Shown here: in pieces, positions 1 through 32,991 of the stretch
How positions within the stretch are numbered: position 1 is the first letter of the stretch
How the letters are laid out: each line of letters opens with the position of its first letter
Virus record (IMG/VR): IMGVR_UViG_3300033480_000011
Coordinates: 1-32,991 of that record
Reading direction: 5' to 3' (one strand)
Length of the DNA: 32,991 bases
From: a virus
Lineage: Duplodnaviria; Caudoviricetes
Translations under genes and position numbers: made by a program
Notes under the pieces: generated by a model
Databases searched by the model: none
What the model was told of the DNA's origin: nothing
The model's input: the letters and a program-made list of their open reading frames with translations, nothing else

Positions 1-131
1 GCGCCGAGCGAGCAGAGTGTGCGTTTGCGCGCCTGGTTGCGTGACGTGCAGGCTGCGCCAGGCGTCCGCGGCGTGTCGCCGGAGTACGTCTGCGTTGACC
101 CGAGTGCGGCCGGCCTGCGCGTGCAGCTGTA
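1..131. repeat. Terminal overlap (copy of 32861-32991), indicating a circular or circularly permuted assembly
   Basis: 1-131 is identical to 32861-32991 except C127 vs A32987, and the TerL reading frame continues across the junction. Confidence 0.97.
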
Positions 132-405
132 CCGGGATGGCTTGCCGACCACCGCGGCGGACAATGACGTGCTGCCTGGCGTCGGCACGAACATGTCGTT
201 GCTGGCCAATAACAAGCTTTACCTGTCGAAGCGTTGCGTGCAGCTCGCCAAGTACCTACCCGGATACTCGTGGGACGATAAGGCTGCGTTGACCGGCGAA
301 GACAAGCCGGTCAAGGTAAACGATCATGAATGCGACGCGCTTCGGTACGGCGATCACACGACGCGCGAGGTCTGGCACAGCGAGGTATATCCGCTTGGAG
401 CGTGA
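1..405 (+). CDS. terL: Terminase large subunit, C-terminal (nuclease) part; continuation of 31955-32860
   Basis: Frame 1 is open from base 1. VCVDPSAA and KVNDHECDALRY are typical PBSX-type TerL nuclease motifs. The gene directly precedes the portal. Confidence 0.93.
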   Translation, partial: APSEQSVRLRAWLRDVQAAPGVRGVSPEYVCVDPSAAGLRVQLYRDGLPTTAADNDVLPGVGTNMSLLANNKLYLSKRCVQLAKYLPGYSWDDKAALTGEDKPVKVNDHECDALRYGDHTTREVWHSEVYPLGA

Positions 406-408
406 GGC

Positions 409-1956
409 ATGCCGATCGAATATGGCGACATCGAGTGGCCGCCGCGCGCGTGTGTCGAGCCGAATCGTCTGCATCGCGAGTACGAAGCCTGGTACTCGGG
501 CGACGTATCCGCGATCAGTGGCGTCTACGGCGGGGGTGCCGCGCCGCTGCCGACCGCGCACCCTGCCCAGTACCGCGGTGGCGTGTCGGGCGCACTGGCG
601 CGGTTCTGGTGGGGGCGACCGCTCACGCCGAACCAGGCCACGACGCGCTTCCACGTGCCGGCACCGAGCGATGTGTCTAGCTACTCGTCCGACTTGCTTT
701 ACAGCGATCCGCTGACGTACACGCTGCCGGACGACGCGAGCGACGTGGCGAAGGATCGCCTGACGCGGGTGGTCGACGACGGCGCGCTGCACGCGCGGCT
801 GCTCGAACTCGGCGAGACGACGTCGTACGGCGGGGGTGCGTACGTCGTCGCTTACGTTGACCAGGTGGTGGCCGATGTGCCGCTGACGACTGTCTACGCG
901 CAGGACTCGGCGGTACCAGAGTGGCGCAACGGGTATCTGTGGGCCGTAACGTTCTGGCGCAGGCTCGATGGCGGTGACCGGCCGGGCGACGTCTGGCGCC
1001 ATCTTGAGCGTCACGAAGTGCTTCGTGGTACCCCGCCGGTCGGCATGGTGTACCACGCGCTGTACCGCGGTAGCGATTACAAGCTCGGCACTCGCATGTC
1101 GCTCGAAGCTCGACCGGAGACAGCCGGCCTCGCAGCGCGCGTCGGCGAAGACGGCGGGATGGCGACCGGTGCGACCGGGCTCGACGTGGTCTACGTGCCG
1201 AACGTGCGGCCCAATCGAGCGATGCGGGGTTCGCCACTCGGGCGCAGCGATTATCACGATGCGACGTCATCCTTCGATGCGCTGGACGAGACGTGGTCGT
1301 CGTGGATGAGGGACATTCGCCTGGCGAAGGGTAGGCTCGTCGTTCCGCGCGCCTACCTGCAGTCGAACGGTCCAGGCCAGGGCGCCACGTTCGATACCGA
1401 GCAAGAGGTGTTCAGCGCCGTCAATACGCTTGGCGGGCCCGACCGCGGCATGGAGCTGTCGCAGGTTCAGTTCGCGATCCGGGTTGCCGAGCATGAGGCG
1501 ACGTGCGCGGCACACTGGCGCACGATCCTGCGCCACGTCGGGTTGTCGCAGGACGCGTTCGGCGAAGAGGTCGACGGCGGATCGGCGACGGCGAAAGAGA
1601 TCGGACGGCGCGGCGAGCGTACCCGCTCGACCCGCGATCGCAAGATCCTGTATGCGCGACCCGAGGTCTCGAAACTCGCCAGCGTGCTGCAAGAGCTGGA
1701 CGTCGTCCACTACCGCCCGGCCGGCGTGGTTGCGATGCCGGTGCGGGTCGAATGGCCGGCCGAAACGCCCGATCTTGAGACGCTGTCGCGCACGTTGCAG
1801 GCGCTCGATGCGGCATCGGCCGCCTCGACGCGCGTCAAGGTCGCGATGCTCCACCCGCGCTGGTCCGAGGTCGAGGTCGACGAAGAGGTCGCGCGCATCG
1901 ATGCGCAGGGCGCGATGCCGAGCCTCCCCGATCCGGACACGTTCACGGGTAGTTGA
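409..1956 (+). CDS. Portal protein
   Basis: 515 aa directly after TerL. YVPN...LGRSDY...DALDETWSSWMRDIRLAKGRLVVP resembles actinophage SPP1-like portals. Confidence 0.9.
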   Translation: MPIEYGDIEWPPRACVEPNRLHREYEAWYSGDVSAISGVYGGGAAPLPTAHPAQYRGGVSGALARFWWGRPLTPNQATTRFHVPAPSDVSSYSSDLLYSDPLTYTLPDDASDVAKDRLTRVVDDGALHARLLELGETTSYGGGAYVVAYVDQVVADVPLTTVYAQDSAVPEWRNGYLWAVTFWRRLDGGDRPGDVWRHLERHEVLRGTPPVGMVYHALYRGSDYKLGTRMSLEARPETAGLAARVGEDGGMATGATGLDVVYVPNVRPNRAMRGSPLGRSDYHDATSSFDALDETWSSWMRDIRLAKGRLVVPRAYLQSNGPGQGATFDTEQEVFSAVNTLGGPDRGMELSQVQFAIRVAEHEATCAAHWRTILRHVGLSQDAFGEEVDGGSATAKEIGRRGERTRSTRDRKILYARPEVSKLASVLQELDVVHYRPAGVVAMPVRVEWPAETPDLETLSRTLQALDAASAASTRVKVAMLHPRWSEVEVDEEVARIDAQGAMPSLPDPDTFTGS

Positions 1957-1981
1957 CGCTTGCCGCTCTCTCATATACTGT
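1953..1981 (+). promoter_or_regulatory. Sigma70/HrdB-type promoter driving the pentamer array and RAMP-like cassette
   Basis: TTGACG (1953-1958), 17-bp spacer, TACTGT (1976-1981). The array starts about 5 nt downstream. Confidence 0.7.
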
Positions 1982-1985
1982 GCGA

Positions 1986-2353
1986 GGCGTGCGTGGCACG
2001 GCGAGGCGGGGCCCGGCACGGCGAGGCGAGGCGAGGCGAGGCGAGGCGTTCAGGGCCTGGCAGGGCTGGGCCTGGCCCGGCGAGGCCGGGCGCGGCGGGG
2101 CGTTCAGGGCATGGCTGGGCAGGGCGAGGCGAGGCGTTCAGGGCGCGGCGTGGCACGGCGCGGCCCGGCTGGGCGAGGCGGGGCGAGGCGTTCACGGCGT
2201 GGCTGGGCTAGGCAGGGCGAGGCGCGGCGCGGCATGGCGTTCAAGGCGCGGCCGGGCGAGGCCTGGCGCGGCATGGCGAGGCGAGGCGTTCAAGGCCTGG
2301 CAGGGCGAGGCGAGGCTGGGTGTGGCGAGGCCGGGCTGGGCGAGGCGTGGCGT
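1986..2353 (+). repeat. Non-coding GGY-NN pentamer array in 7 units separated by GGCGTTCAN linkers; candidate guide-RNA array
   Basis: Strict 5-nt period with constant GGC (one GGT at 2319) and variable NN. Linkers at 2045, 2099, 2133, 2187, 2236 and 2285. Units contain 10, 9, 5, 9, 8, 8 and 11 pentamers. Confidence 0.9.
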
Positions 2354-2381
2354 AATTGTCAAGAACCGAGAGGATGGGCGA

Positions 2382-3020
2382 ATGGCACCGAAAGTGGCGG
2401 AGAAGGTTGCGGCACCTATTGTGCTGCGACAGATCGAGCGTATTGAATTGATTGTCCCGATCATCGGGACGTCCCCCCTCATTCCGCACAAGTGGAGCGA
2501 GAAAGCGCTGCGCATGATGCGTGGCAAGCAGGGTGTCGACGGCAGCGGCGCGGTAAGGGAAAAGCGCGAAGCGAAGATCGCCGAAGACGAAGCCGAGGGA
2601 TGCCAGTATTACCTCGCGGACGGCACGCCCGGTATACCCGCAACGGCGTTCAAGGCTGCGATCGTCGGAGCGTGCAGGCTGTTCGAGGGGCTGACCATGG
2701 TGATGGCCAAGCAGGCTGTCTTCGTTGTTGGCGAGGGTGTCGAGCAGCTTGTCAGGATCGAAGGCGAACGGACCCTTCGGGAGGACACTCCGCGCAACGC
2801 TACGGGTGTGGCGGATCTTCGGTACCGCTACGCGTACTACCCCTGGCGGACATCGTTGCTCATCAGGTATCTGCCGAGCGTGATAGATCCTGGCAGCATC
2901 GGCACTCTGATTGATGCCGCCGGTAATGGGGGAGTCGGTGACTGGCGTCCGAGTGCGCCGAAGTCTGCGACCGGAACATTCGGCTGCTTCGAGGTCGACT
3001 TCGAGGCGCTCAATGGCTGA
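2382..3020 (+). CDS. Stand-alone RAMP / Cas7-like RNA-binding protein (212 aa)
   Basis: ATG at 2382 after GAGAGGATGG. Hallmarks: beta1 IIGTSPLI, PGIPATAFKAAI (cf. Cas7/Csm3 P.IPGSS.KGA.R) and a C-terminal G-rich loop GNGGVGDWRP...GTFGCFEV. Confidence 0.75.
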   Translation: MAPKVAEKVAAPIVLRQIERIELIVPIIGTSPLIPHKWSEKALRMMRGKQGVDGSGAVREKREAKIAEDEAEGCQYYLADGTPGIPATAFKAAIVGACRLFEGLTMVMAKQAVFVVGEGVEQLVRIEGERTLREDTPRNATGVADLRYRYAYYPWRTSLLIRYLPSVIDPGSIGTLIDAAGNGGVGDWRPSAPKSATGTFGCFEVDFEALNG

Positions 3021-3543
3021 CGTGACATTGAGGTCCATCGCTTGGGAACTCGTTATCGGAACCGATTCCGTGGACGTGGAATCTCTCGCGGACAAGCTCG
3101 TCGAGCTATGGCGATACGACGGCCTTGAACGCGAAGCGCTGATGATGGCGGCACGCGAAGCGATTACGGCGGCATGGCGTATGCGACCAATAGCCAGTGC
3201 GCACGGGCACGGGTATCAGCACCGGGAGCGGTCGGCCGAAACGTCCGGTAGCGCTCCGCTGACTCGATCAGAGCCCGTGCGTCGTGAGGTTACTTTCGCC
3301 AAGCTGGTACGCAAGACACGCCTGAGTATTGCTCCGGGGCAGTGGATCCTGCTTGATAACTGCACGTCGAGCAATTTGTTCGAGGTTGCCCAGAGGCGAT
3401 ATGACTTGGCGCACGCGAACAGCGCGCAGGGTGATCGTTTGACCAGGCTGGCAAAGGTGCTTGAGCATCAGGGTCGACAGACCGTCTCCGATCTCCCGGA
3501 CGACGATTTGGTCGAAATTCTCGGCGGTCAGTCGATCGACTAG
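3013..3543 (+). CDS. Hypothetical protein (176 aa) coupled to the RAMP-like gene
   Basis: ATG at 3013 overlaps the end of the RAMP-like gene by 8 nt. Predicted helical protein with no recognised motif. Confidence 0.7.
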   Translation: MADVTLRSIAWELVIGTDSVDVESLADKLVELWRYDGLEREALMMAAREAITAAWRMRPIASAHGHGYQHRERSAETSGSAPLTRSEPVRREVTFAKLVRKTRLSIAPGQWILLDNCTSSNLFEVAQRRYDLAHANSAQGDRLTRLAKVLEHQGRQTVSDLPDDDLVEILGGQSID

Positions 3544-3572
3544 GCGTGAGGCGTTCAGGTCGAGGTATGGCG

Positions 3573-3608
3573 CAGCGAGGCTACGGGATCGATCCCGTAG
3601 CCTCGCTG
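3573..3608. terminator. Perfect 36-bp palindrome closing the cassette; probable terminator or processing hairpin
   Basis: CAGCGAGGCTACGGGATC|GATCCCGTAGCCTCGCTG. Confidence 0.6.
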
Positions 3609-3609
3609 T

Positions 3610-4839
3610 ATGCCCGCCGATCGCATGCTTGCTGAAGACCTCGTGCAGGCTCTCGTGACGATGTACGGCGGGTTGGAAGAGCGTTTGGCACGCGGGATCG
3701 CGGTGCGGCTGGCCAGCGGAATGGATTCGCCGGATTGGGCTGCGCAGAAGCTCGCCTCGCTCGGCGAGCTACGCCGCTGGGCCGAAGCGGCGATTGTGCG
3801 CTTGAACGGACCGATGCAGGTAGAGGTGGCGCAGGCACTCGGCGCGGCATTCCTGCGTGGTGGCGATGAGGCAATCGCCGAGCTGGCCCGTGTGCAGTCG
3901 ACACATCCCGAGTGGCTGCGCTTGGCGCGAGTCTCGGCCCCGAACGACCGGCTGCGCATCGCGATCGCGCGGCGCGGCGCCGCCGTCGCGGATCGGCTGC
4001 GCGACATCGAGCGAGCCCTTCCTGGCGGGCATGCTCTGGCCAGGCTGGCGACTTCGCTTGTGACGCGATTGAGCGGTACGCACTTGCCGATCCTGCGATG
4101 GGTCGAGGATGCCTACCGCTCGGTTGTCGCCGAGATGGCAGCGCCGGGCGTGCTCGCCGGACTCGATACGCGTCGGCAGGCCAGTCAGCGAGCGTGGAAC
4201 CGCCTATTGGATCGCGGCATCACGGGGTTCGTCGACGCTCGCGGTCGCGGGTGGAACCTCGCGAGCTACGTCGAGATGGCGACACGTACCAGCGTGGCGC
4301 AGGCCGCCGTTGAGGGCCATCTTGACCGGCTCGGCGCGGCTGGACTCGACATCGTGATGGTCTCTGACGCACCGCAGGAGTGCGAGCGGTGCCGGCCGTG
4401 GGAGGGCAAGCTCCTGACCCGCGGCGGGTCGGGCGGGCGACGGTCGGTCGTCATCGATGACCCGCTGAGCGCCGATCGGACGGTAACGGTCGAGGTTGCA
4501 GGTTCGGTCGATGAGGCTGTCGCTGCCGGCCTGATGCACCCCAACTGTCGGCACTCGCTCAATGCCTATATCCACGGCGTGACGCGGGTACCCACCAACA
4601 CCCAGGACCCTGAGGGTGACGCTGCGCGTCAACGTCTGCGCGCGCTAGAGCGTCGCGTACGTCGGCTCAAGGTGCGCCAGGCTGGCGCACTCACGCCGAA
4701 GTCGTCCCGCGAGATCGGTACCGAGATTCGCGCGGCGCAGGCTGCGATACGCGAGCACGTCAAGGCGACCGAGTATCTCGGGATCCGTCGCAAGCCGGAG
4801 CGCGAGCGTATCGATCTCGGAAACGTGCGTACGTCGTAG
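3610..4839 (+). CDS. Phage minor capsid protein
   Basis: 409 aa with WNLASYVEMATRT, CERCRPWEGK and GLMHPNCRH motifs, located in the head module. Confidence 0.88.
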   Translation: MPADRMLAEDLVQALVTMYGGLEERLARGIAVRLASGMDSPDWAAQKLASLGELRRWAEAAIVRLNGPMQVEVAQALGAAFLRGGDEAIAELARVQSTHPEWLRLARVSAPNDRLRIAIARRGAAVADRLRDIERALPGGHALARLATSLVTRLSGTHLPILRWVEDAYRSVVAEMAAPGVLAGLDTRRQASQRAWNRLLDRGITGFVDARGRGWNLASYVEMATRTSVAQAAVEGHLDRLGAAGLDIVMVSDAPQECERCRPWEGKLLTRGGSGGRRSVVIDDPLSADRTVTVEVAGSVDEAVAAGLMHPNCRHSLNAYIHGVTRVPTNTQDPEGDAARQRLRALERRVRRLKVRQAGALTPKSSREIGTEIRAAQAAIREHVKATEYLGIRRKPERERIDLGNVRTS

Positions 4840-4842
4840 ACG

Positions 4843-4856
4843 TGGGAGCGCTCCCA
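4843..4856. promoter_or_regulatory. CebR/CelR-box-like palindrome, copy 1
   Basis: TGGGAGCGCTCCCA is an exact match to the actinomycete cellobiose-repressor operator. It lies within an 18-bp palindrome at 4841-4858. Confidence 0.65.
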
Positions 4857-4886
4857 CGCTTGTGACTCTCCTATGTGACACAGTTC

Positions 4887-4928
4887 ACTATACCGTGGTT
4901 GACAAACATGTCAATCGCGGTATAGACT
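4887..4928. promoter_or_regulatory. Promoter inside an imperfect palindrome; rightward, possibly also leftward
   Basis: TTGACA (4899), 18-bp spacer, TAGACT (4923) on +. A mirrored TTGACA-16 bp-TATAGT occurs on -. Confidence 0.65.
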
Positions 4929-4954
4929 ATAGGCATAAGCAAGAGAGCAGGGAA

Positions 4955-5188
4955 ATGGGGAAGATGGGAAAGATGATCACCGTTGACAAGCGAATCGCCA
5001 GGGCAGAGAAGCTCGACGACCAGATCGAGCAGATGATTGACAAGATCGCCGGAGCCAACAACTCGATGATCGACAGCCTAAACGAATTCGCCCGGTTGGT
5101 CCGCGAGGCGACGATCATCAGCGCCCTGTGCGAGCTCCAGGACGCCGACGAGGATGAGGCAGCCGAGATCATCAACGTGAACATGTGA
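4955..5188 (+). CDS. Small acidic helical hypothetical protein
   Basis: ORF downstream of the promoter, with a purine-rich leader. The start is one of ATG 4955, 4964 or 4973. Confidence 0.65.
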   Translation: MGKMGKMITVDKRIARAEKLDDQIEQMIDKIAGANNSMIDSLNEFARLVREATIISALCELQDADEDEAAEIINVNM

Positions 5189-5202
5189 AGGAGGGGATCA
5201 CC

Positions 5203-5442
5203 ATGGCAGACGTTGCTGAGCGCTACGTTGCTGCGGCTGCCCTCCTGGGCGAGATTGCCCGCGCCGAGGAGCTGCACGCCGAAGCGTTGTCGATCGCAAT
5301 GCAGCATCGGGTGTGGCGGGACGGAGTGATCCGCTGGGCGATGACGGCCGGCGTGCCGCGGGCACGCATCGCTGAGGCTGCGGGGATCACCCCCGCGATG
5401 CTGTACAGGATCATGGGCCGTGGGAGCGCTCCCACGGCGTAG
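5203..5442 (+). CDS. Small helix-turn-helix DNA-binding protein
   Basis: RBS AAGGAGGGG. C-terminal GVPRARIAEAAGITPAMLYRIM has an HTH pattern. Confidence 0.75.
   Translation: MADVAERYVAAAALLGEIARAEELHAEALSIAMQHRVWRDGVIRWAMTAGVPRARIAEAAGITPAMLYRIMGRGSAPTA
5421..5434. promoter_or_regulatory. CebR/CelR-box-like palindrome, copy 2
   Basis: TGGGAGCGCTCCCA within a 22-bp palindrome at 5417-5438, at the 3' end of the HTH gene. Confidence 0.6.
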
Positions 5443-5446
5443 TCAG

Positions 5447-5490
5447 TAGCAATGCCACCGATCGCAACTCGACGATCGGTGGCATTGCTA
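5447..5490 (+). terminator. Intrinsic terminator-like hairpin
   Basis: 18-bp stem TAGCAATGCCACCGATCG / CGATCGGTGGCATTGCTA with an 8-nt loop, followed by TTCTGTT. Confidence 0.7.
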
Positions 5491-5555
5491 TTCTGTTGAT
5501 GACTCAAGTACTGGCGATCGGTGGTCGCCTGAGTCATACCCCGGGAGGGCTTGAA

Positions 5556-6227
5556 GTGACTCAACCTAATCCGGCCACGCCGGTCGTGACCGATCCTCCG
5601 GCCGATCCGACACCGACGCCGGCTGTGCCTGCGCCGGTCGATCCGGCACCCGCGTTCGACCCGAAAGCCCTGTCGCCTGAGGCGCAGGAGTACATCAGGT
5701 CGCAGATTGCGGCTGCCGACCAGAAAGCGCGCACGACCAGTAAGGCCAACGCGGCGAAGGAAGCGACGGAGGCGCTTACTTCAAAGTTGGCGCAGGCACT
5801 CGGACTGGCTCCTGATCAGTCGCGTGATCCGGAAGCGCTGACGAAGCAACTGACCGAGTCGCAACGCGAGGCACGTATGTTGCGCATCGAGCGTGCAATT
5901 GAGCTTGCTGCGCGCAAGTCGGATGCCGACGAAGAACTTGTGACGGCCGTGCTGCTACGCGGTGGTCGGCTGGCGAAGCTCGACCCGACAGCGGACGACT
6001 TCGGCGCAAGCGTGGCGGAGCTTGTCAAGAGCGCCGTCGAAGCAAATCCGAGACTGCGCGCGACGCCGGCCGTGCCGGCACCCGCGGCGGTTGGTGGGGC
6101 AACGTCAACGGCCATGGCTGGGCCTGGCGCAGCGGCTGCGCAGGGTGGCGGTACCGGTGGTTCCGAGCCCGACTTCGGCAACATGTCGGTGGACGATCTA
6201 CGCAAATACATCAAGGACAATCGATAG
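5556..6227 (+). CDS. Capsid scaffolding protein
   Basis: GTG after GGGAGGG. Pro/Ala-rich N-terminus and helical core, immediately before the major capsid gene. Confidence 0.8.
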   Translation: MTQPNPATPVVTDPPADPTPTPAVPAPVDPAPAFDPKALSPEAQEYIRSQIAAADQKARTTSKANAAKEATEALTSKLAQALGLAPDQSRDPEALTKQLTESQREARMLRIERAIELAARKSDADEELVTAVLLRGGRLAKLDPTADDFGASVAELVKSAVEANPRLRATPAVPAPAAVGGATSTAMAGPGAAAAQGGGTGGSEPDFGNMSVDDLRKYIKDNR

Positions 6228-6267
6228 CGCGCCGGGCGCGCAGGCTCGGCGAGGAAGATAGGAAGCA

Positions 6268-7188
6268 ATGGCACTTTTGACCTTGACCACAATGGCGCGG
6301 CTGGCACTCGCCACGCTGTTTGAGAACAGCATCATGCTGTCTCTGGTCAACCGCGATTGGGAGAACGAGTTCTCCCCTGGCAAGGGTGACAAGATTCGCG
6401 TCCGCAAGCCGAGTCTGTACCAGGCGCACGAATTCACCGGCGCGATCATCGAGCAGACCCCTGCCGAGTCGTACGTCGACATTGAGCTGAGCCATCACAT
6501 CGACACGTCGATCGCGCTTACGTCGCGGGACATGGCGCTGAATCTGTCCGATTTCAATACCCAGATCATGACTCCCGCATTCGAGGCGATCGCGAAGAAG
6601 GTCGACACCGACCTCCTGGCGCTTCGCGCTGACCTTCTCAAGATTGTCGGCGATGGGGTGTACCGGCCAGCCGGCGTGACCCGTGCGGCGTATACGAAGT
6701 TCGACGCTCGATGCCTGCTCGACGCTGGCGTACGCCTGGCGGACGACAACGTGCCGCTCGGCGACACATACGCGGTGATCGATGCCGCGACCGCGGGCGA
6801 ATGGCTCGGCAGTGACCTGTTCTCGAACAACGCCCAGGCCGCGGGTGCGGACATCGCGACTCAGGCGCTGCTTAACGCGTCGCTCGGCCAGCGCCGGTAC
6901 GGGTTCGCCCCGTACCAGAGCCACAACATCGAGGATGGCCAGGGTGTCGCCTTCCATCGCAGCGCGTTCACCTTGGCAACCAGGCCGCTTGAGCTGCCCG
7001 ACGGGATCCCCGCGGAAGGTAAGGCGATCGAGAACTACAAGGGTGTAGGGATCCGGGTCATCAAGGCGTACGAGGTTCGGTCCAAGAAGACGATCGTCAG
7101 CTTCGACCTGCTCTACGGCGTCAAGACCATGGACGCGGCGCGCGCCGTGCTGATCGGCGAGAGTTCCGAGTCCGGCAGCGGTAGCTAG
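6268..7188 (+). CDS. Major capsid protein (P22 coat-like family)
   Basis: 306 aa with VNRDWENEF..GKGDKIRVRKP, AFHRSAFTLATRPL and SFDLLYGVKT, located after the scaffold gene. Confidence 0.9.
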   Translation: MALLTLTTMARLALATLFENSIMLSLVNRDWENEFSPGKGDKIRVRKPSLYQAHEFTGAIIEQTPAESYVDIELSHHIDTSIALTSRDMALNLSDFNTQIMTPAFEAIAKKVDTDLLALRADLLKIVGDGVYRPAGVTRAAYTKFDARCLLDAGVRLADDNVPLGDTYAVIDAATAGEWLGSDLFSNNAQAAGADIATQALLNASLGQRRYGFAPYQSHNIEDGQGVAFHRSAFTLATRPLELPDGIPAEGKAIENYKGVGIRVIKAYEVRSKKTIVSFDLLYGVKTMDAARAVLIGESSESGSGS

Positions 7189-7193
7189 TCCGG

Positions 7194-7238
7194 ATGGCAT
7201 GGTGCCCGGCGTCGACACAACGCCGGGCACCATGCCAT
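7194..7238 (+). terminator. Hairpin after the major capsid gene
   Basis: 19-bp stem ATGGCATGGTGCCCGGCGT / ACGCCGGGCACCATGCCAT with a 7-nt loop. Confidence 0.7.
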
Positions 7239-7284
7239 ACTTGACGAGTCGTTGACCGGTAGTTGGCAGGGATGGGTGGGCAGC

Positions 7285-7668
7285 GTGAAGCGCGGAGTGG
7301 CGTTTGTGGTGGTCGGGTTTTTGATGATCCTGACTTGCATGATCGGAATAGCGATCACTTCCACGTCAGGCGTCGATGACGCGCCGAGCCGAGAGACCAC
7401 GTCTGCCTCGGGGGATCCAACGAAATTGGACGATTCGGCGAAGCTCGCCTGCGAAGACTTCGCCAGTGATTGGGCCGCAGCTCAGACTGACACGGCACGA
7501 ATCAAGCTCGCAGGCAAGGTCAATAAGTGGTCGTCAAGATCGACCACCCCAGGCATCGCCGAGGGTGGTCGTCTACTCGGACGGATGGCCGGGAAAAGTG
7601 AGGGTTCGTGGCAGCTCGCTGGCGATGTATTCGCAAAAGCATGCCTCGACGGCGGATATGGGAAATGA
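7285..7668 (+). CDS. Membrane-anchored or secreted hypothetical protein
   Basis: N-terminal hydrophobic helix, Ser/Thr linker and a small domain with two Cys. The start codon is uncertain. Confidence 0.65.
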   Translation: MKRGVAFVVVGFLMILTCMIGIAITSTSGVDDAPSRETTSASGDPTKLDDSAKLACEDFASDWAAAQTDTARIKLAGKVNKWSSRSTTPGIAEGGRLLGRMAGKSEGSWQLAGDVFAKACLDGGYGK

Positions 7669-7669
7669 C

Positions 7670-7852
7670 ATGCGCTGGTATTGGAAGCTGAATGCTCACC
7701 GTGATACGCGATGGGCACTAGCCGTAGCCTGGACCGGGGTGGCTCTAGCCGTCTTCGGTCTTGGCGGATGGACCGGGTGGGCGCTGGCCATCGCCTGGAT
7801 TCCGGCCGTCATCGACTGTCGCGCGATCAGGCTGGAATTGACGCACGCGTGA
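7670..7852 (+). CDS. Small membrane protein
   Basis: 60 aa, Trp-rich, two hydrophobic segments. Its stop overlaps the next start (GTGA). Confidence 0.6.
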   Translation: MRWYWKLNAHRDTRWALAVAWTGVALAVFGLGGWTGWALAIAWIPAVIDCRAIRLELTHA

Positions 7853-9135
7853 GCGGTGATATCGATTGGGTGATCGCCGTTCGGCGCGGCGAGGCCAACG
7901 AGGAGCTCCGATTCTCGATACGGTCTGTCGCGGCGAATGTCCGCGGAGTCCGCAACCTTGTGATTGCCGGATATCGGCCCGATTGGATCGCTGGCGCACG
8001 GCATATCGATGTACCGCAGGACGCCGGTGAGAAGTACGTCAACGCTGTACGTATCTGGCGCGCTGTCGCGAACGAATCGACGCTGTCTGACCGAATCGTC
8101 GTCGCGCATGATGATCTTTTCGTGATGGAGCCGACTGACGTCGTCGATCTGGTACCGCGCTACCGAGGTCGGCTCATCGCGCACATAGATCGAATCCGCG
8201 CGGAGGGCACGCAAACGGTCTGGCGCCAGAGTCTTGAGCGCACCCGCACGTGGTTGCGAGTACAGGGCCACACTCGACCGCTGTCGTACGCCGTGCACGT
8301 GCCGGTGTTGGTTGACCGGCGCCAGTTGGCCGAGACGTATATGCGTCTTGGCGACGATGCCGTACGCCGCAACGTCATGACCGTGCATGCCGCGCTGCAC
8401 GGCATCGTCGGCCGGCCGATCTCCGGTGACGTCAAGGTGTCCGGTGTGCTCGATGCGAAGCCCTGGCGCACGCTGCCACTACTGTCAACGAGCGATGGGT
8501 CTTTCTCCAATCACCCCGTTGGAGATCGGATCCGTAGAGCCTTCCCCGAGCCATCCCCGTGGGAGTCTGACCAGCCGAACTGGACTCCGCCGGTCGTCAA
8601 TGAGGAAATGGTCATTATGAATGGGTATATGTATCGGAACCGCAACACGGGCGACACGGTCACGTACGAGAGGCGTAACCCCCGGCTCGATCGGCTGTCG
8701 AACTGGGAGCTGATCGGCGCGCCGAAGGTCTCGCTGGCGCGAGCGAAGACGCGTGCGAGGGCACGAGCATGGAAGCGCGCCAGTGTTGCGCCGCGACTCG
8801 ACCTACCCGACCCACCCGAGCCAGCCATGCAAGCGTGGCTGGACTACCGCGGTCGCGAGTTCGAGCTGCCGACCGACGCGTCGCTGACGATGTATGACGG
8901 TACGCATACGCACAGCGTGCACCCCGCCACGGATCCTCCGAGCCAGGCGCGCACGCTGTGCGGCGGGCGAGCCTGGCCGACCAGGGCGCGCCAGTTTCCG
9001 GCGCCGGCCGACTGCGAGACTGTGACGTGCGCCGGTTGCCTGCGCGAGCAGGAAGGCGTGCCGGACGATTGGGAGCCAGCAATCGGCGAGCGGTCTGGCG
9101 AACGTCAAGTGGTCGAGCCTGAGACATTCGACTGA
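7849..9135 (+). CDS. Stealth-like sugar-phosphate transferase / glycosyltransferase with an unrelated C-terminal extension
   Basis: DIDWVIAV, NEELRFSIRSVAAN, PDWI and LSDRIVVAHDDLFVMEP resemble Stealth CR1/CR2 motifs. There is an internal RBS plus ATG at 8608/8617. Confidence 0.65.
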   Translation: MSGDIDWVIAVRRGEANEELRFSIRSVAANVRGVRNLVIAGYRPDWIAGARHIDVPQDAGEKYVNAVRIWRAVANESTLSDRIVVAHDDLFVMEPTDVVDLVPRYRGRLIAHIDRIRAEGTQTVWRQSLERTRTWLRVQGHTRPLSYAVHVPVLVDRRQLAETYMRLGDDAVRRNVMTVHAALHGIVGRPISGDVKVSGVLDAKPWRTLPLLSTSDGSFSNHPVGDRIRRAFPEPSPWESDQPNWTPPVVNEEMVIMNGYMYRNRNTGDTVTYERRNPRLDRLSNWELIGAPKVSLARAKTRARARAWKRASVAPRLDLPDPPEPAMQAWLDYRGREFELPTDASLTMYDGTHTHSVHPATDPPSQARTLCGGRAWPTRARQFPAPADCETVTCAGCLREQEGVPDDWEPAIGERSGERQVVEPETFD

Positions 9136-9194
9136 GGGATATCGATGTTCGGGATGACGGACGTGGTTCGCATGAGACCTGCGAGAATCAGACC

Positions 9195-9569
9195 ATGATG
9201 ATCGTGCACGCGACGGCGAGCGATTGGGATACCTACATCGGTACCGCGCACCCGGTCAACCTCACGGCGTTACTGCGCCGTGCGTCGCTGGACGTCGACG
9301 GCGAGCTGGTAGCTGCCGTGTACCGCTCGACCGACGCTGACGTGATCGCCGCGCTTGCTGAGGCGACGTGCGAGCAGGCGGCATTTCTCAAGTCACAGGG
9401 CGCTGGTGATGGTCAACGGACTCCATACAGCGCTGTATCGATTGGCTCGGTCGCCTTGTCGAAAAACAAGATCACCGACGATTCTGTCGGTACATTCTCC
9501 ACTCGCGCGTTTCAGATCTTGCAGTCTGCCGGCCTGACAGGGCAAGCTCCATCCACAGGTTGGGAGTGA
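9195..9569 (+). CDS. Head-to-tail adaptor
   Basis: 124 aa with LRRASLDVD, EATCEQA, SVSIG-like and AFQILQSAGL patterns; gene order. Confidence 0.75.
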   Translation: MMIVHATASDWDTYIGTAHPVNLTALLRRASLDVDGELVAAVYRSTDADVIAALAEATCEQAAFLKSQGAGDGQRTPYSAVSIGSVALSKNKITDDSVGTFSTRAFQILQSAGLTGQAPSTGWE

Positions 9570-9901
9570 GTCCTGTGGATATCCCCGACTTCCTGCTACA
9601 GCACACGATCTCCGTCGAGCCGTACGCCGGTGCGCGAGGCGACGGTGTGGAGACTTTCGGGGCGCCGGCAGACGTCGAGTGCTTCGTCGAAGAGAAGGTG
9701 CGCACCGTGCGTGCACCGACCGGCGAGGAAGTAGTGAGCGACGCAACGGCGTACGCACCGCTGGACACTGCGGCACCGGTACCGCGCTCGCGCGTCACCC
9801 TACCGTCCGGCAGGGTTGGGCGCGTCATCGTGGTACTACGACGGGACGGTGGAGACCTCCCCGTGCCGAGTCATCTTGAGATCGTCATTGGAGGGGCATA
9901 G
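9566..9901 (+). CDS. Head-to-tail stopper / head closure protein
   Basis: Beta-rich protein of about 111 aa following the adaptor; GTGA overlap. Confidence 0.7.
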   Translation: MSPVDIPDFLLQHTISVEPYAGARGDGVETFGAPADVECFVEEKVRTVRAPTGEEVVSDATAYAPLDTAAPVPRSRVTLPSGRVGRVIVVLRRDGGDLPVPSHLEIVIGGA

Positions 9902-10131
9902 TGGAGGTAATGACGTTCGGCGAGGCGCTTGAGTGCCTGCATGAGGGGCGACGCGTCTATCGTGGTGGCTGGAATGGCAGGGGTATGTGGCTGGCACTCC
10001 AAGCGCCGGACGAGAATTCCAAGATGCGTCGTCCGTACATCTACATGAGTCCGGTTGACGGCAATTTGGTGCCATGGGTTGCATCGCAGTCGGACCTGTT
10101 GGCGGACGACTGGATTGCGTTGGGCGACTGA
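9901..10131 (+). CDS. DUF2829 family protein (Tad2-like)
   Basis: MTFGEALECL..GRRVYRGGWNG.GMWL ... PWVASQSDLLADDW is the DUF2829 signature. Confidence 0.85.
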   Translation: MEVMTFGEALECLHEGRRVYRGGWNGRGMWLALQAPDENSKMRRPYIYMSPVDGNLVPWVASQSDLLADDWIALGD

Positions 10132-10133
10132 CG

Positions 10134-10487
10134 ATGGCGCAGCATGCGACGATCACGTGGACCGGCGATCAGGCTGTCGCTGAGATCGAGCGTGCGGCTG
10201 CGCACGGGTTGGCTTCCTGGGCCGAAGCTGTGCTCACTGAATCCAACGCGCATGTCCCGCTGGACGAGGGCACGCTTGAGCGTTCCGGCGTCGCACAGGT
10301 CGACGGCAACGAGCTGGCGGCTGCCGTCGACTACGACACCCCGTACGCCGTGCGTCAGCACGAAGACATGCAGGCGAGGCATGCGCCAGGGCGTAGCGCG
10401 AAGTACCTTGAGAACGCGCTCAACTCGACGCGCGAGAGTGGGCCAGAGCTGGTGGCTACCGCGATCCGGCGCGCTACCGGAGGGTGA
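10134..10487 (+). CDS. Neck / tail-completion protein (HK97 gp10-like)
   Basis: VPLDEGTLERSG, YDTPYAVRQHE and AKYLE motifs. Confidence 0.8.
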   Translation: MAQHATITWTGDQAVAEIERAAAHGLASWAEAVLTESNAHVPLDEGTLERSGVAQVDGNELAAAVDYDTPYAVRQHEDMQARHAPGRSAKYLENALNSTRESGPELVATAIRRATGG

Positions 10488-10491
10488 CGCG

Positions 10492-10935
10492 ATGGGATTC
10501 GAGTCCGACCTACTGACCGGCATCGCCGAACTGTTGGACGAGTATGGCGCCGGCAACTGGTCGCCGAACGCCGTACCGACCGCAGAACCCGCGATCGTCC
10601 TGGGCCGGATCCCGCAGTCGCCGGAACGGATCATCTCGCTCGCAGCCTACGGAGTGGCCACCGATTCGAAACTGACCGACTCCATCGTCGGGGTGCAGGT
10701 TCGGGTACGCGGATCGACAGCGCCCATGGCCGCGTCGGACATAGCGGATGACGTGTTCGATGCGCTGCACGGACAGACCGACGTCGAGCTTGGCGCCGGG
10801 ACGGCTCATGCGCTCTGGGTAGTGGCGATCGCCTGGCAATCCAGCGCCGACCTCGGACCGGACAGCAATGGTCGGTACGAACGCTCGGACAACTACTATG
10901 TGACTGTCAATCGGCCGTCGTTGCGGCTTGAGTAG
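10492..10935 (+). CDS. Tail terminator
   Basis: RBS GGAGGG; VQVRVRG and LGPDSNGRYERSDNYY; located before the tail tube gene. Confidence 0.75.
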   Translation: MGFESDLLTGIAELLDEYGAGNWSPNAVPTAEPAIVLGRIPQSPERIISLAAYGVATDSKLTDSIVGVQVRVRGSTAPMAASDIADDVFDALHGQTDVELGAGTAHALWVVAIAWQSSADLGPDSNGRYERSDNYYVTVNRPSLRLE

Positions 10936-10946
10936 GAGTGATCCAT

Positions 10947-11420
10947 ATGGCTACCGTCCCGCTTCAGACGGCGCTAGCGCGCAAGTGGAAAGTCGATGTC
11001 CGGGTCTCTGGCGTCTGGACTTCGGTCCGTGGGATCGCCGAGTGCAAGTGGGATCCACATCAGGCGTCTCTACAGGAGGACAACGTCTACGACGCCGAAG
11101 GTCGCAAGGGCGTCACGAAGACCGAGCTTGGGGCGGTCTGCGAACTGAAACTGTTGCGCAAGCACACGGCCGGCACGACTACGTACGACCCCGGCCAAGA
11201 AGCGCTCAGGGCTGCAGCGGCTGCGTTTGGCACAGACGGCGTCGCGTACGTCCGCATCTACGATCGCGACGGCGGGGCCGAGGCATGGGACATGTACGCC
11301 GAGGTCGGCTGGGCGGCCGACGGTGGCTCGACCGGCGACATTGAAAAGATCACGGCAACGCTGACCGACAAGGCCACGCTGACCGAGATCGACAACCCCG
11401 AAGCGTCGTCCGGTAGCTAG
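10947..11420 (+). CDS. Major tail (tube) protein
   Basis: 157 aa with ALARKWKVDV, DPGQEALR and VRIYDRDG; precedes the chaperones and tape measure. Confidence 0.85.
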   Translation: MATVPLQTALARKWKVDVRVSGVWTSVRGIAECKWDPHQASLQEDNVYDAEGRKGVTKTELGAVCELKLLRKHTAGTTTYDPGQEALRAAAAAFGTDGVAYVRIYDRDGGAEAWDMYAEVGWAADGGSTGDIEKITATLTDKATLTEIDNPEASSGS

Positions 11421-11437
11421 GCGACGGGTGCGATCGG

Positions 11438-11917
11438 ATGGGCTTTCAGGATCTTGACGCGGTGTTCGATGACACCCTGTCGCTGCCAATCGGCGACAGG
11501 GTGTACGTCGTACCTGCGCCTGACGCGGAGCTTGGACTCTGGTGTCAACGGATGATCTCGGCCGGCCTGATGATTCAGGCTGGCCAGACTCCGCCGGATA
11601 ACATGCCTGCGCTGACGCTCGACGATGGCGACGAAGAGGCGCTGTATCGGCGCATGCTCGGCGACACGTACAACGAGTTGATCAACGATGCCGTTTCGTG
11701 GCCACGTATTCAGCTGATCGGACAGACGGCGCTGTTATGGATCGGCTCTGGTAGGCCGCTCGCTGAGGAGTTCTGGAACAGCGGTGGCGACCCGGAAGCC
11801 TTCCCCCCGCTACGCAAGCCGTCGCGGGGGTCGACAAGTACGGCCGGGGTACGTACGACGAAACGACCGGCCTCTACGACTGGTACGAAATCCCGCCGGG
11901 CGACCTCGAGGCGCTAG
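11438..11917 (+). CDS. Tail assembly chaperone (gpG-like)
   Basis: Lies between tail tube and tape measure; basic low-complexity tail after FWNSGGDPEA. Confidence 0.8.
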   Translation: MGFQDLDAVFDDTLSLPIGDRVYVVPAPDAELGLWCQRMISAGLMIQAGQTPPDNMPALTLDDGDEEALYRRMLGDTYNELINDAVSWPRIQLIGQTALLWIGSGRPLAEEFWNSGGDPEAFPPLRKPSRGSTSTAGVRTTKRPASTTGTKSRRATSRR

Positions 11918-12126
11918 GGCGGCCCACGGTGACGTGGGAGGACATCCTTTCGCGTTGGCAGGCTGTCGAGTGCGATCTACGCAGCGAGTACGGGCTCGCG
12001 CTCGACGGTCGGGCATCCCTGCGCGCGCTTTCCTGGCGATCGCTACGCACACTCATCATCGGGCTGTGCCATGCTGATACGCGACTGGCCAGGGCGCTTG
12101 CCCCGTCCGATACGCCAGCCGGCTGA
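11791..12126 (+). CDS. Tail assembly chaperone -1 frameshift extension (gpGT-like)
   Basis: The -1 frame is open 11767-12126 (YGRGTYDETTGLYDWYE...WQAVECDLRSEYG). Candidate slippery site C CCG GAA at 11791-11797. Confidence 0.7.
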   Translation, partial: PGSLPPATQAVAGVDKYGRGTYDETTGLYDWYEIPPGDLEALGRPTVTWEDILSRWQAVECDLRSEYGLALDGRASLRALSWRSLRTLIIGLCHADTRLARALAPSDTPAG

Positions 12127-12138
12127 GGGGGTGGCTCG

Positions 12139-14130
12139 GTGGCTCTGAACGTCGGTGAGCTTGTCGCGCGGATGCGGCTCGACCAGAGCGAGATGGAAGC
12201 TGGCCAGGAAGAGGCGCAGGGTAGTTTCAAGGCGTTCGGCGGGAAGATCGAGGCTCTCGCGTTGGCGGCTGGCGCGGCCGCCGCGGTGGCGCTTGGCGCG
12301 GCACTGGTCGGCGCACTCAATCAGCAGCAGGTCGGCGGAAAGATTGCCGCCCAGTTCGGCGAGACTAGTAAAGAGGCTGGCTACTGGGGAAAGCTTGCGG
12401 GCGAGATCTATGCGGACAACTTCGGTGCATCGGTAACCGAGGTCGGCGATGCCATAGGTGCGATCAGAAAGCAAAATCTGATCGATGGGAACATGACTGC
12501 CGAAGAGGTTAAAAAGATCACTGAAAGCGCGCTGACACTCTCTGACGCTTTCGGTTACGGGGTGGCCGAAAGCTCGCGCGCGGCACAACAGATGATCATG
12601 AATGGATTGGTGCCCAGTGCCGAAGAGGCGTTCGACGTTATTGCGTTCGGCGCGCAGCATGGCATCGACAAATCAGAGGATTTGCTCGATACGTTCAACG
12701 AGTACTCGACTAAGTTCCGAGACCTCGGCATCGATGCCAAACAGGCACTCGGCTTAATGTCGCAAGGCCTTCAAGGTGGCGCACGAGACGCTGACACTGT
12801 GGCTGACTCGTTAAAGGAATTCGCCATCCGCGCCCGGGATGGCTCGAAGACCAGCGCTACAGCGTACAAAGCACTCGGACTTGACGCTGAAAAGATGACT
12901 GCCAAAATGGCGAAAGGCGGGAAGGGCGCCTCGGACGGATTACAAATCGTTCTCGACCGGTTGAGAGCGATGAAGGATCCTGTGGCGCGCGAAGCCGCTG
13001 CGGTAGGTTTGTTTGGCACCAAGGCTGAGGATCTAGGTAAAGCGCTGTTCAGTCTAGATCCTAAAACGGCGACCGACGGCATGGATAAGCTAGCCGGATC
13101 GACGGCACGTGCGGGCGAGGCTATGTATAACAACGCTGGCGCAAATCTGGAGACTTTCAAGCGAAAGCTGACAGAGGGTTTCGTTAGCGTCATTGGTGGC
13201 AAAGTAGTACCTGCATTGACAAGCATGTCGGAATGGTTACTCAAGCTTGGCGGTTTCTATAAAGAGAATCAAGCATGGCTAGAGCCGCTTGTCGTCGGGC
13301 TCGGCACTTTCGCTGGCGCAATCATCGCGATTGTCTACGCGCAAAAGCTTTGGATGGCCACCACGGCAGCCGTGAAGGGCGCATGGATGGCGCTAAACGC
13401 AAGCTTCGCCGGATCCCCTATTGGGTTGATAATCGTCGCGGTACTCGCGCTGGTCGCAGTATTCATCTACCTGTGGACGCACTGTGAGGGGTTCCGCAAT
13501 TTCTGGATTGGTCTCTGGGATGGAATCAAGAGCGTTGCGCTAGCCATAGCACATTGGTTCGCCGGACCATTTGCCAGATTCTTCGTCAGGGTATGGAACG
13601 GGCTAAAGTCTGGCGTCAGCGCAATGGTCAACTTTTTCAAGACCCGATGGAATCTGTTCACGGCGACCTTGGAGTCCGTGAAGACCAGAGTAGGCAAGAT
13701 ATTCTCAGCCATCGGTGGATTCATCTCCGGGTCATTCCGCAGCGCCGTCAGTATCGTGAAGGGTGCTATCAACGGAATGATCGGAGTCGTCAACGGCGCT
13801 ATCGGTGGACTCAACAAAATGATCGGTCTGGCCAACAAGATCCCTGGCGTCCATGTTCCCCACATTCCGACCATTCCCAAGCTCGCGCAGGGGGGCATCG
13901 TCTCGCCAACGCCAGGAGGTCGGCCAGTCATCATGGGCGACGGATCAGAGGTCGAGATCGGATTGCCGCTCTCGAAGCTCCGCGCGCTGGTTGGACTATC
14001 GGGTGGCGGCAGCGCTTCGACCGGCGGCACGCACGTGCTCGAACTTCGACTTGTGAGCGCAGGTCGCGCGATCCGGCGCATGATCCGGCTGGAGGGATCC
14101 GACCTCGGGACGCTAGGACTGGAGATCTGA
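12139..14130 (+). CDS. Tape measure protein
   Basis: 663 aa, Ala/Gly-rich and helical. MALNVGELVA start, DLLDTFNEYS..F and LFGTKAEDLG core, W/F periodic repeats. Confidence 0.93.
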   Translation: MALNVGELVARMRLDQSEMEAGQEEAQGSFKAFGGKIEALALAAGAAAAVALGAALVGALNQQQVGGKIAAQFGETSKEAGYWGKLAGEIYADNFGASVTEVGDAIGAIRKQNLIDGNMTAEEVKKITESALTLSDAFGYGVAESSRAAQQMIMNGLVPSAEEAFDVIAFGAQHGIDKSEDLLDTFNEYSTKFRDLGIDAKQALGLMSQGLQGGARDADTVADSLKEFAIRARDGSKTSATAYKALGLDAEKMTAKMAKGGKGASDGLQIVLDRLRAMKDPVAREAAAVGLFGTKAEDLGKALFSLDPKTATDGMDKLAGSTARAGEAMYNNAGANLETFKRKLTEGFVSVIGGKVVPALTSMSEWLLKLGGFYKENQAWLEPLVVGLGTFAGAIIAIVYAQKLWMATTAAVKGAWMALNASFAGSPIGLIIVAVLALVAVFIYLWTHCEGFRNFWIGLWDGIKSVALAIAHWFAGPFARFFVRVWNGLKSGVSAMVNFFKTRWNLFTATLESVKTRVGKIFSAIGGFISGSFRSAVSIVKGAINGMIGVVNGAIGGLNKMIGLANKIPGVHVPHIPTIPKLAQGGIVSPTPGGRPVIMGDGSEVEIGLPLSKLRALVGLSGGGSASTGGTHVLELRLVSAGRAIRRMIRLEGSDLGTLGLEI

Positions 14131-16316
14131 TGCCGTACCCAGAACAGGCACTCGGGTTTCGAGTTGAGATCGCGCCAGGGGCTGACCTCGCGACCGACCC
14201 TAGTACTTATAGCTGGACAGACGTCACGTCATCCTGGTGGCAGCGTGACGGGATCAAAATTAAGCGCGGGTGCGAGGATGAACAGGGGGTCGGCTCGACG
14301 ACCCTTGAGCTGTCCCTGCGTAACAATGACGGCGCTTTCTCGCTGGACAATGCTTCGTCCCCACATTGGCCAGGATGGGACATCGGGTGCCCTATCCGAG
14401 CTTCTATCGACCCACGGGACGGCTCTGGGTGGAGTGAGCGCTGTGTCTGCTACCTCGGCGAGGCTACGCAGGACTGGCCAGCCGGTACGCCGCATCTATG
14501 CATTGTCAAGGTGCGAGCTGATGGGATGTTCGTAAGGTTTGGAACTGGACGGATTCTCCGCTCACCATTAGAGCGTGCGATAACCGCAGACGCGCCAGCG
14601 TATTACTGGCCGATGACGGAAGGCGCTGAGGCTACTCAGTTCAACGCGCTGGTTGGCGGTACCCCGCTGGCGCTAACCGGAGTACCCGAGATGTCTTCGA
14701 TCGAGGGTTCATTGGGAGCGCCGAGCAATCTACCGCAGTTCATTAACGATGATTCGGATGACTACCTCGGTCACGGCTCGGTGGTAGTTAGTGACATTAG
14801 TGATACCAATTGGTGCATTGAATTCATCGTACGCGCGACGACCGATGCCGGACCATGGCCAGACAGCGCGATAGCTTCGGTGGCATCGGTCAAGTTTGCC
14901 AACGGCAATACGGATGACGTGAATATCGACATCTCTTACACCTTTGCGACCGGGGGATATGGAGTAACGATCAAATGGTCTGACGAATCGTCTACCGGAA
15001 TCGGTACGGTGACTACCAGGCCGCTATGGAACGGCGAGTGGCATTACCTCTGTATCGGGTTCAGGCAACTTGACGCAAGCAACATCAGGGTCTATCTGTA
15101 CGGCGATGACGACGGACTGGACTGGAGTGATCATGCCGGAGTGTTCGGCGATCCGGTATCGGTTGTCATTCCGAATCTGACGGTTTTCTGGCCACCGACC
15201 AAAGTCACGTCCCTGTCGTACGGTCATGTCGCCATCCATTCCGGTGTCTACGTTCCGCCGGGGGTGGCTGATAGATACGCTGCGATGAACGGCTGGATCG
15301 GTGAGACGGTGGACGAGCGTATCGATCGGCTCTGTACCGAGGAGAGCGTTACCGCCGACATCATCGGTACGTCGAACGTGACGATGGGCCCTCAGTCGAG
15401 CGCCCGACTGCTCGACCTCCTACGCGAGTGCGAGAAAACCGATCATGGCATTTTGGATGACTCGCACGGAGTCGTGGGGTACCGCTGCCGCAGTAACCTA
15501 TACAACCAAGCAGCCGCGCTCACAATCGACGCTGACGCTAGACAACTGGCATTGCCCTTCACGCCTAGTCGTGATGACCAAAAGCTCTACAATGTCGTGT
15601 CCGTGAGCCGACCCGGTGGTGGAAGCGCAATCGCCGAGGATGCCGCATCGATCGCGCGACACGGACGGCGTGAAGCTCCGAACACAGAGATCAACGTTGA
15701 CAGCGATGAAGTGTTGGAACAACACGCGGGATGGCTCGTCAACATCTGGTCGACATTGCGCACTCGATACCCAGAGCTGAGTGTCGACCTGCTTGTGTCT
15801 CCGACGCTCATCACTGACTTTCTGGCCATGCTCCTCGGTGATCGAATCGACGTGACCAATCCGCCGCGTTGGCACACTCAGAGCGTGATCGAACAGCAGG
15901 CGCGTGGTTGGGCAGAGACGTACGCAGGTAACCGCCGGGGTTGGCTCGTTACCGCCAATACCGTTTCGATCGACCCGTATCGCGTGGCCGTGATCGAGCC
16001 GAGCGATTCAGAGCCACCCCTGCGGCTGGACCTGAGCGGGCAGACGCTTGTGGCGGACTATGACGTCGGGGTTGACACGACGTTTCAGATTGCTACGGCG
16101 TCCGGCTATCCGCTCATGACTACCACGGCCACCTATCCGGCTGACTTTCCGTTCGATTTGAACGTGGCAGGCGCTCAAGTGCGGGTAACCGCAATCGTCG
16201 GCGCATCATCACCTCAGACGGTCACCTGTCAGGCGATTGCGGTAAACGGTGTGGTCAAGACAGCGCCCGCGGGCACGGTGCTTGGGCTCTGGCGTCCGGC
16301 TGTACTGGCGCTGTAG
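14130..16316 (+). CDS. Minor tail / baseplate protein with a LamG/concanavalin-like insert
   Basis: 728 aa, TGATG overlap with the tape measure gene. WTDVT, LRNNDGAFS, PAYYWPMTEG and WNGEWHYL motifs. Confidence 0.8.
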   Translation: MPYPEQALGFRVEIAPGADLATDPSTYSWTDVTSSWWQRDGIKIKRGCEDEQGVGSTTLELSLRNNDGAFSLDNASSPHWPGWDIGCPIRASIDPRDGSGWSERCVCYLGEATQDWPAGTPHLCIVKVRADGMFVRFGTGRILRSPLERAITADAPAYYWPMTEGAEATQFNALVGGTPLALTGVPEMSSIEGSLGAPSNLPQFINDDSDDYLGHGSVVVSDISDTNWCIEFIVRATTDAGPWPDSAIASVASVKFANGNTDDVNIDISYTFATGGYGVTIKWSDESSTGIGTVTTRPLWNGEWHYLCIGFRQLDASNIRVYLYGDDDGLDWSDHAGVFGDPVSVVIPNLTVFWPPTKVTSLSYGHVAIHSGVYVPPGVADRYAAMNGWIGETVDERIDRLCTEESVTADIIGTSNVTMGPQSSARLLDLLRECEKTDHGILDDSHGVVGYRCRSNLYNQAAALTIDADARQLALPFTPSRDDQKLYNVVSVSRPGGGSAIAEDAASIARHGRREAPNTEINVDSDEVLEQHAGWLVNIWSTLRTRYPELSVDLLVSPTLITDFLAMLLGDRIDVTNPPRWHTQSVIEQQARGWAETYAGNRRGWLVTANTVSIDPYRVAVIEPSDSEPPLRLDLSGQTLVADYDVGVDTTFQIATASGYPLMTTTATYPADFPFDLNVAGAQVRVTAIVGASSPQTVTCQAIAVNGVVKTAPAGTVLGLWRPAVLAL

Positions 16317-16330
16317 AAAGGGAGATCATT

Positions 16331-17047
16331 ATGGTTGTTCCTGCATACGCGGTAGCCGGACATGCACCTACCGCAGCCGAAGCGGCGACCGCCTTTGGCG
16401 GTGTCAATTTTCAAAAGATCACAAGCTCGGGCAACTGGGTGATGCCCGATGGCGCGCAATTTGTTCTTGTCGAACAGTGGTCCGGAGGTGGCGCCGGAGG
16501 TGGCGCGGCCAATCCGGGCGCAGGCAAGACAAGCCTCGGCGGAGGTGGGCAAGCGGGTAGCTATACGCGTAAATGGTTCGCCGCTTCTGCGCTAACAGCC
16601 ACGGTGGCTGTCACCATCGGGGCCGCAGGTGTCGGAGCGTCCGGCGCTACCGGCGGAGATGGTGGGGATACGACATTTGGTGCATACCTCACCACGCCCG
16701 GCGGTAAAGGTGGCGTCTATCGGGTGGCCAGCGCCAGCACCTATCAAGCCATGGGCGGTGCCGGCGTAACACCGGGCACCGACGGAGATGTCGATACGGT
16801 CGGGGCGCCGGGCAGCACCGGGTGCTCTACGACCACGGCACTCGGATATGGCGGCAACGGTGCATCGAGCTCCGTAGGCGCGGGTGGGCTCGGACGTAGT
16901 TGCGTCTCCGATAATCAATCTCTAGCAGGCGTAGCCGGTACGGGATATGCGGCTGGCGGAGGTGGCGCTTTCTGTTCCGGCACCGGTGCTGCCGTCGCTG
17001 GCGGTAACGGGACCAAAGGGCTTTGTATAGTAACCACATTCTGCTGA
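16331..17047 (+). CDS. Glycine-rich tail fibre / minor tail protein
   Basis: GGGAGG, GGGGQAGSY and GGDGGDTTFG glycine-rich domain pattern. Confidence 0.75.
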   Translation: MVVPAYAVAGHAPTAAEAATAFGGVNFQKITSSGNWVMPDGAQFVLVEQWSGGGAGGGAANPGAGKTSLGGGGQAGSYTRKWFAASALTATVAVTIGAAGVGASGATGGDGGDTTFGAYLTTPGGKGGVYRVASASTYQAMGGAGVTPGTDGDVDTVGAPGSTGCSTTTALGYGGNGASSSVGAGGLGRSCVSDNQSLAGVAGTGYAAGGGGAFCSGTGAAVAGGNGTKGLCIVTTFC

Positions 17048-17059
17048 CGGGATGGGCAT

Positions 17060-17974
17060 ATGAAGACTCTTGACTGGCCGGACGTGCCGTACGTCGGCCC
17101 GGCCACTGGGCGCACCGCTGGCCGCCCGGACGGGGTACCCGTCGTCGGCGTGCTGCATTGCACCGCCAATGACGCGACACCAACCCAGGAGGCCACGTAC
17201 GCGCACACCCGCAGCGCCAGCAGCAACCCGACCTCGGCGCACCTGTACGCGGGGGACGCGTCGCCGTCATTGGTGCAAGGGGTAGCGGTCGGGGACTGCG
17301 CATGGCACGCCGGTGGACACTTCGGCAACCGCCGCGGGGTCGGGATCGAAGTCACCGGGCAGGTGTCATGGTCACGCTCGCGGTGGTTGCAGGGGCAGAC
17401 GATTCCCGCAGCCGCGCGCGCGATCCGCTTGCTGTCGGCGAAGACGGGGATCCGGATGCGCTGGTTGGACCGGGCCGGCCTGGTCGAGCTGTATGAGTAC
17501 CCGACACTCGCACATAGCGGCTGGGTGACGCACGAGCAGTACAACCAATGGTCACCGGACGCAAAGAGTGACCACAGCGACCCGGGGCCGGGCTTCCCGC
17601 TCGACCTCGTGATGCAGCTAGCGATCGAGGGAGACGACATGAGTGCGGCAGACGTGGTAGCTGGCTTGGACGAGGCGGTCTCGTGGCGGTCGACGGGCAT
17701 CCGCAACGGTGCGGTGGCCGCCGGCTGGTCAAGTGAGGTGTCCAGCCGGGCCCTGCTGGAGTACGTGTTCGGGCGTACCGTGCTCGGGCCGTCCACGGCT
17801 GAGGTGGAGACCCAGATCGCCGGCCTGACTGCGGCGATTCAGGCCCTTGCCGCTGGCGGGTCGAGCGTGGACACCGCGGCGGTGATTGTGGCAGTCAATG
17901 CGCAGGCGGCGGAGACCCGCAGTCAGATCCTGACCCGTCTGGCGGCTGCCGGAACTGGCCTTACGGGCGGGTAG
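17060..17974 (+). CDS. Endolysin, N-acetylmuramoyl-L-alanine amidase (Amidase_2)
   Basis: VLHCTA, SAHLY, AWHAG, GIEVTG and H...HSDPGPGFP zinc-amidase motifs. Confidence 0.9.
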   Translation: MKTLDWPDVPYVGPATGRTAGRPDGVPVVGVLHCTANDATPTQEATYAHTRSASSNPTSAHLYAGDASPSLVQGVAVGDCAWHAGGHFGNRRGVGIEVTGQVSWSRSRWLQGQTIPAAARAIRLLSAKTGIRMRWLDRAGLVELYEYPTLAHSGWVTHEQYNQWSPDAKSDHSDPGPGFPLDLVMQLAIEGDDMSAADVVAGLDEAVSWRSTGIRNGAVAAGWSSEVSSRALLEYVFGRTVLGPSTAEVETQIAGLTAAIQALAAGGSSVDTAAVIVAVNAQAAETRSQILTRLAAAGTGLTGG

Positions 17975-18014
17975 GCTCAGGCCGCGCGAAAGACCACGAG
18001 AGGATGGGCGAGAA

Positions 18015-18215
18015 ATGGCTGGTGGTGGAGTCGTGGACGATACCGCGGAGCGGTTGGTTCGCATCGAGACGAAGCTCGATACAGCACTGACCAGACAAGA
18101 TGATCACGAAGCACGAGTCCGGCGTATGGAGTTCGGTACCGTCGCGGCTATCGTCATTGCGCTTACCGCTCTCGGCACCCGCATTACCGATATCGTCAGC
18201 ATTACCGGAAAGTAG
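18015..18215 (+). CDS. Small coiled-coil plus transmembrane protein, lysis-associated
   Basis: ERLVRIETKLD...DHEARVRRME followed by a hydrophobic C-terminus. Confidence 0.7.
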   Translation: MAGGGVVDDTAERLVRIETKLDTALTRQDDHEARVRRMEFGTVAAIVIALTALGTRITDIVSITGK

Positions 18216-18225
18216 GACGCGCGCG

Positions 18226-18747
18226 ATGGCGACGGACCGGTATCAGGAGCGTTACCTCGCACATCAGGCACGCAAACGAGAGGTTCTTCGCGAGTTGATG
18301 CTCATCCGACATAGCGATCGTGTATATGACGAGAGTCGTGCCGTGCCGGATGAGCTGATCGTCGAGCTGATCAACGCGGCTGGTCGCGCTCCCAGTTCTT
18401 GCGACCGGCGCGCAGTCTCTCTGCGACAGGTTGTCGAACGCCAAGACCGGGAACTGCTCGGCGGATTGCTGGTCGGCGGGGTTGGGTGGGTGCATCGCGC
18501 ACCGGTCATCTTGCTGCTGCTAGCCGATCCCGTGGCGTACAAGGCTGCGGGCGAGCTACCCCGCATGCCGTACCTGGACGCCGGCGCGGTACTCAGCCAT
18601 CTGTACCTCGCCGCAACCGCGGCCGAACTGTCGTGCTGCTACGTCAATCCGGCCGTTCGGCCGGACAACGAGGGACACTTCCGTTCCGCGCTGCATCTGG
18701 ACGACGTGATCTTTTGCGGTGCGTTCGTAGCCGGGTGGCCGGCGTGA
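18226..18747 (+). CDS. Nitroreductase-family flavoprotein
   Basis: RHSDRVY, AAGRAPSSCDRR and DAGAVLSHLYLAATAAELSCCYV match the FMN nitroreductase fold motifs. Confidence 0.85.
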   Translation: MATDRYQERYLAHQARKREVLRELMLIRHSDRVYDESRAVPDELIVELINAAGRAPSSCDRRAVSLRQVVERQDRELLGGLLVGGVGWVHRAPVILLLLADPVAYKAAGELPRMPYLDAGAVLSHLYLAATAAELSCCYVNPAVRPDNEGHFRSALHLDDVIFCGAFVAGWPA

Positions 18748-19460
18748 ACATCTCCATCGTGACCGGAGGGTACGGCGGGTACGGACGCTGGCTACCACAG
18801 TGGGCCGGGTATGTTGCGGCACTCGATCCGGCACCGGCGGCCGCGGTGGCCGTACTCGGGTACCGGCACGGTGCGACGTCGGCAGACGTGCGCGCAGCCC
18901 GGCGCATCCTGCCGATGCTACGAGTGGTCAAAGCGTCGCGAGCGCGCACAATGGGCAGCGTGCGCAACGTCGCGGTGGCAGCGACGCGCACCGAGTGGGT
19001 GCAATGGCTATCGATCGATGACGGGATCCTGCCCTACGCGATCGGCGCGCTGGCCCAGGTCAGCGATCAAGCCGATTGGATCTGCACGGGGTGGCTCACC
19101 CGCGGACTCGGGCACGCCGAAATGCGGCATCGCTCGCCGTTGCCGGCCGACATGGCGCGTAGGCGCGGTCGCGGTTTCGTCATCGGACACTCGCCGTTCC
19201 GACGCTGGATATGGGAACGCTCCCACTACCCGGCGCACGACTATCCGAACTCTCCATTCCTCGCGGCTGCGGTGGAGTCCGGAGCGCGCTTCGTCTCCGT
19301 AGAGCGACCGATCACGATCTATCTACGTAGACCGGACTCGCATTCGCGGACGGTCCTACAGGGACCGAACCGGTCGATGACCGAGAAGCGCAAAGCGATC
19401 ATGTACAAGCGCGATATGCAGCGCCGTATCGTCGCGTACTACCGCGGAGCGGGCCAATGA
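18744..19460 (+). CDS. Glycosyltransferase (GT-A / family 2-like)
   Basis: ISIVT start, GSVRNVAVAATRTEWVQWLSIDD (DxD-like) and IYLRRPDSHS. Confidence 0.8.
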   Translation: MNISIVTGGYGGYGRWLPQWAGYVAALDPAPAAAVAVLGYRHGATSADVRAARRILPMLRVVKASRARTMGSVRNVAVAATRTEWVQWLSIDDGILPYAIGALAQVSDQADWICTGWLTRGLGHAEMRHRSPLPADMARRRGRGFVIGHSPFRRWIWERSHYPAHDYPNSPFLAAAVESGARFVSVERPITIYLRRPDSHSRTVLQGPNRSMTEKRKAIMYKRDMQRRIVAYYRGAGQ

Positions 19461-19690
19461 TGATCCGTTGGGCGGTATGGCTGGTCATCACGATCGGGTG
19501 GTTCCTGGTTTGGGAGATGCCGGCCGTGCTCAATCAGCGCGCCGGAGACACGCTCAGTGAGGCAGTCTGGCGCGTGCTACGTGTCGGTGGTGATAGGCGC
19601 TCCACGTGGCTTACGTGGCTCGGGCGAGGCATTCTGATGGGATTCCTGGCCTGGTTGACGGTGCATCTCGGGATGGGATGGTTGGCATAA
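19457..19690 (+). CDS. Membrane protein (two TM segments)
   Basis: Two hydrophobic helices flanking GDTLSEAVW; ATGA overlap. Confidence 0.7.
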   Translation: MMIRWAVWLVITIGWFLVWEMPAVLNQRAGDTLSEAVWRVLRVGGDRRSTWLTWLGRGILMGFLAWLTVHLGMGWLA

Positions 19691-19923
19691 TGATCAAAAC
19701 CTCGAAGCAACTCGCGCTTTGGATGGCCGTGATCTCGGCGATCGTGGCAGCGTCGCAGGCGATACCAGAGAGCCTCCCCGGTTGGTTGGCTGGGTACGTA
19801 CGCTGGGCCGGGGTGGCTCTAGGTGCGGGCCTGGCGGCGTACACCGCGCTCTCCCGATCGGTCACCCTGCCGGCCGAACGTGAACTCGGCGACAAGCTGG
19901 TCATGCGCGGACCGATCGGCTAG
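19690..19923 (+). CDS. Holin-like membrane protein
   Basis: 77 aa with two TM segments and a charged C-terminus, at the end of the late operon. Confidence 0.6.
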   Translation: MIKTSKQLALWMAVISAIVAASQAIPESLPGWLAGYVRWAGVALGAGLAAYTALSRSVTLPAERELGDKLVMRGPIG

Positions 19924-19948
19924 GCTCGGCGTTGCCCTCCTTTCGACG

Positions 19949-19987
19949 ACGACAAAGGCCACCGATTTACTCGGTGGCCTTTGTCGT
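19949..19987. terminator. Bidirectional terminator between convergent operons
   Basis: 17-bp stem ACGACAAAGGCCACCGA / TCGGTGGCCTTTGTCGT with a 5-nt loop. Confidence 0.8.
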
Positions 19988-20023
19988 TATGTTCCGGGTT
20001 ATCGCTCAGCGCATGCCCATCGC

Positions 20024-20317
20024 CTAGGCGTCCGCGGACCCCTCGCACTCGGGGCATGAACCGGTCGGCTCGAAGTCGTTGAGCATCGGCAGAACGACCC
20101 TGCACGCGTTCGGTCGCGCGAACGCTTGGCGTGACGCATCGTTGACCGCTGCCAAAAACACCATCGGCCCATAGTTGTCGTTGGCGATCTTGACGACATG
20201 CCACTCCGCAATGGACGCGTTAGCGCTCTTGAAGATTCGTACCACGCTGCCGATGTCGATTGGCCTGCCGTCCGCGTCTGTCACGGTGTCCGGCACCCGG
20301 TTCGCTGGCTTGCGCAT
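20024..20317 (-). CDS. Hypothetical protein (SH3/KOW-like beta protein with C-terminal CxxC)
   Basis: RBS GGGGGA; DADGRPIDIGSVVRI; CPEC. Confidence 0.6.
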   Translation of the reverse strand: MRKPANRVPDTVTDADGRPIDIGSVVRIFKSANASIAEWHVVKIANDNYGPMVFLAAVNDASRQAFARPNACRVVLPMLNDFEPTGSCPECEGSADA

Positions 20318-20358
20318 CTTGGATCCCCCTTGCGTTCGGTTGAGACCCAAGCGTATCA

Positions 20359-20384
20359 CGAGTAGTTGACGAATCAACTACTCG
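20359..20384. promoter_or_regulatory. Palindromic operator/promoter element (TTGA-N4-TCAA family)
   Basis: CGAGTAGTTGA-CGAA-TCAACTACTCG. Confidence 0.65.
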
Positions 20385-20465
20385 CCAACTGCCAGCAAGC
20401 ATAAAATCGCAGATAGAAACAGTGATGCGCTGGACGATCGTCCAGCGCATCACTCGATCGGGTGA

Positions 20466-21227
20466 CTAGAAGCCAGTCGGGGAGTTCGTGGGATTGGTCG
20501 GGCGGATCTGCTCGCGCTGCTGCGGGGACAGCGTTGCCCAGACCGCTGGATCCCATCCTGGCGGGCAGTCGCTGGCCGGCTGCGGCTGTGCGGCGTAGGC
20601 GCCTGGGGCTGCGCTCGGCTGGCCGTAGGACTGCGGCGGGCTGGCTTGCGGGTACGCGTAGCCGGCCGCAACGGACGCTGGCGTCACGGCCGTTGCGAGT
20701 ACCACAGGCTCCGGGTTGACGAAGGTACCCATCGTGCGCGCCGACCAGACCTGGGCGGCAAGCTCGCGTACCGGGCTGGTCGGATCGACACGCTCTAGCA
20801 GGTACGGCCGGTTGCCCTGCGTTCCGCGGACCACCCGGCCCAGGACGATCGCTTTACCGACGCTTTCGACCAGCGCTTTAACGATCTCCTGGTTGCCGAT
20901 GAGCAGGCCGCTGACGAAGTACGGCACGGTGACCTTTTGGGTGTTCGGCAGGTTCTTCTGAAGATCATCACCGAATGGCATCTCTCCGCCATCCAACACC
21001 AGCGCGTCGGCCGTAATGGTCGGGCGCGGGGGATCGGTCGGGTTCATGCCTTTGGCCGCAGGGTTGTACCCGACCGGCACGAACACGCAGTGCCGGCCTT
21101 CAAGGTGCCTCACCTTGACCGGCGACCCGAATGCGGCCGTCGGGTCTGCGAACTGCGCGCCAGCCGGGGGCTGCTGCACACCCTGGCCATACGCCTGGTT
21201 GCTCGGATAGTTCGGGTTCGGTTGCAT
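20466..21227 (-). CDS. Probable ssDNA-binding / recombination-associated protein
   Basis: 253 aa with a beta-rich core and Gln/Pro-rich flexible ends, in the same block as the Cas4-like nuclease. The function is inferred. Confidence 0.5.
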   Translation of the reverse strand: MQPNPNYPSNQAYGQGVQQPPAGAQFADPTAAFGSPVKVRHLEGRHCVFVPVGYNPAAKGMNPTDPPRPTITADALVLDGGEMPFGDDLQKNLPNTQKVTVPYFVSGLLIGNQEIVKALVESVGKAIVLGRVVRGTQGNRPYLLERVDPTSPVRELAAQVWSARTMGTFVNPEPVVLATAVTPASVAAGYAYPQASPPQSYGQPSAAPGAYAAQPQPASDCPPGWDPAVWATLSPQQREQIRPTNPTNSPTGF

Positions 21228-21364
21228 GCGCTGTTTCCATTCTGTGGTGTGGGTTGATGTGGTGTACCGGACCAACGATCGATGCTCCGGGGAAGTGTCA
21301 CATCGATCGTTGGCCGGCACTGGATACGAGCGGCACTCGCGCCGATGCTGATACCGCCCGGCCG

Positions 21365-21447
21365 GGGGGATGGTGGGATTCGAACCCACGTACACTGCCC
21401 ATCGTTTCGGCTAGCCTCAGCGCTCTATCCCGTTGAGCTACATCCCC
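21365..21447 (-). tRNA. tRNA-like RNA with an aberrant anticodon arm (no assignable isotype)
   Basis: Acceptor GGGGATG/CATCCCC, D arm GCTC-AACGGGATA-GAGC, T arm GTGGG-TTCGAAT-CCCAC. The anticodon region is 26 nt with only a 3-bp CTG/CAG closing stem. No CCA is encoded. Confidence 0.7.
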
Positions 21448-21681
21448 TTGGTGCGACCCGGAATGGTGATCTGATCACCATTCCGGGTCCGGCGGATTCT
21501 GGTGGGCCGTCGCCCCAACCGCTAACGGCGGTCAATCGAGCAGTTAGCGGATGCCAGCCGTTGTGTCGATCGCGCCGATTGGGATTGCGTAGGGAGGTGG
21601 CCGCGCCCCCTGGCCATCGACTCTCGGCCCCGTATCACCGAGCAAAACGATCTATCTAGTTGTCAACTTCGAACCGACCTC

Positions 21682-21716
21682 AGACTACTTGACCGGTCGT
21701 TGGCTTGTCAAGTAGT
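21682..21716 (-). promoter_or_regulatory. Leftward promoter with embedded operator
   Basis: Minus strand TTGACA-18 bp-TAGTCT; inverted arms ACTACTTGAC/GTCAAGTAGT. Confidence 0.65.
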
Positions 21717-22055
21717 GAACTTGCCGCACCCTTCGGTCAGCACGTAGACGACCCTCGTGCTACGCAGGTCGATCGCGACCGCGGTACGGTCACGTCCGGT
21801 GACGATGAAATGCTTCAGTTGTTCACGCTTGCCCCAAATTGTTACTTCGCAGATCGCCCCTGGCGCGAGTACCGCAGTGTGGTACCGGGTCCGAGCAATC
21901 TGCCGTCCGGGGTAGTGCCGGCCGTCGCTGAACGACGTAGCGAGCCTGGTCGGGCCGCCATCGCCCCCACTGCCCTCACACTTCCCCGCACCAACGAAGA
22001 TGACCAGTAGTAACAGCCCGATGATCAACGCCGGGTTGGCTCTGAGATTGCGCAT
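21708..22055 (-). CDS. Putative lipoprotein or exported protein
   Basis: Basic N-terminus, hydrophobic stretch, then AGKC; overlaps the nuclease stop codon. Confidence 0.55.
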   Translation of the reverse strand: MRNLRANPALIIGLLLLVIFVGAGKCEGSGGDGGPTRLATSFSDGRHYPGRQIARTRYHTAVLAPGAICEVTIWGKREQLKHFIVTGRDRTAVAIDLRSTRVVYVLTEGCGKFTT

Positions 22056-23548
22056 CAGTACCCCCGCAACGGACAAGCGTGCTTGACCGAGCAGCCACCG
22101 CAGAACGAACTCGGACGGGGAAGGTGGATTCCGGCACGATCGGCTGCATCCATCACGTGTACGCGGTAGCGGAGCTCTGCCCAAGTACCCGGCGCCGCGA
22201 CCGGCACGGGTTCAGACAACGAGCCTTTGCGCGCGTGCCAGTACGCGCCGGACCAGTCGTCCGGCCCGTTGGGCACTGCGATACTGGCGTTTACCAGAGC
22301 CTGCCCGTACGTGCGCAGTTGCAGATCGTCGTCTGGCTTGCTCTTGCCTGCCTTGACGTCGACGATCATTATCTGCCCGGTACCGCGATGTCGCCAGGCT
22401 TGATCGATGACACCCTTGAGCGGCACGCCGTCGACGTTCAGCACGAATTCGTACTCGATGATCGGTGCGCCGTCCGGGGTACGCGCGATCGTCCAGTCCT
22501 GAGCCCACCCGGCGCGCCAGGCGACGTAGCGCGTCAGCATGTCGAGCCCTTCGGCGAGCCACCACGTATACCCTTCGGCGCCGCGTGCACTGGCGCGCCA
22601 AGAGTCCATCGGCCAGTCAGGGTTGGCCTGCATCGTGTCGGACATTTCGCGGTGCAGATGCGTTTGCCAGAGCTGATCGAGATCGAAGGACGCTCGGACG
22701 TATGCCCAATCGTTGTCCGGTGCGCGCGTTGCCTGGCGTTCCATCTCCTCGATTGCCGCGTGCAGCGCGCGACCGCCGATAAATGCCCATTGCGGCTGGG
22801 GGGCGATGCCCTCACGACGCTGTAGGCGATACTTAAGCCCGCAATCCGCGAACGACTGTAGCTGTGAGACCGACCGAAACGCCAGGGCTGCGCCGGACGG
22901 CGGCCGCGCGAGGTCGGCGAACGTCAGCGCTTCGGCTCGACGGCCGGCGCCGGGCAGCGGTGGGTCGGCGAACTGAATGATCGGCTGCACGGGGTCGGGT
23001 GTCCTCTCGGGAGTTGGATCGGGAGAGACCGCCGGGGGGAGGTCGGTCCCTCCCGCGAGGTACGCCGCGACCTCGGTTGCGACGCTGGCATTGGCGTCCG
23101 GATCGTCGTACCAGCACTTGTCACCCATCGCGTGCTCGCGCTCACCGGGGTGTGGGGGGAGTGCGCACATCCACAGTTCGCCAGAGATCGAGTCGTACGT
23201 CGCTCCACAGATGGGGAGTTCCGGCGGGACGGGTGCAGTACTCGCGGGGGTTGGCTCGACGTCCATGCCCGCGCAGCCGTGCTGACGAATCGAGATGGCG
23301 ATTGCGTCAGCCTGTCGCGATGCGATGCGGTATTCCCTGCGATTGGTTGCGTCAGCACGCTTGGTGGATGATTCGAGCCGAACGCTTTCGTCGTGCCACC
23401 ACCTTGTTACAAAGTCGAGCACGGCAAGCGTGACGTCGGACGTTGAGCCACGAAGCATCGGCACGCCAGTTGCGCTGACGAGGTCGGCATTTCGCTGGCG
23501 CTCTAGATCGATTTGCTCTCGTACTGATTGCGCGGACGGTCGGGCCAT
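22055..23548 (-). CDS. Cas4/RecB-like PD-(D/E)xK exonuclease with a long N-terminal extension
   Basis: SVSQLQSFADCGLKY, GRALHAAIE, LKGVID, IVDVKAG, QLRTY and CGGCSVKHAC (4-Cys cluster). RBS AGGAGAGG precedes 23548; the frame is open to 23644. Confidence 0.88.
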   Translation of the reverse strand: MARPSAQSVREQIDLERQRNADLVSATGVPMLRGSTSDVTLAVLDFVTRWWHDESVRLESSTKRADATNRREYRIASRQADAIAISIRQHGCAGMDVEPTPASTAPVPPELPICGATYDSISGELWMCALPPHPGEREHAMGDKCWYDDPDANASVATEVAAYLAGGTDLPPAVSPDPTPERTPDPVQPIIQFADPPLPGAGRRAEALTFADLARPPSGAALAFRSVSQLQSFADCGLKYRLQRREGIAPQPQWAFIGGRALHAAIEEMERQATRAPDNDWAYVRASFDLDQLWQTHLHREMSDTMQANPDWPMDSWRASARGAEGYTWWLAEGLDMLTRYVAWRAGWAQDWTIARTPDGAPIIEYEFVLNVDGVPLKGVIDQAWRHRGTGQIMIVDVKAGKSKPDDDLQLRTYGQALVNASIAVPNGPDDWSGAYWHARKGSLSEPVPVAAPGTWAELRYRVHVMDAADRAGIHLPRPSSFCGGCSVKHACPLRGY

Positions 23549-23648
23549 CGTCTGTGTTTTTCCTCTCCTGTAACTTGGGCATGATCTTTTGTGATCGATC
23601 ACTCCATCGCGCTTGGGCGCGTAGCAGCAGATACAGCGCATCATGCGA

Positions 23649-23879
23649 TCACGTGGTAACCCAATAGTCAGCCACTGTGGTGTGATCGCGTATCGCGCGC
23701 CAACCCGAGCGATCGGCGCGCAGCGATATCACCAACGCACGAGTTTCACGCCAGGCCTGCTCACCAAGCTTGGCGACCGAGTGTCGGCCAGGCGCGACGT
23801 AGCGCGCGCGGAATGGTAGTCCGAGATTGATGATTGCGTTGGCGCGTAGACGACGCTGCGCGGACATGATGCTAGCCAT
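23649..23879 (-). CDS. Hypothetical protein
   Basis: RBS GGAG; packed in the operon; contains PGRHS. Confidence 0.55.
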   Translation of the reverse strand: MASIMSAQRRLRANAIINLGLPFRARYVAPGRHSVAKLGEQAWRETRALVISLRADRSGWRAIRDHTTVADYWVTT

Positions 23880-24138
23880 TGATCGTCTCCATTCCCTCAA
23901 TGTGGAAATGCTGCGCGATGATTACTAGGGCGTCGCCGAACTCGGGTTCTACGACGTGCGCATTGCTCCACGGCTCAACGCTGCGCACAACGAGCTGACC
24001 GTCGGGTCGGAGTGCGACTACCTGATACGGGCATGCGCGTCGATCTACGTGCACGATCGTGCAGAGTGTTCCGTCGTACTCGCTGACCACTTGCGAGTAT
24101 CGCTCGACGTGACCCCACGCGACCGGTCGAATCTTCAT
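23872..24138 (-). CDS. Hypothetical protein
   Basis: ATGA overlap with the upstream gene; packed in the operon. Confidence 0.6.
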   Translation of the reverse strand: MKIRPVAWGHVERYSQVVSEYDGTLCTIVHVDRRACPYQVVALRPDGQLVVRSVEPWSNAHVVEPEFGDALVIIAQHFHIEGMETING

Positions 24139-24425
24139 GACCAAACACCGGGCTCGAATTCGACAGCCAACCAGCGTCCGGCAGCGTTGCGCTCCACCCA
24201 TACGCCACCCCCCGGCGGCATCTCGACGCAATCCGCTAGCGCGCCAGACGTGTTCGAAAGCTCGATACGCAGCGATTGGGTGGGGTCGGGATAGAACGCG
24301 TCGGCATCACTAAGCGATTCGAACACTTCGTCAGCGCATTTGTCGATCTTTGACTTGGCGCAGCCGGCATCGCTTAGCGCAGTTTTGATGATCCCTTTGA
24401 GGTTCTCGCCCGTCAGCGCAGCCAT
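24135..24425 (-). CDS. Hypothetical protein, first gene of the leftward operon (likely leaderless)
   Basis: ATG lies 7 nt after the leftward -10 box TACTGT. Confidence 0.65.
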   Translation of the reverse strand: MAALTGENLKGIIKTALSDAGCAKSKIDKCADEVFESLSDADAFYPDPTQSLRIELSNTSGALADCVEMPPGGGVWVERNAAGRWLAVEFEPGVWS

Positions 24426-24430
24426 GGACG

Positions 24431-24471
24431 CGACAGTACTTGACCAGTCGTTGATTAGTCAAGTACTGTCG
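24431..24471. promoter_or_regulatory. Bidirectional promoter/operator at the divergence point of the genome
   Basis: 14-bp arms CGACAGTACTTGAC/GTCAAGTACTGTCG give TTGACY-18 bp-TACTGT on both strands. Confidence 0.75.
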
Positions 24472-24516
24472 AACAGGCAAGCGAGGTTTGGGATGTGATC
24501 ATGAAAGGTGGCACCG

Positions 24517-24717
24517 ATGCGCATACTGCTTCGTGACGAGGTCGGCCGGACAGTCGAAGTCGACACCCAGGGGGAGCCGATTTGCTCGACGGTCCCATCG
24601 TTGCTGCTCCTGGCGCGCGACGCCTGGCGCGCGATGGGGTGGCCACTCCCGCAGGCGACACCACGCAAGTATGCCCACGGGATGGACGAGACGCAGCTGC
24701 TGCCGACCATCCGTTGA
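24517..24717 (+). CDS. Hypothetical protein
   Basis: RBS GAAAGGTGG before ATG 24517. Confidence 0.55.
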   Translation: MRILLRDEVGRTVEVDTQGEPICSTVPSLLLLARDAWRAMGWPLPQATPRKYAHGMDETQLLPTIR

Positions 24718-24737
24718 TCGTGACGTCAATGCAGCGC

Positions 24738-24767
24738 TTGACCCGTCGTTGACAAGTCAACTAGTCT
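24738..24767 (+). promoter_or_regulatory. Promoter with embedded operator
   Basis: TTGACC-CGTCGTTGACAAGTCAAC-TAGTCT. Confidence 0.7.
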
Positions 24768-24809
24768 CAACGACAGGAGCGCCGATGACGACAGGACGAG
24801 GGGCGCGTA

Positions 24810-25067
24810 ATGGCGCAAACTAGACGATTTACGGAGCAATTGGTCATCATCACAGACGAGCCGATGGCCACGCGAATCCGAGCCATGGCGGAGGTCTATC
24901 GAATCTCCGAGGCTCAGGTCATGCGAGACATGCTCGCCGCGGGCTCTGACGCCGTGCTGCGCCGATATGCGCGTGACGCCGGTGCCGATCTGGCGGCCGC
25001 GACCGCAGATCTTGCCGAGTCGGAGTCAAGGGTCAGAGCGCGCCGACGACTACCGCGGGCGAGGTAG
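24810..25067 (+). CDS. Ribbon-helix-helix (CopG/Arc-like) DNA-binding protein
   Basis: Beta strand QLVIIT followed by helices DEPMATRIRAMAEVY and ISEAQVMRDML. Confidence 0.6.
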   Translation: MAQTRRFTEQLVIITDEPMATRIRAMAEVYRISEAQVMRDMLAAGSDAVLRRYARDAGADLAAATADLAESESRVRARRRLPRAR

Positions 25068-25078
25068 CAGGCGCAAGA

Positions 25079-25112
25079 TGAGGGACCCGACAGGCCACTG
25101 TCGGGTCCCTCA
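25079..25112 (+). terminator. Hairpin before the primase-polymerase gene (terminator or attenuator)
   Basis: 15-bp stem TGAGGGACCCGACAG / CTGTCGGGTCCCTCA with loop GCCA. Confidence 0.6.
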
Positions 25113-25137
25113 CTACGAAAGGATGGGCATCCGTTCC

Positions 25138-27354
25138 GTGATTGGTGACTCTAGCGGTAGTGGTTCCGAGGCGCAGGACGGACCGGCAATCCTGCCGGTC
25201 GCGCTGGACTATGTAGCACGCGGCTGGACCGTAGTCCCGCTACATAGAATCGACAACAATCTATGTACATGTGGAAATATCGACCTTGAGCACACCCGGC
25301 GCCAGGGGGGGAAGCATCCAATACATGCCAATTGGCAAATGGGATCACTGCGTGACGCCGGCAGCGTTGCGGCCTACTGGGGAGCCAACCCGCGGGCGAA
25401 CGTAGGAGTGGCGACGGGTCGCGCGTCCGGGTTCTGGGCGCTGGACGTCGATCCAGACAACGGTGGAGATGTCGCGCTGCGAGGTTTGGTCGAGTCCAAC
25501 GGGCCGCTACCTCTCACCCGCAAGCATCAAACCGGCAGCGGTGGTTATCACCTGCTCTGGCGCATGCCGGCCGACTTCGAGCCGACCAACAGCCGGGGGA
25601 GGCTCCCGGCCGGGCTGGATGTGCGCGGTACCGGTGGTCAGATCGTCGCCCCGCCGAGCGTCAGCGGTAAGGGTCCGTACCTGGTTCTGGTAGACGTCGA
25701 GCCGACCGACGCGCCGGGATGGTTGCTCGACATGATCCGTCCGGTGGAATATGAACAGAGAGTAACGCCGGCGGTCACACATAGTAGCGAATCTGACGCA
25801 CGAGGACACGCGTACGCGGTCGCAGCGATGGAGCAGCGATGCGCCGAGTTGGCACGGGCGCCGGAGGGTACCCGCAACGAGACTGCATTCGCGACGGCGT
25901 GTCGGCTCTGGGAGCTGGTCAACGCCGGATGGATCCCGGCGGACGGCGCGCATGCCGCCTACGTCGAGGCGTGCGAAGCGGCGGACGTCGGTACCACGCG
26001 CTTCCCGCCGGGCGAAGCCGAGAGCGTCTGGTCAAAGGCCTGGCGTCATGTCGCGGGTGGTCGCGCCGAACTCCCGCCAGACCAGATGCACGGAGAAGCG
26101 TTCCCTTTCGGCGCGACGGAAGCATCGACTGGCATCTTCGTTGACCCCGGCGTTGCACCATCCGTGCAACAAGCAGTGCAACGCGCTTCACCAGGGGATA
26201 CACCACCCGTGCAACATCAAATGCGACAGACGCCTATCGATATGTTGCGCGTGCGACTGTCGACCGGGGCGCAGTTTGCCGCGATGGCTCCACCGCAACC
26301 GCTGATCGCAGGTTTGCTCGATCGGGACTCGATCGCCTACATGATCGGAAAAAGTGGATCTTATAAATCGTTCGTGGCGCTCGACCTCGCCGCGTCCGTG
26401 GCCTGCGATATGCCTTGGCACGGCCGGCGCGTGCATGCCGGCACGGTGCTCTATCTGTGCGCTGAGGGGCAGGCCGGCGCGCACGTGCGGGTAGCGGCCT
26501 GGCTGCGCGCCAGGAAGCGGACTGACACGGGAGGGCTCCTGGTGCTGGACGTGCCGGTACAGGCGCGGGACGAGACGATGTGGGGCGCCTTCGTGCAGCT
26601 GTGCAGAGAGCTTGGGCCGGTCCTGATCGTGATCGACACGCAAGCGCGGTGCAGTCTGGGATTCGAGGAGAACTCGAATTCAGACATGTCGCTATTTGTC
26701 GGACAAGTCGATATGTTGCGAGCCGCTACCGGCGCCTGCGTGCTGGTCATCCATCACATCGGCCGTAACGGATCGGATGCCCGCGGTGCGAGTGTCATTG
26801 ACGGAGCGCAGGACGCGGAACTTCGGGTCACCCGCGGAGCTTCCCCGCTCACCTGTCAGCTCGTCACGGACAAGCAAAAGGACAGGCCGGATGATACGGC
26901 CATTGAGCTTCGGCTCGACACGGTACGGATGGGTTGGGACCCGCTGTCGGGCGAGGATGTGACATCCCTAGTGGTGTCCGGTGAGCAACAGGCACGCTCG
27001 GAGGTCGAGCTTGCGCAGGACAAGGCGACGGGTCGCCTGACGGCGCTTGTCGGCGTCCTGCGCGACAACTTCGATGAGGGGTTCGGCGGTACGCGGACCG
27101 AGATCAGGGCAATCTTCCTAGCCGACCCGTGTGTGTCTGGTGAATCGAAGTCGAACCGGGACAAAATATGGCAACGATCATTCGGGCGCCTGGTCAAGCT
27201 CGGACGTATCGCGATGGTGAACGGCAAGGAGCGATTCAAGTTCATAGCGATTGAGAACTTATCGGATCTTTCACCCAATCCTGGCATCAAACTTGCTGAC
27301 GGCTTGGAACTCGCGACGCCTGAGGACATCCGGGGGGACAGGGGCAATGCGTAG
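25138..27354 (+). CDS. Bifunctional DNA primase/polymerase fused to a RepA-like (AAA_25) helicase
   Basis: Prim-pol motifs NVGVATG..SGFWALDVD, TGSGGYH and GLDVRGTGGQIVAPPS. Walker A GKSGSYKS, Walker B LIVIDT, IHH and RGAS. Start is 25123 or 25138. Confidence 0.92.
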   Translation: MIGDSSGSGSEAQDGPAILPVALDYVARGWTVVPLHRIDNNLCTCGNIDLEHTRRQGGKHPIHANWQMGSLRDAGSVAAYWGANPRANVGVATGRASGFWALDVDPDNGGDVALRGLVESNGPLPLTRKHQTGSGGYHLLWRMPADFEPTNSRGRLPAGLDVRGTGGQIVAPPSVSGKGPYLVLVDVEPTDAPGWLLDMIRPVEYEQRVTPAVTHSSESDARGHAYAVAAMEQRCAELARAPEGTRNETAFATACRLWELVNAGWIPADGAHAAYVEACEAADVGTTRFPPGEAESVWSKAWRHVAGGRAELPPDQMHGEAFPFGATEASTGIFVDPGVAPSVQQAVQRASPGDTPPVQHQMRQTPIDMLRVRLSTGAQFAAMAPPQPLIAGLLDRDSIAYMIGKSGSYKSFVALDLAASVACDMPWHGRRVHAGTVLYLCAEGQAGAHVRVAAWLRARKRTDTGGLLVLDVPVQARDETMWGAFVQLCRELGPVLIVIDTQARCSLGFEENSNSDMSLFVGQVDMLRAATGACVLVIHHIGRNGSDARGASVIDGAQDAELRVTRGASPLTCQLVTDKQKDRPDDTAIELRLDTVRMGWDPLSGEDVTSLVVSGEQQARSEVELAQDKATGRLTALVGVLRDNFDEGFGGTRTEIRAIFLADPCVSGESKSNRDKIWQRSFGRLVKLGRIAMVNGKERFKFIAIENLSDLSPNPGIKLADGLELATPEDIRGDRGNA

Positions 27355-27610
27355 TGGACACATCACAATATGTAGTGGACACACGTCCACTATGTCCATT
27401 TTATATGCAAAGGACAACGCGAAAGTTGTCCACGGCAGGAAAGCGCTTTCCTGTGTCGGCAATTCTGTCCGCAAGCTGTCTGCAGATCTTGTAAATGCAC
27501 TGGTTGGAGGTGTGGACAGCCAAATGAAATGTGTCCTCGACCTGTCCTTGACTGTCCGAGGACAGACACCCCCCTCCTTTAGGGGGGTGTCCTCTGTCCA
27601 GTTGTCCGCA
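27336..27610. other. Candidate replication origin (GGACA/TGTCC iteron-rich, lower GC)
   Basis: About 15 GGACA/TGTCC pentamers, direct repeat GTAGTGGACACA and a hairpin at 27565-27591, directly after the primase-helicase gene. Confidence 0.55.
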
Positions 27611-27650
27611 GTTGCTGTCTTTGATCTTGTTATGACGAGGGATGGGCAAA

Positions 27651-28169
27651 ATGGTAAAATCTAGAACATCTAACGTAATATTGGACATACTATCCGAAGA
27701 GTGGCGCGAGTTGGCTGAATGTCCAAAATACGATCCAGAGTGGTGGTTTCCGCTCTCATCACATGATCCGTGCATACAGATAGCGATCGCTATCTGTGCG
27801 ACATGTCCTGTTTCGAGCGACTGCGAGACTGCCAGCCGGTCGGAACGCTGGGGTATCTGGGCGGGAAGGCTCAAGGAGAAGCCGCGTAAAGAGCCCTCTG
27901 TCGGTACGCGCGTTGTGGTGGCATCACGACGTCGTGAGAGCGTCGCGATGCGCGAGGCTAGGCGTGCGGCTGCGGCGGAGGTCGTCGTTGAGCTGTACAC
28001 CGTCGGTTGCTCGATCAGGCAGTGTGCCGAAGCTGCGGGGGTCGGGGAGACCATGGCGCGTACGATCTTGACAACTGCCGGCATACCGATCCGGCATTCT
28101 CGACCCCTTGCTGGTAGACGACTAGTTGACGGGTCAACTAGTCGTCAAGTAGGATCGTCGCATGCTTGA
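27651..28169 (+). CDS. whiB: WhiB-family transcription factor with a C-terminal HTH
   Basis: AECPKYDPEWWFP, AICATCPVSSDC and WGIWAG, then SIRQCAEAAGVGETMARTIL. Confidence 0.88.
   Translation: MVKSRTSNVILDILSEEWRELAECPKYDPEWWFPLSSHDPCIQIAIAICATCPVSSDCETASRSERWGIWAGRLKEKPRKEPSVGTRVVVASRRRESVAMREARRAAAAEVVVELYTVGCSIRQCAEAAGVGETMARTILTTAGIPIRHSRPLAGRRLVDGSTSRQVGSSHA
28126..28155 (+). promoter_or_regulatory. Promoter with embedded operator for the helicase gene (likely leaderless mRNA)
   Basis: TTGACG-18 bp-TAGGAT with ATG 6 nt later; palindrome GACGACTAGTTGA-CGGG-TCAACTAGTCGTC. Confidence 0.7.
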
Positions 28170-29808
28170 ATTGCGGCCTTATCAGAGAGATGCCGTCGAT
28201 GCGATTGTGCGCGCCAGGCGTGCCGGTTGCACCAGGCCGGCCGTAGTGCTTCCGACCGGTGCCGGCAAAACGGTGGTCTTCGCGCACGACATCGTCGAGT
28301 GGCACTCTAGGCACCCGAACATGCGCGCGCTGGTACTGGCACATCGGACTGAGCTGATCGAGCAGGCCGCGGGGAAGCTGCACGCGGTAGCGCCGGAGAT
28401 GCGTGTCGGGATCGTCAAGGCTGAGCGCAACCAGACGCTCGCCGACGTGGTGGTCGGCTCGGTCGCGACGCTGCGTTCCGAGCGTCGCCTGCGCCAGCTG
28501 CACAACGTCGGCATGGTCGTAGTTGACGAATGCCACCACGCGACGGCTGATTCGTACTTGACGATCTTGGATCGGCTCGGGTGTATGCGCGAGGATCGCC
28601 CGGTGCCGGCCGTTGGGTACACGGCGACCATGTCTCGCGGTGACGGGACGGCACTTGGCGCTGTCTGGCAGGACGTCGTGTACTCGCGCACCATCGCCGA
28701 GATGATCAGGGATGGTTTTCTGGTCAGGCCGCGCGGGATTCGGGTCAAGGTGGAAGATCTCGACTGGTCGGGGGTCCGGAAGTCGCGTGGCGACTACTCG
28801 GAGCATGACCTCGGCGCGGCTCTCGAATCGAGCATGGCGCCGGAAGCGATCGCAAAGGCGTACCTGGAGCATGCGAGCGATCGGCCAGGCATCCTGTTTG
28901 CCCCGACGGTTTCGAGTGCTGCCCTGATCGCGTCGGCGATGGCCGACGCCGGCATCTCGACCGGCCTGATCCATGGCGAGACACCAGAGGCTGAGCGGCG
29001 CCGGACCATCGACAACTTCGTCGGGGGTCGAATTCAGGTATTGGCTAACTGCATGGTTCTCACTGAGGGCACTGACCTCCCGCTCGCGTCCTGCGCCGTC
29101 ATCGCTCGGCCGACGTGCCACCAGGGTTTGTATGTCCAGATGGTCGGCCGGGTGCTGCGACTCTGGCCTGGCAAGCCGGATGCGCTAGTGCTGGACGTGA
29201 CCGGTGCTTCGCAGCGGCACGCGCTTTCGACGACGCTTGAGCTGTTCGGCGAGGATCCGGAACAGCGCGAGTCCGATGACGAAGCGCTGGACGAGACTAA
29301 CGATCTTGAAGAGAACGTCAGCCTGAGCGATGCCGTCGACGAAACCGTGTACGCCGACGGTCCGATCACCTCATTCGAAGTCGATCTTTTCCACGGTAGT
29401 CAGAGCGCGTGGCTGCGTACCTACGGCGGCACTTGGTTTCTGCCGGCAGGCGATCGCTATATCGCGATCCTGCCCGCGCCGCGTATCGGCGCGTGGGATG
29501 TCGTTGCGATGCATCGGTACCGGGTTGGCAACTCGCGCTGGGTCGTGCGTGACATCGATGATCTGTCCTACGCCATGGCGCACGCTGAGAGCGACGTGAT
29601 GCCATCCGAGGCTGTTTTGGCACGCAAGGAGCGCTCCTGGCGCGTCAAGCGCCCCAGCGACGCGCAGAGGGGGTTGCTCGCACGCTTGGGCATCGGCGCT
29701 GCCGATGGGGCGCACGCCGGAGAGGTCAGCAACCTGATCTCGCAGTATCTAGCGAGCCAGCGTATCGACGCGCGCGTCGCAATGATCTTGGCTGGGTATG
29801 GTCGTTGA
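28162..29808 (+). CDS. SF2 DEAD/DEAH-box helicase
   Basis: LRPYQ, PTGAGKT, DECHH, TAT, LTEGTDLP and QMVGRVLR. Confidence 0.95.
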   Translation: MLELRPYQRDAVDAIVRARRAGCTRPAVVLPTGAGKTVVFAHDIVEWHSRHPNMRALVLAHRTELIEQAAGKLHAVAPEMRVGIVKAERNQTLADVVVGSVATLRSERRLRQLHNVGMVVVDECHHATADSYLTILDRLGCMREDRPVPAVGYTATMSRGDGTALGAVWQDVVYSRTIAEMIRDGFLVRPRGIRVKVEDLDWSGVRKSRGDYSEHDLGAALESSMAPEAIAKAYLEHASDRPGILFAPTVSSAALIASAMADAGISTGLIHGETPEAERRRTIDNFVGGRIQVLANCMVLTEGTDLPLASCAVIARPTCHQGLYVQMVGRVLRLWPGKPDALVLDVTGASQRHALSTTLELFGEDPEQRESDDEALDETNDLEENVSLSDAVDETVYADGPITSFEVDLFHGSQSAWLRTYGGTWFLPAGDRYIAILPAPRIGAWDVVAMHRYRVGNSRWVVRDIDDLSYAMAHAESDVMPSEAVLARKERSWRVKRPSDAQRGLLARLGIGAADGAHAGEVSNLISQYLASQRIDARVAMILAGYGR

Positions 29809-29834
29809 CAAGTAGTTGATTCGTCAAGTAGTGT
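29805..29834 (+). promoter_or_regulatory. Promoter with embedded operator
   Basis: TTGACA-AGTAGTTGATTCGTCAAG-TAGTGT. Confidence 0.7.
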
Positions 29835-29864
29835 CGGGTCTTCGAGTGAATATGGAGGTCAGAG

Positions 29865-30059
29865 ATGGGATGGATCGCTGATCGCTTCGGCCACAAGGCC
29901 GAAGACAAGGACGGGTACGCGCTTGGCGGCAAGAGCGGTCGCGGTAAGCCGAGCGACAAGGGGTGGAACCCGTCGCGCCAGCATCACGAGCCGATGCGTG
30001 ACGGTAAGCCGTTGGTCGAGGGGCGCGACTACGACGGCTACGAGCTTGGGTCGCGATAG
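29865..30059 (+). CDS. Hypothetical protein
   Basis: RBS GGAGG; 64 aa, hydrophilic. Confidence 0.6.
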   Translation: MGWIADRFGHKAEDKDGYALGGKSGRGKPSDKGWNPSRQHHEPMRDGKPLVEGRDYDGYELGSR

Positions 30060-30571
30060 TGACAACGCCGATGTCGGGTACCCAGATCGCGGTTGTAACC
30101 GAGGTCTGGGTACCCGGCGCGCCGAAGACCAAGGGTTCGCTCGACCACATCGGGGGTGGGCGAGTCCGTGAGAACGTGGCCGGATCGACGACGTGGCGCA
30201 AGTTGGTTGCTGAGCGTGTCTCGGCTGAGCGTGCGCGTCGTGGTTTGGTCACGCCGACGCTCGCGCCGGTCGGCGTGCGTGTGCTGTTCGTACTGCCGGT
30301 ACCGGTCGGGCTGGTCGATCTCGTGCCGGGTGGGCTTGCTGACCGCGCTCCGATTGAGGCGCGGGTGGGGGACACGGACAAGCTGTATCGCAACGTTCTG
30401 GACGCGCTTACCGACGCCGGTGCGTATCGCGACGACAATCAGGTGTGCAAGTTGTTGGGCGGAAAGGTGTACGCGACCGACGCCGAGCCGCAGGGTGCGT
30501 TCATTCAGTGTTGGGAATTGTTGCCATGGGAGATTCGACAGTTGCGCCGAATCAGAAGGCTGATAGCGTGA
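30059..30571 (+). CDS. rusA: RusA-like Holliday junction resolvase
   Basis: VPGAPKTKGS and GDTDKLYRNVLDALTDAGAYRDDNQV catalytic signature. Confidence 0.9.
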   Translation: MTTPMSGTQIAVVTEVWVPGAPKTKGSLDHIGGGRVRENVAGSTTWRKLVAERVSAERARRGLVTPTLAPVGVRVLFVLPVPVGLVDLVPGGLADRAPIEARVGDTDKLYRNVLDALTDAGAYRDDNQVCKLLGGKVYATDAEPQGAFIQCWELLPWEIRQLRRIRRLIA

Positions 30572-30575
30572 TCGC

Positions 30576-30776
30576 ATGAAAGAGCCAACCGACGAAGAGG
30601 TGTTCGCATATTTCTTCGATCTGGAAGATGAATATCTATTCCATTCGAGTAATCCGCGCAGCCGAGCAATAGCAATCATGCGCAAGACCCTTGCTTATCA
30701 ACTTTGGGTTTTAGGTAGGGAAGTCGGTTCGGTGGCGAATGCCATATTCGGCCAGATCAGAAAGCTGACGGCGTGA
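30576..30776 (+). CDS. Hypothetical protein (lower GC)
   Basis: Packed ORF, 66 aa. Confidence 0.55.
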   Translation: MKEPTDEEVFAYFFDLEDEYLFHSSNPRSRAIAIMRKTLAYQLWVLGREVGSVANAIFGQIRKLTA

Positions 30777-30964
30777 TGCTGCGCAGAATGTTCGACTTTC
30801 GCGTATGGCGCAAACCAGTGAACTGTATTTGTCCGCTTCCGATCGATGGTTTGATACGGGCCGATCGCATCGTGATCGACGCGCGGTGTTCGGTACATGG
30901 TGACGCGCCGGACGTCTCGGTATCGGCACATCTTCCACCGATGGTATTGGCTGACGATGATTGA
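30773..30964 (+). CDS. Small Cys/His protein
   Basis: CICP...CSVHG; GTGA overlap. Confidence 0.5.
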   Translation: MMLRRMFDFRVWRKPVNCICPLPIDGLIRADRIVIDARCSVHGDAPDVSVSAHLPPMVLADDD

Positions 30965-31442
30965 CGATGGAATTCGGCGGGTTGCGATGCCGCGTGACGC
31001 TGACGCGTCGCGTCGATACCGCGATGGCATGCTCGCCGTTAAGTCGGCTGTCGCACCGACGCCGGTAGTACTGGTTGCCGCCACCTCCCCGAGCGGCAAC
31101 CAGCTACCGCGTGGAGCGTCGACGTTGATCCGCGCGGCGCAGGACGCCGGCTGGCGCGTCAGGGCAACGTACGCGCTCGCTGAGGTACCCGCCTGGCGGC
31201 GGCATCTGGCCACCGTGGCGCGCGACGGTGCGCATTGGCGCGACATTCCGGCCGAGATAGTCGAGAGCTTGTGCGTGCGTCTGGTTGGGCCGAACGATGT
31301 GCGCGGTTTTGCGTCGTGGCGCAATCGTCGGTGGGACTGCGCGTGGCTGGTTGGTCCGGCCGGCTTCGAGCGGCACGGCGCACGCTCGATCGTCGATCGT
31401 GTCCGATCGGCTATCGTTGACTCGTCATTGACTAACGCATAG
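30957..31442 (+). CDS. Hypothetical protein
   Basis: Overlapping start; AQDAGWRVRATYA. Confidence 0.6.
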   Translation: MIDDGIRRVAMPRDADASRRYRDGMLAVKSAVAPTPVVLVAATSPSGNQLPRGASTLIRAAQDAGWRVRATYALAEVPAWRRHLATVARDGAHWRDIPAEIVESLCVRLVGPNDVRGFASWRNRRWDCAWLVGPAGFERHGARSIVDRVRSAIVDSSLTNA

Positions 31443-31467
31443 TGGGCATGGATCGGGGGTAGCGTCC

Positions 31468-31971
31468 GTGGCGCGACGTCTGACCGATGAGCAACGCGAG
31501 GCAGTGGTCGCTGATCTGCGCGCGACTGCCGGCACGATCGAAGGTGCGTATCGACGGGTGGCCGCGCGATGCGGGCTGTCGATAGCGTCTGTGGCGAAAA
31601 TTGCGCAAGAATGCGGATTTACGCCTGCGGACGCTGTTCGTGAACGTACGCGAACAGCCACGCGCGCAAAAATGATCGACAACGCCAGCCGGCGTACCGA
31701 GCTGGCTGCGCTGTTGCTTGATCGAGCACAAGAGGCACTGCTCGACATGCACGAGCCTGCGCTTGTGTACAACTTCGGTGGTAGGGACAACACGTACGCC
31801 GAGAAGCTGCTTTCGCGGCCCGACTTCGGCGGTCGACTCAATCTTATGAAGACTGCCGCACAAGCGATCGCATCGCATAAGGTGCTCGATCAGTACGACA
31901 GCGACGCGGCGCAGGCGGCCGCTGTCGATGCCTGGCTTAAGGCGATGATCGGCGATGCCGCCAGCGATTGA
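31468..31971 (+). CDS. terS: Terminase small subunit (HTH)
   Basis: N-terminal HTH AYRRVAARCGLSIASVAKIA; overlaps the TerL start. Confidence 0.8.
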   Translation: MARRLTDEQREAVVADLRATAGTIEGAYRRVAARCGLSIASVAKIAQECGFTPADAVRERTRTATRAKMIDNASRRTELAALLLDRAQEALLDMHEPALVYNFGGRDNTYAEKLLSRPDFGGRLNLMKTAAQAIASHKVLDQYDSDAAQAAAVDAWLKAMIGDAASD

Positions 31972-32991
31972 GCCGCTCCGCGGCAAGGGGCGGCTTTCCG
32001 TCCAGCACGCGACGGCGGCCGGCAACCTCTGGGAAGGTGCTGTTAGATCTGCCAAGACGGTCAGCTCGACGCTCAAGTGGATTCAGTTCGTACGCCAGGC
32101 GCCGGACGGCGAACTACTTATGATCGGCAAGACGGAGCGCACCCTGAAGCGTAACGTCATCGATCCGATGATCTCTTATCTCGGCCCGCGTCGCTGTCGG
32201 TACATAGCTGGCGCGGGTGAGGTCAGACTGCTCGGACGACGCATCTACGTTGCGGGTGCTAACAACGAGATAGCGGCGGACAAGATTCAGGGGATGACGC
32301 TCGCTGGTTGGTACGGAGATGAGCTGTCGACGTGGCCGGCCACCGTGTTCAAAATGGCACGTACGCGATTGAGCGTGCCCGGCGCGCAATGGTTCGGGAC
32401 GAGCAATCCGGCGAGTCCGGCACACTGGCTCAAGGCCGAGTGGATCGACCGGGCGAAGTTGCACATCACCCGCGAGGGTACAGTAGAAACGTTCGCGGAC
32501 GGTATCGATCTGCACGTATTTAGCTTTACGCTTGACGACAATCCATGGCTCAGTCCGACGTTCGTGGCCAATCTCAAGCGTGAATATGTCGGGCTGTTTT
32601 TTCGGCGCTATATTCTCGGCGAATGGGTACAGGCTGAGGGTGCGATCTACGACATGTTCGATCCAGCGCGTCACGTCGTCGAGCCGACCCGGGTACCGCC
32701 TATCCGGCGCTGGATCTCGGCCGGCGTCGACGTCGGTACCCGCAACCCGACCTACGCCGTGCTGCTCGGTCTCGGACACGACATCGGTGGCCAGGATGGC
32801 GCCGCGCTGTACGCGGTGGACGAATGGCGCCACGACGGGCGGGCCGAGCGTCACTCGCTTGCGCCGAGCGAGCAGAGTGTGCGTTTGCGCGCCTGGTTGC
32901 GTGACGTGCAGGCTGCGCCAGGCGTCCGCGGCGTGTCGCCGGAGTACGTCTGCGTTGACCCGAGTGCGGCCGGCCTGCGCGTGCAGATGTA
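31955..32991 (+). CDS. terL: Terminase large subunit, PBSX type (continues to 405 across the junction; 436 aa in total)
   Basis: Not in the ORF track because it runs off the end. Reads MPPAIEPL...NLWEGAVRSAKT (Walker A), IQGMTLAGWYGDE (Walker B), GTSNP, FTLDDNP and GVDVGTRNP. Confidence 0.95.
   Translation, partial: MPPAIEPLRGKGRLSVQHATAAGNLWEGAVRSAKTVSSTLKWIQFVRQAPDGELLMIGKTERTLKRNVIDPMISYLGPRRCRYIAGAGEVRLLGRRIYVAGANNEIAADKIQGMTLAGWYGDELSTWPATVFKMARTRLSVPGAQWFGTSNPASPAHWLKAEWIDRAKLHITREGTVETFADGIDLHVFSFTLDDNPWLSPTFVANLKREYVGLFFRRYILGEWVQAEGAIYDMFDPARHVVEPTRVPPIRRWISAGVDVGTRNPTYAVLLGLGHDIGGQDGAALYAVDEWRHDGRAERHSLAPSEQSVRLRAWLRDVQAAPGVRGVSPEYVCVDPSAAGLRVQM
32861..32991. repeat. Terminal overlap (copy of 1-131)
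   Basis: 130 of 131 bases identical to the window start. Confidence 0.97.

Follow-up and report, generated by a model that had tools for sequence, protein, structure and literature searches.

VIPR is a recently described RNA-guided system (bioRxiv 2026, 10.64898/2026.04.26.720920), and one base is skipped between the NN pairs in its targets (10.64898/2026.04.26.720920), while in Escherichia phage SUSP1 the accessory protein Vap1 strengthens the system and residue K33 of the effector, Vipr, is required for repression (10.64898/2026.04.26.720920, 10.64898/2026.04.26.720927, 10.64898/2026.10.15.759431). A second RNA-guided system, stem-loop TIGR-TasA (PMC12045711; 10.64898/2026.09.09.750476), is like VIPR a nuclease-free repressor, and ParB-like partners occur in both; in the sections of these two sources considered here, tasParB is given as a partner of TasA, and there is no description of the phrog_4604 family discussed below. 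VIPR and TIGR-Tas were described separately, with no common protein fold or guide design; TIGR-Tas is marked by a Nop-domain Tas protein and by a dual-spacer array that carries box C/D motifs.

The window analysed here, 32,991 nt in length, derives from an actinobacterial phage and carries a single insert between the portal and minor capsid genes, composed of an array, a RAMP gene and an accessory gene. We consider this cassette to be a VIPR system in which the staggered array supplies seven guides and the accessory has been swapped in; it likely binds DNA under RNA guidance and thereby silences genes of rival phages or satellites (probability about 0.8). With staggered-array VIPR, as outlined in the fig. 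S18 legend of 10.64898/2026.04.26.720920, it shares a stand-alone RAMP protein, one accessory, tandem YNNGG tracts and a one-base offset between guides, as well as being phage-encoded and free of cas genes and CRISPR repeats; it differs in its accessory (phrog_4604) and its linker (CGTT). The sequence-only reading had proposed a VIPR-type identity, and this was borne out: the system is published, and the RAMP fold, the homology to SUSP1 Vipr, the strain variation restricted to NN, and the arrays found at 25 of 27 Vipr homologue loci, with register breaks of 4 or 9 nt, all fit. The expectation that homologues flank GGY/NN arrays therefore holds.

The array (1992..2350, plus strand, as are all oriented features below) is wholly accounted for as YNNGG units, 67 in number, with Y being C in 66 and T in one. 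Sixty lag-5 GGY pairs were observed, whereas 1000 dinucleotide shuffles gave 4.4 on average and never more than 11, and 320 other 368-nt stretches gave six or fewer. The 368-nt array of GGC and NN noticed earlier is thus far above chance, but that reading had overlooked that the 5-nt period is broken six times by an identical 4-nt linker, CGTT (read as GGC-GTTCAR), each copy of which shifts the register by one base. Because of these six breaks, the array represents seven guides, not one. It is preceded by a 5' leader (1983..1991) ending in the linker variant CGTG, which serves as an internal linker in the sister strain L080, and its vrRNA tracts comprise 11 (tract 1, 1992..2046), 10 (tract 2, 2051..2100), 6 (tract 3, 2105..2134), 10 (tract 4, 2139..2188), 9 (tract 5, 2193..2237), 9 (tract 6, 2242..2286) and 12 units (tract 7, 2291..2350, closed by CGTA). 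Adjacent tracts of 9-16 YNNGG units, in which GGY is constant and NN hypervariable, characterize VIPR, and six of the seven tracts, at 9-12 units, lie within this range, tract 3 being shorter; the six linkers place successive guides one base apart, as in the published legend. No structured 3' tail like that of type II VIPR was found at the array.

The vipr gene (2382..3020) encodes a 212-aa stand-alone RAMP protein of phrog_4652, and its 8-nt overlap with the 176-aa accessory ORF (3013..3543) agrees with the coupled gene pair read previously. The RAMP/Cas7 hallmarks named in that reading, GTSPL, PGIPATAFKAAI and a terminal G-rich loop, are all present, and the protein is a Vipr homologue with a single RRM, thumb and G-loop. 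HHalign against SUSP1 Vipr gave a probability of 96 and an E value of 3.6e-9 over 55 columns, the similarity being significant in these C-terminal columns only. The G-loop residues D-W-R of SUSP1 Vipr are kept (D177, W178 and R179 corresponding to D187, W188 and R189), and H17, R39 and R138 correspond to H36, R59 and R149, while K33, E71, M72, G87 and K88 were without a match in the sequence alignment. Thus, the type II VIPR of SUSP1 shares the G-loop D-W-R, the thumb Arg, the beta-1 His and the GGY/NN code with this locus, although overall identity is low, SUSP1 guides are separate and carry a pseudoknot tail, and Vap1 belongs to phrog_5926 rather than phrog_4604 (PHROGs). Staggered arrays are also common to this locus and to those of Mycobacterium phage Saal and its relatives (Cheoctovirus; Vipr 64% identical) and of Gordonia phages Pipp and ODay (Vipr approximately 40% identical); however, the Saal, Pipp and ODay loci have GGCA breaks and a phrog_15946 partner, in place of CGTT and phrog_4604.

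The portal and minor capsid genes had been described as usually adjacent, which is so in part: the gap was estimated at no more than 100 nt in 18 of the 43 relatives having both genes, but the others carry inserts. The present cassette was seen at this site in none of the 50 relatives compared, and the nearest relative (88% portal identity) has another insert of approximately 229 nt at the same place. As in a minimal VIPR locus, vipr and an accessory gene stand without cas genes or a CRISPR array. Consistent with the absence of both noted earlier, no cas family was found among the 28 window ORFs scanned against PHROGs and no 23-mer was present three times within the window, so the repeat-spacer array and further cas genes of Class 1 CRISPR-Cas are lacking; Rfam gave no match across 1850-5700. 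A candidate promoter, TTGACG (1953-1958), a 17-nt spacing and TACTGT, can be read from the sequence at 1953..1981, overlapping the portal stop codon, and TANNNT is an actinobacterial -10 element. Its two boxes are visible as previously claimed, but a consensus scan scored 0 promoters, leaving the candidate below threshold, and we therefore regard it as plausible. The cassette closes with a palindrome directly before the minor capsid start (3573..3608), which is perfect over 36 nt, as had been reported, and is also found in the sister strain; it is likely a terminator or processing hairpin, with no T-run and no call by the terminator scan at this position. Immediately upstream, a stretch that reads as a degenerate array remnant with a CGTT linker (3544..3572) is identical in L080.

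What sets the locus apart is the accessory gene, assigned by PHROGs to phrog_4604, a family that at other loci lies ahead of a stem-loop TIGR array and a TasA-like gene. A VIPR with a phrog_4604 accessory is new, as judged against the clade partners and, among vap1-6, Vap1: the usual partner of this Vipr clade is phrog_15946, and phrog_4604 was the partner in 0 of 27 homologous Vipr loci. In contrast, all 11 other loci that were read have a member preceding a TasA-like gene, and stem-loop TIGR units were present in 9 of 9 phrog_4604–TasA loci checked, the unit finder having been applied to TIGR-linked loci only. An example is Bethlehem gp72–stem-loop array–gp71, where gp71 matches TaTasR 9MTY (E 7.7e-15). 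The Nop-domain effector and two-spacer stem-loop guide of TIGR-TasA (PMC12045711; 10.64898/2026.09.09.750476) are both absent from this locus, a TasA query having found no match in window positions 1-6300; only the helper is in common. Among further genomes, the accessory profile matched none of 401 in one scan and one of 401 in another. A separate search gave seven weak matches with E >1e-4, and locus L102 had no profile score. Indirect evidence, not taken from DNA that was read, points to pairing of phrog_4604 with Vipr in two further lineages.

The Viprs with a phrog_4604 partner form one clade nested among phrog_15946-partnered Viprs; in the sister subclade the partners are ParB-like, from a family assigned to phrog_1033 in the three of three members tested and without a Pfam or PDB match. 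Because phrog_4604 adjoins TasA elsewhere and the sister subclade has the ParB-like partners also known from TasA, accessory genes have likely moved between VIPR and TIGR-Tas. The presence of a helper from a TIGR-Tas-associated family suggests an exchange of helper genes among phages from one system to the other. When the accessory tree is rooted at its midpoint, the members linked to Vipr fall outside the group that the TIGR-linked loci span, so the tree gives no direction for the transfer. A bolder proposal, to which we give somewhat less than an even chance, is that phages hold a pool of plug-in helpers (phrog_4604, ParB-like) serving both the VIPR RAMP filament and the TIGR-TasA Nop dimer by recognising opened or protein-blocked DNA, in which case this locus would be a naturally occurring chimera, its targeting core from VIPR and its helper of the TIGR type. 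That one helper family occurs beside both systems suggests that phage RNA-guided silencing has a downstream step in common. It also offers an initial clue to the function of this unannotated family, which many cultured mycobacteriophages carry (Bethlehem gp72 and its kin, whose adjoining gene bears a transposase annotation), and compact repressor tools could gain a small booster from it.

Fold searches with the accessory matched no solved structure, only unnamed or uncharacterised phage proteins, and since it has no known fold, its role is read from gene context. It is conceivable, though we think it unlikely, that the 176-aa gene of a genuine VIPR is a passenger with a separate job, such as host takeover or exclusion, travelling in RNA-guided cassettes. 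The protein has no fold or domain tying it to DNA binding, and its 5' half is identical between the sister strains at 186 of 243 nt, compared with 287 of 288 nt in the 3' half, as if it were in conflict with something else. However, the ORF overlaps the vipr stop codon and occupies the place of the usual partner, stays with one Vipr subclade down to 38% identity, and belongs to a family that adjoined an RNA-guided effector at every locus read.

Under the VIPR reading, a single transcript would start at the upstream promoter and Vipr would coat the vrRNA with one subunit on every YNNGG unit, the 4-nt linkers each breaking register and marking a cut between guides. By analogy with the SUSP1 structures, the NN pairs may be matched to double-stranded DNA with every third base, as a rule the codon wobble position, passed over, and the filament on DNA may block transcription without cutting. 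Within this Vipr subclade, the accessory would have displaced an earlier partner, and it would boost repression where the complex is bound, in the way that Vap1 does for SUSP1 VIPR, probably acting on DNA and not through a Vipr-specific contact. Of 121 guides, 93 best fit codon positions 1-2, compared with 64-68 in controls, and this codon-frame composition favours the one-base-skip rule.

Targets were sought in seven collection scans with exact NNx patterns for tracts 1, 2, 4 and 7 and a control guide, which returned nothing or matches at chance level. Tracts 4 and 2 had no match in viral contigs, nor had tract 7 in metagenomes; the single viral match of tract 7 (20/24, in an AT-rich contig) was rejected as chance, as were its matches of 22/24 and 21/24 in genomes of Verrucomicrobiales and Rhizobiales, where approximately 1.1 were expected. 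The control guide, from mycobacteriophage loci L006/L007, likewise found no target, so the blank scans say little. Within the phage itself, the best one-skip scores of tracts 1-7 were 15/22, 14/20, 10/12, 14/20, 13/18, 14/18 and 18/24, that of tract 3 being equalled under skips 0 and 3, and 83 guides compared with the collected loci gave a mean best score of 0.78 with skip 1 versus 0.75-0.76 with the others, none clearly apart. The one lead, a weak one, comes from two sister Streptomyces species, in which a small ORF rich in Pro and Asp agrees with tract 1 at 22 of 22 NN bases and in codon frame. Together with the lack of a phage target in the scans, it would suit guides aimed mainly at host chromosomal genes, the cassette being a host-control device and not an anti-phage weapon. 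We find this improbable: codon-prefix frequencies lead one to expect approximately three such 10-NN matches in 1e11 codons, and more for an acidic run, and the natural VIPR targets published so far are mostly phages and satellites.

The anticipated RAMP fold was recovered in an AlphaFold model (pLDDT 88.6) built on the sister allele P0001, which differs by one residue: all 33 Foldseek matches listed were CRISPR effector complexes, and the top VIA score (Z 9.9) was to Csm3-type chains. These top matches, type III and VII Cas7-group proteins, might suggest a stray Csm3/Cas7-style RAMP whose targets are RNA or which serves as a decoy to host CRISPR-Cas. However, no Vipr chain was among the PDB search matches, and Csm3 is therefore simply the nearest listed relative; moreover, the SUSP1 Vipr homology and the GGY/NN arrays fit a DNA-targeting VIPR, and the assembly of SUSP1 VIPR is poor when the target is RNA, making this alternative very improbable. 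Neither Vipr nor the accessory protein had a match in Pfam or in PDB sequence searches, and the ESM Atlas leads were all below 0.9.

The array might instead be read as low-complexity coding sequence that forms the N-terminus of a longer protein, but this is hardly credible: the frame is open from 1953 to 3020, gene callers extend it (P0002) and a 346-aa form is on record, but homologue arrays lie upstream or downstream of vipr, most homologues among the matches listed are 195-225 aa, and strain changes hit NN and spare GG. In the last nine units, the sister strain is changed at 14 of 18 NN positions, 0 of 18 GG positions and 1 of 9 Y positions, and the vipr DNA is identical at 626 of 639 nt (98%). 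This pair, with a near-identical vipr and differing NN series, offers a case for asking how guides change without Cas1.

VIPR, the phage RNA-guided silencer proposed in the sequence-only reading, is in print (bioRxiv 10.64898/2026.04.26.720920). The published systems comprise a Vipr RAMP protein, one vap gene and 9-16 YNNGG repeats, read a DNA target with a one-base skip and repress competing phages; seven types are recognized, and some arrays are staggered, with a one-base overlap between guides. Further reports assign one Vipr protomer per repeat together with residue roles (10.64898/2026.04.26.720927), require both vipr and vap1 against a satellite (10.64898/2026.10.15.759431) and recover 99 VIPR-like clusters (10.64898/2026.10.21.760802). 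As parts and mechanism are thus published, the core of the finding is already known. We place the cassette at 1953-3608 within VIPR with a probability of about 0.95, and it quite likely silences rival elements.

Parsed as YNNGG, the array at 1992-2350 comprises seven tracts with 67 units in total (11, 10, 6, 10, 9, 9 and 12), each tract a putative guide; between them, a CGTT linker that shifts the register by one base occurs six times. The GGY-NN pentamers proposed earlier were borne out, with 60 GGY pairs at lag 5 against 4.4 +/- 2.0 (maximum 11) in 1000 shuffles and no more than 6 in any of 320 other windows. Because the first NN following each linker begins with A in 6/6 cases, it may be partly linker. 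The sister strain L080 is 95% identical to the window across 2.98 kb, and its vipr is identical at 626/639 nt; in the last nine array units, the changes affect 14/18 NN bases, 0/18 G and 1/9 Y. The run X3 contig has the same array changes as L080 and was therefore left out as a separate case. Since the strain changes fall on NN and spare G, the pattern is that of a scaffold carrying programmable positions and speaks against a coding repeat. A degenerate array remnant including linker sequence follows the accessory gene (3544-3572), is the same in the sister strain, and could represent either a dead guide or a signal for the 3' end.

Exact-pattern scans of collections with tracts 1, 2, 4 and 7 established no target, and a control guide from the mycobacteriophage loci L006/L007 was also blank. 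The sole full match, by tract 1 (22/22 NN, in codon frame), lies in a small ORF, rich in Pro and Asp, that two sister Streptomyces species carry (L104/L105:601-629); chance can produce such a match. Codon positions 1-2 were the best fit for 93 of 121 distinct, though not independent, tracts (53 sense, 40 antisense), two random controls giving 64 and 68, and for five of the seven window tracts, a fit that may lend indirect support to the one-base skip rule.

The 212-aa protein (2382-3020, plus strand) has 872 homologues out of 1330 candidates. Its AlphaFold model, built on a 98-row alignment whose first row is the sister allele (differing from the window protein at residue 5 only), reached a pLDDT of 88.6. 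The Cas7-like RAMP fold expected from sequence was recovered: all 33 rows listed by Foldseek were CRISPR effector complexes (best E 4.6e-6), and Csm3/Cmr-type chains ranked top in VIA-align (Z 9.9, rmsd 4.2, 148 aligned). For Escherichia phage SUSP1, agp039 was taken as vipr by position, length and residue numbers, and the window profile matched it over the C-terminal 55 columns only (probability 96, E 3.6e-9). In a sequence alignment of low identity, SUSP1 H17, R39, R138, D177, W178 and R179 correspond to identical residues, K82 to Arg, and K33, E71, M72, C173, G87 and K88 are unmatched. Residue 175 of the SUSP1 protein (L028:28474-29061) is Val, where the text of the structure paper gives T175; the remaining cited residues agree.

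Homologues were also predicted to flank GGY-NN arrays, and 25 of 27 homologue loci, six of them near-identical mycobacteriophages, carry one on the vipr strand, interrupted, as read by eye, by 4-nt GGCA or 9-nt units. The same test found no array in L018, which has little downstream DNA, or L027. The cultured mycobacteriophages Saal (L001:2598-4049) and L006-L010 have a staggered-array VIPR downstream of an antirepressor gene, with guide content varying among near-identical phages, and offer a ready bench model. Phage LittleE has, on the opposite strand amid tail genes (gp34-gp33, L091:2875-4400), a Vipr-like gene of divergent sequence (profile E 1e-5); after it come a partner gene and short GGY/NN tracts with longer spacers between them.

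The 176-aa accessory (3013-3543, plus strand) had three close matches, itself counted, and a profile search gave 115 members; of the 107 that were aligned, 106 match phrog_4604. The N-terminal part of the protein's model (pLDDT 83, pTM 0.58) has three helices; the remainder comprises a flexible linker, a hairpin and a long helix, and the model matched no solved structure. The gene is mosaic between the sister strains: because its 5' half (3013-3255 versus L080:781-1023) is identical at 186/243 nt (77%) and its 3' half at 287/288 nt (99.7%), the comparison suggests that the N-terminal part was exchanged or is under selection. By profile, the family occurs at 0/27 Vipr homologue loci, where the partner is of the phrog_15946 type in 20 and ParB-like in 5 (L005, L013, L014, L017 and L019); two and three members, respectively, were checked against PHROGs, all three of the latter being phrog_1033.

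Elsewhere, the accessory family accompanies TIGR-TasA. A TasA-like gene lies within ~220-640 nt downstream at 11/11 other accessory-family loci where the profile scored, and Vipr at 0/11; these are Bethlehem, Pinto, Spooky, LonelyBoi, prophiFSAT01-1, three viral contigs and three genomes, with two near-identical pairs, the phage loci read representing 4 of 84 phage matches plus one further record. Bethlehem gp71 matches TaTasR (9MTY; E 7.7e-15) and TasH (E 1.1e-6). At 9/9 non-redundant loci, counted without a shuffled control, the gap between accessory and TasA genes contains 2-8 stem-loop units, in which two spacers are CCA-led; this is the stem-loop TIGR layout described in PMC12045711 and bioRxiv 10.64898/2026.09.09.750476. 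Since the former reports ParB-like genes operonised with tasA, both derived partners in the window's Vipr clade belong to kinds found with TasA too. The available portions of published work on VIPR, TIGR arrays and mycobacteriophage TasA do not describe a shared helper family, which VIPR figure 5/data S4 or the TIGR supplements may list among vap1-6 or as a tas neighbour. That the helper is functional and common to VIPR and TIGR-TasA is a tentative reading, at even odds or somewhat below. In Mycobacterium phage Bethlehem (gp72-gp71, L092:2001-3505) and L093-L096, the gene annotated "transposase" or "DNA-binding protein" is TasA-like, has a stem-loop TIGR array and phrog_4604 gene upstream and adjoins the repressor region, providing a tractable TIGR-TasA in cultured actinophages.

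The pairing of accessory and Vipr appears to recur in further clusters, on grounds that are indirect, although several of the contigs are <1.7 kb: the 85%-identical Vipr and 73%-identical accessory clusters have longest contigs of equal size (5/6 members), and the 75% and 38% clusters both include contigs of 1472 and 1681. In a tree of 33 Viprs, rooted on SUSP1 and LittleE with four duplicate mycobacteriophage loci omitted, phrog_4604-partnered Viprs form one group (bootstrap 86, or 98 when a further protein with no assigned partner is included). The sister clade (95) has four of the five ParB-partnered Viprs. As the phrog_4604-partnered Viprs nest among phrog_15946-partnered ones, the phrog_4604 partner would be a replacement on the Vipr side. 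In the accessory tree, under a midpoint root that does not fix the direction of transfer, the four Vipr-linked proteins share a single branch (0.85), which lies outside the group that the nine TIGR-linked loci span (83/116 leaves).

With the anatomy, fold class, guide-like variation and a helper family common to both systems in hand, a mechanism may be pictured. By analogy with SUSP1, a Vipr filament would form on the guide, read target DNA with a one-base skip and repress without cutting; our analysis adds that linkers could be processing points between guides and the helper a booster at the bound site.

The window corresponds to a circular contig of a phage, as its start recurs from position 32861, and the runs containing it are wetland metagenomes of a single study. 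A PHROGs scan of 28 ORFs identified portal, minor head, major capsid, tail, amidase, primase, helicase and WhiB genes and, among these ORFs, no integrase. The WhiB gene and the hosts of the nearest cultured portal relatives (~40% identity; Streptomyces, Gordonia, Micromonospora) point to an actinobacterial host. The cassette is absent from 50/50 portal relatives, the closest of which has a different short insert at the portal/minor capsid junction; this junction probably serves as a variable slot, into which the lineage of this phage would have gained the cassette laterally. A second insert (4840-5495), not found by tblastn in the 50 portal relatives, separates the minor capsid and scaffold genes; it contains two small ORFs, one HTH-like, is flanked by two palindrome copies (~4841 and ~5420) and is closed by a strong hairpin at ~5445-5493.
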